Of a DNA stretch of 64,000 nt, positions 1 through 64,000 are shown one piece after another; positions within the stretch are counted from its first letter, which is position 1, and each line of letters opens with the position of its first letter. Below the pieces are notes generated by a model. It saw only the letters and a program-made list of their open reading frames with translations. It did no database searches and had not been told where the DNA came from. Location: positions 864,001 to 928,000 of the forward strand of contig CAVTBU010000006.1 of the NCBI GenBank assembly GCA_963733035.1, read 5' to 3'. The position numbers were made by a program, and so were the translations under genes. The DNA is from Pirellulales bacterium (GTDB lineage: Bacteria > Planctomycetota > Planctomycetia > Pirellulales > PALSA-1355).

Positions 1-1286
1 ATGACCATGGCATACCACGCGCCGTTCACGCCCCATTGCCAGGCGATTACAAAAAGGTATGCCAGGGGTAATCGCACGCCGAGAAACCCCAGGAACGTCA
101 CGGCCAACGGCCAGCGAGTGTCGCCGGCCCCACGCAGCGCGCCAGTGAGGACCTGCATGATTGCCAATGGCGGCATGGCCACCGACACGATCTGCAGCAG
201 CGCAGGCGCGATCGCTAGCACGCCTGTTTGTTGGGAATTCAAGAACAATGCCACGAGCGGCTCCGCGCCGAAAAACAAGACCAAGCCGGCAACGGTCAAC
301 AGCCCGCCATTCAAAACGCACGCCACGACAATGCTGCGTGTGGCGCGGCGGTATTCCTTTGCCCCCAAGAATTGCCCGGATAGCGTCGCGGCCGCGATTT
401 GAAAGGCATAGCCGGGTAAATAGGCAATGGATTCGATGCGAATGGCCACGCCGTGGGCGGCCAACTCATCAGTCGACAGTCGGCTAATGAACGACAGGAA
501 TACAAGTTGCAAGAACACGAGTGAGAGCACGTCGATTCCGCCGGGAACACCGATCCGCAAGATCCGCCGCATCAGCTCCGTGTCGGGCTTGAGCAGTCGC
601 GGTTGAATGCGAAGTCCGACGCGGCCTCGCAAGAGCACGATAAAGGGGATCAATCCGCCAAGGGCATGTCCGCAGGCGGTTCCAATGGCCAGCCCGTCCC
701 AGCCCAACGTCGGCAGCGGGCCTGCGCCAGAGACAAGTCCCCAGGAAATTGCAATGTTGGTGACGTTTACCAGGATCATGGCCACCAAGCCGGTTACCAT
801 GTCACCAGCCCCGCGTAGGCAGGCGATGCCAATCGCCTCAAGCATCATCAAGGGGAGCATAGGGACTAAAATGTTTAGATATCGCGTCGCCAAGGGCGCC
901 GCGTCTCCCTCCAGCCCTAAGGCGGCGGCGACGTAATTGCTTCCCAGCACAGCGATCGTCGTAAACAGAATCGCAAATAGGGTTCCCAGCACGAATGACT
1001 GCCCTACGACGCGATTGGCCGCAGCCGGATCTCTGGCCCCTTTGAATCGTGCGACCATCGCCAGTGCGCCGATAGCCACGACGGAGAACAGGTTGGTCAT
1101 CAACCACAGGGCGTACGAGATAACCGTCATCGCAGCCAAATGCGATTCGCTCAGATAGTGGCCCGCGAGCAGGGTGTCGGAAAATCCGACCAGCATCACT
1201 AACAGCTGCTCGATGAGCACCGGCCAGACCAAATGCAGCAGCGGTGCCAGAGTGCCGGTCTGAGAGTCGATGGGAGAGACCTTCAA
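1..1286 (-). CDS. MATE family efflux transporter (C-terminus runs off the window)
   Basis: Manual minus-strand translation gives ...LLHLVWPVLIEQLLVMLVGFSDTLLAGHYL... and ...LTGALRGAGDTRWPL..., typical MATE repeats with many TM segments. TTG start at 1286 is tentative. Confidence 0.9.
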   Translation of the reverse strand, partial: MKVSPIDSQTGTLAPLLHLVWPVLIEQLLVMLVGFSDTLLAGHYLSESHLAAMTVISYALWLMTNLFSVVAIGALAMVARFKGARDPAAANRVVGQSFVLGTLFAILFTTIAVLGSNYVAAALGLEGDAAPLATRYLNILVPMLPLMMLEAIGIACLRGAGDMVTGLVAMILVNVTNIAISWGLVSGAGPLPTLGWDGLAIGTACGHALGGLIPFIVLLRGRVGLRIQPRLLKPDTELMRRILRIGVPGGIDVLSLVFLQLVFLSFISRLSTDELAAHGVAIRIESIAYLPGYAFQIAAATLSGQFLGAKEYRRATRSIVVACVLNGGLLTVAGLVLFFGAEPLVALFLNSQQTGVLAIAPALLQIVSVAMPPLAIMQVLTGALRGAGDTRWPLAVTFLGFLGVRLPLAYLFVIAWQWGVNGAWYAMV

Positions 1287-1473
1287 GACGTGCTCGCTAC
1301 AGTGGGAGGAACGTGGGGCAAACCAAAGTCAGGAGAGCGCGACCGGCGAAAGGTTCCCATGCCATACTTTAACGAGGTGGACGTTCTTGCGACAATCGTT
1401 CGAGGGGGCGACCCGCAGGCGTCTCTGGCCTAGAATGGTGTGGAATTGCCAGATCGAATCCGAGGAGCACCGC

Positions 1474-1839
1474 ATGTATGTCGTGACCAATCGCATCCCG
1501 GTCGCTAAGGGCCACGAGATCGATTTCGAGGATCGCTTTCGCAACCGAGTGCATCTGGTCGACCAGGCGCCGGGCTTCATCCGCAACGAAGTGCATCGTC
1601 CACGGCCGATGAAGTTCGACCACGAGACGGGGAATTTCATCGACGATCCCACGAGCGAAGGCTACTACGAGGTGAAGACCTGGTGGCGTTCGCTCGATGA
1701 CTTCGTGGCCTGGACCAGGAGTGAAGCGTTTGCCAAGGCCCACGCCAACCGAGCTCCCAAGGAAATGTTTCGCGGGCCCAGTCAGCTTGACGTACACGAA
1801 GTATTCCTGTCGACGGACCAAGACCAACCCCCTGTCTAG
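1474..1839 (+). CDS. Antibiotic biosynthesis monooxygenase (IsdG/HmoA-like) family protein
   Basis: MYVVTNRIPV...FEDRF...PGF...WRSLDDFVAWTRSEAFAKAH pattern; GAGGAG RBS upstream of ATG 1474. Confidence 0.85.
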   Translation: MYVVTNRIPVAKGHEIDFEDRFRNRVHLVDQAPGFIRNEVHRPRPMKFDHETGNFIDDPTSEGYYEVKTWWRSLDDFVAWTRSEAFAKAHANRAPKEMFRGPSQLDVHEVFLSTDQDQPPV

Positions 1840-1856
1840 CGCGAGATCGTTTGATC

Positions 1857-2138
1857 ATGGATTCCACCGATCGGCACCACTATGCTGCCGCCTACCGCGC
1901 CTTGGCTGAGATTCTGGCCCGCGAGCGCCCGGCGGACCGCCCGGAGAACCATCTTTCCTACAGTTTGGGTGACCTCGCGGCGCGAATTTTCGTGGGTACG
2001 GAGTTTCTGCCTCCCGACGAGCTTTTGGAGCAGGTGACGGAAGTGCTTCGCAGCGGCGATCAGTCCAGACAGCACGCCCTGGCGAAGCGTCTCCAAGACC
2101 ATGCCCGGCACCTGGACGATTTTGTTAATGGGCGCTGA
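1857..2138 (+). CDS. Hypothetical helical protein
   Basis: ORF directly after the monooxygenase with host-like codon usage; no recognised motif. Confidence 0.55.
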   Translation: MDSTDRHHYAAAYRALAEILARERPADRPENHLSYSLGDLAARIFVGTEFLPPDELLEQVTEVLRSGDQSRQHALAKRLQDHARHLDDFVNGR

Positions 2139-2171
2139 CGGCAGGTCTACGAGTGGCCCAGCGCCGGCGAG

Positions 2172-2534
2172 CTATGGCGACCAATCCAACTCGCTGCCAC
2201 AGCTAGGGCAGGGAGATTGACGCGGCTCGACCAACGCTCCGCAGTGATAGCAAATCGACTCGGTCGAGTCGTTTATCATGCTACGTCGTGACAATCGGCG
2301 CTCGAAATCAGAAACCATCGAACGCGCGCGATCAGCGTCACGTTTGTCGACCCACACGGGGCAGGTCGCACGCTGAAAGGGCACGTCGCCGACAAGGTTT
2401 TCAACTGCGTTGCTGGCCAACCTGGCGTTAATCCCGGCGTCTGCCAGCAGATCGATCAGCATTTGAGCCTGCCAGGTATTCCAGGCCTCGTAGATCTGAA
2501 CCGGCTCGTCCGTGTCGCGTGAAGCTCGACTCAT
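2172..2534 (-). CDS. DUF2007-like (PII-like) domain protein with C-terminal zinc ribbon
   Basis: QAQMLIDLLADAGINA...VWVDKRDADRAR followed by CYHCG...CPSCG. Confidence 0.75.
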   Translation of the reverse strand: MSRASRDTDEPVQIYEAWNTWQAQMLIDLLADAGINARLASNAVENLVGDVPFQRATCPVWVDKRDADRARSMVSDFERRLSRRSMINDSTESICYHCGALVEPRQSPCPSCGSELDWSP

Positions 2535-2849
2535 CGCCGGATTCCTAATCAGTGCGGTTCGACAAGGTCCTTCGTTGCACCTGCGTATTCTTGGCTTCCG
2601 CCGCGGCAAAGGCAAATATCCCTAGGCTGGAAATCATCGTTTCGCGATACAGCGGTGCGTTCGCCGCCAGGTTTGGTGACGCGATTGGGCCGCACCGGGC
2701 AGCTAGGGAACTTTGGCATGCACCCTATTTGGCGGAGAGGATTCGGCGCCCACAGAAAATGCTCATAGAAATGAAACAGGGACTGGCGCCCGAGGTAATC
2801 GTTGTACCCGCAGAAGCCACTGGTGGCGAAGCAGTCGTCCGCGTGTGGT

Positions 2850-4127
2850 TCAGGCGAACAACTCGCTAATCACCTTTCCGCCGTTAGCGATTTTCATGGG
2901 GCGGCCGTTCTTGCTGGTGAAAGTGGTCTCCAGCGAGATGCCCAGTGCTTGGCAGACTGTAGCCATAACATCCTGGGAGCTATAAGGCTCGCTATCAATG
3001 TCGGTGCCATCGGCAGTCGTGCGGCCAACAGCGATGCCACCTTTCATGCCGGCGCCGCCGAGCACAACACTCCAACTCCGCGCCCAATGGTCGCGGCCGG
3101 CCGTGGCGTTGATGCGAGGAGTGCGGCCGAACTCGCCCATCCAGATGATGGCCGTGTCGGCGAGCAAGCCGCGCTCGTCAAGATCGCTCACCAGCGAGCT
3201 CATCGCCTTGTCCATCTCGGGCAGCTTGTTGTTCGACAGCGTGGTGAAGTTGTTTTGATGTGTATCCCACCCGCCGAGATCGACTTCGACGAACGCCACT
3301 CCTTGTTCGACCAACCGGCGGGCCATCAGGCAACCGCGACCAAAGCCTGTATTGCCGTAGCGCTCGCGGGTCGTTTCGTCCTCCTTGTTGACTTTGAAGG
3401 CGTCCATCTGCTTGCTTGTCATCAGGCCAACGGTCTTCTCCAGAATGCCCGCGTGGTCGACAGCCAATTGTCCGCGGTTCTGTTGAATGAAGTTCTTTTC
3501 GAGCGAAGCGAGCATTTGCATTCGCTCGCCGAGCCGATAGTCGTCGACCGACATTTTCAGATTTCGCACGTTACCGTTTGAATTGACAACGAACGGGGCA
3601 TAAGTCATTCCCAGAAAACCGGGGCCTACACTGCCGCCCCCGACCGCCACGAACGGAGGAATATCGAGATTCAATTCCTTCGTCTGATCGGCCAGCATGT
3701 GACTGATCACCGAGCCGTAGCCCGGGTGTTCGATGTTCGGGTTGGGTACATAGCCGGTATGCATGTAGTAGCGCCCACGATTGTGGTCGGCTTCGCGAGT
3801 GCTCATCGAACGGACGATTGACAGGTGATGCATCTGCTTGGCGGTGAGCGGTAGATGCTCGCAAATCTGTTCGCCGCCCGAAGTGCCGATGGGCTGAAAC
3901 ATGCCGCCGGTCGGAGCGCCGGGTTTGAGATCCCAGATATCGATCGTTGCGGGCCCACCGCCCATCCAGAGCATGATGGCTGATTTGTGTCTTTTCTTCA
4001 GATCAGCGGCGTGCGCCCGCAGGGTCGAAGTGAAGGCCATCGCTGGCAGCGCCAAGGCTGAGGCACCGGCCAAGTGTTCGAGAAAATGGCGGCGAGTCAT
4101 TCCGCGAGGCGTGGGCTGATTCATCAT
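2850..4127 (-). CDS. DUF1501 domain-containing protein (Tat signal)
   Basis: TRRHFL twin-arginine motif; LWMGGGPATIDIWDLKP, GWDTH, GEFGRTPRIN, GRDHW. Confidence 0.93.
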   Translation of the reverse strand: MMNQPTPRGMTRRHFLEHLAGASALALPAMAFTSTLRAHAADLKKRHKSAIMLWMGGGPATIDIWDLKPGAPTGGMFQPIGTSGGEQICEHLPLTAKQMHHLSIVRSMSTREADHNRGRYYMHTGYVPNPNIEHPGYGSVISHMLADQTKELNLDIPPFVAVGGGSVGPGFLGMTYAPFVVNSNGNVRNLKMSVDDYRLGERMQMLASLEKNFIQQNRGQLAVDHAGILEKTVGLMTSKQMDAFKVNKEDETTRERYGNTGFGRGCLMARRLVEQGVAFVEVDLGGWDTHQNNFTTLSNNKLPEMDKAMSSLVSDLDERGLLADTAIIWMGEFGRTPRINATAGRDHWARSWSVVLGGAGMKGGIAVGRTTADGTDIDSEPYSSQDVMATVCQALGISLETTFTSKNGRPMKIANGGKVISELFA

Positions 4128-4202
4128 GGCCAATTCTCAAGTGAAGGTTGTGGGGTGTGCTAGCTGAGATTGCGTGGACAAGAGGCGGGTGATCTTTGCA
4201 GG

Positions 4203-5930
4203 TCAGTGATTGAAGATGAATTCGTTGCTATTGAGTAAAGCCCACCACACGTCTTGCATTGCCGCCGCGGAATCACCTTTGCGAAGTCGCAATAGATCGT
4301 TGGCTGCTGAAATTTCTCTGCCGACCGGTCGACGAGCCAGAGCCGCCAGATACAAGTGGTTGATTTTGGCCGCATTACTCATTTTCGCATCATTGGCTAT
4401 GCGATACAAGAAACTGCCTTTTTCGATGCTGGTCGCCTTGTTGATCAAATCACCGTTCATCATCATCAGAGCTTGAGGAATGGTACCGTTGAAAGTGGTC
4501 GTTTCCGCGTTGTCGTCCGTGCCAAATGCCAGCGTGAATTGGTTCAACCATTCGCGTTTCGTTGCTTCACGCTGTTCGTAGCTGGTGGCTGTGCGGTCGG
4601 CTTCGGTGGCCGCCAACAGCGACTCATAGAGCTCCTCGGCTCGCATTTGACGAAGGTAAAAGTGACTGAACGACGGACGCTGGCCAAGTGCCGGATCGTC
4701 GTCCTTGTTGCGCGGTGTCATCTTGCTCGACAGCCCGTACGGTTCGCTGAGCAGGATCCACATCATCAATTGCTTCAAGTCGTAGCTGTGTAACTTGAAT
4801 TCATTGGACAACGCCTCGAGCAACTCGGGGTGGCTCGGCGGATTGTGGGGGCCCATGTCGTCGATTGGCTTAGTGAAACCATAACCCAGAAAATGGCTCC
4901 ACATTCGATTGATGATTGCAGGCGCGAGATACTCGGAGTTGACGATCAGGTTGGCGAGTTCCGTGCGACGGTCGACATCGGCCACGTAGCCACTGTTACT
5001 TTCGAGCGTTTGCCCATCGACGAATACCGGGTAGGCAGCCTTTGACAGCCCATTGCGCAATTCATAAAACAGGACGGCTTCCTCGGGCCGGTTGTTCTCG
5101 CCCGCGAAGTCCTGATTGACCAGCTCGATCGATTCAATGTCGCGGCGATTTTCAAAGCGGCGCAGCGCTCTGGTCTGACGAAAGAAGGCGTTCATTTCCC
5201 AGAACTGGTTCTGTTTCCAGTCGTTGAACGGGTGATTGTGGCACTGCGTGCATTGGATTTGCAGTCCGAGAAAGATTTGGGCCGTTTTGGCCGTTGCTTG
5301 GACAGCGTTGTCCTCAAGGTTGCCGGCCATGAAGTTCACGAAACCATTGAAGTCTTTCTCGCCCGGTTTGCTGACCCCTTTGGCGCAGATCAGCTCGAAC
5401 ACGAGACGATCGTAGGTCATGTTGCGCTGGAGCGCGCGGCGGAGCGATTGAGCCAACCCTTCACGATTCACCAGAGAGCGGCGATCGGTGCCGCCAGACC
5501 TGCCGACTAGGATGTTCGTCCAGAGCGTCGTCCAGTTGCTCGCGTACTCCTCGATGTATTCATCGCCGAGCAGCCGGCTAACCAGCCGTAGTTTGCGCTC
5601 GGCGGCCGGCTCCGACAAAAACCGTTCCAGCTCGTCGACCTTGGGGACGCGCCCCAGCACGTCGAGATAGACCCGACGGCACCACTCGCCATCGGTGGCG
5701 TCGGGCGAGGGTGTGAGTTTATTGGCCTCCCAATGTGCACGGATCAGGCGATCAATCAGCGCAACCTGGGGGAAGGGGGGAGTACCAGCCGGAGATCCGG
5801 CGGCCACGCCTGGACGCGGCAGCACCGCGACCGTCAGCAGCAAGGCGACGGCCGCGGCCCGCGCCGGCCCAAACATGTGGCAAGTGGAGCACCCTCGAAA
5901 CAACGCAAATAGTCCCTGCGTCAGTGCCAT
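4203..5930 (-). CDS. DUF1549/DUF1553 (PSD) domain protein
   Basis: WCRRVYLDVLGRVP, LGLQIQCTQCHNHPF (CxxCH), PSHPELLEAL, QALMMMNG, WALLNSNEFIFNH; lies upstream of DUF1501 as is typical. Confidence 0.93.
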   Translation of the reverse strand: MALTQGLFALFRGCSTCHMFGPARAAAVALLLTVAVLPRPGVAAGSPAGTPPFPQVALIDRLIRAHWEANKLTPSPDATDGEWCRRVYLDVLGRVPKVDELERFLSEPAAERKLRLVSRLLGDEYIEEYASNWTTLWTNILVGRSGGTDRRSLVNREGLAQSLRRALQRNMTYDRLVFELICAKGVSKPGEKDFNGFVNFMAGNLEDNAVQATAKTAQIFLGLQIQCTQCHNHPFNDWKQNQFWEMNAFFRQTRALRRFENRRDIESIELVNQDFAGENNRPEEAVLFYELRNGLSKAAYPVFVDGQTLESNSGYVADVDRRTELANLIVNSEYLAPAIINRMWSHFLGYGFTKPIDDMGPHNPPSHPELLEALSNEFKLHSYDLKQLMMWILLSEPYGLSSKMTPRNKDDDPALGQRPSFSHFYLRQMRAEELYESLLAATEADRTATSYEQREATKREWLNQFTLAFGTDDNAETTTFNGTIPQALMMMNGDLINKATSIEKGSFLYRIANDAKMSNAAKINHLYLAALARRPVGREISAANDLLRLRKGDSAAAMQDVWWALLNSNEFIFNH

Positions 5931-6213
5931 TGGAAGGCCAAATTGTACGGCGAAAGCATTCGCCCAAACATCGCCCGCGACAAGACTCCTCCACCGGGCG
6001 CGACTGGGCTAAAGCCAAGTGGCAAGGGGGGGCTGATCGACATCCTGCCGGCCAAATCTGAACCCCAAGCTTTTCGGCCTACAATTCGGCGGCCGCAGGG
6101 CGATTTATTGCAGGAAATTTTTTTCGCGGAATTTTTTCGAGACTAAAGCAGGGACGTCTTTGCTATGTATCGTTTTAATGCATGTGTATCATTTTGCTGT
6201 ATTGAAATGCAAC

Positions 6214-6258
6214 AGGCGAGTTGGAACCTTAAGACTGCATTCAGGTTCCAACTCGCCT
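6214..6258. terminator. 16-bp perfect inverted repeat (terminator-like hairpin)
   Basis: AGGCGAGTTGGAACCT - 13-nt loop - AGGTTCCAACTCGCCT; U-tracts are weak on both strands. Confidence 0.6.
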
Positions 6259-6462
6259 TTGTGAAGCACGAAAACGCGCCTCCTCTTCGGACTCACGACA
6301 CTGGCCTCGCTGTTCCTGCAGGCCGTAAGTCCTTATTTCCTTTGCGCTTTCGCAGTTTGTTGCCATACCTCTTCTAGTAGCCGGCCCCAAAACTTGCTCT
6401 TCTCTGTTTCGGCCCCGACAGCCTCGTAAGGCATGACCTCTTCTGCTCCGCAGGGACTGAAT

Positions 6463-6479
6463 AGCAAGCAGCGTGCCAA
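6463..6479 (-). promoter_or_regulatory. Sigma-54 (-24/-12) promoter
   Basis: Minus strand TTGGCACGCTGCTTGCT exactly matches TGGCACG-N4-TTGC(A/T), in an intergenic region. Confidence 0.8.
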
Positions 6480-6536
6480 ACTCGATCGCGCTGCGATCGG
6501 GGGCACCAGCTGCGGATTTCTTTCGCGGGCAGTCGT

Positions 6537-8534
6537 CTAGGCGGTGTCCTTGAATTGCATCTGATGCAGACGACGGTATAAGTCGCAGCGACCGAGCAGT
6601 TGATCGTGCGTTCCCAAATCGGCGATTTGTCCGCCGTTCATTACCAGCACACGGTCGGCTAGCGCTAACGTCGCCATTCGATGCGTGATGATTACGGTCG
6701 TCCGGTGCCGGATGAATTGCTCGAGCACTTTGTGAATCAGTTGCTCGCTTTCCAGATCGATCTGACTCGTCGCTTCGTCCAAAATCATGATCGCCGGATC
6801 GCGCAAGATCGCCCGCGCCAGGGCAATCCGCTGCCTTTGCCCTCCGGACAATCGGCCACCGCTCTGACCGACGATGGTTTCGTAACCCTGCTCGAGTTTC
6901 TGTTCGATGAATTTATGTGCATGGGCCTGTTTGGCGGCTTCGATGACTTGAGTCCGCGTGGCCTGAGGACAGCCGTATCGGATGTTGTTGAATACCGTAT
7001 CGTCGAAGAGCAACGTTTCCTGATTTACCAGGCCGATCTGCAAGCGGAGATCACGCAGGCGCACGTCGCGCAGATCCGCACCGTCAATTCGCACGCTGCC
7101 GGCGACTGGATCAAAGAATCTTGGAATCAAATTGGCAAGCGTGCTTTTTCCGCAACCGTTGGGGCCCACGATGGCCAGGGTTTCGCCAAACGGGATTTGC
7201 AGGTTGATGTCCTCGAGCACCGGCTGGCCCGCCGTGTAACGGAACGCGACGCCCTCGAAGGTCAGATCGCGGTGATGCCGGCCGAACATCCGCGGTTGCG
7301 GGGGATCGCTGACAGTCGGCTCGCGGTCGAGCGCGTAGAACACGCGGTCGGCGGCAGCCGAGGCGCGTTGCAGCTTGCTGAACACTTCCGACAAGCGTCG
7401 GGCTGGATCGCTCACGCCTGCCAACGAGCCGTAGAAGGCCATCAGAGCGCTCAGCGACAGGGGCTGGCTTGACATCTTGATGCCGAACAGATGCGTTTCG
7501 CCCGAGATCACCAAATAGGCGCCAAACAGCACAGCCAGGCAGATCGTCGCGATGCCCATCACTTCCATTATGGGGTTGACCATCGCATCGACGATCGCGA
7601 TCCGCATGGCCTTCTTGTAACACTTCTTGCTGGTTTTATGGAAACGGCGTCGCTCATAGCGTTCCATCGTGAAGGCTTTGACGACTTTGATGCCGCTGAA
7701 CGTCTCGACCAGGATTCCGTATAGCGATGACATCTCCTCGAGCGCCTTGCGGTTGGCACGCTTAAGCGTCTTGGCCAGCACGCCAATCAGGAATCCCGCG
7801 AGCGGCGCCACGACTAGCGATAAGAGCAACAATTGCCAACTAATGTAGGCAGCGAGGAGGATACAGGAGAGTGCCTTGAGCGGCTCGCGGACGGTCTTGC
7901 CAAACAGCGTTTGGATGCCGCCGGCGAGGTTGTCCAAATCGTAGGTGAATCGCGACAACAGGTCGCTCGTGCCGCTTTCGGTGAACGTGCCCAAGTCCAT
8001 GCGTAGCGAGCGGCGATAGAACTGCTTGCGCAGATCGAAGGTGGCTAGTTGTGCCACTCGATCGACGAGGATCAGACTCACCGCCAGGAACGTATCCTTG
8101 ACGACGGTTGCCGCCAGTAGCAGGCCAACCAGCACGGCCAGCGTACGAAACGGATCTTTAGGCAAGTAGGCGTCGATCCAGGGCTTCAGTCGGCGACTGA
8201 GATGCAGGTCGCGCTCGGCCATTTCGCGCCGATTGCTGACGGCTCGCAAGTCGCTTGCGATCCCGCGCTTGGCGTCGGCCGGAGCTTGGGCCAGCTTATC
8301 TTGCAGCGTCTTGGCGCGGGCAGTTTCCGCCGCGATGGTTGACTCTGCTTCCTCGATTGACTTGTCGACCCAGGTACTCAGACTCTGCTTGTTGCCGACC
8401 ACCTCGACAATCGGGTACAGAAACCCAATGTTGGCGCCCCAGAGGGCTGCCACAATGAGTGCGCAGACGACCGATGCGGCTACCGTCCAATAGTACCGCA
8501 GCGCCATGCGCACGACGCGCCCGAAATTACCCAT
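6537..8534 (-). CDS. ABC transporter fused permease/ATPase (MsbA-like exporter)
   Basis: TM domain plus Walker A GPNGCGKST, LSGGQRQRIALARA and ILDEATS; start taken at MGNFGR. Confidence 0.92.
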   Translation of the reverse strand: MGNFGRVVRMALRYYWTVAASVVCALIVAALWGANIGFLYPIVEVVGNKQSLSTWVDKSIEEAESTIAAETARAKTLQDKLAQAPADAKRGIASDLRAVSNRREMAERDLHLSRRLKPWIDAYLPKDPFRTLAVLVGLLLAATVVKDTFLAVSLILVDRVAQLATFDLRKQFYRRSLRMDLGTFTESGTSDLLSRFTYDLDNLAGGIQTLFGKTVREPLKALSCILLAAYISWQLLLLSLVVAPLAGFLIGVLAKTLKRANRKALEEMSSLYGILVETFSGIKVVKAFTMERYERRRFHKTSKKCYKKAMRIAIVDAMVNPIMEVMGIATICLAVLFGAYLVISGETHLFGIKMSSQPLSLSALMAFYGSLAGVSDPARRLSEVFSKLQRASAAADRVFYALDREPTVSDPPQPRMFGRHHRDLTFEGVAFRYTAGQPVLEDINLQIPFGETLAIVGPNGCGKSTLANLIPRFFDPVAGSVRIDGADLRDVRLRDLRLQIGLVNQETLLFDDTVFNNIRYGCPQATRTQVIEAAKQAHAHKFIEQKLEQGYETIVGQSGGRLSGGQRQRIALARAILRDPAIMILDEATSQIDLESEQLIHKVLEQFIRHRTTVIITHRMATLALADRVLVMNGGQIADLGTHDQLLGRCDLYRRLHQMQFKDTA

Positions 8535-9046
8535 CCGTGAATGCTTCCCTGCGCGAGTACTTGGATTGCTGTCGTTATGCCGGCGCTGCGACCTCAATTT
8601 CCTCACAAGGTGCGAATCTTCGCCGGGCACGATCCTCTAGACCGGCTCTTTTAACAGATTGCCAGACGAGGGCCAAGTCCGACGCTGGCTGCGTCAAACC
8701 CTATCGCCATCGGCCGGTGGGCGAAGCCCTGCGGCGCCGAACTACTGGCGCTGCTAGCGTCGCGTGTCCGGATCGAAATCGAGATGCCTCCGGTTGTATG
8801 GGAAGTGCACACTGTGCCGATTTGTTCAACTCTGCCGGATTTGCCGGCCGATGTTCCCTGTAGGTCAAAGGCGGCCAACCGCCGCCCCGAGTCGCACTCG
8901 CCAGGTAGCGGGGGCGGCTCACGACCTTGCGACCACTGATCAAACCGTCCAAGGCTTCGATCCAGGGGGGATTCGAGCTGAGAAACTGCCGGCCGTTTTG
9001 GCGCCGGCTGTTGGACTTCATTCAGCGAGAAAGGATGCAAGCGACG

Positions 9047-9505
9047 ATGAAACGCGCGATCTTTGCCATGGCGGCCCTGACGCTGGTGGCCACCAGCAGC
9101 GGCTGCTGTTGTCTTGAACGTCTGTTCTGCTGGGGCTGCGGCCCCTGCGCCTACGGCCACGAAGGTCCCTGCCAGGCCGGCTGCGGCACCGGGTGCGGCG
9201 GCAGCGGCTGCAGCGACTGCGGCATGGCTGGCGGCACGGTCACCAGCCCCAACTATGCCGACGCCGAAGGCGGCTACGTCGAGCAAATGGGACCCGGTTC
9301 GTATGCCCAGGCGCCGCCGCGCATGCGTGGTCGGGCCAGCGGTCATCCGGCGGGCGGTCATCCGCTCGTGCACCAGCGCCGCAATGCGGGTGGACAATAC
9401 GAGTTTGCCGCGGGTCCGCCCACCGGTGGCGTGACCTATCCGTACTACACCAATCGCGGACCGCGTGACTTTTTGGCTCGTAATCCGCGCAGCATCGGAC
9501 CGTAA
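9047..9505 (+). CDS. Cys/Gly-rich secreted or lipoprotein with C-terminal YPYYTxRGPRDFL motif
   Basis: Signal peptide with lipobox-like SSGC, Cys-rich N-half, AAGGA RBS. Confidence 0.8.
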   Translation: MKRAIFAMAALTLVATSSGCCCLERLFCWGCGPCAYGHEGPCQAGCGTGCGGSGCSDCGMAGGTVTSPNYADAEGGYVEQMGPGSYAQAPPRMRGRASGHPAGGHPLVHQRRNAGGQYEFAAGPPTGGVTYPYYTNRGPRDFLARNPRSIGP

Positions 9506-9569
9506 CCGTTCCATGCAACAAAGTGTCAACGTCGCGGTGCCAGCCAGCGCCGCGGCCTGCGAAGGGCGC

Positions 9570-9690
9570 TTGAGACGGATTCTCGCTTGAGCTTGAAAAA
9601 CAAAGCAGCCGGGCCAGGTTTCGTGCAAGCGTCTTAGGGTGAGGTTGGAGGGGAATATAGAACCAACCCGGGCAATTGAGACTGCGTCTC
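9570..9690. promoter_or_regulatory. Two palindromic Fur-like boxes upstream of ferritin
   Basis: TTGAGACGGATTCTC (9570-9584) and TTGAGACTGCGTCTC (9676-9690). Confidence 0.45.
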
Positions 9691-9871
9691 CGCTGGTCGC
9701 ACCAGCGATTGATCCACAGGGCCAGCCGCAGGTCATGCAACGAGCGCATGCAGCGGCTGGCCCTCTTTTTTTCGCCAATAGTTCGTACAATTTTGGCGTA
9801 CTCGATGCCAGCGCCCGATGCAACCAGACATTGCCACCAGCTAAAACAGATTCGATAGGGAGACCAGACCC

Positions 9872-10378
9872 ATGCTTAGTCAAGTCGTGCAAGACGGAAT
9901 CAACAAGCAGATCAACAACGAGCTCAGCGCCTCGTACATCTACCTGGCGATGAGCGCTTACTGCGAGCACGAGAACTTCACCGGCTGTGCCCGCTGGATG
10001 CGGCTGCAAAGCCAGGAAGAGCACGGCCACGCCATGCGACTGTTCGACTTTTTGCTGGCACGTGACGGCAAGGTGGTGCTCAAGACCATCACCGAGCCGA
10101 CGGTCAAGTTCAAGTCGCTCACCAACGTGTTCGAATCGGCCCTCGAGCAGGAACAAGGCACCACGGCCGAGATCGATCAACTGTACGAGCTGGCGATGAA
10201 GGAAAAGGCCTTTGCCGTGTTGGTCGAGCTGCAATGGTTCATTACCGAGCAGGTGGAAGAGGAAAAGACGGCTCGCGAAATCGTGGCCAAGTTCCACCTG
10301 ACAAAAGACGATCCCGCGGCCCTGCTCGATCTCGACCGTGAGCTCGGCGCCCGGACGCCCGACGCCGGCGCCGAGTAG
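9872..10378 (+). CDS. ftnA: Non-heme ferritin
   Basis: INKQINNELSASYIYLAMSAY, QSQEEHGHAM and LQWFITEQVEEEK ferroxidase-centre motifs. Confidence 0.95.
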   Translation: MLSQVVQDGINKQINNELSASYIYLAMSAYCEHENFTGCARWMRLQSQEEHGHAMRLFDFLLARDGKVVLKTITEPTVKFKSLTNVFESALEQEQGTTAEIDQLYELAMKEKAFAVLVELQWFITEQVEEEKTAREIVAKFHLTKDDPAALLDLDRELGARTPDAGAE

Positions 10379-11087
10379 CGCGGACCGTTCGGCTTCCGAC
10401 CGGCAACTTTCTGAGCAGCACGAGCGCAATCGTGCTGCTCTTCTTTTTTGCCGGGGCGTGTTCTCCGCAGCGACCAGCATGTCCGCATCTCCCACGTCAA
10501 AATGGCTGTCGTCGTGCCGGGGCACGAACGAGCAAGCGTTGCGATCGCTTGACCTGTGCATACCCGGCGAGCGGCATTTGGCGGGAATGGCTGGCGCGAT
10601 TTCAAGCCGGTAAAAGTGCGAGTTCTTTTTTCGGTGTCGCGGTGGCAGCGCGAGCGGCGATTGACGGGCTGCAAACTTCGCAACTGGCCCGGTTCGGAAT
10701 TCGCAAGATTTTCGAGTGGCATTTTTTCGGGATGAAAGTTGCGCGCACTTTTCTTTTCGCCTTTTGTAACCTGATAAATGACACCTGTCGTAGCCCGCAG
10801 CTTTCGTATTTTGCCCGGTATGAAACATGACGCCTCCCCGCGCCGCCCCTGTGCAGAATTGGCCGACCGTAGGCTAGCCCAGGTGCTGGCTCGATTGAAA
10901 GAGGCAAAGTCGCGAACGGGTGATCTGAAGATGGATGGCAGGAAGAATGCGACGCGATGCCAGGCCGAGGTGCCGCAACCTGCCCTTTATTTCGTCTGTT
11001 TAGTAAGTCCAATTCACCCAGTTGCGAGTCCGTGAACCGAGGGGAGTTCTGGAGAACTATCCGCGGGCAATGTTTCAGCGGAGATGC

Positions 11088-14000
11088 TCAGTGCGATGAT
11101 TGGCCAACCGTCCAGAAATGCATTGTGCCAAACGTACCATGTAGGGCGGCGCGGCTCCCTGTCGCAAGCAATTCATTGCCGGCAAAAGTGACCGCCGTCA
11201 GCGAGCCGAGGTCCTGCGCCAGCGTAAACAATTCTTCTCGCGTGGCTAAATTCCAGAGCCGGACACACCCATCGCTGCTCACCGTGGCAAGGCAACGCTG
11301 GTCGGACGAAAATGCGACGCCGGTGACCTCCAACTTGTGGCCGGCTAGCGAGGCAATCTTCCTACCCTTTTTCCATTCCCAGATTTGCGCGATCCGGTTG
11401 TTTCCTCCCACAGCCAAAAGCATGCCGTCAGGCGAGAAGGCGAGACAACGCATTTCATCCGTACAAACGTCGCCGAACGTTTTCAGGTGATTGCCCTGCG
11501 CGTCCCAGATCTTGAATCGCGCTGCGTCGCCGATGGTCGCTAAGATAGGCTCACGCGGAGCATACGCCAGGGCCATGAGGCGATCTTCGTAGGCCTGGAC
11601 ATGCATGAGTGGCTCGAACTCGTGTACGTTATACGTCACCAATTCACCCCGCGTACCGCCAGCGACAAGTTTTTTTCCGTCGGGCGAAAAAGCCAAGGCA
11701 GCGACGGCTGGAGACTCGCTGCGCCATACGGCAATTCGTTGTCTGCTGCGCGCATCCCAGACCTTGACATTTGCGTCATCGAATTGGCTCGCGGCTACGA
11801 AATTACCATCAGGCGAAATGGCCAGACTTTGCACGCGCCTGGTGTCATGGAGTTCATCCAGCCTTTCGGCATCTCCAGACGAAGGAGTCGGCACGGACCG
11901 CTGGGCCGACTGAGCGTTTGACTCATCCTTGAGGCAGATGGTCCAAATGGGCTTCCTGGAACGGACATCCAAAATGGCGATTTCGCCCAGCGCATTGCCG
12001 CGGGCCAGCGTTTGCCTGTCGCGAGTCAAGTCCAGTGCGGTTACTGCGCTACGATCATCGATGGTTTCCGGGCGAGTTGGCAACGGCAGTTTCCAGAGCT
12101 TGACGGTGCGATCTGCGCTCGCGGTAGCCAGGTATTCTCCATCGCGAGAAAACGCCAATGACCATACGCGCGTTCCATGGCCCCGCAGTTGTCGCAGGAA
12201 GGTGTCATCGCTCGAGCGGTATAGCTTGACAGTGCCGTCTTTGGCTGCGACGGCGTAATACTCCCCCGCGGGATGGAATTCTACGGCCTGTACCCAATCG
12301 TAGGTTCGTACGGCCTGACGGCGAACCTTGGTCGAAATCTCGTCGATCGGGCCCCCTCTGGAACCCCACAGATTTACGAACCGCTGCGAACATTGCCCGG
12401 TCAGTAGCAGATCACCATTGTGAGAAAGAGAAAGGCAGTTTACCCCTCCATCGTGCCGGAGTTGGCTGCGCTCTGTTCCGGTGGTAACGTCCCAGAGACG
12501 CACAGTCTTGTCGTCGCTGGCGGTGGCCAGAATCTTCCCGTCAGACGAAAACTGCAAGGCATGCACGGTGCCGGAGTGGCCGACGAATCTGGTCACGAGT
12601 TCACCAGTTTCGGCTTTGAAGAGAGCGACCTTCCCATTCAGTCCGCAACACGCGAGCGTATCACCAACCGGAGAAAACGCGACACCGACGGCGCGAGCGT
12701 CGTGCAGTTTCGCACGACTCACAAGGCGGCCATCGGCGGTGCTCCAGACGCGTATCGTGCCGTCGTCGCCGGCTGTGCCAAGCAGGTCTCCCGTCCGAGA
12801 GAATGCCACGCAGTTGACGTCCCCCACGTGCCCGTTAAACACGAACCGGCACTTTCCGTTTGCAACGTCCCAGATTCGCGCAGTTTGATCCTGGCTTGAC
12901 GTGGCCAGCAGGCGTCCATCGGGTGAGAAACGGACGCAGAATACCTCTCCGGTATGGCCGCGGATCGCGCGCTCGTGTTCATTCAGTTCGTTCCAAAGAT
13001 ATTGCCAGCCAAACGAGCGCTGTCCGGCTTCGCCCGTCAGGGATATCGCACGGCTCAAATGAACTCTTGCCTGGTCGATTTGGTCGGTGCTGATCGCTTG
13101 GTCGGCCAGTCTGACGTTGGCGGCGTACAGGTATTGCTCGGTGGTGAACATTTGTAGTTCGACCAGGTCGAGGGCCGCGCGCAACTGACTTGAGTACCAC
13201 CAACCGCCGCCCATGAGCAGGACGCTCGTGGCGAGGATAACGCTCAGCAGTGCCGCGACCGCCGGGCGCCGCCGGCACCATTTTGCGAGCTTTTCTGCGC
13301 CGATTGTCGGTCGAGCCCAGGTGGATTCACCGTTGAGAAACCGCTGCAAATCGTCGGCCAGATGTTCCGCCGTAGGGTATCGATTCGCCGGTTTTTGTTC
13401 AAGGCATTTGAAGGCTATCGCTTCGATATCGCGGGAGACCCTTGGGCGAAAACGCCGCAATGGCGGAACTTCTCCGCGCGCCACCAGCTGTAGTGTCCGC
13501 ACATCCGTTTGACCGCGGAACGGCGGCCGCCCAGCAATCAATTCAAACAGCAATACGCCCAGCGCGTATACGTCGGTCGTGGGGCCAATCTCCTCCAACT
13601 GACCGTTGGCTTGTTCCGGTGCCATGTATGCCGGCGTGCCAACCAGCGTTCCATTGTGCGTCTGGTCCTCACCCAACTCGGCCACCTTGGCCAGTCCGAA
13701 ATCGGTCAAGAGCGGTGTGAGATTGGGTTCCGCACCGCTCCCCTCATCTGGCAACGTCACGCTTCCGTCGATTTGCAGCAGGACATTGCTGGGCTTGATG
13801 TCTCGATGCAGTACGCCGCGCCGATGCGCGTGTTCGACGCCCCGCGCGAGCGACGCCACGATGGTCGCAGCCTGGCGTTCGGGAACTGGTTCCGTGCGCG
13901 CCTCGAGCCATTGTGCCAGGTTCGGCCCGCTGCACAGCGCCGAAGCGATATAGCAAATCGGCCCATCCTCGCCGACCTCGTGGATTGGAATCAGATTCGG

Positions 14001-14393
14001 ATGCGTCAGAAGTCCGGCAGCTTTGGCTTCGCGTAAAAACCGAGAACGCGCCGATCGACTGGAAATGACCTCAGGCCGAGGTATCTTTACGGCTACCTGG
14101 CGGCCGACTTGCGAATCGATCGCGGCGAAAACCACTCCAAAACCGCCGCGACCGACCTCGCGGATAATCTCGAAACGCCCGATCCGCCGGGGAGGCCGAC
14201 CGACGGCATCCTTGTTTCGCCGAAACTGCTCCAAGAGCCGTAGGCACTCTTCAAGTTGTTTGAGTTCCGCCGCTGACGAATCATCAAGCGTCGAATCGAA
14301 CTTGATTTCCGCGGCATCGCTGGCGATCACGTCGTGAAGGGCTTCGAGCCAATGCGAATCGTCGGGGTTGGCACCGTGCTCAGGATTGATCAT
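11088..14393 (-). CDS. Hanks-type Ser/Thr protein kinase with TM helix and WD40 repeats
   Basis: GRGGFG, VAVK, HRDIKPSN, DFG, GTPAYMAPE; TM segment; many GH...FSPDG...WD repeats. Overlaps the end of the sigma gene. Confidence 0.95.
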   Translation of the reverse strand: MINPEHGANPDDSHWLEALHDVIASDAAEIKFDSTLDDSSAAELKQLEECLRLLEQFRRNKDAVGRPPRRIGRFEIIREVGRGGFGVVFAAIDSQVGRQVAVKIPRPEVISSRSARSRFLREAKAAGLLTHPNLIPIHEVGEDGPICYIASALCSGPNLAQWLEARTEPVPERQAATIVASLARGVEHAHRRGVLHRDIKPSNVLLQIDGSVTLPDEGSGAEPNLTPLLTDFGLAKVAELGEDQTHNGTLVGTPAYMAPEQANGQLEEIGPTTDVYALGVLLFELIAGRPPFRGQTDVRTLQLVARGEVPPLRRFRPRVSRDIEAIAFKCLEQKPANRYPTAEHLADDLQRFLNGESTWARPTIGAEKLAKWCRRRPAVAALLSVILATSVLLMGGGWWYSSQLRAALDLVELQMFTTEQYLYAANVRLADQAISTDQIDQARVHLSRAISLTGEAGQRSFGWQYLWNELNEHERAIRGHTGEVFCVRFSPDGRLLATSSQDQTARIWDVANGKCRFVFNGHVGDVNCVAFSRTGDLLGTAGDDGTIRVWSTADGRLVSRAKLHDARAVGVAFSPVGDTLACCGLNGKVALFKAETGELVTRFVGHSGTVHALQFSSDGKILATASDDKTVRLWDVTTGTERSQLRHDGGVNCLSLSHNGDLLLTGQCSQRFVNLWGSRGGPIDEISTKVRRQAVRTYDWVQAVEFHPAGEYYAVAAKDGTVKLYRSSDDTFLRQLRGHGTRVWSLAFSRDGEYLATASADRTVKLWKLPLPTRPETIDDRSAVTALDLTRDRQTLARGNALGEIAILDVRSRKPIWTICLKDESNAQSAQRSVPTPSSGDAERLDELHDTRRVQSLAISPDGNFVAASQFDDANVKVWDARSRQRIAVWRSESPAVAALAFSPDGKKLVAGGTRGELVTYNVHEFEPLMHVQAYEDRLMALAYAPREPILATIGDAARFKIWDAQGNHLKTFGDVCTDEMRCLAFSPDGMLLAVGGNNRIAQIWEWKKGRKIASLAGHKLEVTGVAFSSDQRCLATVSSDGCVRLWNLATREELFTLAQDLGSLTAVTFAGNELLATGSRAALHGTFGTMHFWTVGQSSH

Positions 14394-15038
14394 GTCTCGA
14401 CCCCAGGTCAGCCGTTAGACGCTGAAGTGCCCGCTTCCACAACTTTCGTGCCGCGTCCTGGCTCACGTCGATCAGTTCACCGATCTCGATAAACGACAGA
14501 TATTCGATATTGCGCAGGCGAATAATCTCCGCGTAGTGACTCGGCAATTCGTCGATTGCCGCGAGAAGTCGTTCGAGGTTCTCGTTCTCCATGGCGCAAC
14601 CGCTGGGCGAGGTTTCCTCGCTTACCAGGTACTGACCAGAATTGTCTTGCGACCCCGTCGGCGCAATCGGGACCTCGCATGCGACGTTTCGCTTGATGGT
14701 GTCGCGAAACGCGCGAGTTGAATCGCGAATGTTGTTCAGGAGCACCCTTCGGAGCCAGGCGCGCAGTTCCTGTTCGTCGTGACCCCGAAACATATCAAAC
14801 TTCTCCCAAGCTTCCGCTAGGCTCTGTTGAACCAAGTCGCTCGGCGCGACTTTGGGACGGATGTCGTCGGGAACTTTTTGATTGGCAATCATTTGGAGAT
14901 AGTTGCGACATCTCTCAAGCAAAGTGCTGCGCGCCCGCGCGAGTCGGCGCGGGCTTGCAAGATCTGCTGCCCGAAATGCAGTTTCCCCGCCGCGGAATCT
15001 TCTCGCCGCTGCAGGTCCGAATCCGTCGAACGGTACAT
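14380..15038 (-). CDS. Planctomycete-type ECF sigma-70 factor; apparent frameshift near 14935
   Basis: LLERCRNYL...SDLVQQS...LRAWLRRVLLNN...SPS...DAARKLWKRAL. The N-terminus (MYRSTD...QQILQARADSR) is in an adjacent frame and joins if the G run at 14934-14936 is one base longer. Confidence 0.88.
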
Positions 15039-15506
15039 TTTTGATCTCGCGATCGCACTGAGGCGAAAAGGTTTACGGCGGGGGAAGCAAGAAAGTCGGT
15101 TGACTTTGGACACTCGCTCGGAGATCCGATTGTCGGTCTGGAGGATTGAGTCCAGAGCGGGATTTTCATTTGGGTATTGATTTGCCGGCTCGGCACTGCC
15201 GACAAGCTACAGACCTACCGATTCTGACGCACCTTAGGGCCAAACGCAAATCTTTCTCCTGAAACGCATGGCCCCAGCGGACTTGGGACACAAGTGTCGC
15301 CCCGCTTGAACCCCCCCGCCCGGTACACATCGTCGTGCCGCAACGGCCCTGACTTCAAGCAGCGAAAACGGCGGACGGTTTTTTCTGTGTTGCGCGTGTC
15401 GCGCCAGCGGCGAGCGCTTTCTCGACGACCTCGCATTACTTTGCAACGTCGGAGAGGCAAGTTACCGGTACGACCCACAGACGGCATCCCATTGCCCACC
15501 AGTCTC

Positions 15507-15969
15507 ATGAATACGATTGAACTTGCGGATCAGCGGTTTATTGTCGAACGGTTTGCACTGCCCCGCGAGGAGCAAGTTACTGCGCTCGAACGCCGCTTGG
15601 CAACGAGTTTTCCGGACGACTACCGTAAATTCGTACTGAACTTCAACGGCGGGATCTTTAGCGAGCCGGCGATTCTGGCGGAGGAGGAGTTGGCTCGGGG
15701 GGATGGTCTCACGTGTCTGCATGGCATTGGTTCGGAATGCGACGAAACCGAGTTGGGCGATCCAGGTTGCCGGGCGCTGTTCGCGGACAATGATTCGCCC
15801 AGCTTCGTTCCCATCGGCCACAGGGCGCTCGGCGGCCTGCCTGACCTTGGCCACTCAGGACGAAGGACGGGGCTCAATCTATCTCAAGCAAGCTTGTGGC
15901 GGCTTGTTTCACGTTGCCGGCAGAATCGAGAAGTTTTTCGGATTGCTTCGCGCTCCGAGGAGTGCGTGA
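15507..15969 (+). pseudogene. SMI1/KNR4 (SUKH) family protein, frameshifted near 15840
   Basis: LERRLATSFPDDYRKFVLNFNGG and VPIG...GG, then the continuation LTLATQDEGRGSIYL...VAGRIEKFFGLL in another frame. May be an assembly error. Confidence 0.7.
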
Positions 15970-16064
15970 GACGAAACGTGTAAGCGGCCGGGATGGTCAA
16001 AAGGCAAACGCGGTATCCGCGGCTGTTTTCCAAGCTTGTCAATCGCGCTATTCGTGGTCGCTTG

Positions 16065-17222
16065 TTATCGCCTGCTTTTGGCGTGCCGGCGCCAGACAGC
16101 GGCCAGCGACAAGACGGCGAGGCCGGCCAGCACCAGGCTCGATGGCTCAGGCACCACGAGCGGTGTCAAATCGTCGAAGATGTACGACGGCGAGACGAAG
16201 AGCGGGTAGACGTCGGTGTTGTCGGCGCCGTTCGACAGGACGCCGCCGATGTCGATGGCACCGATCACGCCCGCTCGCCCGGTGAACACCAGATGCCCTG
16301 CGCCGTCGGCGCGGATGCCGTCGACATCTCCCTTCAAGAGCGCTAACCCGCCCGGCAGGCCGGCGGCGACTTGAGCCGGGTCGATGAAGTAGCCCGGCAT
16401 CGCGCCGGGGGAAGTGACCGGCATCCCGGTCAGCGGATCCCAGGCGATCACTTCTCCGGTAACGATATTGGTGCCGAACAGCAGGCCGGAGCCGGGGTCG
16501 AAGTCAAGCTCATCCGAACCATCGGTGGCGCCGGAGAGCCCCGGAATATCGATCGATGGCGCCATGCCGTCCCACAGACCGCCCGGACCCAGGCCGATGC
16601 TGACCAGCGCCCGCATCCCTGCATGACCGGGATCGGCAGCGAACGTAAAGAGGCGCAGGCCGCCGAGTGTCGGCACAATCTCGACCCCTTCCAAATTCAC
16701 CAATCCGGCGGCGGCGGCGTCGAAGACGAGCTCTTCGGGTGCGCCAGTGAACGACCCGCGGACAATGCGATGATCGGTCGTGGTGCCGAAGCCGAATTGA
16801 TTCTCGATGTAATAGAAATGCGTGGGAGTGCTGAGCACCGACGAAGGATGCGATCCTGGCGCGGGAGGAGGCGCGCCCGGTGAGATGGCGTCGGTCAAGG
16901 CGATGTAATCCGGCAGCATCGTTCCGGCGACGACGTCGTAGTGCGTGATCTTTCCGGTGGGCACGCCGACGACCACCTCGTGATTGCTCGTGCCCGGCAC
17001 GTAGTCGATCCCGTCGAGAGCAAGGCCGCGGGTTTCGGTGTAGGCCGTGCTGACCGTACCGCTGCCGGGTAGCGCCGGGTCGGCGTCGACTTTGAAAATG
17101 ACGTCGCTTGCCCCAAGTTCACCAGTAACGTAGAACCGCAAAGGTGCCGCGGTCGCCGCGTGATAAGAGATCGAGAAAAGCGCGGCAGAGAGCCAGAACG
17201 GTGTGATGCGGGAGCAGTGCAT
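16065..17222 (-). CDS. PEP-CTERM sorting domain protein
   Basis: Signal peptide; C-terminal VPEPSSLVLAGLAVLSLAAVWRRHAKSRR. Confidence 0.9.
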   Translation of the reverse strand: MHCSRITPFWLSAALFSISYHAATAAPLRFYVTGELGASDVIFKVDADPALPGSGTVSTAYTETRGLALDGIDYVPGTSNHEVVVGVPTGKITHYDVVAGTMLPDYIALTDAISPGAPPPAPGSHPSSVLSTPTHFYYIENQFGFGTTTDHRIVRGSFTGAPEELVFDAAAAGLVNLEGVEIVPTLGGLRLFTFAADPGHAGMRALVSIGLGPGGLWDGMAPSIDIPGLSGATDGSDELDFDPGSGLLFGTNIVTGEVIAWDPLTGMPVTSPGAMPGYFIDPAQVAAGLPGGLALLKGDVDGIRADGAGHLVFTGRAGVIGAIDIGGVLSNGADNTDVYPLFVSPSYIFDDLTPLVVPEPSSLVLAGLAVLSLAAVWRRHAKSRR

Positions 17223-17816
17223 TAGTCACCTCGGGGGTCGGAGAGAGGATTTTGCGTTGCGTTGGCCTCCAGGAAACCACAGTTTGCATCGTGGAATCGC
17301 CACGATACTGAGCGAGTTTGTTTTTGCTCGCTCGAAAAATCGAACTTGACGCAACACAGTCTAAGACGCCGGGATTAGCGAGGGCAAGCTTTTTTTGATT
17401 ATTATCAGTGAAGTTGCGGTGAATTTTCGCAATTGCAGGGTGCCGGGGCGAGTGGCACCGGCTAGGAAAAATGAGCGCAGGTCGATGTGGTAAGTAGGTT
17501 TGTAGGACCCGGTTGGCGGGCAAGGGGCCGAACCCACCTGGCGGGAAAATGGCTATCAGGGACGTGCCGCCCGACACACCGCTTACTTGGTTGAACGAAC
17601 GTTCTTTGCGAGGTGGAGAGGCCGATGCCGCGCATTTCACGCCGCGGCAACGTGAGTCGCAGCGCGCTGAACCTTGGGCCGTTTTCGAAATTGGAGATTT
17701 AGAACGGCTGTATGCGATAGTCGGGCAACTTGCCGGCGCGTAAGCAATAGCCGGACGATGTCCGATGAACAGGGCAGGGGCAATTTCCAATACTGCTTTG
17801 TGGAAAAAGCCCCGGC

Positions 17817-18797
17817 ATGCGATATGCAATCTACCTTCTCATTCTGACGTGCATCCTGGTCCGCACGCCCTCCGTCAGCCGCGCTGACAGCTTGAGCCAG
17901 TCGTTTGAGGACCAGGAGTCAACCGTTGCCGCAGCCTGCTCGTGCGACTGCCCGTGCTACGACTGCTGCGACTCGTTCAACGGCCGGCGGCGATTCCTGG
18001 GATTCTTGCCCAGCGATCATTGTTTCGACAGTTTCGTCAGCCCACTGTCGAATCCGTTCTTCTTCGAAGACCCGCGTTCGCTGACGGAAGTGCGGGGTAT
18101 TTTCATCGACAATAGCCTGCCTGCGAGCCTGGCGGGGGGTGACTTTCAGCTTTATGCTGCGCAACTGCGCGGACGCGTAACAGACCGAGTGAGTGTCATC
18201 GCCCCGCGACTTGGGTTTTTCAATGTGAATCAGGCCGGCGGCGGAACTCCAAACGGCTTTCTCTCGACGCCCGTCGGCTTCAAATTCAACTTCCTGCGAG
18301 ACGTCGAACGGCAACTGCTGGTCAGCGGCGGATTGACGTATTTCATCAAAGGTTCCGGACGCGCACTGTCAAATTTCGGCGATGGAGATTTTCACCTGTT
18401 TCTAACGGCTGGCAAACAGATTTTCGACCGCGGCCACTGGCTGAGTGCGACGGGCTTCCGCCTGCCCGGCAATACCAACTGGGGAACCCAGATGTGGTAT
18501 TGGTCGAACCAGTGGGACTACGAAGTGGCAAGCGGCATCTATGGTTTGCTGGGCATCAACTGGTACCACTGGATGCGCAGCTCGGGGCTCGACCTTGGGG
18601 TTCCCGTCACCGGCTTGGACATTCTCAATCTGCCCAGCGGACATGTCGCGGGTAACAACGTCGTGACCGGCGTGGCCGGCGTGAAGTGGAAGCCAAGTCC
18701 GCACTGCGAAGTCGGCACGGGTTATGAATTCCCCCTCACCAGCCGCACCGATATTCTCGCCAATCGACTGTACGTCGATTTCATCTTGCGGTATTAG
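17817..18797 (+). CDS. Secreted protein, probable outer-membrane beta-barrel
   Basis: Signal peptide, Cys-rich linker, SPLSNPFFFEDPR motif, amphipathic strands, C-terminal aromatic residue (DFILRY). Confidence 0.75.
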   Translation: MRYAIYLLILTCILVRTPSVSRADSLSQSFEDQESTVAAACSCDCPCYDCCDSFNGRRRFLGFLPSDHCFDSFVSPLSNPFFFEDPRSLTEVRGIFIDNSLPASLAGGDFQLYAAQLRGRVTDRVSVIAPRLGFFNVNQAGGGTPNGFLSTPVGFKFNFLRDVERQLLVSGGLTYFIKGSGRALSNFGDGDFHLFLTAGKQIFDRGHWLSATGFRLPGNTNWGTQMWYWSNQWDYEVASGIYGLLGINWYHWMRSSGLDLGVPVTGLDILNLPSGHVAGNNVVTGVAGVKWKPSPHCEVGTGYEFPLTSRTDILANRLYVDFILRY

Positions 18798-18852
18798 CCG
18801 GGTCTGCCCGGTCGCCGCGATATCGCGCCGGCTTTAGTTCGTACCCTTGGAA

Positions 18853-19023
18853 TCAACTGCTTCGCGCCGCGCGGTCTTCGAGCAGCTTGGACTGCAGGGC
18901 GGCGCGTTCGGCGTGGAGCTCGTCGACTCGTGCGATGGAGAGCCGCGGGTTTTGGATGGCTTTGTTGAGCTCCTTGACCCGTTTGATGACGTTCGCCCGC
19001 TCGCGTGGATTCAGTTTTTCCAT
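18853..19023 (-). CDS. Small coiled-coil-like protein (56 aa, not in ORF track)
   Basis: GGAGG RBS before ATG; MEKLNPRERANVIKRVKELNKAIQNPRLSIARVDELHAERAALQSKLLEDRAARSS; GC-rich third positions. Confidence 0.7.
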   Translation of the reverse strand: MEKLNPRERANVIKRVKELNKAIQNPRLSIARVDELHAERAALQSKLLEDRAARSS

Positions 19024-19184
19024 GGGACGTCCTCCCGATAGGACTCAACAGGAGATTCGGGGGCGTTGACACGACGCTCCCTATCAAATCCTAGCTCCAA
19101 ACCGCGGCGCACGCCGGCGGGAAGCTTTCAGCGAGGTTCAATTCAGCGGGGAGCAGCCCGGAAATTGTCGCCTTTGACGTGACT

Positions 19185-20357
19185 TCACTCGGACTGGCGC
19201 TTCAACCGAAACGTGTCCAGCACGATCGACTGGTCGACTTTGCCGTAGGCGTCGTCGGCTCCGACGTGGGCGAAGTTGAAAATCTGGCCGTCGGGCGTTT
19301 GCAGGCTGCGCGGATAGTAGGCCGAGGCGGGCACGTCGAGCTTGTGCCAGGATTGACCGGCGTCGGTGGTCCAGTGAATGCCGCTGGTGGCGATGTGCAG
19401 GATCGGGCCTTCACGCGTCGCGAGCAGCTCGGGATGCCCGCTGTAGGGCAGCTCGGTGGGGCCGGCCGTCTGGGCGATCCAGGTATCGCCGGACTTTTTG
19501 AGCGTGCTCTGCCAACGGTTGGTGGCGCCCGCGCGGCGAAAGACGCAAAACAAGTCGCCGTTGGCCAACTCGGCGGCGTCGAACTCCTCGGTCCAGCCGT
19601 CGCGCTGTTCAGGGAGGCTGGCGGCGATCGGCCCCTGCCAGGTGCGGCCTTGATCGGACGAGACCAACAGAAAGGGTTCGATTTCCTTGCTGAGTTCTTC
19701 GCGCGTCTGGCTGCCGACTGCCGCGCGAGTGAGTCCGCCCAGCACCACGACGCGTCCGTCGCGCAGCACGCGAATCCGCCGGAGCCAGGTGAAGTACTTC
19801 GCCGGGTCGATTGGAACCTGGGGCTTGCTCCATGTTTGCGTGCCGTCGGTGGAGCGTTGGATGAAGCCGGTCTGCGGCAGCTCGGGGTTGTAGGGGAGAT
19901 AAAACCCATGCACGCCGCGGATCACCGTTCCGTCGGGCAGCGCGGTTTCGGCTTCGCCTGTGATGCCGTTCATGCACGACTTGTACGGGTCGGCACTCAC
20001 CTGCTGCCAGGATTGGCCGGCGTCGGTGGAACGGAGATGGACGTTGCGCAGGTCCAGGCCCGTCATGTCGTAGTCCGGCCGGCCCGGCGGGGGCCACCAC
20101 AGTCGATGCTGAATATCTTGCGGCGCACGCGGACGACCATCGACCGGCCCGGTGGCCTGCGTGAAGCAGACCATCAGGCTGCCGTCGGGCATTTGCCAGG
20201 CGCCACACCAACTGGTAAAGCCCGGCGTTTGCGGCGAGTGATAGATTGTGCGGCGCTGGTAATCAGCGGCGGAGAATTCGTCGGCACAGGCGGCGGTAAC
20301 AAGGGCACAGAGTGCCAAACCGGCCACGGCGGACCGCAACCGTGAACGCGTTCGCAT
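19185..20357 (-). CDS. Secreted sialidase-family / BNR (Asp-box) repeat protein
   Basis: Signal peptide; Asp boxes STDAGQSW, STDGTQTW, SSDQGRTW, TTDAGQSW. Confidence 0.85.
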   Translation of the reverse strand: MRTRSRLRSAVAGLALCALVTAACADEFSAADYQRRTIYHSPQTPGFTSWCGAWQMPDGSLMVCFTQATGPVDGRPRAPQDIQHRLWWPPPGRPDYDMTGLDLRNVHLRSTDAGQSWQQVSADPYKSCMNGITGEAETALPDGTVIRGVHGFYLPYNPELPQTGFIQRSTDGTQTWSKPQVPIDPAKYFTWLRRIRVLRDGRVVVLGGLTRAAVGSQTREELSKEIEPFLLVSSDQGRTWQGPIAASLPEQRDGWTEEFDAAELANGDLFCVFRRAGATNRWQSTLKKSGDTWIAQTAGPTELPYSGHPELLATREGPILHIATSGIHWTTDAGQSWHKLDVPASAYYPRSLQTPDGQIFNFAHVGADDAYGKVDQSIVLDTFRLKRQSE

Positions 20358-20391
20358 GAAGAGTTCCTCTTGTGCAAGCCGTCAGCCGGGC

Positions 20392-20431
20392 GCGATTAAA
20401 GGGGACGAAGCGCGCCGTCCCCTTTAATCGC
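20392..20431. terminator. 16-bp perfect inverted repeat downstream of the TIGR03000 gene
   Basis: GCGATTAAAGGGGACG - 8 nt - CGTCCCCTTTAATCGC. Confidence 0.6.
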
Positions 20432-20483
20432 CCGTTGTCGTTTCGCAAAACGCGGCGTGGATGCTTTCGGCACCCGCCGGCCA

Positions 20484-21017
20484 CTAGCGCCGGGGCGGGG
20501 TGGAGTTGTCGGCCACCTTCTGCCGGGTCTCGGTGAAATCGAGCGCGGTGATTTGACCGGCGGTGAGTTGGACCGTCTTCTCTTCGCTCACCGGCTTGTC
20601 GTCGCGCATATACTCGGCCCGAACCTTGTACGAATAGGTGGTGCCGGGCTGCAGGTCGCGCGAGATGTATTGCCGAACCGGGCCGGTGCTGGTGGTGGGA
20701 CGATCATTGACGAAGATTTTCGCCTCGGCCGGCACATCGACCGTGAGCAAGGCGTTGTTCGTGGCGGTCGACGTGGTGGCTCGCGATGGCGAACCGGCAT
20801 AGTAGCCCATTCCCGGTCCCCAGTACCCCGGATAACCCCAGCCGCCGTAGCCCCAGCCACCGTAGTAACCAAGACCATATCCGCAGCCACCCCAGCCGCA
20901 ACCGCCCCAACCACAGCCACCCCAGCCGCAGTGGCGATGACCAAAAGCGCTGGCCTCACTGGTGAATGAACCGAGAGCGACAAGTACGACTGCAATCTTC
21001 AGTGCTGTTTTCAACAT
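20484..21017 (-). CDS. TIGR03000 domain-containing protein
   Basis: Signal peptide, GWGGC/Gly-Tyr repeats, then LTVDVPAEAKIFVND...T.STG.VRQY.S..L.PG..Y.Y.VRAE. Confidence 0.9.
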   Translation of the reverse strand: MLKTALKIAVVLVALGSFTSEASAFGHRHCGWGGCGWGGCGWGGCGYGLGYYGGWGYGGWGYPGYWGPGMGYYAGSPSRATTSTATNNALLTVDVPAEAKIFVNDRPTTSTGPVRQYISRDLQPGTTYSYKVRAEYMRDDKPVSEEKTVQLTAGQITALDFTETRQKVADNSTPPRR

Positions 21018-21338
21018 GGTTTTTGCTCCCCAGGAGATACTTCCGATGACGTCTGACGGCACCTTGCGTCGCACACCTTGGTGCCGAGGCAAGAGTACCA
21101 TACCAAGTCTAGGTTCCAAGTAGTACCAGCGCCGGCGAGTTCGGGACTTGCCGCGCCCGGGTTTTAATGGGTTTTCAACCGCATCTTAGGCGAATCAAAC
21201 TCCTGCGTGCGGCTCGGCGGCAAGCGCGAAGCGGCGCAGGCCGACTTCCAATACGTTGCGCTGGCCGGCCGTCGTCTTGCCGGGCTGAGAAAACGATCAA
21301 ACGCGATATCGCGAGCAACCGTCGTCCTCACGCTCAAA

Positions 21339-21446
21339 CTACTTTGCCGGGCGAGTGGTGATGACGTTGCCCGGCTTGGCCGGCTTGGCGGCTGTCTTCG
21401 GCTGCTTGAGCTTCTTCTTTTCTTTGCGGCGGTCTTTGTTTCCCAT
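21339..21446 (-). CDS. Small Lys-rich basic protein (35 aa, not in ORF track)
   Basis: MGNKDRRKEKKKLKQPKTAAKPAKPGNVITTRPAK; AAG/GCC/CCG codon usage typical of the host. Confidence 0.6.
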   Translation of the reverse strand: MGNKDRRKEKKKLKQPKTAAKPAKPGNVITTRPAK

Positions 21447-21713
21447 GGCGGGGCAGTGCTTTCGGGTAGGAGTAGTCGATACCGTGGCCACGTGGCCATC
21501 GGCGGGGCGATTCTAAACCATGCGGAAGCCGGCGATAAGGGGGGGAACCGCATCGCCGACGTGCCAACGGCGACGTTTCGAGGTGTTGTTGTCTGCGATG
21601 TTCCAGGATTTCCGCTTGGCGGCGGCAGCGCAAAAAAACTGTCCGAGGCTCACGACGAAGCTCGGACAGAGTTGAAGTCGATCGAAAGCGAAGCAAGTGC
21701 CCGACCTCGCTTA

Positions 21714-21868
21714 CTAGTTTGTTGGAAAATGCCCTCGTGGCATTTCCCAACCTCGCGAAGTGCGGAGCCGAACTCCACACCGCTGGTGAAACAACGACTA
21801 ACGTCGGTTGTTTCGTCATCGCGTCCATGCGATCGCGCAGGCGGTTGAATTCTCCAACAGCCTGTTAG
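21714..21868 (-). mobile_element. MITE-like structured repeat, copy 1
   Basis: Colinear over ~155 bp with 57619-57775; CTAA/CTAG ends, imperfect TIRs, internal hairpins; begins 2 bp after the gap stop codon. Confidence 0.8.
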
Positions 21869-21869
21869 G

Positions 21870-22904
21870 TTAGATCAACTTTCCGACCTTGGCGATCAGG
21901 TCGACGGTGCGACAGCTGTAGCCCCATTCGTTGTCGTACCAGCTGAGGGTTTTTAGCAGGTTGCCCTCCATCACCTGGGTCCAGTCGGGCACGAAGATCG
22001 AGCTGTGCGAGTCGCCGATGATGTCGGTCGAGACGAGCGGGTCTTCGTTGTACGAGAGGATGCCTTTCATCGGGCCTTCGGCGGCCTTCTTCATGGCCGC
22101 GTTCACCTCGTCCTTGGTCACCTCGCGAGCCACCACCGAGGTGAGGTCCACGAGGCTGCCGGTGGGCACGGGCACCCGCAGGGCGATGCCGGTCATCTTG
22201 CCCTTGAGCTCGGGAATGACCAGACCGATGGCGCTGGCGGCACCGGTGCTGGTGGGAATGATGTTCTGAGCGGCGGCCCGGGCACGATACAGGTTGTCGT
22301 GCGGCATGTCCTGCAGGCGCTGGTCGTTGGTGTAGGCGTGCACCGTGGTCATCAGCGCCTTGTTGATGCCAAAATTGTCATGGATCACTTTAGCCATCGG
22401 CGCCAGGCAGTTGGTGGTGCAACTGGCGTTCGAGATGCACTTTTGCTCCTTGGTGAGCTTGTCGTCGTTGACGCCCAGCACGCAGGTCAAGTCGGCGCCG
22501 TCCTTGGCCGGGGCGCTGAGCACGACGCGCTTGGCGCCGGCCTTGAGGTGCGTGTCGTAGCCGGGCTTGGTCTTGCCGTCCTTGGTGCTTTCGCGGGCGG
22601 TGAAAATGCCGGTGCTTTCGACGACGACGTCGACATTCAATTTGCCCCAGGGGAGCTCGGCCGGATCGCGGACGGCGAGGGCTTCGATCTCGTGACCATC
22701 GACGGTGATGTACTTGTCGTTGTAGGTTACCTTGCCGGGATAGCGGCGGTGGGTGCTATCGTACTTGAGCAGCGTGGCCAAGGTTTGATTGTCGGTCAGG
22801 TCGTTGATGGCCACCACCTCGAACTCACTCGAGCGGGCCATCAGATTTCGGAACACCAGCCGGCCGATGCGGCCGAACCCATTAATTGCAACGCGAATTG
22901 ACAC
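21870..22904 (-). CDS. gap: Type I glyceraldehyde-3-phosphate dehydrogenase
   Basis: [33 protein letters not shown]. Confidence 0.98.
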
Positions 22905-22963
22905 GAGAATTCTCCTTCAAGCAAAACCGCCTTCCCACGCCGGGGAAGCGCGCTGGCCACCGC

Positions 22964-23242
22964 CTACTTCATCGATGGAAACGGCCGATTATACAGGTGG
23001 TCCTGGCGATCGACAATTGGCCCGCGTGTGTGGGTCGCGCCCTGGGACTGAGGTGGTCGGCGGCGTGCCTTCTGCTTTGCGATATGCACGAGGAACGATG
23101 CCCAGGCAGTATAGAATGCAAGCGCGATTGCGCAACCGAGAATCCACCACAACTTACGACCTACGGCTCGCCTCGATTTCGGAACTTCTCCCGGCGATTG
23201 GAATGGGTTTTGTCCGTAGCTGATAGCGGCATTCTTTCGCAC
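22964..23242 (-). CDS. Putative small single-pass membrane protein with NPFQSP motif
   Basis: NPFQSP followed by basic residues and TM helix LWWILGCAIALAFYTAWASFLV; start uncertain. Confidence 0.45.
   Translation of the reverse strand: MRKNAAISYGQNPFQSPGEVPKSRRAVGRKLWWILGCAIALAFYTAWASFLVHIAKQKARRRPPQSQGATHTRGPIVDRQDHLYNRPFPSMK
22988..23016 (-). promoter_or_regulatory. Sigma-70-type promoter for gap
   Basis: TTGTCG-N17-TATAAT about 85 bp upstream of the gap start. Confidence 0.6.
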
Positions 23243-23263
23243 ACGAAAAATGCCCGATCAGCG

Positions 23264-23773
23264 TCACGTATCTGGTGGGATGACTTCCGGAAAAACGATA
23301 TTGTACGGCGTCGGATCAACGTAGAAAATTCGGTAGCTCTCCAGGGCGGACAATAGCCGCTGAACCTCGGGCCAATTATCTCCAAACCTTTCTCGGCCGC
23401 GTTCGTCATTGTCACGTTCGGTTTCCGGAGAATAGTCGGGCTCAGTGAACCTTACTTTTGCAAAGTCGATGATGTACGGAGGGTTCTGCATCAGGTCCAT
23501 TTCGACCACCTGCAGCTCGTCGTCAAATCCGTGCATTTCAGGAATCCAGAAGCCCGCGATCTGCTGGGTGATGCCCCACCTTTTCAATTCTTGGTACGTG
23601 AATCGCTCATTCTGGTAGCCGCGCCAGGCCGAAAATACTTTGATGGCTGTGTCGCGTTCCGTGGACCAGACCGCACCATCCGTGCCATCGCCAAGGAAAG
23701 CTTTGATGTTTACGTGGGGTCGATGTAGGCTAAGATACGCGTCAAGTCGTTCTCGATATTGGGCGTCAAGCAT
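23264..23773 (-). CDS. Minimal protein-kinase-like protein with permuted motif order
   Basis: LGDGTDGAVW, AIK45, E56, IP, VVEM, IIDFA (D103), IFYVDPTPYNI (D153, N158). Confidence 0.75.
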   Translation of the reverse strand: MLDAQYRERLDAYLSLHRPHVNIKAFLGDGTDGAVWSTERDTAIKVFSAWRGYQNERFTYQELKRWGITQQIAGFWIPEMHGFDDELQVVEMDLMQNPPYIIDFAKVRFTEPDYSPETERDNDERGRERFGDNWPEVQRLLSALESYRIFYVDPTPYNIVFPEVIPPDT

Positions 23774-24040
23774 ATGGGAATTCACCACAAAGATGGATAT
23801 TCGGCCTCGGTCGAGGGCTTCTTTGTCGTCGGCGAAGCACGTTTTCGTTTGGCTAAGACAAATGGCTGCAGTTTTGTATTGGCTGAATTCTGCGAACTTC
23901 CGCCGGGATCCAGCGGCGAGCTTTTGGTCATTGTCGACGGCAAGGCCAGCGTTCGCTGCGTCAGGCTACCCGAGGGCGTGGCGCTCGGCCAGCGCGTGGT
24001 TAATTACGAGGTTCCGCAGGACGAGTCCGTGCCGTTCTAG
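23774..24040 (+). CDS. Small beta-rich hypothetical protein, divergent partner of the kinase-like gene
   Basis: 88-aa ORF with alternating hydrophobic strands, PPG and VDG turns, and C-terminal DESVPF; followed by a strong terminator. Confidence 0.7.
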   Translation: MGIHHKDGYSASVEGFFVVGEARFRLAKTNGCSFVLAEFCELPPGSSGELLVIVDGKASVRCVRLPEGVALGQRVVNYEVPQDESVPF

Positions 24041-24114
24041 CCATCCGCACCCAATCTGGCGGGCCCATTAACGGAAAGCGTGGAAACCGAACCAACGACC
24101 GGACGCCTTCCTGA

Positions 24115-24164
24115 AAACACAAAAGCCCAGCCCGCGCGAGAGCGCGGGCTGGGCTTTTGTGTTT
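24115..24164. terminator. Strong bidirectional intrinsic terminator
   Basis: 23-bp perfect inverted repeat AAACACAAAAGCCCAGCCCGCGC - GAGA - GCGCGGGCTGGGCTTTTGTGTTT. Confidence 0.85.
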
Positions 24165-24304
24165 CGCTTGGTTTTGGCTCATTCGTGAACGGGTGCCAGC
24201 AGCGGTCGACATCTGCGGTTGCGGGGCGGGTATGCTACAATGCCACGGTTGCGGCGATACACGGGTAGGAAATTGGTTTTTCTTTGACAACACAAGGGCG
24301 GCGC

Positions 24305-24577
24305 ATGAGCGGCGAGCACGACAAACTGCGACAGGCACTCAACGATCTTCAAGACCACCTGGCGGAATTGCGCGAGGTCGATCCGAACGTGGCTGCCCAG
24401 CTGGATTCGACAATCGCCGAAGCCAACAGTGTGTTGGGCTCGGAAGCGAACGCCGGGGAGCATCACACCGTGGCCGAACAGTTCAACGAGGCGCTGTTGC
24501 ACTATGAGGCCTCTCACCCGACGCTGGCCGGCAACCTGCGCAGCGTGATCGACGCGCTGGGACAGATTGGAATTTGA
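24305..24577 (+). CDS. DUF4404 family protein
   Basis: ...YEASHPTLAGNLRSVIDALGQIGI C-terminal signature. Confidence 0.88.
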   Translation: MSGEHDKLRQALNDLQDHLAELREVDPNVAAQLDSTIAEANSVLGSEANAGEHHTVAEQFNEALLHYEASHPTLAGNLRSVIDALGQIGI

Positions 24578-24601
24578 CGCCGCGGTAGACTGCTGGCGAA
24601 A

Positions 24602-25303
24602 TCACCGACCGCGCTTGCCACCGGTTGGCGGATTCGCGAGCGTGATGCTGACGTCTTCGGCCAGGGCCTGGCCTGGACGGTTGAACGTTGGAACCGGCTT
24701 CTGGTTGTCGTAGTACCAGGCCTTCACTTTCATTTGGTCGCCGAATTGCGCCAGCCGCGGGTCGTCGATCGCCAACACGACTTTCAGGTCGTCGGCCATC
24801 TTGGCCGAAAGTTTCAAGCGTCCGGCCGCGATTTGCAGGGTATCGTCTTTGACTCCCATGATGCGACCGCGGATGCGGTAGTCGCCGGGGGCAGGATCGC
24901 GAACCGGCCTGGCGTCTTCGGCAGTGTCGTCGGGCGCGAACAGTCCCAGAGGCTGCCGACCCTTGCCGTTGACGACTTCGATTTCGGCAAGCGGTTCGGC
25001 CAGTGTGGCGTCTTCTTTGACGTTGCCCTTGAGTTCCACAGTCATCCCGGGCCGCAGATAGCTCCGATCCGCGATCCCTTCAATGGAGACTTTTGACAGG
25101 GGATTGACTGTCAACAGCCACACGTCCTGGTTCGAATCGCGAAACTTGAGCAGGTTGCCCTGCATTCCTTCGAGCGTCCCTTCCTCTTTGAGCTCGAGTG
25201 AGTTGAGCGGGACTTGGAATTGGGCTTGGGTTTCCTGACCGGCGAGGCCGGCCACCAGACCGACGATCGCGCCGGCGACCATGCTGTGCGTTGAATTGAA
25301 CAT
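24602..25303 (-). CDS. Secreted hypothetical protein (tandem OB-like beta domains)
   Basis: Signal peptide; LRPGMTVELKG-type strands; host codon usage. Confidence 0.7.
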   Translation of the reverse strand: MFNSTHSMVAGAIVGLVAGLAGQETQAQFQVPLNSLELKEEGTLEGMQGNLLKFRDSNQDVWLLTVNPLSKVSIEGIADRSYLRPGMTVELKGNVKEDATLAEPLAEIEVVNGKGRQPLGLFAPDDTAEDARPVRDPAPGDYRIRGRIMGVKDDTLQIAAGRLKLSAKMADDLKVVLAIDDPRLAQFGDQMKVKAWYYDNQKPVPTFNRPGQALAEDVSITLANPPTGGKRGR

Positions 25304-25678
25304 CAGAATCTCCCTCTTATTCTGCCGTTCCACTTACCAGGGGATTTGTTACGCCGCCTCTTGGAGCCAACACGAGAGCACGGACGACCGGGCAACCACG
25401 TGAAACCGCGACGTGGGCCGACGACACCATCCGTTCAGTTGCTGGCCACCTTTTCAGATTTTTTGCTTTCGCATGAGTTTAGAATACCTTAATCCGCTCT
25501 GCAAAGGGCGCCAAATCAGCGGCTTGGAGCACCATTTGCGGCATTTTGCCTCACCGGCGCGCCGTTGTCAGGTTCCGCACGCGGGGTCACAATGCCTGCT
25601 GGCGGCGGCGATTGCGGCAAATGTCGCGGGCCGCGCCGCGAACCATCAACCACCCGTTTCCGCCAGCGTGCAACGTTT

Positions 25679-26476
25679 ATGCCCAAAGATACCGGTCAAA
25701 TTACGATTCCGCAGTTTCGCGCCATGAAGGCCGCGGGCGAAAAGATCACCATGCTCACGGCCTACGACTACCCGATCGCCAAGCTGATCGACCCCTTGGT
25801 GGAGGGAATTCTGGTGGGCGACACGATGTCGATGGTCGTGCAAGGTCACGCGAACACGCTGCCAGTCACCCTCGATGAAATGATCTATCACGCCGAGATG
25901 GTGGGTCGCGCGGCCGGCCATGCGCTGGTGGTGGTGGACATGCCGTTTCCCAGTTTCCACCTGGGCGTGTACAAGGCGATCGAAAACGCGGGCCGAATTC
26001 TCAAAGAAACCCATTGTCAGGCGGTCAAGCTCGAAGGGGGCACCGACCAGGCCGAGGTGATCGCCGGGCTGGTTTCGGCCGGCATTCCAGTAATGGCCCA
26101 CTGCGGGCTGCGGCCGCAGAATGTGCACCAGTTGGGTGGTTACAAAGTGCAGCGTGATGAAGACCGCCTGCTGGCCGACGCCAAGGCCGTCGAAGAGGCC
26201 GGCGCGTTTGCCGTGGTGCTCGAATGCATTCCCGCGCCGCTGGCCGAAAAGCTGACGGCCGAGTTGTCGATTCCGACGATCGGCATTGGGGCCGGTGCCG
26301 GATGCGACGGACAGATTCTGGTAACGTACGATTTGCTCGGCCTGACCAGCGGCTACGTGCCGCGCTTTGTGAAGCCGTATGCCGACCTGGGCAAAGTTAT
26401 CACTGGCGCGGTCACGGAATTTCGCGACGACGTCCGTGATGGCAAGTTTCCGTCGGCCAAGCAAACGTTCAAGTAG
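25679..26476 (+). CDS. panB: 3-methyl-2-oxobutanoate hydroxymethyltransferase
   Basis: [36 protein letters not shown]. Confidence 0.97.
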
Positions 26477-26598
26477 CCGAGACCGTTTTCCTGGCGAATT
26501 CGGGTAAGCGACTGACAGGCCGAGCGGGCAGGTCGACGGCTGCACGCGCGTTGGCGCGGGCCGGCCGCAATTCAAATTCGCGATTGAGGAATCCTGCG

Positions 26599-28678
26599 AT
26601 GTCCAACCGCCTGGCCAGTGAATCGAGTCCTTATCTGTTGCAGCACGCGGGCAATCCGGTGGATTGGTATCCCTGGGGGCCCGAGGCGATTGAACGGGCG
26701 CGCGAAGAACAAAAGCCGATCTTCCTGTCGATCGGCTACTCGGCCTGCCACTGGTGTCACGTGATGGAGCACGAGAGTTTTGAGAATGAGGCGATCGCGC
26801 GGCTGATGAACGAGCACTACGTGTGCGTGAAAGTCGATCGCGAGGAACGGCCTGACTTGGACCAGATTTATATGAACGCCGTGCAACTGATGACGGGGAG
26901 GGGAGGCTGGCCGATGTCGGTTTTTCTGACGCCGGAGCTGAAACCGTTCTACGGCGGAACTTACTGGCCGCCGACGGGAAGGAGCGGGATGCCGGGGTTC
27001 GACCAGGTGCTGGTGGCCGTCAACGACGCCTGGCAGAACCGCCGCGAGCAGGCCGTCCAACAGGCCGATGCGCTCGCCGATCATCTGACCGCGGTGGCCA
27101 CCGGACCGGCGGAATCAAAGGAATTGCAGCACTCGCTGGTGACGCACGCCGCCTCGGCCATGATGCGCACGTTCGATCACGAGCATGGTGGGTTTGGCGG
27201 CGCACCGAAGTTTCCGCATCCGATGGATCTGCGACTGCTTGCGCGGGCCTGGTTTCGTAGTCGAGACAAGGAAACGCTGCACGTCATCACGCATACGCTC
27301 GACAAGATGGCGGCGGGCGGCATTTACGATCAGCTCGGCGGCGGTTTTCATCGCTATTCGACCGACGTCCGGTGGCTGGTGCCCCATTTCGAGAAGATGC
27401 TATACGACAACGCGCTGTTGGTACCGTGCTACCTGGAGGCGTTTCTCATCACCGGCAAGGTGGACTACGCGCGAGTCGCCCGCGAGAACGTGCGACTACG
27501 TGCTCCGCGAGATGACGGATGGGGCAGGGGGGTTCTACAGTACTCAGGACGCGGACAGCGAAGGGGTGGAAGGAAAGTTCTTCGTCTGGACGCCGCAGGA
27601 GATCGAAGCGGTGTTGGGCGCGGATGCGACCGCGGAGTTCTGCCACGCCTATGGGGTTGCCGACGCGGGCAACTTCGAACATGGCACGAGCATCCTGCAT
27701 CTGCCTCATCGGCTGAGCGACGTGGCCACCGCGCTGCTCAAAGACGAACAGCAGTTGCGCAACTCGCTGGCCGATAGTCGGGCCAAGCTGTTGGCCGTGC
27801 GCGAGCGCCGCGTGCATCCCGGGCTCGACGACAAGGTGCTCGTCGCCTGGAATGGGTTGATGATCGATGCCCTGGCGCAGGCGGCGGGCGTGTTGGACGA
27901 GCCGCGCTATCTGAGTGCCGCGCAGCGTGCAGCGGAGTTTTGTCTGACGCACATGCGGCGCCACGACGGGCGGTTGCTGCACACGTGGCGCGAAGGACAG
28001 GCGAAACTCGATGCGTATCTGGATGACTACACCTCGCTGGCCAATGGTTTGATCAGTCTCTACGAAGCAGACTTCGACGAGCGGTGGATCGGCGCGGCGA
28101 TCGAACTTGTGGACGAAGTGCTTGCGCGGTTTATCGACAGCGAGCGGGGCGGGTTCTTTTACACCGCCACCGATCACGAAACGCTGATCGCGCGGCAGAA
28201 AGATTTCTACGACAACGCCGTGCCGAGCGGCAACTCGATGGCGGCGATGGCGCTCGTGCGGCTGGGCAAGTTGACCGGCCGCGGCGAGTATCTCGAGGCG
28301 GCCGAGGGAACGCTGCGCGCCGCGGCCGAGCTGCTCGAGCGTGCGCCGCAGGCCGGCGGGCAATTGCTGTTGGCACTCGATCTGTATTTCGGACCGACGC
28401 CCGAGATCGTGGTGCTTGGCAATCCGGACGAGGCCGATACGGCGGAGTCACTAGCCGCACTGCGTCACCGCTTTGTCCCGAATCAAGTCGTCGCCTGCCG
28501 CCCAGGGGATGCGGGGATCAGCGGGCCGCTTGACGGGCTGTTTGATGGCAAGTCGCTCGCCGGGCCGGAACCGGCGGTGTTCGTTTGCGAGGACTTTGCC
28601 TGCCAGGCGCCTGAGTTCGGCAAAGACGCGGCGTTGGCAATCTGGCAGCGACTCAGTCAAGGCGGCGCGACGCCGTAG
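26599..28678 (+). CDS. Thioredoxin-domain protein of the YyaL/SSP411 (SPATA20) family; apparent frameshift near 27487
   Basis: [35 protein letters not shown] in one frame; TCDYVLREM...QDADSEG...[10 protein letters not shown] in the next. Removing one A in GAGAACGTGC joins them. Confidence 0.92.
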
Positions 28679-28721
28679 CGGCGGCGTTCCCACTCGGGAC
28701 GCCGTTGCGCAGTGCCCGCTG

Positions 28722-28997
28722 TCAGCGGCGGGGCCACCAGCGGCTGATGGCGTAATAGGAGAGCGCGGCCGAGATCACGCCGAAGCTCGCGGCGAAGACG
28801 AAGCCGATGGCCGGAACTTGCCAGCGCAACGGATGCCCGGGCGGCTGCGGCGTATTTCCCAAGAGCAGATTGACACTCGTCCAGGCGAAAAGCAGCGCGG
28901 CGAGCAGCAACATGGCGCTTGCCGCGCAACACGTGACAAGCGCGATGGCGCGGGCCGCGGATCGAAGCCAGGTCGAAGTGTCACGAGATGCGTTCAT
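28722..28997 (-). CDS. Small two-TM membrane protein
   Basis: Two hydrophobic helices in a 91-aa ORF. Confidence 0.55.
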   Translation of the reverse strand: MNASRDTSTWLRSAARAIALVTCCAASAMLLLAALLFAWTSVNLLLGNTPQPPGHPLRWQVPAIGFVFAASFGVISAALSYYAISRWWPRR

Positions 28998-29031
28998 GGC
29001 GCAATTGTAGCAGCGCGGATCGTTGGTGCGG

Positions 29032-29361
29032 TTATGGGTGGGTCAGTCTGCTATCGGGCGGCCCAGGTATCCATCGAACCTCCAGGGGACGCACCACGCC
29101 AGGCGGCAGGTCCGGAACCGGCTGCTGCACGCGGAATTGTCCGCGAACGACGAATTCAGGATAGTCCGGCGGGGCGTCGAGGGGGGAGAGAAAGAAGCGA
29201 TCATCAACTGGATCATAATCATAGCCCTCGTCAAAGCCGCCATCTGGCAGCCAACCCAACGAACGAAAGCGGTGTGGCACGCCCTGAAAGTTGGCGACGC
29301 CAACGCGCGGCCCATCATAGTAATCATGTATGGATAGAACTGGCTCAAAATCTTCGCTCAT
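29032..29361 (-). CDS. Hypothetical protein (DYYDGPR motif)
   Basis: GGAG RBS; MSEDFEPVLSIHDYYDGPRVGVANFQGVPHRF; acidic and aromatic composition. Confidence 0.7.
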   Translation of the reverse strand: MSEDFEPVLSIHDYYDGPRVGVANFQGVPHRFRSLGWLPDGGFDEGYDYDPVDDRFFLSPLDAPPDYPEFVVRGQFRVQQPVPDLPPGVVRPLEVRWIPGPPDSRLTHP

Positions 29362-29475
29362 GCAACCAATATCTCCGCTGCATTGTGCGTCCCAATTGTG
29401 CGCTGCACGATAAGTCCAGTCGGTCGTCACTCACTAGCGCCGGATCACGAGGATATATCCTGGGGCACGGGCAAT

Positions 29476-30642
29476 TTAGCTCGGCCGGAATGCTCGCTGG
29501 GCCGCTTCGAACACGGTGCGGACGGGCAGCTTGTTCGACTCGGCGAGCTGGCGGCAGGATTCGAACTCGGGGGAGAAGCGGGTGGTGCTGCCGTCGAGCC
29601 AGGCCAGGACGCCGTCGACCTTGCCCCAGGGGGTTTCCACCTGGTGCTTCTCGCGGCGAAGTTTCTTCCGCTCGACGCGGTGGCGGCGGATGCCGAGGGT
29701 GGTCGTTTCGCGAAACAGGATTTCCTCGACGGCGGGAATCAAGTTGGCATCGCACAAGACGCTGAGCGTGACGCCGGGCCGGTTCTTTTTCATCTGAATG
29801 GCGGTGGTGTAGACATCGAGCGCGCCGGCTTCCCACAGGCGGCCAATCGCATGGCCGACGAACTCGCCGCTCGTGTCGTCGAGGTTGGTTTCCACGAGCC
29901 AGAGCAATTCGCTCGCGGGCTGGTCGGCACTTTCGCCCACCAGCAGTCGCAGCACGTTTGCCTGCTCGTCGAGATCCTTTTGTCCGGCGCCGTAACCGAT
30001 TTGTTCGATCGTCATTGCCGGCACGGGACCGTAGCTGTCGACCATGGCCGCGAGGATGGCCGCGCCGGTCGGCGTGGTGAGTTCGCAATCGACACGCGAG
30101 GCGGCCAGCGGCACGCCGCGCAACAGTTCGGCCGTCGCGGGAGCCGGAATCGAGCAGCGTCCGTGGGCGATCTCGACGAAGCCGGTTCCGGTGGGGACGG
30201 CCGACGCCACGATCCGCTCGACGCCGAGCAGGTCCCAGCCGACGGCGGCCCCAACGATGTCGCAAATCGAATCGACCGCGCCGACTTCGTGGAAGTGCAC
30301 CTTTTCGATTGTGGAGTTGTGCACCTTGGCTTCGGCCTCGGCCAGCTTGCGAAAGATCCGCCCGGCCAGGTCTTTCTGCCGCTGGCTGAGCATGCTCCCC
30401 TCGATCATGGCCGTGATGTGATGGAGGTGGCGGTGCTTGTGTTCCGGTTCGTGCTCAACGGTGATTTGCGTGGCGCGAAAGCCCTTCTTCTTGACCGTCT
30501 CGGCGAGCAGCCGCACGTTCGACCAACCGAGCGAGCCGATGGCACGATTCAGCGCGTCGAGGCTGACACCCACGTCAACAAGGGCTCCCAGCGTCATGTC
30601 GCCGCTAATGCCGCTGGCACAATCGAGGTACGCGATTTTCAT
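29476..30642 (-). CDS. larC: Nickel-pincer cofactor biosynthesis protein (Ni insertase)
   Basis: YLDCASGISGDMTLGAL, His-rich HEPEHKHRHLHH, VHFHEVGAVDS, ELTTPTGAA, ETNLDD, MKKNRPG, ETTTLGIR. Confidence 0.95.
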   Translation of the reverse strand: MKIAYLDCASGISGDMTLGALVDVGVSLDALNRAIGSLGWSNVRLLAETVKKKGFRATQITVEHEPEHKHRHLHHITAMIEGSMLSQRQKDLAGRIFRKLAEAEAKVHNSTIEKVHFHEVGAVDSICDIVGAAVGWDLLGVERIVASAVPTGTGFVEIAHGRCSIPAPATAELLRGVPLAASRVDCELTTPTGAAILAAMVDSYGPVPAMTIEQIGYGAGQKDLDEQANVLRLLVGESADQPASELLWLVETNLDDTSGEFVGHAIGRLWEAGALDVYTTAIQMKKNRPGVTLSVLCDANLIPAVEEILFRETTTLGIRRHRVERKKLRREKHQVETPWGKVDGVLAWLDGSTTRFSPEFESCRQLAESNKLPVRTVFEAAQRAFRPS

Positions 30643-30815
30643 CGAGTTTGCCTGGGGCTCAATCTGGAAGGAATCAAGAGGTTTTGAATTCTAACACGAG
30701 GCGTCCGCCGCACGAGTGCAATGCGGCCGGCGTCGCGCAGGCGAGCCGCATCGACGCATCTGGCCCGTAGGTCTGGTTTGCTTCGTTGTGGCCTCCCGCC
30801 TACCATTGGGCCATC

Positions 30816-31196
30816 ATGTCAGACGATCAAACCACGATTGCCGAACTCAAGCAACTGGTTGCCGGGTTTGTCGAGGCGCGGCAATGGCAGCCGTTTCATA
30901 CACCCAAGAACCTTGCGATGGCACTGGCCATCGAGGCGGCCGAGTTGATGGAGCATTTCCAGTGGCTCAATCTGGACGAGTCCGCCGCCGTGGCAGAGGA
31001 TTCGGCCAAACGGAGCGCCGCCGGCGAGGAACTGGCCGACGTGCTGTGTTACGCCCTGGCGATGGCCAATGCACTGGGACTCGACGTGAGCCAGGCCATG
31101 CATGCCAAGATGGAGAAGAATGTCCGCAAATACCCGGTCGAGGAGTTTCGCGGCCGCTGGGGCGCGGAGGATTCTCGCCAACCCAGGTCAGAATGA
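30816..31196 (+). CDS. MazG-like nucleotide pyrophosphohydrolase (DCTPP1-like)
   Basis: RQWQPFHTPKNLAMALAIEAAELMEHFQW...EELADV...KYP. Confidence 0.9.
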   Translation: MSDDQTTIAELKQLVAGFVEARQWQPFHTPKNLAMALAIEAAELMEHFQWLNLDESAAVAEDSAKRSAAGEELADVLCYALAMANALGLDVSQAMHAKMEKNVRKYPVEEFRGRWGAEDSRQPRSE

Positions 31197-31247
31197 CCGC
31201 GGCAAGAATGAAAGCACGGCCGGCTCGCCGAGCGCTGGGTTTGGGTG

Positions 31248-31718
31248 TTAAACCGCACTCGATCGCGTGGCGTCGACAATGGCATTCAGGTCGGTCGTGA
31301 CGCGGGTCCAGGCATCGTGGCCGAAGCGGTTGATTAGATGCGATTGAGCCTGTTCCCAAAACGGTGCCGAGCGAATTAAGGCCGCCTGACCGGCTGGCGT
31401 CACTTCGACCGATTTGTGCTTGCCGCTGTCGTCCGGCGAGAACTGCAGCAAACCCATGTTCATCAGGGGTTTCAGGTTGCGCGTCAGCGTCGAACGGTCC
31501 ATGACCAGTTCGCGAGCCAGCCGCGCGATGCTGCTGGGTCCAACCAGTTGGCTGGTGATCAAGATGACCAGCTGGGTCGACCGGAGGCCCGTGGGAGCCA
31601 GAATCTGATCGAACAGTTGTGTCACACTTCGTGACGCTTTGCGGAAATTGAAACACGCGCAGGTGCGGGCCATTTCGGCCAATTTCTTGTCGTCAATTTC
31701 CGGAATATCGCAGGACAT
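31248..31718 (-). CDS. MarR family transcriptional regulator
   Basis: CACFNFRKASRSVTQLFD...MDRSTLTRNLKPL...AAPFW-like C-terminus. Confidence 0.92.
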   Translation of the reverse strand: MSCDIPEIDDKKLAEMARTCACFNFRKASRSVTQLFDQILAPTGLRSTQLVILITSQLVGPSSIARLARELVMDRSTLTRNLKPLMNMGLLQFSPDDSGKHKSVEVTPAGQAALIRSAPFWEQAQSHLINRFGHDAWTRVTTDLNAIVDATRSSAV

Positions 31719-31962
31719 AAGAGGTTATGGTAAATTATGCGGACCTGGAATGCAATCCTCGTTGCGACGAACTTTTACTGTACTAAACAATGCGATCGTC
31801 TCTGCCGGCGTGCCAGCATCCAGATTGAGAAACATGATGCCGGCAGGCACAGCGGTTAATCTACCAGAGCAATGGCCCGGCACTGCGAAGCACCTTCGCG
31901 CGGGAAATCATCGGGCCGACGATGATCGGCGGTCAAGAAGCGCCACAACCAAAGGATAAGTT

Positions 31963-32658
31963 ATGGCCGAGGACTTTGCACCCTATTTGGCGCCAACCCC
32001 GTTCGTCCAGAGCGATGCACCGGCGATCGCCGGGCTGGCCCGCGAGGTGGTTGGCACCGCCAGCCACGACGTGGAGCGTGCCTGCCGGCTGTTTTATGCG
32101 GTTCGCGACGGGATTCGCTACGACGCGTATAACATCGTGGTGAGCCGGCAGACGCTGACGGCTACCCATGTGCTGGAGGCCGGCCAGTCGTGGTGCGTGC
32201 CAAAGAGCGTGCTTTTGGCAGCCGTTTGCCGAGCGGTCGGAATTCCCTGTCGCTTGTGCTATGCCAACGTGTGCAATCACATGGCGACCAGGAAGCTGCT
32301 CGATTTTCTGGGCACCAACGTCTTCTATTACCACGGGTACAACGAGATCTTTCTGGGCGGTCGGTGGGTGAAGGCAACCGTATCGTTCAATCGCACGCTG
32401 TGCGAAAAGGCGGGGCTTGCGCCGCTCGAATTCGATGGCGAGCACGACTCGATCTACCATCCGTACGACCTTGCCGGGCAGAAATACATGGAGTACCTGC
32501 AAGATCACGGGCACCATGCGGACGTACCCTACGACGATATTGTGCGGACGTTCGAGGACCGTTACCCGAACGTGCAGAAGTTGGCCGCGAAAGGGACCGG
32601 GCTGAAAGGCGACTTTGCGGCCGAACTTGCCGCCGAATCGGTCGAAAACGGCCGCTGA
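31963..32658 (+). CDS. Transglutaminase-like superfamily protein
   Basis: YLAPTPFVQSD, LFYAVRDGIRYD, WCVPKSVLLAAVCRAVGIP, HGYNEIFLGGRWVKAT. Confidence 0.9.
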   Translation: MAEDFAPYLAPTPFVQSDAPAIAGLAREVVGTASHDVERACRLFYAVRDGIRYDAYNIVVSRQTLTATHVLEAGQSWCVPKSVLLAAVCRAVGIPCRLCYANVCNHMATRKLLDFLGTNVFYYHGYNEIFLGGRWVKATVSFNRTLCEKAGLAPLEFDGEHDSIYHPYDLAGQKYMEYLQDHGHHADVPYDDIVRTFEDRYPNVQKLAAKGTGLKGDFAAELAAESVENGR

Positions 32659-32841
32659 ACGATCAAGGGGTCGCGGGCAAGCAGCGTAGCGGTGGTAACG
32701 ATTGGCGCGAAGCCAGTCAGGCGGCACCAGGCCGAAATCAAATGGCCGGGTGGCAGATCGCCATCCCATCTGTCGGGCGTCATTTGACGGTCCAGCCGAG
32801 TGTACTACGTTTCTGTTGAGCACCCTGAAGGAGTTCGGTGG

Positions 32842-33528
32842 ATGGAACAGAAAACCGTAAAGTCACGGCGTTGGATTTCGGCGCCGGGAGTCATCGGCTG
32901 GCTCAGTGTTTGCCTATTAGCCGGCGCATACGGCCATACGCTCGACGCGCGTTGGCAACAACTTTGGGCTGAAATGGGCTCGCTGGGTTTGGCCGCGGCC
33001 TTGGGCCTGGGGAGCATCGACCGACTGCGTCAGGCTCGTCTAAAGCGGCTGCGCGATTTGGCCCTGCAAGCGCGATTTGAGTTTGGGCTCGACCGCTTGC
33101 ATCAACACCGGGCGACGATCGATTCGATCAATGCCGCCGTGCGACAACTGGCGCAACAAGCGAGCACCGAGGTACGTGGCAAAATCGGCACCGCGACGCG
33201 CAATCGCCGCCGCGATCAGATTGAGTTGCTCGCCGATTACCCGCTCGAAATCGTACCGGTGGACGAGCGCGACGAAACCAGCCGACTGCTGCCGCCGATT
33301 GTCGGCACGCTTCAGCAAGTTTCGTCGCGGGTGGTTTCGTTTGAGCACATCGAACCCATCCACGCGCATACGGTGATGCTCAACTTTCGCACGGGTCAGC
33401 GTCGGCTGTCATTCGTGGTCGAAGTTGCCTGGACCCAGAAAGTCGACGGGGCATATTGCAGCGGAGGCACTGTCTTGGCCGTGGGCGTGCCGAGCGAAGA
33501 AGCCGATCGCGAGACGGTGACGGGATAG
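32842..33528 (+). CDS. Membrane protein with degenerate PilZ-like C-terminal domain
   Basis: AAGGAG RBS; two TM helices, coiled coil, then NRRRDQ...IVPVD...QVSSRVVSFEH...VEVAW...YCSGG. Confidence 0.65.
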   Translation: MEQKTVKSRRWISAPGVIGWLSVCLLAGAYGHTLDARWQQLWAEMGSLGLAAALGLGSIDRLRQARLKRLRDLALQARFEFGLDRLHQHRATIDSINAAVRQLAQQASTEVRGKIGTATRNRRRDQIELLADYPLEIVPVDERDETSRLLPPIVGTLQQVSSRVVSFEHIEPIHAHTVMLNFRTGQRRLSFVVEVAWTQKVDGAYCSGGTVLAVGVPSEEADRETVTG

Positions 33529-33892
33529 AGTGGCGTTCGGCCGCGAATTCACCGCGGCTCCCTGGGCCGGCTGATGCGCGCGTCTGCGTGCTAGCAATTC
33601 ACGCGGTGTGACTTGCCCCGGCTCCGATCCCGTTAGCGAAGCTTTACGGGCCGTTCTTAGCGTGCTGGTTGCCCAAAAACTTCGGTTTGGGTGAGGATCG
33701 CCGGGGGCGCGATCCGAATATCGAGTATAGGCAGGTCGTCTCGCCCGTCTGACCCAAGTCGCCAAGTAACCTGCCCGGTTATCCCGTCACCGATCGTTTC
33801 CCATCATCGGGCGCACGCAGCTCGCCGCCAGAAGACCCACTTACTGGGCGGAAAGAGCCGTCGCGCTTGCGTCAACGCACAAGGAAGTAGAC

Positions 33893-34519
33893 ATGCGAGT
33901 TTTCATTGCCGCTGGCCTGACCGCGGCGACGGTCTTGTTGGCGGGCACCGGTTGCTCGACCATGAAAATGCCGTCCCTACCGAAGTTCGGAAAAAGTAAG
34001 AAGGCGGCCGATACTTCCAAGTTGGCAAACGCGCCGCCGGCTCCTCCGTTCGGCTCGACGGCCGGCACGGCGCCGAACGTCACGATGCCCGGGGCGACAT
34101 CGGCGCCCAACTACCCGGTCTATCCGGGGACGACCTATCCGCAAACGCCGTATCCCGCGGCCACGGTGGCGGCGACCGCTCCGGCGCCGACCTACACCGC
34201 GGCCGTGCCGAACTATAGCAATGCGACTGCGTATGGTTCCATGCCGCCGAGCGCCCCGACGGCGACGCCCGCTAATCCGTACGCGGCGTATCCGCCAGCC
34301 GCCGGCCCGGCAGCTTCGCCCTATGCCGCGCCTGCGGCACCGGGTTATGCCCAGCAGCCGCCGAATCCATACGCAGCACCACCGGCGAATCCTTATGGAC
34401 AACAACCGCCATCTGGCTACGCCGCGCAAGGGGCACCTTCATATGCTCCGCCGAGTAATCCCTACGCCGCGCCGGCAGCACAGAATGCCGCCAATCCGTA
34501 CGGCAACGTGACGCGTTAA
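33893..34519 (+). CDS. Pro/Ala/Tyr-rich lipoprotein with NPY repeats
   Basis: Lipobox-like AGTGC; low-complexity tail with repeated (N/S)PY(A/G). Confidence 0.75.
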   Translation: MRVFIAAGLTAATVLLAGTGCSTMKMPSLPKFGKSKKAADTSKLANAPPAPPFGSTAGTAPNVTMPGATSAPNYPVYPGTTYPQTPYPAATVAATAPAPTYTAAVPNYSNATAYGSMPPSAPTATPANPYAAYPPAAGPAASPYAAPAAPGYAQQPPNPYAAPPANPYGQQPPSGYAAQGAPSYAPPSNPYAAPAAQNAANPYGNVTR

Positions 34520-34764
34520 TCACCGCAAATAGCGCAGCAAGCGCGCTTTAGCCAATCGACACACGGCCCGGACATCTCCTCGCGAGTTCCGGGCCGTGTT
34601 CGTTTTGCGCGGTGGCGGGTGCCCCCTGGCGGGCTGCTTGCCGCGACAGGTAACATGAGGGGGGAATCACGCCTCGTGCCAGTTTTGCGGTCGGCGTCTC
34701 GAACATGCAGCGCAACAGTCACGTTCATTTCAGCGATCAGACGCATCATGCGGCCGAAAGTCCG

Positions 34765-35682
34765 ATGTTGCTCACGTTCGAGCACGTGACTAAGTTCTAC
34801 GGCGCCGTGATCGGCATCAACAACGTCAGCTGCCGCATCGGCCCGGGCATCACCGGACTGCTGGGAGCCAACGGCGCGGGCAAGAGCACGCTCATCAAGC
34901 TTGCCAGCGGGCAGCTGCGGCCCAGTCAGGGCAAAGTCCAAATTGGCGGACGCGACGCCTGGGGCACCGCCGCCAAACATCATTTGGGCTACAGTCCCGA
35001 CATCAACAGCTTCTACGAGGAAATGACCGGCCGAGAGTTCGTTTACGCCATGGCTCGCCTGCACGGTTATTCGCGCCGCGAAGCCCGCGAACGAACCGAG
35101 CACGTGTTGGACGAGGTGGGAATGGTCGAACGGGGGAATCGGCGATTGGCCGGCTGCAGCCATGGCATGCGGCAGCGGATCAAGCTGGCTCAGGCGCTGG
35201 TCCACGATCCCTGGCTGCTCTTGCTCGACGAACCGCTGTCGGGCATCGATCCTGGCGGACGGCGCGAAATCAACGAACTGTTGTTCCGTTTGGCCGAGCA
35301 GGGCAAAACGATTTTGGTGTCGAGTCATATCCTCTTCGAGATCGAGCAGCTGTGCGATTCGATTCTGATGATGTCTCGGGGAAGACTCATTGCCTCGGGC
35401 ACCTTGGCCGAGGTTCGGCAAATGATGCGGCACCGGCCGCAGGTGGTTGAGATTGCCGCCGAGCCGGTTCGGAGATTGGCCTCGTTGCTTGCCGAGTACC
35501 CGGATGTGCTGGCGGTCGAGGTGCGAGAAGGGTCGTTGGTGGTCAAGACGCGCAACCCGCTCGATTTCTTTGCGCGTGTGGGAGACCTGGTGTGCGGGCA
35601 GGGGATTGAAGTACGGCGGATGCAAACGCTCGATTCCGGCGCGGATGCGGTGTTCGACTACCTGGAACAGGGGCCGCGATGA
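34765..35682 (+). CDS. ABC transporter ATP-binding protein
   Basis: GANGAGKST, SHGMRQR, LLLDEP, SSH. Confidence 0.93.
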   Translation: MLLTFEHVTKFYGAVIGINNVSCRIGPGITGLLGANGAGKSTLIKLASGQLRPSQGKVQIGGRDAWGTAAKHHLGYSPDINSFYEEMTGREFVYAMARLHGYSRREARERTEHVLDEVGMVERGNRRLAGCSHGMRQRIKLAQALVHDPWLLLLDEPLSGIDPGGRREINELLFRLAEQGKTILVSSHILFEIEQLCDSILMMSRGRLIASGTLAEVRQMMRHRPQVVEIAAEPVRRLASLLAEYPDVLAVEVREGSLVVKTRNPLDFFARVGDLVCGQGIEVRRMQTLDSGADAVFDYLEQGPR

Positions 35683-36437
35683 AATTACTCAGGGCCTGGA
35701 GCACGCTGGTTGCGCTGTCGTTCACGCGGCTGTTCTGGTCGAGCAGCATGCTGATGGTACTGCTGCCGCTCGCCGGCTGCCTGCTTTTCGTATTGCGCCG
35801 GCACTACAACCATCCGCTGTTCACGCAGGACGAATTCCGTGAGTTCAGCGAATTCATGATCGTGGTGTTCGCGTCGTTCGTGGTGCCGATTTGCGCCTTG
35901 GCGTTTGGCACGGCCAGCGTGGGAGGTGATCGCGAGGACCGCACGCTGGTGTTCCTGCTTGTGCGGCCGATTCCGCGGTGGTTGATTCTGTTGGCCAAGT
36001 TCGCCGCGACGTTGCCGCTTGTGCTGGGCCTGGTCGTCGGCAGCTATTGGCTCTACTGCCGCCTGGCCGGAGCGGTCGGCCAGGTGGCGTTCGAGCTTTA
36101 CTTGCCGGCTGTCGTCTACATGACGTTGGCCTACGTTTGCCTGTTTCACTTGTTCGCCGTGGCGTTTCGTCATGCCACGATTATCGCCCTGGTGTATGCC
36201 GTCTTCATGGAGACGCTGATCGGCAACCTGCCGGGAATCGTCAAGCGCGTGGCTGTGAACTACTACGGCCGCTCGATTCTGTATGATGCGGGTAGCAGCG
36301 ACGGAGTGCGGCTGCCGAAAGGTTTCGAGGCCCTGTCGGTCGAGGTGGCCAGTTGGGCCCTGGCGGGCATTGCCGCGGGCGGACTGATCCTGGCGTGCGT
36401 CATCTTTGCACGCCGCGAGTATCGCGATTTGACGTAA
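35679..36437 (+). CDS. ABC-2 type permease
   Basis: ATGA overlap with the ATPase; GGDREDRTLVFLLVRPIPR motif; about 6 TM helices. Confidence 0.88.
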   Translation: MKLLRAWSTLVALSFTRLFWSSSMLMVLLPLAGCLLFVLRRHYNHPLFTQDEFREFSEFMIVVFASFVVPICALAFGTASVGGDREDRTLVFLLVRPIPRWLILLAKFAATLPLVLGLVVGSYWLYCRLAGAVGQVAFELYLPAVVYMTLAYVCLFHLFAVAFRHATIIALVYAVFMETLIGNLPGIVKRVAVNYYGRSILYDAGSSDGVRLPKGFEALSVEVASWALAGIAAGGLILACVIFARREYRDLT

Positions 36438-36456
36438 TGCCGCCGGATTGGTTCGG

Positions 36457-37350
36457 CTACTCGACGACGTCGACGGTGCGCACGCGGTGGACCAGCGCGG
36501 CTAGCGCCACGCCGCACACGACGGTGAGCAGCGCCAGGGCACACCAGGCCAAATCTTGCTCGGTATCGGTGCGAAACGATCCGAAGCACATTCGGCCCAC
36601 CGTGCGCATGTCCCACCAGGGGTCGAGCAAGCGCCAGGCTTCGTTGTCGGTCGCACGTCGCAAATACCCGGCCAATACGCCCAACAAGAAGAAGATCGTG
36701 GCCCAGGTGATGGTAATCGGCACGATTCGCTGCAAGTAGGCCGACAGCGTTACCAGCAGGACGCTGTTGACGATGCACAGCACCAGCCCAAACATCAGCA
36801 CGGCCACGGGGATCTGCCAATTGTCAATCCAGTATTGCGTCGATGCCGTGAACATGCCGTATTCCATGAAGAGCAGCAGTGCCGGGAGGATCGTGAGAAT
36901 GGCAACCAGCGTGCTTACGGCCAACAGCTTGCCGACGATATAGTGCCGTCGATCGATGCGCCGCGAGAGATAAAATGGCAGCGTCTTGAGGCGAAAGTCG
37001 GCACCGACCAGCAGACTGCCGGAAAACGCCAGCAAGATCATCACCACGATCTGCTGGCCTTCCATGAAGCGAATGTAACCGTTGTTCTGGTCGACGTCGC
37101 TGCTGGCGGTGAACCCGAACTCTTTGAGGAACATTTGGCTCATCTCCTCGGGCAGCGGCAGTTGCGTCACCGCCCAGATGATGCTCCAAAAGGCCAGAAA
37201 TCGAAACGTGCCTATACCCAGCACGACCCAATAGGCCTTGTTTCGTAAGACTTGCACGACCGCCACGCGGACCATCGCCAGGCAGGCGGTCCATGGAGAT
37301 CGCAAGCGATGGTCTTCCCAGCCGTGATAGCGAGCTCGATCGAGATCCAT
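36457..37350 (-). CDS. ABC-2 type permease
   Basis: GSLLVGADFRLKTLPFYLSRRIDRRHYIVGK; multiple TM helices. Confidence 0.88.
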   Translation of the reverse strand: MDLDRARYHGWEDHRLRSPWTACLAMVRVAVVQVLRNKAYWVVLGIGTFRFLAFWSIIWAVTQLPLPEEMSQMFLKEFGFTASSDVDQNNGYIRFMEGQQIVVMILLAFSGSLLVGADFRLKTLPFYLSRRIDRRHYIVGKLLAVSTLVAILTILPALLLFMEYGMFTASTQYWIDNWQIPVAVLMFGLVLCIVNSVLLVTLSAYLQRIVPITITWATIFFLLGVLAGYLRRATDNEAWRLLDPWWDMRTVGRMCFGSFRTDTEQDLAWCALALLTVVCGVALAALVHRVRTVDVVE

Positions 37351-37409
37351 GTTGACAGGTGGGTGAAGGAGTGAATGCCCCGGTTCGGACAACCGGGAAG
37401 GGAGTGGAA

Positions 37410-38351
37410 CTAGGCAGCAGGGACTTCAGGCTCCTCGGCCGTCACGCGGAAGAACAGACGCTCGAGGTTTTCCTCGTCGGCCTTGAGCTCGGTGACCACG
37501 GCATCGGACGAGCGGGCCAGTTCGAAGAATCGCCGCGTGCCAAAATCGTCGGGAACGAGCACCATGATTTTGTTTTGGCCAGTTTCGTCGGGGTCGGCAA
37601 AGCGGGCGCCGGCTGAAGCGAGCGCGCGACGAAAGCCTTCGTTCGAGCCGGACCAGCTTAATTCCCACCGTCCAGAGATTTGCGCCCGCATCGAATCCAT
37701 CGTTCCGGCACGGACCACCGTGCCGCGGTCGAGCACGACGATCTGCTGGCAGAGTCGCTCGACGTCGCCCAGCAAATGCGTGCAGAGGATGACACTCTTG
37801 CCGGTTTCGGCGATGAGGTCTTCCAGCAGGGCGAGCATTGCCATCCGACCGGCCGGATCGAGGCCGTTGGTTGGTTCGTCGAGCAGCAGTAGCTGCGGAT
37901 CATGCACCAGCGCCGCAGCCAATTTGAGTCGCTGCAAGTTGCCGCTGGAGTACTCCTCGAGCCGGCGATAGCGCAGCTCGCCAAGCCCGACGTAGTTGAG
38001 CACCTCGTGGGCGCGACGTTTGGCATCGCGGTGCGGCATGCCGTAGAGATCGCCGGCAAACGCCACGAACTCGACGCCCTTGAGCATTGGCACGATGGCT
38101 GCGGCCTCTGGCATGTAGCCGACGCGTCCGCGCAATTCGCGCGAGCCGCGGCGGATGTCGCATTCGAGGATGGTACCTTCGCCCTTGTCGGGTTCGAGCA
38201 GGCCGAGCAGGACTTTTAGCAGCGTGGACTTGCCGGCGCCGTTGTTGCCCACCAGGCCGACCGTGCCGGCATGCAGCGAAAGGTTCACATCGCGTAGAGC
38301 CTGGACGCTGCCAAAACTGCGGCTGACATGGTGTATATCGACGATCTGCAT
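37410..38351 (-). CDS. ABC transporter ATP-binding protein
   Basis: GNNGAGKST, YSSGNLQR, LLLDEPT, CTH. Confidence 0.93.
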   Translation of the reverse strand: MQIVDIHHVSRSFGSVQALRDVNLSLHAGTVGLVGNNGAGKSTLLKVLLGLLEPDKGEGTILECDIRRGSRELRGRVGYMPEAAAIVPMLKGVEFVAFAGDLYGMPHRDAKRRAHEVLNYVGLGELRYRRLEEYSSGNLQRLKLAAALVHDPQLLLLDEPTNGLDPAGRMAMLALLEDLIAETGKSVILCTHLLGDVERLCQQIVVLDRGTVVRAGTMDSMRAQISGRWELSWSGSNEGFRRALASAGARFADPDETGQNKIMVLVPDDFGTRRFFELARSSDAVVTELKADEENLERLFFRVTAEEPEVPAA

Positions 38352-38507
38352 GCCGAAAACCGCGGTCGAATCGGGCGTCTGCGCTGGTGTACTGGGGCTC
38401 GGGTGAATGATACCATTGAAGTCTACCCTGGACCACGCCCCGCGGTTTTGCGCCGCGCCAGCCATCCGACTCACCACTCGCTTTTGTCCCAAACGTGGAG
38501 CCTTCGC

Positions 38508-39689
38508 ATGCGTCTTGCTGTCCCGGCACTGATTGGCATCCTGTTGTTTTCTTCGCCGGCTTTGGCCGGCCCCGAATACCACGAAGAACTCGTCTTTCCG
38601 CTTAACCCGCAGCACAACCACGCTCCGGGAATCGTGGAATGTCCGAATGGCGACTTGTTGGTCTCTTGGTATCGCGGATCTGGCGAACGCAGTGCCGATG
38701 ACGTAGCGGTGCTTGGCGCGCGGCTGCCAAAGGGCGCGAGTACCTGGAGCGAGCCGTTTGTCTTGGCGGACAATCCGGAGTTTCCCGACTGCAATACCTG
38801 CATGATGATCGACCACAAGGATAAGCTCTGGCTGTTCTGGCCGATCATCTTGGACAACCACTGGGAATCGGCGCTGACCAACTATCGCACGTCGACCGAC
38901 TACGAAGGCCCCGGCGCGCCGAAGTGGGATTGGCAAGGCGTCGTGTGGCTCAAGCCCGAGGACTTCAAGGACGAAGCCCTGACGCTATTTGCCGAGGGCC
39001 TCAAGAAGTTTCCCAAACCCGCGGCCGAGCGAATCAAAAAAGAGTACGGTGGCGAGTTGGAAAAACGGTTGGCCGACAAACTGTACCAGCGATTGGGCTG
39101 GCAGCCGCGCTGCAAGCCGACCATTCTGTCGACGGGCCGCATCGTGCTGCCGCTCTATAGCGATACGTATTCTTTTGGAATCATGGCGCTGAGCGACGAC
39201 GGTGGTGAGCATTGGTATGCCAGCAAACCGCTGATGGGCTTTGGCAACATTCAGCCGGCCGTGCTCGAGCGCAAAGACGGTTCGCTGGTGGCCTACATGC
39301 GCGAAAACGGCGTCACTGATAAGATCCGCGTCGCCGAGTCGACCGACGGCGGCAAGACCTGGGGGCCGGTCGGCGAGTTGGACATGCCGAACCCCGGCTC
39401 GGGACTGGATGCGGTGAAGCTGGCCAACGGCCACTGGGTGTTGATTCATAACGACACGACGCGGGGTCGCAATAGCCTGGCTGTTTCGCTGTCGGAGGAC
39501 GAGGGAAAGACCTGGAGCCATGTGCGGCACCTGGAAAAGCATCCCAAGGGGTCGTACCACTACCCGGCCATCATCCAGGGGAAGGACGGGACGATCCATG
39601 CGATTTACAGTTACTTTGTCGAGGGGGGCAAATCGATGAAGCATGCCGCCTTCAACGAAGATTGGATCAAGGCCGGCGACCCCCAGTAA
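38508..39689 (+). CDS. Secreted exo-alpha-sialidase-like / BNR repeat protein
   Basis: Signal peptide; HNHAPGIVECPNGDL, SDDGGEHW, STDGGKTW, SEDEGKTW, YHYP. Confidence 0.87.
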   Translation: MRLAVPALIGILLFSSPALAGPEYHEELVFPLNPQHNHAPGIVECPNGDLLVSWYRGSGERSADDVAVLGARLPKGASTWSEPFVLADNPEFPDCNTCMMIDHKDKLWLFWPIILDNHWESALTNYRTSTDYEGPGAPKWDWQGVVWLKPEDFKDEALTLFAEGLKKFPKPAAERIKKEYGGELEKRLADKLYQRLGWQPRCKPTILSTGRIVLPLYSDTYSFGIMALSDDGGEHWYASKPLMGFGNIQPAVLERKDGSLVAYMRENGVTDKIRVAESTDGGKTWGPVGELDMPNPGSGLDAVKLANGHWVLIHNDTTRGRNSLAVSLSEDEGKTWSHVRHLEKHPKGSYHYPAIIQGKDGTIHAIYSYFVEGGKSMKHAAFNEDWIKAGDPQ

Positions 39690-39764
39690 AGTCGATCGAA
39701 AGTAGCCTTGTCGTCCGTCTGCCATTGCTCGTTTCGCATCTTCCACCGGGAGTTTGATTTCGCC

Positions 39765-40706
39765 ATGCGCTTATCCACGGTTTGCCTCGTTGCGTTGCTG
39801 TTTGTCTTGCCTGAATCTGCCTCATTCACGTTGGCCGCCGAAACCGAAGGTAAACGTTGCGTCATTATTCATGCCGACGACGCCGGCATGTCGCACTCGG
39901 TGAACCGGGCTACCATCGCCGCGATGGAGCAGGGGATTGTCTCGTCGGCCAGCATCATGGTGCCCTGCCCGTGGTTCAAAGAGATTGCCGCGTACGCCAA
40001 GGCACATCCGGAGAAGGATTTCGGCATCCACCTGACCCTTAACAGCGAGTGGGACAACTATCGCTGGGGCCCCGTGGCCGGCAAGGACAAGGTACCTAGC
40101 CTGGTGGACGAGGAAGGCTACCTGTGGGACGGGGTGGCGCAGGTGGTGGTCAACGCCAAGGCCGCTGACGTGGAGAACGAGCTGCGCGCGCAGGTGCAGC
40201 GGGCGCTCGATTTTGGCGTGCCGGTCACGCACCTCGACACGCACATGGGCGCGGTGGTCAGCCGCCCGGACCTGATCGAGGTTTACGTCAAACTGGGAAT
40301 CGAGTTCAACGTGCCGGTATTCTTTTTACGGAACCCGCGGCGCGAAGTGGCCGATGAAAAGATTCGCGCCTGCGCGGTGCAGCTTGCGCAAACCCTGGAT
40401 GAGCACAAGCTGCCGGTGCTCGACCAGATGACGCAGCTCTACACGAACGGAAGCTTTGAGGACAAGTCGGCCCAATATCTGAAGGCGATTAACGACACCA
40501 AGCCAGGCGTCCAATACCTGATTCTGCACTGCGGCTACAATGACGACGAGCTACAGGCCATCACCACCAGCAACCAGATCCGCGACACCGACCGCCGCAT
40601 CTTCACCGACCCCGAGTTCATCGACGCGGTAAAAAAGACCGGCGTCGAGATCGTGACCTGGAAGCAGGTGCGGGAGATGAACGACCGGCCTGTGAGGGAA
40701 AAGTAA
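39765..40706 (+). CDS. YdjC/ChbG family carbohydrate deacetylase with signal peptide
   Basis: IIHADDAGM, GIHLTL, THLDTHMG, ILHCG. Confidence 0.9.
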   Translation: MRLSTVCLVALLFVLPESASFTLAAETEGKRCVIIHADDAGMSHSVNRATIAAMEQGIVSSASIMVPCPWFKEIAAYAKAHPEKDFGIHLTLNSEWDNYRWGPVAGKDKVPSLVDEEGYLWDGVAQVVVNAKAADVENELRAQVQRALDFGVPVTHLDTHMGAVVSRPDLIEVYVKLGIEFNVPVFFLRNPRREVADEKIRACAVQLAQTLDEHKLPVLDQMTQLYTNGSFEDKSAQYLKAINDTKPGVQYLILHCGYNDDELQAITTSNQIRDTDRRIFTDPEFIDAVKKTGVEIVTWKQVREMNDRPVREK

Positions 40707-40734
40707 GCGGCATTCGCTATCCGACATGCACAAT

Positions 40735-40757
40735 CCCAGGGAACGCATTCCCGGGGC
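40735..40757. repeat. REP-like palindrome, copy 1
   Basis: CCCAGGGAACGCATTCCCGGGGC; 21/23 identical to 42118-42140. Confidence 0.65.
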
Positions 40758-40786
40758 ATTTTCTTGCGACCTGATGCTCGTCGTTT

Positions 40787-41983
40787 CTACAACTTTAGAT
40801 AGATGCCGCTCTTTTCCAAGTGGCGAATGAACAGGTAGGTGATGCCGAAGTAGAGGAGGAAACCGCAGGTGACGTACCAGCCGGGGGAATCCTTGGGGAC
40901 GAAGGGACTCACGGCGCCGTCGACCATGCCGTGCAGGATGTAGCCGACCAGGGCGTTGGTGCCGAGGGTGCGGAACAGGCCGAGTTGCCAGCCCCATAAG
41001 TCGCAGACGATATAGAACACCGCGTACAGCGCAAGTGATAGCCCGCCGGCGAAGGTGTGGTACGAAAGCGTTGCCGCGCGCTGGCTCATCATCCAGTAGT
41101 TGTGTTTGCGGTGCAGCGGATCGGGCGGGGCCACGAACGGCGGCTCGGGCCAGGTGAGCCGCGCACTGTCGAGCCGCTCGCCGCTGGGCAGCACGGGGTC
41201 GGGCGCATATTTCTGTTCGGCCAGCGAAGCGACCTGGTCTTCCGGCACATCGTATAGCGTCGTCAGGCTCGACATGGCCCAACCACCGGCCATTAGTAGC
41301 ACGCCCCAGACGAGGACGGCGGCCAGTCGCGGCCGGCCTGCGCCGGTGACCGCGTCGCAGGCGAGCGTGCCGAGGATGGTGGGAATCGTCCAACCGAGAA
41401 AGCCGAGGATCCCACCGTCGACGCCCGTGATGCCGTCGCTGACGCCGTTGACCCAGTGGAAATAGAACCAATGCGAAAGCACGACCTGCAACACGGCCGA
41501 GAAGATCATGTAGGCGATGCGGACGCCGGCGCTGGCGCGAATCACCGGCGTGATCCACAGCGAGGTAACGGCGATATGCATCAGCGTCTGAAACCACGTG
41601 CCGCGGAGCGAGTGCCAAAGTGCCTGGGCCGGTCCCTTGTCCAGGAAATCCTGCCAGGTGCGGGCCACGGTCGGAGCGTTGTAGACGACCAATGCCACCA
41701 GCGCCAGGCCCAGCAAGCGGCGCACCACGTGGCCGTAGGCCCGTCCGAGCCCCTCGGTTTGCGCTCGGCGCCCGAACGTCAGCCGAAAGGCGAATCCGAC
41801 CGCGAAGAAGAACTGCGGCATGATCGTGTCGGCATAGCTGCAGAATGCGTTGGTGTGCGTCAGCACGATGGGTGTGGCCACATAACCGCCCAGGAAGTTC
41901 ACCAGAAACATGCCGGCCACGGTGTAGCCGCGAAACTGGTCGAGCGAGGCGATGCGATTGGAAGCGGGACGAACGGACGACAT
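40787..41983 (-). CDS. Heparan-alpha-glucosaminide N-acetyltransferase (NagX/DUF1624-like) membrane protein
   Basis: RIASLDQFRGYTVAGMFLVN...H...SYADTIMPQFFFAVG; many TM helices. Confidence 0.87.
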   Translation of the reverse strand: MSSVRPASNRIASLDQFRGYTVAGMFLVNFLGGYVATPIVLTHTNAFCSYADTIMPQFFFAVGFAFRLTFGRRAQTEGLGRAYGHVVRRLLGLALVALVVYNAPTVARTWQDFLDKGPAQALWHSLRGTWFQTLMHIAVTSLWITPVIRASAGVRIAYMIFSAVLQVVLSHWFYFHWVNGVSDGITGVDGGILGFLGWTIPTILGTLACDAVTGAGRPRLAAVLVWGVLLMAGGWAMSSLTTLYDVPEDQVASLAEQKYAPDPVLPSGERLDSARLTWPEPPFVAPPDPLHRKHNYWMMSQRAATLSYHTFAGGLSLALYAVFYIVCDLWGWQLGLFRTLGTNALVGYILHGMVDGAVSPFVPKDSPGWYVTCGFLLYFGITYLFIRHLEKSGIYLKL

Positions 41984-42117
41984 GCCAAATTTCGTGCGGT
42001 GGGAGAAGGAGCCGGGGGGAGAAACGTGCCAAGCCTGATCGTATCCGCCGGGACTACGTGTCCGCAAGCAGAGGACCAAACACAGGAGATTTCGTTGGCG
42101 GGGCCGCAAAAAGAAAA

Positions 42118-42140
42118 CCCAGGGAAGGCATTCCCTGGGC
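42118..42140. repeat. REP-like palindrome, copy 2
   Basis: CCCAGGGAAGGCATTCCCTGGGC. Confidence 0.65.
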
Positions 42141-42176
42141 TTTCAACGGAATGTGCCAGTGATTGAGCGGCCGCGA

Positions 42177-43053
42177 CTACTTGCCGGCCAATTGTTTGTC
42201 GAACCAGTCGGCGATGACCGCGACTTCTTCGTGGATGGTGGGCCAGGGGTGGCCGCCTCCCGGCTTGACGATCAGGTTGCAGTAGACGCCGCAGTCTTCG
42301 AGGGACTTTTTGAGCATCTCGGATTGCTCGAGCGGCACCAGCGGGTCTTTGTCGCCGTGAATGATCAGGAACGGCGGGGCCTTTTCGGTGGCCAGCAGCG
42401 CGGGGCTGATTGCCTTGAGCGCATCGATCAACTTGGCCGACTCGGATGGCGCGTTACCGTTGGGATAGACCAAGGACTTGACCAGTGCGAAACGTTCCGG
42501 CGGCGATTCTTCGTCGATTTCCATGCCGCGGTAGTTGAGGAAGTTCGTCGGCGGAAAAAACACGCCCACCGCCGCGACCTTCGACTTGTCGTCGGCCGTC
42601 ACCGCAACCAGCGAGGCCAAATGGCCGCCAGCCGACTGCGCCGGCCAGCCCGAGCTTGTTCGGATCGATCTTGTATTCGTCGGCATGGTCCTTGACCCAG
42701 GCGATGCCCTGTTTGACGTGGTCGGCCATTTCAGACAGGGAGAATTTGGTTCGGGAACCCGGGCGCACGCCGAACACCGTGTAGCCTCGGCCGCAGAAGA
42801 TGTCATACATCTGTGCCCGGCGGTGATCCTCGATCTTGCCACGGTCCGAATACCAGGCACCGCTGATGACATCCACAATTGCCAGCCCGTTGGACGGCCC
42901 GGTCGGCGTAAAGATGTCCATCACCAGGCCCACGCCGTCGGTCTCGGCGTAAACGACGTTCATGGTTTGCTTGTAGGGCCGATCGTCGGCCAGGGTCCAT
43001 TGGCTGGTGGCCACGCAGCACAACAGGGCCAGGCAGAAAGTTCGTCGAAGCAT
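42177..43053 (-). CDS. Secreted alpha/beta hydrolase (BD-FAE-like esterase); apparent frameshift near 42636
   Basis: N-half ...IDPNKLGLAGA and C-half SAGGHLA...IIHGDKDPLVP...GH are in different frames; removing one base restores GASAG. Confidence 0.88.
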
Positions 43054-43084
43054 AGCGGCAGGTTTCCTTGAGTTGGTTGGAAAG

Positions 43085-45223
43085 TTATTGGTCGTTGCGA
43101 TAGATGACGGCCTTCGATTCAGCGTGTTCGACAAGTTCCGGCTTGTTGAGGAAGTAAGTCGGTTTCATCGTCCCTTTGCTGAACAAGCGCCGAGCCTGGT
43201 CGTCGTAGTGCGTGCTGCCCGCGTGATCGCTTTCACCCAGCGGCAGCACGGTCCACGATTGCGGCGGGTTGGTGAGCAGCACAATTTGCGTTGACGTTTG
43301 TCCGCCGCGGCCGAGGAACTGCTTCGTACCCTCGATCGGGTCGAAGCTGATAGCCCGCGGCGTGGCGATGTGGTCGACCGATCCGCCGCTGACCGGCCAG
43401 GTCTTGTCGGTTCCGCGGCGTCCGGCGCGATACACCTCACCGTAGGCGACGTCGAAGCGGCCGAAGTCTTCCTGCAACTTTTTGGCTGCCTCGCGAAGTT
43501 TTTCGATCACGATTTCATCGGTGATCGTGGCCGGCGGGGCCATTCCGAGGCGATCGGCCAGACGGATTTCGCTGCCGAAGGCCTGCTTCCAGTATTTGTA
43601 GGCGATGGCGCCGGTGTTTTCGGCCTCGCAGCGGCGGCTCCAGTTGACGATTAGCTCGTACAGTTTGGTGAGCTGCGCGTCTTGTTTCACGTCGGCGCTG
43701 GCGGTCGACCAGGCGCTGCGTAGCCGAACTTGCCACGAATCGGCGCCGAACACCGAAGGGCTGAAAGCAATGTCGATCGCTTCGTCGATCGTCATGTCCT
43801 TTTCGCCATGCAACAGGTCGACGCACATCGCGGCTCGCTGGTGCAAGGGATTGTCATACGCTTGCTCGAGGCTCGTAAACCCGTTGAACAGGTACGGCGC
43901 CTCGGGCGACGGTCTCAGCGGCGACTCCTTCATCAGAAACTGCGGGCTGACGTTGCAGTTTTGCATGTAGCCTTGCGGCGGATTGGTGATCTGCACCAGA
44001 TCTTCAAACGGATGGATCCCCTGCCATTCGGCTTTCGACGTGTTGCCGGGCATGGCCCGTTTGTAGTCGAAGCCCTCGGGGCGAACGGGCACACGGCCGA
44101 CGCGGACGTAGTAGATGTCTCCGTCGACGGTGCCGACCATCACGTTTTGCATCATCAGCTGCTGCATGGCCAGCGCCTGCTTCATTTCGTCCAGGTTTTT
44201 GGCGATGCACATCTTGTAGGTCTGATCCATCAGTCCCACCTGGTCGGCGTAGGGAATTCGAAACACGTAGGCCTTGCCGTCCTTATGCGCGACGACCGGT
44301 CCGTGCTGCGTGCGCTCGATCTCGACTTTCTTTTCCTCGAAGCCATCGGCGGTTTTGACGCGAATCACTTCGGTGTCGATGTCCATGTCGAGCCACTTGT
44401 CGTCATAGCGATATTGATGCGGATTCTCGGGGTTCAATTCTTCTTCGTAGACGTCGGACGTATCCGGCCCGCCGGTGGTCATGGCGATCGAGCAATAGCG
44501 GCTATGACCGAGCGCCGGCAGCGGCTGCCCCAGAATGCACATGCCCGAGAAGGCGATTTCTCCACCGTACAGGCGGACTTCGTAAAACCGAAACGCGCCG
44601 TACCAACTCAAGTGTGGGTCGATGAGCGCGATGGGAGCGTTGTAAGCGGTTCGCTTGGGAGCTACGAGCCATTCGTTCGAACCGTGATAGTCGACCGGAT
44701 CTGGCTTGATGCCGATCCGCTGGAGGTCGTCGGCCGCCTCGCCCTCGGGCCAACCCCAGATGATGTAGCGACCCAGGGCCACGCACATCCAAGGTTCGAG
44801 TTCCGGAGCCCAATCGGGCACTTCGGAGGGATGTTCTTGCATGTAGAGTTTGACGCCGTTCTGGTAGGCCTCGATGAGCGAACGGCTCTTGGGATCGATC
44901 GAGTTGTACTTTTCCTTTGCGATCTTGGCGTGTTGCCAGAGACGCTGCCGGTAGTCATCGTGCACGAAGTCGGGACCAAAGGCTTCGCTCATGCGGCCGG
45001 TGCAACGCAGGTACTGCTTGAGCAGTTCTTCGAGCCGGTCGGCGGCTTGGGCATAGCCGTTGCCGAAGCAGGCCCCTTCGGCGGTGGTGGCAAAGACGTG
45101 CGGTGTGCCGAAGTCATCGCGGTAAATCGTGACTTCCTCGCGCGCTGCGGCGACCGTTGCAAAAACTGTAAGTAGGCAAACGACCGCCAAGAGCGGACGA
45201 CAAACACTCGATCGATGGAGCAT
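43085..45223 (-). CDS. Penicillin acylase family (Ntn-hydrolase) protein
   Basis: IYRDDFGTPHVFA, G|SNEW nucleophile site, DPHLSW, TQHGPV, QNCN, HYDDQ. Confidence 0.93.
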   Translation of the reverse strand: MLHRSSVCRPLLAVVCLLTVFATVAAAREEVTIYRDDFGTPHVFATTAEGACFGNGYAQAADRLEELLKQYLRCTGRMSEAFGPDFVHDDYRQRLWQHAKIAKEKYNSIDPKSRSLIEAYQNGVKLYMQEHPSEVPDWAPELEPWMCVALGRYIIWGWPEGEAADDLQRIGIKPDPVDYHGSNEWLVAPKRTAYNAPIALIDPHLSWYGAFRFYEVRLYGGEIAFSGMCILGQPLPALGHSRYCSIAMTTGGPDTSDVYEEELNPENPHQYRYDDKWLDMDIDTEVIRVKTADGFEEKKVEIERTQHGPVVAHKDGKAYVFRIPYADQVGLMDQTYKMCIAKNLDEMKQALAMQQLMMQNVMVGTVDGDIYYVRVGRVPVRPEGFDYKRAMPGNTSKAEWQGIHPFEDLVQITNPPQGYMQNCNVSPQFLMKESPLRPSPEAPYLFNGFTSLEQAYDNPLHQRAAMCVDLLHGEKDMTIDEAIDIAFSPSVFGADSWQVRLRSAWSTASADVKQDAQLTKLYELIVNWSRRCEAENTGAIAYKYWKQAFGSEIRLADRLGMAPPATITDEIVIEKLREAAKKLQEDFGRFDVAYGEVYRAGRRGTDKTWPVSGGSVDHIATPRAISFDPIEGTKQFLGRGGQTSTQIVLLTNPPQSWTVLPLGESDHAGSTHYDDQARRLFSKGTMKPTYFLNKPELVEHAESKAVIYRNDQ

Positions 45224-45452
45224 GACGACGACTCCCCCTGGAAAAATAGAAAGCAAGCGCCCCCGCGTGCCGCCAGCGGCACAACGTCCCCGCAGAAAGC
45301 AAAGCATGGCAGGTTAGGGGACTTGAGCGATTGTAATCGCGCGCCGCGAGGATGTAAAAGCAGCGCAGCCGCGGCCAGAAGATGAGGCCCCATGGACAAC
45401 ACGGGGCGAGAAGTTAGCCGCAAAACCGAAGGGAGCGACCCGGCAAGGGCCC

Positions 45453-45560
45453 TTATTCCTTCAGATTGGCCGGAGGAGCGGGAGCCGGCTTGGGGGCCGT
45501 CCACAGGTCGAGGGCCAACAGGAGACCGGAAAACACAAAAACGCCCAGCAGGAGGTCCAT
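45453..45560 (-). CDS. Putative small membrane peptide (35 aa, not in ORF track)
   Basis: MDLLLGVFVFSGLLLALDLWTAPKPAPAPPANLKE; single TM helix, GC-rich third positions; no clear RBS. Confidence 0.45.
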   Translation of the reverse strand: MDLLLGVFVFSGLLLALDLWTAPKPAPAPPANLKE

Positions 45561-45884
45561 GATCGTCAAGGCAACTATTAGGGTTCTGTTCCGAATGCGG
45601 CTTTAACATACCGTTCGGCGGAATTCTCGCAAGGTTAGTTGCCGGGGCAAGGTAGGCGGGTCACAAGGTTTCGACGTGAATTATGCTGGCAGACCTTCGG
45701 ATTCGGGCACAGACGGTGAGTTTTGCCCCGTTCTGGCAGCCAAATGATGGTGGATTCCGGGCCAACGGCTGCGATATAACTTTTTAGTGGGCCTTTCCGC
45801 GTATCCGCGGGAACATCCCGCGCGGAGCGAACGTCGCGCGCGGGCCACTGCCACGTCGCCAATAGCAAAACAGGTGACGATTCG

Positions 45885-47309
45885 ATGCTGTCAATCTTCG
45901 CCAGTGAAGCCGAATCTCGACCGCAGCGCTGCTCGCGGCGAGAGCTACTACGAGCCGGGGGCTTGAGCCTGCTTGGGCTTTCGAGCCTCGACCTGGCGGC
46001 GCTCCGTGCCGCGGCTTCGAGTGGCGACCCTGGGCGACGGGCTAATTCCTGCATTTTCATCTTTCTGTTTGGCGGGCCCAGCCATATCGACTTGTGGGAC
46101 ATGAAGCCCGACGCTCCGGCCGAAATTCGGGGCGAATTCCGGCCGATCGAAACCAAGGTGCCGGGCATTCGGATCTGCGAGCACTTGCCGCTGTTGGCCG
46201 GTCAAATGGACAAGTTGTGCCTGCTGCGTTCAATGGAACATCGGATGCCCGTGCACGGCCCGGCGTGTAGCGAGATGTTCTCGGGCCGGCCGTATTTTGG
46301 TCCGCCGGTAACGGATCAAGCGCGGTCGGAGGACTGGCCGTCGCTGTCGTCGCTTGCGATGCGATTTGTCGAGCAGCAGGCCGGACTGCCGCCGGCCGTA
46401 GTGTTGCCATGGTATCTGCAGTTTGCCGGACAGGATAAACGTATTGCCGGACAAACGGGCGGGCGAATGGGCGACCGGCACAACCCGTTCCTGGTGCAGG
46501 GCGACCCCAGCGCTAAGAACTTCGAGGTGCAAGGAATTCAACTGGCGGACGACGTACCTGCCGATCGCATCGCCGCCCGCCGGGATTTGTTGCTCCAATT
46601 GGGAAGGTCGATGTCGCCGGGGTGGGTTGCCGAGCCGAGCGTGGAGCGTTTCAGTCAGCACGTCGACACGGCGTTTTCTCTGCTGGGCGACATGCGTGCC
46701 AGCAACGCGTTTGCAGTCGATCGGGAGCGGCCTGCCTTGCGCGAGCGATACGGCGATACCAAGTTTGGTCAAAGTTTGTTGCTGGCGCGGCGGTTGGTGG
46801 AGGCCGGAGTTTCGCTGGTGACTGTCAATTGGGACGACGAAACGCGAACCGACAAGGTTTCGCCGTTTTGGGATACCCACAATCATAACTTTGCTTCGCT
46901 CAAAGGGCGATTGGCGCCAAGTTTCGATCAAAGTTTTTCGGCCCTGCTGGCGGATCTGGCAGAGCGGGGCCTGTTGGAATCAACGCTGGTGGTTGTGACG
47001 GGGGAATTTGGCCGCACTCCCAAGATTGGTCAAATCGTGCAAAACGGCATGACCGAGAAGACGGGTCGCGATCATTGGCCCCATGCCTTTACCGTCTTGC
47101 TGGCCGGGGGCGGCGTCCGCGGCGGTGTGGCGTACGGTGCCACTAATAAAATAGGGGCATTTGTGCAGGATCGTCCCGTCTCGCCGGCCGATCTGTCGGC
47201 CACGATCCTTCATCATTTGGGGGTCGATTTTAAGGCAAATTATCACGACGAGTTCCAGCAGGTGCCGCAGCGCCTGAGTATCGGCCAGGTAATCCCCGAT
47301 CTCGGCTGA
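45885..47309 (+). CDS. DUF1501 domain-containing protein
   Basis: SRRELL, FLFGGPSHIDLWDMKP, LLARRLVEAGV, WDTH, GEFGRTP, GRDHW. Confidence 0.93.
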   Translation: MLSIFASEAESRPQRCSRRELLRAGGLSLLGLSSLDLAALRAAASSGDPGRRANSCIFIFLFGGPSHIDLWDMKPDAPAEIRGEFRPIETKVPGIRICEHLPLLAGQMDKLCLLRSMEHRMPVHGPACSEMFSGRPYFGPPVTDQARSEDWPSLSSLAMRFVEQQAGLPPAVVLPWYLQFAGQDKRIAGQTGGRMGDRHNPFLVQGDPSAKNFEVQGIQLADDVPADRIAARRDLLLQLGRSMSPGWVAEPSVERFSQHVDTAFSLLGDMRASNAFAVDRERPALRERYGDTKFGQSLLLARRLVEAGVSLVTVNWDDETRTDKVSPFWDTHNHNFASLKGRLAPSFDQSFSALLADLAERGLLESTLVVVTGEFGRTPKIGQIVQNGMTEKTGRDHWPHAFTVLLAGGGVRGGVAYGATNKIGAFVQDRPVSPADLSATILHHLGVDFKANYHDEFQQVPQRLSIGQVIPDLG

Positions 47310-47606
47310 TCCGTCTACGGGCCCACCCATCTTTCGCGGGTCAAGATTTGCCCGGCCCCGACGAAATAGATGTGCGGAACATTCGGCACGCGATGTCTCG
47401 AATACGTTGATGGCCCCCTAATCGGTGCGCAGGTGACGTGGCCGCGCGCGAGGGGGGGAATCTGGGAAGCAACGAAGAGAAGTCGATTGACACGCTCGGA
47501 TAGCAATGAGAAAGTGATCTTTAGGGGGCCGTTGGTGCCATCCTTGGTGTCGAGTAGCCCATCTTACCCCCGCCATCCGGTTAGCCGCCGCGAGAGGGCC
47601 ATTGTC

Positions 47607-49286
47607 ATGGCGACCCTCGAAGTCTGCACCGGTACCGGCGGACGCGAGTTCCATGAACTGACGTCCGACGAGATGCTGGTCGGACGCGACCAATTCTGCG
47701 ACATCGTCTTGCGCAACCACACGGTTTCGCGGCAACATGCCCGAATCGTGCGGGCGGCTGACGGTGTTTACATCGAGGACCTTTCGAGTCTCAACGGCAC
47801 CTATCTCAATGGCCGCCGGCTGGAGGGCCGCACGCAGTTGCAGGATCAGGATCGTGTTCACTTCTATGAAGTCGTTACGATCTTTCACTCGGGCGATCCT
47901 CCGCCCCGCGACGAACAAGATGAATTGAACGAGACGCTGGCCGATGTGCCATTGGCCGAGGAAGACCAGCGCACGCTGACGGCAAGCGAGCATTTGCTCG
48001 CGCCGGCCGCGGCCCAAACGGCGTCAAACGACGCCGGTGTGCAGGCGCGATTTCGTGCCGCGCTCAAGATCTCCACCGATCTGCAGGGGGAACTCGATCT
48101 CGAACGCGTGCTACCCAAGATTTTGGACAGCTTGTTCGACATCTTTCCACAGGCAGCGCGCGGGTACATCTTGCTGGAGGAAGGGACTGACGGACACCTG
48201 GTTCCGCGCACGATCAAGCATCGCAAGAGCGAAAGCGGCCACAGCATGACCTTCGGTCCGATTAGCCGCAAAATGGCGTTGCATGTGATGAGCACTGCGC
48301 AGCCGATCCTGATGGACGACGCCGCGGCCGATCCGGCGGAAATGAATCAGTCGGTATTCGACGTCCAAAGTTTGTCGATGATTTGTGCGCCGCTGATGGG
48401 ACCCTCGCATCGGCCGCTCGGCATTGTGTATCTCGACACGACCGATGCACGGCGCCGATTCACGCAGGCCGATCTGGACGTGCTGGGCAGCGTCGCCACG
48501 ATTGCCGCTCAAGGGGTTGAAGCCGCCGGCGCACACCAAACGGCGTTCGACACCAGCACCTATCAGCGGCAACTCGGCACCGCCAAGCAGGTCCAGTTGC
48601 AGTTTCTTCCGCAGAGCCGTCCCGAATTGCCGGGCTACCGGTTCTACGACTATTACCAGTCGGCCGACGAGGTGGGAGGCGATTACTTCGGGTACATTCC
48701 GCTGGCCGATGGTCGGTTGGCCTTGGCAATTGGCGACGTGGCCGGCAAGGGCGTTTCGGCCGCTTTGCTGATGGCCCATTTTTGCTCCGAGGTTCGTTAT
48801 TGCCTGGCCACCTGCGCGACACCGGCCGCCGCTGTCGAGCAACTCAACCAGGACCTCTCGTCCGAGATGCTCAACTACCACTTTGTCACGTTCGCGCTCT
48901 GTGTGCTCGATCCGACGGCCCACAAGCTGACGGTTGTGAACGCCGGTCACTTGCCACCGCTATTGCGCCGCAATGGTACGCTGGAAACCATTGGCGGCAC
49001 GGAAAGTGGTCTTCCGCTCGGATGCGATCCGGAGCGAACGTATGCGCAGGTTGAGATGACTCTCGACCCGGGCGATGCGATCTTGCTCTATACGGATGGG
49101 ATTCCCGACGCCATGGACTCGAGCGGCGAAGTATACGGCAGCCAACGCATGCGCCAGGCGCTGCTCGACGCCCCGGTCGACGTGGAGCAACTCGGCAACT
49201 CGCTGTTGGACGACGTGCGCCAATTCATCCGCGGTCGTTTGCAGAGCGACGACATCTGTATGGTGTGCTTCGCCCGTGAGGCCTAA
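47607..49286 (+). CDS. FHA-GAF-PP2C (SpoIIE/RsbU-like) phosphatase
   Basis: FHA motifs GR...SRQHA...SLNGTYLNG; GAF ICAPL; VGGDYF, GDVAGKG, NAGH, YTDG, DD. Confidence 0.92.
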   Translation: MATLEVCTGTGGREFHELTSDEMLVGRDQFCDIVLRNHTVSRQHARIVRAADGVYIEDLSSLNGTYLNGRRLEGRTQLQDQDRVHFYEVVTIFHSGDPPPRDEQDELNETLADVPLAEEDQRTLTASEHLLAPAAAQTASNDAGVQARFRAALKISTDLQGELDLERVLPKILDSLFDIFPQAARGYILLEEGTDGHLVPRTIKHRKSESGHSMTFGPISRKMALHVMSTAQPILMDDAAADPAEMNQSVFDVQSLSMICAPLMGPSHRPLGIVYLDTTDARRRFTQADLDVLGSVATIAAQGVEAAGAHQTAFDTSTYQRQLGTAKQVQLQFLPQSRPELPGYRFYDYYQSADEVGGDYFGYIPLADGRLALAIGDVAGKGVSAALLMAHFCSEVRYCLATCATPAAAVEQLNQDLSSEMLNYHFVTFALCVLDPTAHKLTVVNAGHLPPLLRRNGTLETIGGTESGLPLGCDPERTYAQVEMTLDPGDAILLYTDGIPDAMDSSGEVYGSQRMRQALLDAPVDVEQLGNSLLDDVRQFIRGRLQSDDICMVCFAREA

Positions 49287-49391
49287 ATTGGCCCGTCGCG
49301 TGGCTGGAGCCGGTCTTTTCGGTAGATCCGGAAATGAGGACATAAGTTATTTATTTGTAATAGCTTGCGTGTAATTTCTCGGGCCAAAAAT

Positions 49392-49421
49392 TTGACAAGG
49401 CGTGGTCCGCGAGGCTAGATT
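49392..49421 (+). promoter_or_regulatory. Sigma-70-type promoter
   Basis: TTGACA-N18-TAGATT in an AT-rich intergenic region upstream of the hemerythrin gene. Confidence 0.55.
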
Positions 49422-49637
49422 TACCCTGCAATCATTTCTGTGATGGTTTCCATTCTCAAGTTTCGCACCTTTTGATCGTTTGACAGTCTCTTGCGTGTCG
49501 GTGCTGCGCTTCGAATGAACTCAGCGCCTGACAGTTGCCGTGTGGTTGCGCATGGAGGTTGGCGCCGCGGTGAACGCGAAAGTCAGCTGATAGGTTGTTT
49601 CGGGGGCATTGGCCGCCAGTTTCCGCAGGAGGGCGAT

Positions 49638-50114
49638 ATGGCAATTGCACTACGCACGGTCTCGATCAATCCAGCGTTCCTTCGGGAAATCAAGGAAGAC
49701 CATCATGAGCTGCGGCAGTTGATGCATCACAGCTCGGCGATGCTCGACCGGTCTGGTCCAGAAGAGATCGAGTACGCGCGACTTGTTGAAATGTTCAGTA
49801 AGCTGCGCGACCAACTGGCCATGCACTTCTCGCTTGAAGAGGCCTACGGCTACTTCGAAGACGCGATTTCGGTTGCCCCTCACTTGAGCCGTCGGGCCGA
49901 CAACTTGCGCGGCCAGCATTTCGACCTGTTCGCCGATCTTTGCCGACTGGTGGAGGGAGCGGAACAGCTCTTGTATCACGAGCAGCCCAAGACGCTGCTG
50001 GCACGGCTGGCCGGAGACTATCGTCGTTTTCTGGTCCGCTTCCGCGAGCATGAGTCGCAGGAATGCGATCTGATCTTGGAAGCCTTTAACGACGACATTG
50101 GGACCGGCGACTAA
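49638..50114 (+). CDS. Hemerythrin-like (HHE) domain protein
   Basis: DH..L, HFSLEE, QH, HESQE motifs; AGGAGG RBS. Confidence 0.85.
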   Translation: MAIALRTVSINPAFLREIKEDHHELRQLMHHSSAMLDRSGPEEIEYARLVEMFSKLRDQLAMHFSLEEAYGYFEDAISVAPHLSRRADNLRGQHFDLFADLCRLVEGAEQLLYHEQPKTLLARLAGDYRRFLVRFREHESQECDLILEAFNDDIGTGD

Positions 50115-50357
50115 TCGCCTGCCAGGTCATCGTGTTCAGCGCTGCGTTTTAACGAATCGTTGTACACATTCTGACCGGCGTCGAGTTTGGCGGAGGATTC
50201 GTCGGTGGGCTCTTGTCGCGGCAAGGTGGCCCAGACCTAGGGAAAATGTTGCCCAGGATTTTGGCTCGGCGTCGCTACTGGGCGATTTGCAGTTCCTTCG
50301 TGGCGCGACTATCCTGGCGGTGCCAACCTGCCGCATTGCCCACCCGGGAACCACGCC

Positions 50358-51644
50358 ATGCCTGCCCAGTTCGTTTCGCGTCGACAGTTTGTACGTTCGG
50401 CCGCCGCGGCAAGTGCCTTCGGCCCGACCATCTTAACTTCACTCGCGCATGGCAGGGCCGCTGCCAACGAGCGACTGACGCTCGGCATCATCGGTGTGGG
50501 AACCATGGGGCGCGGCCACGTCGGGCGCTTTCTGGGGTATGGCGACGTGCAGATCATCGCCGTGTCGGACGTTGTCGCCGAGCGCCGCGACCATAGTCAG
50601 CAACGCGTCGAGCGGCACTATGGCGAGCAGTCAGGCAAGGGCAGCTACCGCGGATGCAGTGCCCACAATGACTTTCGCGAATTGCTCGCGCTCGATGGCC
50701 TCGACGCCGTGTTGATCGCCACGCCCGACCATTGGCACGTCATTCCGGCGATCCTGGCAGCCCGGGCCAAAAAGGATATCTACTGTGAGAAGCCGCTGAC
50801 GCTCACGATCGGCGAAGGGCGGCGATTGGTCGATGAAGTGCGCGCGGCCAACGTTGTCTTTCAGACCGGCAGCCAACAACGGAGCGAATTTGGCGGCCGC
50901 TTCGAAACGGCAGTCAACCTGGTCCGCAACGGACGGATCGGCAAAGTCAAAACAGTGCGCGTTGGCGTGGGTGGTCCGCCAGTTCCGTGCGACCTGCCGG
51001 AAGAAGAGGTGCCCGAGGGAACGGATTGGAACATGTGGCTGGGGCAGGCCCCGTGGCGCGGCTACAACGAACTCTTGTGTCCCAAGGGGGTCCACAAGCA
51101 CTTTCCGGCATTCCGTAACTATCGCGAATATGCGGGCGGCGGACTGGCGGACATGGGAGCCCATCATTTCGACATCGCTCAATGGGCACTCGGCATGGAT
51201 GCGAGCGGCCCGGTAAAAGTCGAGCCACCCGACGGCGAGGAAACGACGGGTTTGAAGTTCACATACGCCGATGGTGTTGAAATGTTCCACGGCGGGCCAA
51301 GCGGTTGTACGTTCGAGGGGGAGTTGGGAACGCTCTACGTCGATCGCAGCAAACTCGAAAGCACGCCGGAGGCGATTGTCTCGACACCGCTGGAGGAAAA
51401 TGCGCCGCGGATCGAACATTCGACCGATCATGGCCGCAACTGGCTGGAGGCCATCAAGAGCCGCCAGAAGCCGATTTGCGACGTCGAGATTGGCCACCGT
51501 TCGGCGACCGTCTGTCACCTGGCGAATCTCGGCTACCAGTTGCGCCGTCCGCTCACTTGGGACCCCGTGGCGGAACGCTTTGCCGACGATGATGAGGCGA
51601 ACGGACTGCTGAATCGCGAACCGCGCGATCCTTGGAAGATTTAG
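50358..51644 (+). CDS. Gfo/Idh/MocA family oxidoreductase (Tat signal)
   Basis: SRRQFV, IGVGTMG, ATPDHWH, CEKP, GSQQRS, DMGAHHFD. Confidence 0.93.
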   Translation: MPAQFVSRRQFVRSAAAASAFGPTILTSLAHGRAAANERLTLGIIGVGTMGRGHVGRFLGYGDVQIIAVSDVVAERRDHSQQRVERHYGEQSGKGSYRGCSAHNDFRELLALDGLDAVLIATPDHWHVIPAILAARAKKDIYCEKPLTLTIGEGRRLVDEVRAANVVFQTGSQQRSEFGGRFETAVNLVRNGRIGKVKTVRVGVGGPPVPCDLPEEEVPEGTDWNMWLGQAPWRGYNELLCPKGVHKHFPAFRNYREYAGGGLADMGAHHFDIAQWALGMDASGPVKVEPPDGEETTGLKFTYADGVEMFHGGPSGCTFEGELGTLYVDRSKLESTPEAIVSTPLEENAPRIEHSTDHGRNWLEAIKSRQKPICDVEIGHRSATVCHLANLGYQLRRPLTWDPVAERFADDDEANGLLNREPRDPWKI

Positions 51645-51691
51645 AGTTTTCGCCGTACACGCCATCCGCAACCCACCGGGAGCTACCCACC

Positions 51692-52441
51692 ATGCGTTAC
51701 GTTCCGACCTTCCTGATTTTGGCATCACTGGCCACGTTTTGCCGTGCTGAGGATTTCAAACGCGAGAAGTTTGATGACGCTGGCTTCGTTTCGATCTTCA
51801 ACGGCAAAAACCTCGACGGTTGGCACGTGAGCCCACAAACTGGTCATAGTCGAGCGAGCGGCAATAAGTCGGGCGGTCGCTGGGTGGTCGAAGACGGCGC
51901 GATTATCGGCAGCCAGGACATTCCCAACAACGGCGGGATCGTGCTGACCGACAAGCAATATGGCAACTTCGAAGTCGTGTTGGAGATGAACAACGACTTC
52001 GTGCCCGACAGCGGGTTGTTCCTGCGGAGTACCGAAAAGGGACAGGCCTATCAGTACATGATCGACTATCACCCGTTCGGCAATCTGGCCGGCGTCTACG
52101 GCGAGGGACTTTCCGGCGGGATCAATCGTCTCAACTTCAAGTTCCTCAACAAGGTAACGGATATTCGCGAAGTGCCTGACAAGTTTCCGCTACCCGTGAA
52201 GCCGGCGGTTTGGCCCGACTTCTGGAAACATGGCCAGTGGAACGAACTGCGGGCTCGCATCGAAGGGAATCCGCCGAAGATTACCACCTGGATCAACGGC
52301 GTGCGGTTCATGGAATTCGAGGATACCGAAAAACGGCATCCCGACACCGGCGGCATTGCCCTGCAAGTGCACGGCGGCGGCGGCGACTTGACGGACAAGT
52401 TCGTTCGCTACCGCAACATTCGCGTCAAAGAGCTCAAGTAG
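51692..52441 (+). CDS. DUF1080 (3-keto-disaccharide hydrolase-like) protein
   Basis: Signal peptide; IFNGKNLDGW, DSGLFLR, WN, GIALQVH, YRNIRVKEL. Confidence 0.9.
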   Translation: MRYVPTFLILASLATFCRAEDFKREKFDDAGFVSIFNGKNLDGWHVSPQTGHSRASGNKSGGRWVVEDGAIIGSQDIPNNGGIVLTDKQYGNFEVVLEMNNDFVPDSGLFLRSTEKGQAYQYMIDYHPFGNLAGVYGEGLSGGINRLNFKFLNKVTDIREVPDKFPLPVKPAVWPDFWKHGQWNELRARIEGNPPKITTWINGVRFMEFEDTEKRHPDTGGIALQVHGGGGDLTDKFVRYRNIRVKELK

Positions 52442-52597
52442 CGGCGCGCCGACTTTCGCAACTGGCAGTCAACACGATCACCTTGTTGCGCAAGTGATAC
52501 GCTCTGTCGTCAAACCGAGAGCGCCGACAAAACGTCCTTCGCTTGCCGTCTTCGTTAAAGTGCTGGAAATCAAGTGGTTTTTTTGAATTTCGGCATT

Positions 52598-52613
52598 TGG
52601 CACACCCCGTGCG
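52598..52613 (+). promoter_or_regulatory. Possible sigma-54 promoter
   Basis: TGGCACACCCCGTGCG has GG-N10-GC spacing, with an AT-rich tract upstream. Confidence 0.5.
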
Positions 52614-52698
52614 TTGGTTCGTGTCAAAAGGGGGACTGACCCAGCGGGCTGCCGATGAGGGCGGCCCGGACACAACGAATGCGAAGGGAGTGGACGTC

Positions 52699-53004
52699 AT
52701 GCGACGCGCGATTGCAGTAGTGGCATGTTTGACGGTTTTGATATTTGCCGGCGCGAGTACGGCGCTGGCGAGAGGACCCCACCACGGCGGTTCAGGATTT
52801 GGCCCTGGCCACCATCACCACCAAGGCCAGCGATGGAACAATTATTACCGCCGTGGGGTGGGGCCCGTCTACTGGCCGCGTTATCCGATAACGACGTACC
52901 CGGTGTACCCGTATCAGACGTACCAGTATCCGTATGTGCCGACGTACCCGCAGCTGGGCTTCGGTTTGGGGGGCCGGAACTTCTCGTTGTGGTTCCAGCA
53001 ATAG
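52699..53004 (+). CDS. Small secreted His/Tyr/Pro-rich protein
   Basis: GGGAG RBS; signal peptide ending ALA; HHHH and YP repeats; C-terminal GFGLGGRNFSLWF. Confidence 0.75.
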   Translation: MRRAIAVVACLTVLIFAGASTALARGPHHGGSGFGPGHHHHQGQRWNNYYRRGVGPVYWPRYPITTYPVYPYQTYQYPYVPTYPQLGFGLGGRNFSLWFQQ

Positions 53005-53041
53005 GCTGGCCAGGACGAGCAACTTTGGAAGAGGCAAAAAC

Positions 53042-53074
53042 AAACGCCGGATCGCCTGTCACGATCCGGCGTTT
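53042..53074. terminator. Bidirectional terminator between convergent genes
   Basis: AAACGCCGGATCG - 7 nt - CGATCCGGCGTTT with A/T tails. Confidence 0.8.
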
Positions 53075-53102
53075 TGGTTGTTTGCGCGGCTGATCGTCGG
53101 TC

Positions 53103-54074
53103 TCACTTCGCCGCCTGTTTGGCGGGCTCACTATCGTCTGCGGCCTGAGCGGGCTCGCCTTTCAGATGTTCGTCGAACCAATCGGCGATGGTACCGAAGT
53201 CTTGCACCAGCATCGATGGCCAAACGCCGTGGCCGGCACCTTTTTTGACGATCAGTTCTACGGGCACTCCAGCCTCCTTGAACTTCTCGACAATGATCTC
53301 CGACTGTTGCAGCGGCACGAGCTCATCGGAGTCGCCATGCAGGATGAGGGTTGGCGCGTCTCCGGAGTTGACGTGATAGATGGGCGACATTTCCTTGCAG
53401 ATCGCTTCGCGCGTGGCCAGGTCGACCGGCATGAAGAGCTTAGTCTTTGGGTCCTGTACGCGGAAATCGAACGGTGGCTTGAATTGGTGATTGGGTTCGA
53501 TACCCAGCGACTTCACGCCCGGCTCGCCGTAATTCAGGAAGTCGGTCGGCGGAAAGAAGCACGCGACCGCCTGTACGCAGCTACTGGCCCGGTCAACCGG
53601 GTCCTTGGCGTTGGGGTCACCTTCGCAACCGGCGCAGCCCAGCATGAGCGAGAGGTGGCCGCCGGCCGACGCGCCCGTGATGCCGATGCGATCGGCATCG
53701 ACGTTGAAATCTTTGGCGTGGGTGCGGATGTAGCGTACGGCACGGTTGATGTCCGCGACGCATTCGGGAATGGTGAACTTGGGCTGACTGCCGTGCACGA
53801 CGGCAAACACCGTGTAGCCCCGGTTGAGCAGCGTCATGGCAAAGACTGGCTGAATCTGATCGTGATTTGACACCCAGCCACCGCTGATGCAGACGACGAC
53901 CGCGGCGCCGTTCTGTTTCTTCGGCGTAAAGACATCCATCGTCAATGCGGTGCCGTACTTGCGACCGTAAATGACGTCTTGCTGCCGAGTATAGGCCTCG
54001 GCAGCCAAGGTGGCGCTGGCAATTAAAAGCCAAGCGGTCAGCACCCAGGCAGTCGAACGAAACCAACGCTTCAT
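53103..54074 (-). CDS. Secreted alpha/beta hydrolase (BD-FAE-like esterase)
   Basis: SGGW oxyanion loop, GASAGGHL, HGDSD, GH; paralog of 42177-43053. Confidence 0.92.
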   Translation of the reverse strand: MKRWFRSTAWVLTAWLLIASATLAAEAYTRQQDVIYGRKYGTALTMDVFTPKKQNGAAVVVCISGGWVSNHDQIQPVFAMTLLNRGYTVFAVVHGSQPKFTIPECVADINRAVRYIRTHAKDFNVDADRIGITGASAGGHLSLMLGCAGCEGDPNAKDPVDRASSCVQAVACFFPPTDFLNYGEPGVKSLGIEPNHQFKPPFDFRVQDPKTKLFMPVDLATREAICKEMSPIYHVNSGDAPTLILHGDSDELVPLQQSEIIVEKFKEAGVPVELIVKKGAGHGVWPSMLVQDFGTIADWFDEHLKGEPAQAADDSEPAKQAAK

Positions 54075-54232
54075 GGCGTGACTTCCTTTGGAGGGAAAGC
54101 GGAGAAGGAGAGCGAGCCCCGGGGCCGCGGAACGCCAGGAAGCGCCCCGCCAGCTGTGTCATTTAGTTTACCCCGGCGCGGCGCGCCAAAAAAGCATGGG
54201 CGACAGCGCCAGGGCGATTGGACCAGCGCCGG

Positions 54233-55011
54233 TCAAGCCCCGAGAAAGTCGCTTCGCATGTCCGCCAGGGCCGGAAACTTCTGACGATATGTCAGGAGCG
54301 AGTCTCGCTCCACAGTGCCGGAGATGACCTCCGCTTCGGATCCGGCGAGCGCCAATGGCTCCCCTTTGGGGTCAAGGATCACGCTGTGCCCTGCGTACTC
54401 GACGTGAGGGTCGGACCCCACGCGGTTGACACCCACGAGATAGCACTGGTTCTCGATGGCACGGGCGGGGAGTAGGGCTCGCCAATGCGAATCGCGGGCT
54501 TGCGGCCAATTGGCGACCACCACCAGCAATTCGGCTCCCTGGCGCGTTGCATGGCGAAAGACTTCGGGGAACCGCAGATCGTAGCACACGAACGGGGCCA
54601 CCAGAAAACCTTGCCAGGCGAACGTCACGACTTCGCTGCCGCCAGCATAGTGTTTCGTCTCACGAGCGAATGAAAAGGGATGGATCTTCGCATATCGCGC
54701 TAGCACGTTTCCTTCCGCATCGAAAGCGACGGCCTCGTTCAAGCCCCGCCCGTCGGGCGCTCGGGTGACAACACCTCCGACGACGGTCGCACGGTGCCGC
54801 CGAGCTGTTTCGGCCAGAAATTGGTGCGTCGGGCCGTCGTGGGCTTCGGCGATTCCGGCGACATTCATGCTGAAGCCGGTAGCGAACATTTCCGGCAGCA
54901 CAATCAGCGCACGGGTTCGACCGCCGCGCCCGCGAGCAACGTTCGCACGCGCTCGAAATTGGCGGGCTTGTCCTCCCAAACGATGTCGGGCTGAACGGCA
55001 ACGACTTGCAT
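54233..55011 (-). CDS. Carbon-nitrogen hydrolase (omega-amidase-like); apparent frameshift near 54914
   Basis: MQVVAVQPDIVWEDKPANF in one frame; LIVLPEMF, YAKIHPF, VCYDLRFPE, RAIENQ in another. One extra base at the run 54913-54915 joins them. Confidence 0.9.
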
Positions 55012-55015
55012 GGAG

Positions 55016-56182
55016 TTATCCTTTTACGATTGTTTGCAGACCGCGAGCCAGTCGCCCGACGCCGGTGGCGATGGTGTCGCGCTCGAGCGCGCCATAGGCC
55101 ACGCGCAAATAGCAGCCGTTGTCGATGCCAAACGTCGTGCCGGGAATGACGGCCACGCCGAACTCGCGCACGAGCCGTTCCACAACATCCATCGCGTCTA
55201 GTGGGATGTTGACTCGCAACAAGAAATAAAAAGCCCCGAGGGCTGGCGGAATCGTGCAGAACGAACGTACCGCATCGAGTTCCTCCAAAACCAAATGCCT
55301 GACTTCAGCGACCCGCGCCAGGTTCGCGCGGCGATATTCGGGCGGTGCGGCGAGAGCTCCCAGCGCCGCATATTGCGAGACGACGGGTGGACAGATCAGA
55401 ATCGTGTCTTGTGCCTTGCGCACCGCCACGGCCAGTGATTCGGGAATCACCATGTAGCCGATCCGCCAGCTGGCAAAACCGTAAGCTTTTGAGAACGAAT
55501 AGAGCGAGATGGTGTGTTGTACCGCATCGGTAAGTGAAGCCGGTGAGAAGTGCTGGGCGCCTTCGTAAATGAAGTACTCGTAGGCCTCATCGCTGATGTG
55601 ATAGATACCAAGCTTGCGGCACAATTCGTTGACTGCTTCGAGCGTCTGCCGAGGATAGACGGCTCCTGACGGATTGTTCGGTGAAATCGTGACGATGGCC
55701 CGCGTTCGCGGCGTAATTGCCGATTGCAGGGCATCGAAATCGATCTGAAATTCCGCATCGAGCGGCACCACGACGGCCCGGCAATTGAGCATCGCCACGG
55801 CCATTTCGTGATTGAAGTAGTAGGGCGAGAACAGGATGATCTCGTCTCCCGGATCGGCGATTGCCAGCAGAGCGTTGAAAAACGCCATATTGCCGCCGGC
55901 GGTTACCACGACGCGATTGCCCTGGCCGATTGGAATGCCGTTCTCGGTGGTCAGCTTCTGGCCGAGTGCTTGCACCAGCGGCGCGATGCCCTCGACGCCG
56001 TGGTACTTATGGTTCTGGGGATCGGCCAGCATCGTCTCAATCGCGTCGATCGCCTGCCGTGGAGGCCCGTAGTGGACCACTCCTTGTCCGAGCGAGATCG
56101 TGCCCGGATGCCGTCGGATCAATTCGGCCACGACCGGAATGATCGGCGTCTGGACGGCCTGCATGCGGTTCGAAAGGTACAT
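55016..56182 (-). CDS. PLP-dependent aminotransferase class I/II
   Basis: ISLGQG, SPNNPSG, SDEAY, SFSKAYGFASWRIGY. Confidence 0.93.
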   Translation of the reverse strand: MYLSNRMQAVQTPIIPVVAELIRRHPGTISLGQGVVHYGPPRQAIDAIETMLADPQNHKYHGVEGIAPLVQALGQKLTTENGIPIGQGNRVVVTAGGNMAFFNALLAIADPGDEIILFSPYYFNHEMAVAMLNCRAVVVPLDAEFQIDFDALQSAITPRTRAIVTISPNNPSGAVYPRQTLEAVNELCRKLGIYHISDEAYEYFIYEGAQHFSPASLTDAVQHTISLYSFSKAYGFASWRIGYMVIPESLAVAVRKAQDTILICPPVVSQYAALGALAAPPEYRRANLARVAEVRHLVLEELDAVRSFCTIPPALGAFYFLLRVNIPLDAMDVVERLVREFGVAVIPGTTFGIDNGCYLRVAYGALERDTIATGVGRLARGLQTIVKG

Positions 56183-56359
56183 CGGGGCAGGGGTTCCGCT
56201 AGAAGGGATCGAGGGGAAGGTCGGCTTGCGTGCAGCCCCGATGATAGCGTCTGGAGCCGGGTCGTTAAATCGGCGTTCACAATTGACGATTCGCCTTTCG
56301 CAAGGTGCGAGGATTCGGTAAATACAGCCAGCTTTCACCCCCTGCCGGGAGGCACCTCC

Positions 56360-57622
56360 ATGCCCTGCTGTTTGTCGCGAGTCTCTCCAAACGTCGTCTT
56401 GTTGGCTTGCGTCGTCTCGGTATTCGCGAGCACGGTGTGTCGTGCTCAGACACCTCGCCAATGGGCGTCTGCTCGCGACTGGCTGGTCGAGACGGAATTG
56501 GCGGCCGCGGGCATCAAGGAGCCCACCGTGCTGGCCGCGATGCGTGAGGTTCCTCGGCACGAGTTTGTTCCCGCCGACTTGAGGCCTTACGCCTACTTGG
56601 ACACGACTTTGCCGATTGGCGAGGGTCAGACGATTTCTCCCCCGTTCATCGTGGCTTGGATGACCGAGCAACTCGAGCCGCAGCCGACCGACCGCGTGCT
56701 CGAAATTGGCACCGGCAGCGGCTATCAGGCCGCGGTGTTGAGCCGACTGGTGAAGGACGTCTATACGATCGAGATTCACGAGCCGCTCGCCAAGAGGGCC
56801 GAGCAAGCCTTGAGACGCGTCGGCTATGGGAACGTTCACACTCGATGCGGCGACGGTTTTCGCGGCTGGCCTGAAGCGGCGCCGTTCGACAAGATCATCG
56901 TTACTTGTTCACCCGAAAAAGTGCCCGCCCCGCTGGCCGAGCAATTGCGAGAGGGGGGGCGGATGCTAATCCCTGTCGGTGAAAGCTTTCAGCAGAATCT
57001 CTGCGTGCTGATCAAGCAACATGGCAAGTTGACATTGGCCGCCAAGAAACCCACGTACTTCGTACCGATGACCGGCAAGGCCGAGTCCTTCCGTAGCGAC
57101 GGCGAACTCGGACCCTTGACGCCGCTCGCCAACGGCGACTTTGACCAGGTGGTTGAGCCCGGGGTTCCGGCGGCCTGGTACTACGTCCGACAAGCAACGC
57201 TTGAGCCGGGCGGAGCCAGCGGCGGCCAAGGTCAATTCATTCGCTTCGACAACCGAGTGCCGGGCCGCCGGTCGCATGTGCTGCAATCGATCGGTGTCGA
57301 TGGCCGAAGCGTGTCGCAATTGACGGTCCGCACGTGGGTCAAAGCACGTGACATTGAGCCGACAAACAAGTCCGACCCGCGCGACGGCGGAAAGCTGTAT
57401 GTGTCGTTTTTTGACGCCGACCGGCAGACCGTGGGAGAGCAGATCGTCGGCCTGTGGCGGGGGAGTTTCGATTGGCGTCGCCAAAGCGGCGTGGTCAAAG
57501 TGCCTCCGACGGCGATGGGCGCCACGATCGCGGTGGGGCTGTTTGGCGCCACCGGTGAATTGTGCTGCGACGACATCGAAGTTCGCTCGGACCAGGTCCA
57601 GACGGCCGCGCGCCCTCGCTAG
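56360..57622 (+). CDS. pcm: Protein-L-isoaspartate O-methyltransferase with N-terminal signal-like segment and C-terminal CBM-like domain
   Basis: VPRHEFVP, PIGEGQTIS.P, VLEIGTGSGYQAA, GDG..GWPEAAPFD, FVPMTG; extra ~190-aa domain starting NGDF; GGAGG RBS. Confidence 0.9.
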   Translation: MPCCLSRVSPNVVLLACVVSVFASTVCRAQTPRQWASARDWLVETELAAAGIKEPTVLAAMREVPRHEFVPADLRPYAYLDTTLPIGEGQTISPPFIVAWMTEQLEPQPTDRVLEIGTGSGYQAAVLSRLVKDVYTIEIHEPLAKRAEQALRRVGYGNVHTRCGDGFRGWPEAAPFDKIIVTCSPEKVPAPLAEQLREGGRMLIPVGESFQQNLCVLIKQHGKLTLAAKKPTYFVPMTGKAESFRSDGELGPLTPLANGDFDQVVEPGVPAAWYYVRQATLEPGGASGGQGQFIRFDNRVPGRRSHVLQSIGVDGRSVSQLTVRTWVKARDIEPTNKSDPRDGGKLYVSFFDADRQTVGEQIVGLWRGSFDWRRQSGVVKVPPTAMGATIAVGLFGATGELCCDDIEVRSDQVQTAARPR

Positions 57623-57775
57623 CAGACCGTCGACGAATTCGACGGGCTGCGTCATCGCATGGATGCGATGCCAAAATAGCGACGTAGGTCGTTATTTTGC
57701 GGGCCGGGCGGAGCTTTGCTTCGCACTTGGCGAGGTTGAAAAATGCCACGACGGCATTTTTCAACTGGCTGCTAG
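57619..57775 (+). mobile_element. MITE-like structured repeat, copy 2
   Basis: CTAG at both ends, imperfect TIRs, internal hairpins; colinear with the reverse complement of 21714-21868. Confidence 0.82.
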
Positions 57776-58635
57776 CGCAAGGGCGAATGATCGGACGACC
57801 AGCTCTTAACCGCGAGCGTGGGGTGCCCTTCGCGGATCTTGACCGAGAAGTCGGGGCTGTCGCGATAGACATAGGCGACGTCGTTAATTCTGGCACCCTG
57901 CCTGGTGCGCTGGAAGTTCTCGTCGACCTTGATCAGTTTCAGTTGGTATGCGAGTTGATCTGAATACGCCGGGAACAACACCTGGTAGGTGTACGGTACT
58001 TTGCTCGGGGCAATCTCGTTGATGTGCCGCACGATATTGGTCGTGCAATTGTTCGTGATCAGGTTGTAGTCTTCGGGCTCGCGGCTGAGTTTGTTGGCCC
58101 GCCGCATCATGCTGGTGAAGAGTTGCTGCATTTGAGCCCGCGAGGCCTGGGCTCGATACATGTAGACGTCGGACTTCCAGTAGATGGAGCGGAGCTCGAT
58201 CAGATCGCGTTCGTCGCCAACGACGTACATCAGTTCGGTAGGCTTCATCAGACTTTTGGCGAGGGCAAAATCTTCACCGGCCCTGCGGCGTACTTCGACG
58301 CTGACCGCCACGTAGTCTCGGCCATCAAAGCCGAAGCTGAGGAACGTGTGAGCTCCGCCCGGCACATCGTCGAACGGCACGACAATGAAGTCGACCGAGT
58401 CGAGCTTCTCCAGGTCGAAGGTTTTGTCATAGTGGCGCACCGTGTAATCGTCGGCTGAACGGTACTTGGTATTGCGAATGTTGTGGATGGTGACTTGATT
58501 GCCGGAGAAGTCGGCAGTCGGCAGCACGGCCTGGTTGGGAGACCACTGGCTTTGCGCGCCTTTGCAGCCCAGCGCGCAAATCGACAGCATTGCGCAGACG
58601 AAGACGGCTCGCGTTTGGAAACGCTGTAGTTGCAT
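57772..58635 (-). CDS. DUF4105 / Lnb N-terminal-like domain lipoprotein
   Basis: Lipobox ALGC; IHNIRN, AHTFLSFGF, SVEVRR, YNLITNNCTT (His/Cys dyad). Confidence 0.85.
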   Translation of the reverse strand: MQLQRFQTRAVFVCAMLSICALGCKGAQSQWSPNQAVLPTADFSGNQVTIHNIRNTKYRSADDYTVRHYDKTFDLEKLDSVDFIVVPFDDVPGGAHTFLSFGFDGRDYVAVSVEVRRRAGEDFALAKSLMKPTELMYVVGDERDLIELRSIYWKSDVYMYRAQASRAQMQQLFTSMMRRANKLSREPEDYNLITNNCTTNIVRHINEIAPSKVPYTYQVLFPAYSDQLAYQLKLIKVDENFQRTRQGARINDVAYVYRDSPDFSVKIREGHPTLAVKSWSSDHSPLR

Positions 58636-58829
58636 GGGTTCGCGCCCCATCCAGGGGCGTGCTTCCGCGCCGAGTTGGCCGAACGACGTGCCGGGCGCGT
58701 ACGCGCCCAGCACGTGATTACTGGATTTCCCCGGAGCGGGCAAGGCGAATGGTGAAAACTCAAACAACTGGGCAAGATGCCCACGCCCCGCGCGTTTGCC
58801 GGGCGCGTTCCGACGGTGCTAGCAATTTT

Positions 58830-59828
58830 TTACGTCGGACGACCTTCGATGACGCTCACATCGGCCGGGGTTGAAACGATGCGTTCCAGGCGGAACCCGG
58901 AGTTGGCAAACAGTTCGCGATACTCTGACTCGGTGCGTTCTTTTCCGCCGGGCCCGACCATCATCATCAAGTCGAGCAATTTGGTGAAACTCGGTTCATT
59001 GCCGGGTGGAATGACGTTCTCGATGACCAGCAGTCGACCCTCCATGCCGATCACCTTACGAATGTTCCCGAGGATGGTGAGTGCCGGCTGGTCGGCCCAG
59101 TCATGGATGATGTGTCGCATTACGTAGGCGTCGGCGCCGGGCGGCACGGCCTCGAAAAAGTTCACGGGAATCGCCTGGATCCGACCGGCCAGACCGTCGG
59201 CCGCGATGAGCGGAGCGGCTCGTTCGATGACGCCGGGCAGATCGCAAAGCATGCCACGTACCTTGGGGTACTTCTGCAAAATGCCGCGGAGCAGGCTGCC
59301 GTTACCTCCGCCGATGTCGGCCACCGTGCCCAGAGGAGAAAAGTCGTAGGCGTCGACCATGGCCGCCGTTTCGCGGCCGTGCACGCTAACCATCGCGGTA
59401 TCAAACACGGCGGCCTGCGCGGGATGCTTCGACAGGTAGTCGAACACGGGCTCGCCGAACAGATGGTCAAAGGCGATCTTGCCGGTTTGCACGCTGTAGA
59501 GCAATTCGCCCCAGGACTTGTATTGCTCTTCGCCCGACATGATTGCAAATGCGCGTTGTGAATTGGGCACGTCGCTTCGCAGTCCTTCGGCCAAAGGCGT
59601 CATGGCAAAACGCCCGTCGGCCTGTTGTTGGTAGATTCCCAAACTTGCCAATGCCCGCAACACGCGGTAGAGCGGTCCGGCTTGGACGTTCAGTTGGGCG
59701 GCTAGTTGTTCGGGAGTTTGCGGCTCCGTGTGGAGCAGGTCGGACAAGCCAAGCTTGGCGGCGACGTAGACTGCCTGCGTAGTCCAGTAGCCGGTAATCA
59801 TGCTTCCTAATTGCGGTGCGGTACTCAT
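58830..59828 (-). CDS. SAM-dependent O-methyltransferase (Methyltransf_2 with dimerisation domain)
   Basis: VAAKLGL..L, DIGGGNG, DLP.V, FF..VP, RHIIHDW, GKERT. Confidence 0.92.
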   Translation of the reverse strand: MSTAPQLGSMITGYWTTQAVYVAAKLGLSDLLHTEPQTPEQLAAQLNVQAGPLYRVLRALASLGIYQQQADGRFAMTPLAEGLRSDVPNSQRAFAIMSGEEQYKSWGELLYSVQTGKIAFDHLFGEPVFDYLSKHPAQAAVFDTAMVSVHGRETAAMVDAYDFSPLGTVADIGGGNGSLLRGILQKYPKVRGMLCDLPGVIERAAPLIAADGLAGRIQAIPVNFFEAVPPGADAYVMRHIIHDWADQPALTILGNIRKVIGMEGRLLVIENVIPPGNEPSFTKLLDLMMMVGPGGKERTESEYRELFANSGFRLERIVSTPADVSVIEGRPT

Positions 59829-59887
59829 GGCAAGTAGCTCCAGATTTTCGATCCGTGAACGAGAAGTGAATCTGCCGGGACGCGTGG

Positions 59888-60352
59888 TCAGGCAGGTTCC
59901 GGGACGATCTCGGAAGTGCAGTTTGGACATCTCTGGGCCTTCTTGGAGATCATGGTGTGGCACATCGGGCATTCGCGATTTTGCGGTGGCGGCGCGGGGG
60001 GCGAGAGACGGTTTACCTGCTTGACCACGAGAAAGACGCAGAACGCCACGATCAGGAACGTGATCACGTTGTTGATGAAGCGTCCATAGTTGATCGTGGC
60101 AATGCCACTCGCCTTGGCTGCTGTGGCCGACGTGGCCTTGGCAAAGTCGTCGGCATTCTTGGCGTTGAGCGGCAAAGCGAAGTCCTGAAAGTCACCGACA
60201 TGGCTGGCCGACAGCAGTACGCCTATCGGAGGCATCATCACGTCGTCGACCATCGAAGTGACGACTTTCCCGAACGCCGCGCCGATGATGACACCGATGG
60301 CCAGATCGATGACACTGCCCCGCAGGGCAAACTTCTTGAATTCCTGCAACAT
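59888..60352 (-). CDS. mscL: Large-conductance mechanosensitive channel with C-terminal zinc ribbon
   Basis: MLQEFKKFALRGSVIDLAIGVIIGAAFGKVVTS...NYGRFINNVITFLIVAF; CPMC...CPNC tail; GGGAGG RBS. Confidence 0.95.
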   Translation of the reverse strand: MLQEFKKFALRGSVIDLAIGVIIGAAFGKVVTSMVDDVMMPPIGVLLSASHVGDFQDFALPLNAKNADDFAKATSATAAKASGIATINYGRFINNVITFLIVAFCVFLVVKQVNRLSPPAPPPQNRECPMCHTMISKKAQRCPNCTSEIVPEPA

Positions 60353-60474
60353 TGTCCACACCTCCCACGGCTCAGGACGGCCGCCCGACGGCGCGACGGA
60401 AGTTCGTTGCGCAATGGCTGCCAGCGTCCTTTTATAGCGCCCCGGAAGGGCAAGAATCCAGAGCAGTCGCCCGC

Positions 60475-61353
60475 TCAGGCCACCTTGGCATGGCGTTGGG
60501 GCAGATAGGTCGTCAGTTGATCGACGCCCCAGCCGTTTTCTTCGGTGAGCAGGTCGGCAACGCGTGCGGATGTTTCGCCTCGCTTGCCGACGAACAATCG
60601 CAGTGAGGTGCCGCCGTCGGTCGTCCGCTCCACGTCGTGAATCACCAGCCCGTGGCGTGACAGCAAACGCTGCAGTGAAGTCAGCGAGAAATATGACAGA
60701 TCGGTGTGATGTGGCGACCAGAGGTTTCCTCGGTCGATGAGATGTCGCACATAGGGCACTTCCATGACGGCCACGCCCGAATCCTTGAGCACTGTTGGCA
60801 GACCGGAAATCGGCACGTTTGGATCCTCCACGGCCGAAAGCAAATCGCTCAGATGAACGACGTCGGCCTGTTGGCCGCAACCCAGTAAGAAGCCCGCCAA
60901 CTCCCGATCAAAACGTCGGCACAACGTCGGCACGCCATGTTCCAAGCGTGCTAACTCGGCAAGGCGAACGGCCGGCTCGATTCCCAGCACGGGGATGCCA
61001 GCCCTCTGATACTCGGTCAACAGGCGTCCTTCACGGCTGCCAACTTGCATCACGAGACTGGTCGGACGCAGCTTTTGAGAGGCAATCACCTGGCTGGTCA
61101 ACTGTCGGATAGGCCAACAGTTTAGCTCGGACCTGGATCGCACTTCGGCGCTGCGCGACGAAGTATCACGGACCTCCGAGCTGACGCGTTGCACCAGTGC
61201 GCACTTGCCGCAGAACGCCAATTGCTCGCGAACGTTTGCACCCGCGGCCGATGCAGAGTTGGTCGGCGCAGGAACAACCGCGGGTAGTTCCCATTCTAGA
61301 ATCAATTCAAGCGACGATTCCGAACAACTGCGACAATGCGTGGCCTGGAACAT
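60475..61353 (-). CDS. Degenerate C-methyltransferase-like (sugar C-MT type) protein
   Basis: CRSC...CGKCALVQ zinc site, PVLGIEPA, EVPY, SYFSLTSL, GTSLR; shortened, with motifs altered. Confidence 0.7.
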   Translation of the reverse strand: MFQATHCRSCSESSLELILEWELPAVVPAPTNSASAAGANVREQLAFCGKCALVQRVSSEVRDTSSRSAEVRSRSELNCWPIRQLTSQVIASQKLRPTSLVMQVGSREGRLLTEYQRAGIPVLGIEPAVRLAELARLEHGVPTLCRRFDRELAGFLLGCGQQADVVHLSDLLSAVEDPNVPISGLPTVLKDSGVAVMEVPYVRHLIDRGNLWSPHHTDLSYFSLTSLQRLLSRHGLVIHDVERTTDGGTSLRLFVGKRGETSARVADLLTEENGWGVDQLTTYLPQRHAKVA

Positions 61354-61648
61354 GAATCCGTGCCTTTGACGAGAGGATAGGTAACCCCCAAGGTACTGCT
61401 GACCCGGCGAGCGGCGGATAGTACTGGAACTGCCCGGGTGGGGTCAACGCGGGCCTAGGACAAACACGCGTCACTTTTTACTACGTGGAACGCGACGGCA
61501 TAGTTCTCGTGAGAAAGTACAGCGTTTGGGAAACCTCCCGTAGGCCGTGGAGCGAGACTATAATGGCCAAAATGCCGGCCCGGCTGGGAATTTGCCGCTC
61601 GGGAGGGCGAATTGTGAATGACGCAATACTTGGCGAGGATGGTCGGCG

Positions 61649-64000
61649 ATGCGCGTGCTGGTAAGTTTGGGCGCCTTGTTGTTGCTGCTAGCAATTGAAA
61701 CTCCCCTCGCAGCCGCGGCTGACGGCAATCGTCTGGCCTACCTGGACGAAAGCGATCCGTTCCACGTTTCGCGGACTTTTCCCAAGCTAGTGACGCCTCA
61801 GTGGGTCGGCGAGGAGGGCGTCGAGGCAGTCGTGATCCTATCGATCGACGACATGCGCGGTCACGAGCGGTGGGAAGCTTTTCTGCGGCCGATTTTGGAG
61901 CGGCTTAAGAGAATTGACGGTCGGGCGCCGGTCAGCATCATGACCTGCCAGATTGATCCGCGGCATCCACACTTACAAAGATGGCTGGCCGAGGGTTTGA
62001 GCCTGGAAACGCATACGCTCGACCATCCATGTCCGCTACTACAAAAGGGTGACTTTGCCGCGGCCAAGCAAACCTACGACCGCTGCATCGATCAGATGGA
62101 CGCGGTGCCAGGGAGCCGCGCGGTGGCGTTCCGCATGCCGTGTTGCGATTCGCAGAATACGCCCAGCCCTCGTTTCTATGCCGAGATATTCAGCCGAACG
62201 ACGCCGGTGGGCAACTTTCTCGAGATCGACAGTTCGGTCTTCAACATCATTACGGCCAATGATCCCGAACTGCCGCGCGAGCTCGCGGTTGATGGCAAGG
62301 GGCAGGAAATCTTTCGCCGTTACCTGCCCTTTAAATCATACGTCGTCACGGTGGAGGACTATCCCTACCCGTACGTCATTGGCCACAACTGCTGGGAATT
62401 TCCTTGCGTGGTTCCAAGCGATTGGAGCGCCCAGCATGTGCAGCAACCGGACAATCCGCGCACGGTCGAGGACCTCAAGCGGGCGCTCGACGCCGCGGTC
62501 GTGAAGCAGGGCGTGTTCACGTTGGTCTTTCACCCGCACAAGTGGATCAAGGCCGAACAGATCATTGAGCTGATTGACTATGCCGTGGCCACGCACGGCC
62601 CGAAGGTGAAGTTCCTCAATTTCCGTGAAGCGGCGCGGCGGTTGAACAAGAACCTGCTGGCCGAGCATCCACTGCGAGCAGCCGACGGGAGCGATAGCGG
62701 TGTGCGCGTGATGGACGTAAATCAAGACGGCTATGTCGACGTTGTTTCCGGTGGCAAGCGGGGAAGGAAAACGCGCATTTGGTCTCCAGACACTGGTCGG
62801 TGGACGGACAGCGCGTTTCCGCTGGAGATTCAAGCTGCTGAGCAGGTTCGTTTTGGAATCATTCACAACGACCAATTGCCGACCGTTTTTGACGGCCTGC
62901 GTCAAGCGTGGCACTTCGACGGCGGCGCCTGGGTGCGAAGCCCCCAGCTTGTCAAGGGACTTGATGCCGCCGCGGAATTGCAGTACCTGCGGCTGCTCGA
63001 TATTGATGGCGATGGTATCTGCGAACTGCTGTCGATGACCGCGGCAGGACAGGCGATTTACCAATACAGACAATCCATGTGGCAGAAGCTTCCCTATCAG
63101 CTTCCAGAAGGAATGGAACTGGTTGACGCCGCGGGGAGGGACTCGGGGTTGCGGTTTGTCGACATCGATCAGAACGGCTCGCTTGATGTCATTTTTTCGA
63201 ACGAGACTGAGTACTCGGCGTATTTGTTCGTTTCATCGGAGAAAGGCTGGGCCCAGCAGCTGGTGGCCGGGAAACGGGACGACCCCAAGGCAATTCCGAT
63301 GATTGCCCGCAACGGGACCAACAACGGCGCCTGGATCAACGCGCGCACCCTTTGGGTCCAGAACGAAGACACGGCGAAGATGCCGGATCTGGTCGACCGC
63401 ATGCCGCTCGACAGTCTGCTGGAAGGAGTCCTGTTCCCCGGTCCGAAGTCGCCGGAAATGGCGCTTAAAACCATGCACGCGCGGCCTGGCTTTCAGATCG
63501 ACCTGGCCGTGCACGAGCCGCTGGTGATGGATCCCGTGTCGATCGCTTTCGGCCCCGACGGAAAACTTTGGGTTACCGAGATGGGGGACTACCCTCGCGG
63601 CACGGACGGTAAGGGTGCCAAAGGGGGCCGCGTGCGCTTTCTGGAAGACACCGATGGCGACGGCCGCTACGACAAGTCGACGCTGTTTCTCGATGACCTG
63701 GGCTATCCGAACGGCGTTACGCCCTGGCGCGGCGGCGTGATCGTCACCTGCGCACCTGAAGTGCTGTATGCCGAGGACACCGACGGCGACGGTCGCGCAG
63801 ACACACGCGAGGTGCTCTACAGCGGGTTTGTCGAAGGCAACCCGCAGCACCGCGTCAACGGGTTCAAGTGGGGCATGGACGGTTGGCTCTACGGCGCTCA
63901 CGCCGACGCCGTAGGTGGCGAGATCAAGCTGCACAAGCGCAACGAAGTTGTAGACGCCAATGGCCGAGATTTCCGCATCCGACCCGACGAGGGATTGCTC
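61649..64000 (+). CDS. Large secreted PVC-type multidomain protein: deacetylase-like domain, FG-GAP repeats, putative membrane-bound dehydrogenase propeller (runs off the window)
   Basis: Manual translation: signal peptide, NRLAYLD...LSIDDMR...HTLDHPC; DVNQDGYVD, DIDGDGICE, DIDQNGSLD; EPLVMDPV...LWVTEMGDYP...LEDTDGDGRYD...NPQHRVNG. Confidence 0.88.
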   Translation, partial: MRVLVSLGALLLLLAIETPLAAAADGNRLAYLDESDPFHVSRTFPKLVTPQWVGEEGVEAVVILSIDDMRGHERWEAFLRPILERLKRIDGRAPVSIMTCQIDPRHPHLQRWLAEGLSLETHTLDHPCPLLQKGDFAAAKQTYDRCIDQMDAVPGSRAVAFRMPCCDSQNTPSPRFYAEIFSRTTPVGNFLEIDSSVFNIITANDPELPRELAVDGKGQEIFRRYLPFKSYVVTVEDYPYPYVIGHNCWEFPCVVPSDWSAQHVQQPDNPRTVEDLKRALDAAVVKQGVFTLVFHPHKWIKAEQIIELIDYAVATHGPKVKFLNFREAARRLNKNLLAEHPLRAADGSDSGVRVMDVNQDGYVDVVSGGKRGRKTRIWSPDTGRWTDSAFPLEIQAAEQVRFGIIHNDQLPTVFDGLRQAWHFDGGAWVRSPQLVKGLDAAAELQYLRLLDIDGDGICELLSMTAAGQAIYQYRQSMWQKLPYQLPEGMELVDAAGRDSGLRFVDIDQNGSLDVIFSNETEYSAYLFVSSEKGWAQQLVAGKRDDPKAIPMIARNGTNNGAWINARTLWVQNEDTAKMPDLVDRMPLDSLLEGVLFPGPKSPEMALKTMHARPGFQIDLAVHEPLVMDPVSIAFGPDGKLWVTEMGDYPRGTDGKGAKGGRVRFLEDTDGDGRYDKSTLFLDDLGYPNGVTPWRGGVIVTCAPEVLYAEDTDGDGRADTREVLYSGFVEGNPQHRVNGFKWGMDGWLYGAHADAVGGEIKLHKRNEVVDANGRDFRIRPDEGLL

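Follow-up and report, generated by a model that had tools for sequence, protein, structure and literature searches.

How few residues, and in what order, can carry a kinase fold? The question is raised by a protein of 169 amino acids encoded in the genome of a Pirellulales bacterium (Planctomycetota; assembly GCA_963733035.1). In this protein a DFG-type motif lies before the catalytic loop and the chain ends soon after it. A published account of the PKL catalytic core portrays it as a cassette that has hardly been altered and where alterations should be harmful (Scheeff and Bourne, 2005; PMC1261164). The gene lies in a stretch of 64,000 nt of contig CAVTBU010000006.1, which was analysed as a whole and is referred to below as the window. 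A previous, sequence-only reading of the window proposed that the protein is a very small kinase with reversed motif order, possibly from an uncharacterised family such as a kinase toxin.

The gene and its family

The minimal kinase-like protein (P0001) is encoded on the minus strand at 23264..23773, stop codon included. Translation of that strand gives 169 amino acids and a stop, and every motif cited in the sequence-only reading was found at its cited residue. The start is an ATG at 23773 that is common to the homologues; an in-frame GTG at 23788 is an alternative that would lengthen the product to 174 amino acids. The GC content of the gene is 0.517, a local dip compared with 0.58-0.65 in the flanks. 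No second copy (paralogue) of the gene is present in the window. As had been noted, 11 residues (IVFPEVIPPDT) follow N158, and there is no D-F/x-G among them.

Close homologues number 96 and are ~160-175 amino acids long. At 50% identity, the family comprises 662 representative clusters at E ≤1e-3, 297 at ≤1e-10 and 5 at ≤1e-30, and is highly diversified. The best 150 of the 662 representatives span 68-259 amino acids, and nearly all of them have 160-175. The longer ones among these 150 carry N-terminal extensions or frameshifted tails, without a downstream DFG, and forms of 427-2000 amino acids were looked for in the family and none was found. The homologues are thus not the longer proteins with a normal downstream DFG that would have spoken against the original reading, and none carries a DFG after the loop.

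Conservation was scored in two alignments, one of 35 close homologues and one of 87 distant members (30-50% identity). L27, G28, G30, T31, D32, G33, K45, E56, E91, I102, D103, F104, A105, K106, D153, and P154 are invariant in the 35 close kinases, and 90% or more of them retain N158. In the 87 distant members, G30, G33, K45, D103, F104, and D153 are invariant, and G28, E56, E91, P99, and N158 reach 90% conservation or more. It had been claimed that all catalytic residues are retained, and the motifs are indeed conserved together in close and distant homologues, more than is expected by chance. D103, on which the claim of a reversed motif order depends, is invariant even in the distant members.

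It could be asked whether the gene is a remnant, or a mis-called fragment, of an ordinary kinase that has lost its DFG and C-lobe. The short length fits this explanation, and nothing else does. After the catalytic loop the 35 close homologues have a variable tail and nothing else, and every homologue stops at the same point, 3-16 residues past N-I-V-F. Length is kept among the best 150 of the 662 clusters, no longer forms were found, and the structural model described below is confident over the entire chain. The conserved end point, the conserved length and the lack of longer forms rule out a truncated or mis-called piece, to which we assign a negligible probability. The feature at 23264..23773 is a real, full-length gene.

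The predicted kinase fold

AlphaFold2 with 35 sequences gave a model of the protein with a pLDDT of 93.3 and a pTM of 0.85 (a model from the single sequence had a pLDDT of 38.8 and was not used). In the model a helix (residues 4-15) comes first and is followed by the N-lobe strands and helix C in the expected order. The Gly-rich loop G28-D-G30-T-D-G33 (23675..23692, minus strand) aligns with GRGGFG of a Hanks kinase encoded in the same window and with the Gly loops of BMPR2, TGFBR1, and ACVR1. K45 of A43-I-K45 (23639..23641, minus strand) falls on the AVK lysine of canonical kinases and is the predicted beta3 lysine. E56, the helix-C glutamate of YQNERF (23606..23608, minus strand), is in model helix 50-65. 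The end of beta5 and the hinge are assigned to V89-V-E-M92 (23498..23509, minus strand), which is in model strand 89-93, and A43 and L94 covary in the family by mean-field DCA.

Foldseek comparison of the model with the PDB returned 20 matches at E ≤1e-3 and, among the matches listed, every one has a kinase fold. The best match is APH(2'')-IVa (E 1.7e-4, TMq 0.48); Rio2 (1zar, E 3.8e-4), MTR kinase, Raf, and Src were matched too. TMq values are at most 0.49 and are driven chiefly by the N-lobe. A PDB profile search with the family produced 33 weak matches, all 33 of them to Hanks kinases, over the Gly loop, AxK, and helix C. Alignment by hhalign of the family with the window's Hanks kinase gave Prob 90% and E 1.6e-6, with residues 21-162 placed on 15-149. 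Pfam and NCBIfam searches with the window kinase found no family at E up to 10, PDB sequence searches found nothing above threshold, and the best single family member scored 20.7 bits against the 31.7 cut-off of Pkinase PF00069, over profile positions 3-129. The model, the Foldseek matches and the profile alignments together support the kinase fold that had been suggested from the sequence of the 169-residue protein.

The protein shares several features with PKL enzymes, namely an N-lobe with Gly loop, beta3 Lys and helix-C Glu, a D-x-x-x-x-N loop after helix E, and structural likeness to solved members. A metal-binding Asp on the strand after the catalytic loop is missing. Helix F is also missing from the model; the chain ends after strand 159-160, and the sole C-lobe helix is 116-145. 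Helix F is described as belonging to the universal PKL core and as giving stability to the catalytic loop (Scheeff and Bourne, 2005; PMC1261164). Because helix F is missing, the catalytic competence of the protein is not assured.

Order of the kinase motifs

In canonical kinases the DFG follows the catalytic loop. Here the long helix 116-145 (23339..23428, minus strand), whose C-terminal half resembles helix E in the model, aligns with the helix that precedes HRD in the window's Hanks kinase. It leads to the catalytic loop D153-P-T-P-Y-N158 (23300..23317, minus strand; context L144...D153-P-T-P-Y-N158-I159), which was aligned to HRDIKPSN of the Hanks kinase and to SLKPQN of E. coli YrbL. In the hhalign alignment, the YY.D..PgNI of the family falls on HRDIKPSN, and the DFG of the template (168-174) lies beyond the family's end. 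Alignment of the family with YrbL (E 6.2e-4, Prob 28%) likewise ends at the catalytic loop. Because the profile alignment stops with D153/N158 on HRDxKxxN, the D103-F104-A105 element sits upstream. This element, I101-I-D103-F-A105 (23459..23473, minus strand), is by conservation, model, and covariation a DFG-like strand with a putative metal-binding Asp, and it is part of an invariant strand-D-F-A/G segment ~50 residues ahead of the catalytic loop.

Short model strands at 100-101, 107-108, 150-151, and 159-160 fit beta8, beta9, beta6, and beta7, with the strand pairing read from the DSSP string of the model. When a profile of the D103 segment was placed on a canonical kinase, the best placement was on DFG, but it was not significant (E 0.46, Prob 0.1%, 7 columns). 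Covariation was analysed by mean-field DCA of 174 sequences, which amount to ~160 effective sequences and give a noisy signal; the alignment was trimmed because the untrimmed run produced terminal-gap artefacts. Six of the top 50 pairs connect residues 98-111 with 147-161, compared with ~1.2 expected by chance. Pairs around the DFG-like element include A105/K106 with Y151/P154, I101 with L140/L144, Y100 with N55/R57, and T31 with K106. The proposal that the DFG-type motif comes before the catalytic loop is thus supported by alignments that end at the loop, by the strand pattern of the model and by weak covariation. From the strand pattern and the covariation we infer that the DFG-like element adjoins the catalytic loop in space; a spatial role of D103, and catalysis, are likewise presumed. 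The kinase is reduced to ~165 residues, and its C-lobe core appears to be circularly permuted. In the literature we found no report of a natural PKL protein whose DFG element precedes the catalytic loop.

A head-to-head partner gene

A second gene is divergent from the kinase gene and encodes a beta-rich partner protein of 88 amino acids (23774..24040, plus strand, stop included). Within the sequence CATATG (23771..23776) the start codons of both genes meet head to head, without overlap. By tblastn, 32 of 35 related loci carry the partner gene, placed head to head as in the window; among these loci, L034 alone represents the distant members (30-40% identity). Six other neighbours from the window occur in none of the 35 loci and, antisense shadow ORFs of both genes aside, no further neighbour family is conserved in more than 4 of them. 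The locus tags of kinase and partner are adjacent in three NCBI records. The partner ORFs form an ORF cluster of their own, and 188 partner homologues of ~84 amino acids were collected. M1, G2, G8, Y9, S10, A27, and D55 are invariant in the partners, and A11, V13, and K28 nearly so. The partner has no match in Pfam, PADLOC, or a PDB profile search; in the Atlas it falls in unnamed Planctomycetota clusters only, and the nearest named cluster, PilZ (0.86), serves only as a lead. The pairing of the two genes is newly recognised in this analysis, and they are a self-contained cassette that occurs in unrelated genomic contexts of Pirellulales. One MAG (DATKRK01) has two such cassettes, L011 and L012.

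In all 33 places where both genes are present they are divergent and head to head. Twenty-seven of the junctions are CATG and 3 are CATATG, 2 are longer overlaps and 1 involves a degenerate kinase gene. Two subunits that need joint production are seldom transcribed divergently. Where the start codons share CATG, the genes may have a bidirectional promoter that overlaps in an unusual way, or a control circuit based on 5' antisense. Four-fold-site conservation, which was used to look for promoters lying within the 5' ends of the two coding sequences, rises modestly there: it is 0.70-0.76 in kinase codons 11-30 versus 0.25-0.53 elsewhere, and 0.50 in partner codons 11-20 versus 0.20-0.38. A terminator-like palindromic hairpin (24118..24161; found by consensus scan and palindromic on both strands), with a 20-bp stem followed by T-rich runs, starts 78 nt past the partner stop.

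The predicted complex and its possible functions

Structure prediction of kinase and partner together gave an ipSAE of 0.88 (0.88, 0.87, and 0.89 in separate runs), compared with 0.01 for the best of 3 controls. Of 157 solved complexes, 116 attained the mark of 0.88, as did 2 of 215 mismatched pairs, in a calibration done without user alignments or ride-along ligands. At least 96% of contacts recur across the runs, and the pLDDT of the partner is 87 or more. In the model the partner lies over beta1 and the Gly loop, the hinge, and the catalytic-loop residues T155 and Y157. Its G8-Y9-S10 is placed against kinase L27/G28 and its K28/T29 against the hinge. The predicted interface includes the invariant partner residues Y9, S10, A27, and D55 and the near-invariant A11, V13, and K28. 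Kinase residues 92-97 touch the partner. The partner is thus predicted to clamp over the ATP cleft of the kinase.

Our preferred reading, to which we give a probability of about 0.6, is that the protein is a PKL enzyme with a permuted C-lobe core and an active ATP-dependent phosphotransferase, and that the cleft-covering partner is its dedicated regulator and/or its phospho-acceptor (at S10 or Y9). The N-lobe would be normal, running from helix 4-15 through beta1, Gly loop, beta2, beta3 with K45, helix C with E56, beta4, and beta5 to the hinge. No helix D would follow the hinge; the chain would instead enter a strand-D103-F104-A105-strand unit that corresponds to beta8-DFG-beta9. A long helix whose end is helix E would come next, followed by beta6, the catalytic loop D153...N158, beta7, and the chain end, with helix F and all beyond it missing. 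The chemistry would be that of other PKL enzymes: K45 and E56 would grip the ATP phosphates, D103 and N158 would grip Mg, and D153 would be the catalytic base. The kinase would act together with the 84-88-residue, beta-rich partner encoded head to head, whose role as regulator or acceptor we infer from the predicted complex. A more specific version, which we hold tentatively and at a little under even odds, joins three elements. The order would be beta8-DFG-beta9, helix E, beta6, catalytic loop, beta7, without helices D and F; the separate 84-88-residue protein would occupy the site of the lost C-lobe parts and of the substrate; and the two genes would fire from a zero-length head-to-head junction, with the palindrome CATG common to both start codons.

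The protein might be a pseudokinase or scaffold in which IIDFAK is kept for structure or partner binding and not for metal, and which binds nucleotide without transfer or catalyses some other reaction such as AMPylation. SelO and SidJ are atypical PKL proteins with other reactions of this kind. The missing helix F and activation segment and the statistically insignificant match of D103 to DFG are compatible with such a protein, and Y100, beside the motif, is in the predicted partner interface. On the other hand, D103 and F104 are not among the listed interface residues. The five canonical catalytic positions are jointly under strong purifying selection, which is untypical of pseudokinases, a D-F-[A/G] behind a hydrophobic strand is a canonical signature, and residues 105-106 covary with the strand before D153 and with Gly-loop T31. 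We consider a pseudokinase improbable.

What the partner does to an active enzyme can be read in two ways. It may be the physiological phospho-acceptor of the kinase, modified at the invariant S10 or Y9, and the pair would then be a small phospho-switch. G8-Y9-S10 is invariant in 31 partners and is modelled in contact with L27/G28 at the Gly loop. The predicted interface also includes T155 and Y157, which we take to be the equivalents of PKA K168 and E170, residues that contact substrate. Against this, the lowest-error contacts of the model are at the hinge and the start of beta1, away from the catalytic base, and the invariance of M1-G2 and of nearby codons may in part be a DNA-level constraint at the shared start. 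A kinase-substrate pair is on balance rather unlikely.

Alternatively, the cassette may resemble a toxin-antitoxin or other conflict system, with the mini-kinase as a growth-arresting or defence effector and the partner as its cognate inhibitor, which would block the entrance to the ATP cleft. Such a system would be a functional refinement of the preferred reading with the same fold assignment. The two small genes move together through unrelated contexts, one MAG (DATKRK01) has two cassettes, the 662 clusters at 50% identity mark a strong diversification of the family, and the GC content of the kinase gene dips from 0.58-0.65 to 0.517. The partner is predicted to lie over Gly loop, hinge, and catalytic loop, 10 of the 34 loci that could be evaluated have a disrupted kinase gene, and a PADLOC profile note puts relatives beside CRISPR adaptation genes. 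However, two features of type II toxin-antitoxin systems, a co-directional operon and an antitoxin with a DNA-binding domain (by Pfam), were not found: the genes are divergent and form no operon, and the partner has no recognisable DNA-binding domain. A third feature, direct binding of toxin and antitoxin, is predicted by the complex model. No CRISPR repeat array is present in the window or in the 35 loci, no cas family was found among 31 window ORFs scanned with Pfam, and the window has no paralogue. The loss of toxin before antitoxin was considered as well and dropped: in two-gene loci, 9 kinase and 3 partner genes are altered, a difference that is not significant and approximates the 2:1 length ratio of the genes, and it was therefore rejected as evidence. 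The conflict reading is, like the kinase-substrate pair, rather unlikely.

Implications

Should the permuted arrangement prove real and active, it would lower the size limit of the kinase fold and add a new way of connecting its elements, and it would offer a natural template to engineers of split or permuted kinases. It would also mean that annotation based on motif order misses whole kinase families; this one, with 662 clusters at 50% identity, has no matching Pfam or NCBIfam model. The small partner and the overlap of start codons make a testable two-gene module in Planctomycetota, which is possibly a conflict or switch system.

Comparison with known systems

The PADLOC profile PDLC01137 ('ST_Kinase') represents the same family as the window kinase (E 2.3e-24, 84.2 bits, residues 2-161 on 1-162 of 162). 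Its description is of a Ser/Thr kinase that neighbours a putative adaptation-module operon by type I-C CRISPR systems in Rhodopirellula. The profile consists of a name and this neighbourhood note, and the description has neither the permuted order nor the partner. Since it already matches end to end, recognition of the protein as kinase-like is not new. The view that the family is uncharacterised stands insofar as no experimentally characterised family covers it, and fails insofar as a named profile does. A search for literature on the ST_Kinase family found no paper.

Kinases of the RIO/Bud32 type (Rio2 1zar/1zao, RIOK1 4otp; Foldseek E 3.8e-4 to 1.3e-3) are also small PKL proteins that have no eukaryotic-type activation segment and have an extra N-terminal helix. 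They differ in their size of 220-290 amino acids. In RIO kinases the catalytic loop is ahead of the metal-binding Asp, whereas the window kinase has the reversed order and ends after beta7. RIO1 is among the Pfam families that the window kinase, at E up to 10, leaves unmatched. APH(2'')-IVa (9qow/3sgc) and MTR kinase (2olc) are the best Foldseek matches and share the N-lobe architecture, but they are small-molecule kinases of ~300 amino acids with a helical substrate-binding C-lobe and normal motif order; Pfam APH gave sub-threshold scores only, in 3 of the 87 family members.

Hanks kinases (PF00069), including the WD40 kinase of the window (11088-14393), share the Gly loop, AxK, helix-C Glu, helix E, and D-x-x-x-x-N with the mini-kinases. 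The mini-kinases lack a DFG downstream of the loop, an APE motif, and helices F-I, and stay below the Pfam gathering score. YrbL (PF10707) and the phage T7-type kinase (PF27024), small PKL proteins of bacteria and phage, are the nearest named Atlas clusters (0.94 and 0.93, as leads only). E. coli YrbL differs in having the normal order, with SLKPQN followed by VVCDNIG, and Pfam YrbL does not match the window kinase.

HipA-HipB differs in that the window kinase has no sequence or fold match to HipA, its genes are divergent and not in an operon, and its partner has no HTH domain. HipA-HipB, OspG with E2~ubiquitin, and HopBF1 are cases in which a tightly bound partner either blocks the activity of a small or atypical kinase or is required for it.

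The Kinase-Like Gene and Its Family

The kinase-like gene (window 23264-23773, minus strand) runs from ATG to TGA over 169 codons, and the plus-strand reading of the same interval is full of stops. An in-frame GTG lies upstream at 23788; the ATG at 23773 is the start common to the homologues. The encoded protein contains a Gly loop (G28-x-G30-x-x-G33), a lysine motif (A-I-K45), a glutamate (E56), a hinge motif (V-V-E-M92), a DFG-like motif (I-I-D103-F-A) and a catalytic loop (D153-P-T-P-Y-N158). The sequence-only reading had proposed a very small kinase in which the DFG-type motif precedes the catalytic loop, and translation placed each of its motifs at the residue claimed. It also confirmed that 11 residues follow N158 and that none of them form a DFG.

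A word-indexed search returned 121 candidates, among them 96 kinase-like homologues at E up to 0.01. These are 160-175 aa almost throughout, and the named ones are 'hypothetical proteins' from Pirellulales MAGs. HMMER, run exhaustively over 1.84 billion cluster representatives, gave 662 matches with E no higher than 1e-3, of which 297 also reach 1e-10 and 5 reach 1e-30; the best 150 of the 662 are 68-259 aa long. Among the longer members inspected, the extra length comes from extensions at the N-terminus, frameshifted tails or, once, a read-through, and all of them lack a DFG downstream of the catalytic loop. A length-restricted search found no family forms of 427-2000 aa, which is weak evidence. 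All 35 close homologues end 3-16 residues past N-I-V-F. Among 87 distant members (30-50% identity), G30, G33, K45, D103, F104 and D153 are invariant, and of the other kinase-motif columns G28, E56, E91, P99 and N158 are kept in at least 90%. The permuted order that the sequence-only reading had claimed extends across the family, with D103 conserved, and the lengths and tails of the members inspected show no longer homologue with a normal downstream DFG. A truncated kinase gene is excluded by the common end point and because the whole canonical catalytic set, in permuted order, is among the invariant and near-invariant positions.

Fold of the Kinase-Like Protein

At E up to 10, searches of the window protein against Pfam, NCBIfam and PDB sequences gave only one chance PDB match. 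Sub-threshold Pfam matches among the 87 distant members were to FTA2 (8), Pkinase (4), APH (3), ABC1 (2) and Kinase-PolyVal (1), with scattered single matches to unrelated families. The best of the kinase matches aligns residues 19-153 of one member, P0114, with Pkinase positions 3-129; it scores 20.7 bits, below the cut-off of 31.7. The family profile matched 33 PDB sequences (E 0.08-1.5), every one a Hanks kinase, with the alignment covering the Gly loop, AxK and helix C.

AlphaFold2 with 35 sequences gave a model with pLDDT 93.3 and pTM 0.85; the model made without an alignment was unusable (pLDDT 38.8). Foldseek found 20 PDB matches to the former with E no higher than 1e-3. Every match listed has a kinase fold; they include APH(2'')-IVa (E 1.7e-4, TMq 0.48), Rio2, MTR kinase and RIOK1, and Raf, Src and BMPR2 fall just above 1e-3. 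All TM-scores are below 0.5, as they should be if the chain aligns sequentially over only part of its length, and they call for caution all the same. By its predicted fold, the protein belongs to the superfamily of protein kinase-like (PKL) proteins. All structural statements made here are predictions.

Position of D103 Relative to the Catalytic Loop

The window holds a canonical kinase of its own, a Hanks-type Ser/Thr kinase of 1101 aa that is fused to WD40 propellers (11088-14393, minus strand; Pkinase 1.4e-46). A sigma-70 region-4 protein (14380-14922, minus strand) lies directly upstream of it and overlaps it. The kinase domain of the WD40 protein served as template for hhalign with the 87-member profile (Prob 90%, E 1.6e-6). 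Family positions 21-162 align with template positions 15-149, and G-I-Y-Y-x-D-x-x-P-g-N-I of the family falls on G-V-L-H-R-D-I-K-P-S-N-V of the template. The alignment stops at the end of the family, 19 residues short of the template's P-L-L-T-D-F-G. The nearest named family by language-model features is E. coli YrbL (Atlas 0.94), followed by a T7-kinase cluster (0.93), and hhalign aligned YrbL only as far as its catalytic loop (E 6.2e-4, Prob 28%). Because both alignments end there, D153 and N158 are the catalytic-loop residues and DFG has no linear counterpart. The invariant [hydrophobic strand]-D103-F104-[A/G] is located instead between the hinge and the helix preceding the catalytic loop.

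DSSP of the AlphaFold2 model gives, after the hinge, two-residue strands on either side of D103 (100-101 and 107-108), then a 30-residue helix (116-145), and two-residue strands just before D153 (150-151) and just after N158 (159-160). In canonical kinases, β7 pairs with β8 and β6 with β9. In the model, the strand pattern around D103 and the catalytic loop is that of canonical β8/β9 and β6/β7. Mean-field DCA of residues 23-161 used 174 family sequences (about 160 effective), a depth at which it is noisy. Its top 50 pairs include N-lobe contacts of known type (A43-L94, L27-A43). The D103 segment is linked to the strand before D153 (A105-Y151, K106-Y151, K106-P154, T110/F109/E111-R148), to helix 116-145 (I101-L140, I101-L144), to helix C (Y100-N55, Y100-R57) and to the Gly loop (T31-K106). 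By our own arithmetic, residues 98-111 pair with 147-161 in 6 of the 50, compared with about 1.2 expected. Placed on the canonical kinase, a 24-residue profile around D103 fits best exactly at P-L-L-T-D-F-G, a match over 7 columns that is not significant (E 0.46). In the model of the complex with the partner protein, Y100 and hinge residues 93-95 touch one and the same partner residue, which fits a strand beginning next to the hinge, like β8.

We infer that the C-lobe core is circularly permuted, and we put the probability that D103 acts as the metal-binding Asp at about 0.6-0.7. The absence of helix F counts against this role for D103. Helix F is placed within the universal core, where it stabilises the catalytic loop, and the term 'permut' does not occur in the accessible part of the same paper (Scheeff and Bourne; PMC1261164).

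The Partner Gene and the Two-Gene Cassette

The partner ORF (window 23774-24040, plus strand, 88 aa) starts immediately beside the kinase-like start. The hexamer CATATG at 23771-23776 holds both ATGs, with no intergenic DNA. Across 35 related loci from species-representative genomes, tblastn found the partner in 32, always divergent and directly adjacent to the kinase-like gene. The other three are L024, at a contig edge, L033, whose kinase-like gene is 5'-truncated, and L034 (35% identity), where an 83-aa ORF resembling the partner in character lies in divergent orientation. Six other window neighbours (GAPDH, panB, the DUF4404 protein and three further ORFs) were found by tblastn in none of the 35. 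Clustering covered all 1732 ORFs of 70 aa or more in the window and the loci. The kinase-like and partner families and their antisense shadows alone were widely shared; the next most shared families reach 4 loci. NCBI locus tags of the two genes are consecutive in three records.

Both genes are present at 33 places, and at 27 of these the junction reads C-C-C-A-T-G and the ATGs overlap by two bases. Three read C-A-T-A-T-G (the window, L010 and L017), two have longer overlaps (12 nt in L002, 15 nt in L005) and in L035 the kinase-like gene is degenerate. Since the starts overlap or abut, each promoter has to sit within the opposite gene unless the mRNAs are leaderless. Conservation at four-fold sites rises faintly 30-90 nt into each gene, with no clear outcome.

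At E up to 1e-3 the partner family numbers 188 proteins, with a typical length of 84 aa and every one annotated as 'hypothetical'. M1, G2, G8, Y9, S10, A27 and D55 are invariant. No family in Pfam, PADLOC or PDB matched the partner, and the nearest named Atlas cluster, PilZ at 0.86, is a lead only.

Several other features of the surroundings were observed. Between the partner gene and a DUF4404 gene (24284-24577, plus strand; Pfam E 8.7e-17) lies a perfect palindromic hairpin with a 20-bp stem and T-rich tails on both strands (24118-24161), likely a bidirectional terminator. On another contig, the kinase-like ORF of P0123 reads through into DUF4404-like sequence. A secreted-looking protein with a Gly/Trp/Cys-rich repeat of GWGGC units (20484-21119, minus strand) has no Pfam match; its repeats are encoded by 15-nt tandem repeats at 20836-20931. 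The window also holds a DUF1501 and PSCyt2/PSD1 (DUF1549/DUF1553) gene pair (2850-5930, minus strand), which is typical of Planctomycetota, and in the ORF clustering the DUF1501-like family recurs in 4 related loci.

Predicted Complex of the Two Proteins

The kinase-like protein (35-row alignment) was co-folded with ATP, Mg and the partner (31-row alignment). Three runs gave ipSAE values of 0.88, 0.87 and 0.89 (median 0.88); the best of 3 controls reached 0.01. In a calibration made without user alignments or ride-along ligands, 116 of 157 solved complexes attain this ipSAE mark, and so do 2 of 215 mismatched pairs. The runs have at least 96% of contacts in common, and the pLDDT of the partner is at least 87. 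On the kinase side, the modelled interface comprises residues 24-31 (β1 and the start of the Gly loop), 37, 40-42, 70, 76, 78-79, 81, 92-97 (hinge), 100, and 155 and 157 (catalytic loop). On the partner side, it comprises 3, 5, 7-11, 13-15, 25-31, 34-35, 37, 50, 52, 54-55, 57, 59, 61 and 74-75, and includes all of the invariant or near-invariant Y9, S10, A11, V13, A27, K28 and D55. The model supports binding of the partner to the kinase-like protein. The partner is predicted to lie across the mouth of the nucleotide cleft against catalytic-loop residues, which we take to be the position of PKA substrates and pseudosubstrates, and in the model it occupies the place of helix D in an ordinary kinase.

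Function of the Cassette

The most economical reading of the sequences is that the kinase-like protein would be an active ATP-Mg phosphotransferase, because purifying selection acts jointly on all catalytic residues. The partner is probably its dedicated regulator or inhibitor, its phospho-acceptor (at S10 or Y9), or both.

The cassette has the flavour of an accessory or conflict system. It is placed in unrelated genomic contexts among the 35 loci and occurs twice in one MAG (DATKRK01), on separate contigs (L011 and L012). GC content falls to 0.517 over the kinase-like gene (window 23200-23800), compared with 0.58-0.65 on either side, a hint of foreign origin or of relaxed codon usage. PADLOC's 'ST_Kinase' profile covers the kinase-like protein end to end (E 2.3e-24); its description refers to CRISPR adaptation genes of Rhodopirellula. 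The kinase-like gene is also disrupted in 10 of 34 evaluable loci (L014, L025-L029, L031-L033 and L035), by three nonsense codons (TAG or TGA), five frameshifts, one 5' truncation and one reduction to a 38-aa remnant. Errors in long-read assembly may account for some of the frameshifts. In L031, D103 and part of the Gly loop are gone as well, and in L027 a 24-nt tandem duplication in the catalytic-loop codons (6450-6496) replaces D153. In L033 the gene is cut at residue 72 beside an AT-rich inverted repeat (about 5956-6000), possibly an insertion or deletion scar. Against a classical toxin-antitoxin pair stand the divergent orientation of the genes, a partner with no visible DNA-binding domain, and the absence of CRISPR arrays from the window and the 35 loci. 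A further point against it is that the partner gene is altered too, in 3 loci (L010, L025 and L027), so the 9:3 ratio of kinase to partner alterations merely mirrors gene length.

Comparison With Known Kinases

Searches of literature listings and abstracts turned up nothing on a natural PKL protein with such a motif order, on this family or on the partner; the supplementary profile list of the CRISPR classification paper may describe the family's discovery. The sequence-only reading had suggested an uncharacterised family. This stands insofar as no Pfam or NCBIfam family matches it, but PADLOC ST_Kinase already names the family, and recognising it as kinase-like is not new. By the models of Pkinase, RIO, APH and YrbL, the kinase-like protein is a member of none of them. 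E. coli YrbL has the ordinary order, S-L-K-P-Q-N and then V-V-C-D-N-I-G, whereas the kinase-like family has the reverse. In the canonical PKL core, DFG comes after the catalytic loop and helix F is present, and the kinase-like family departs from it in both respects.
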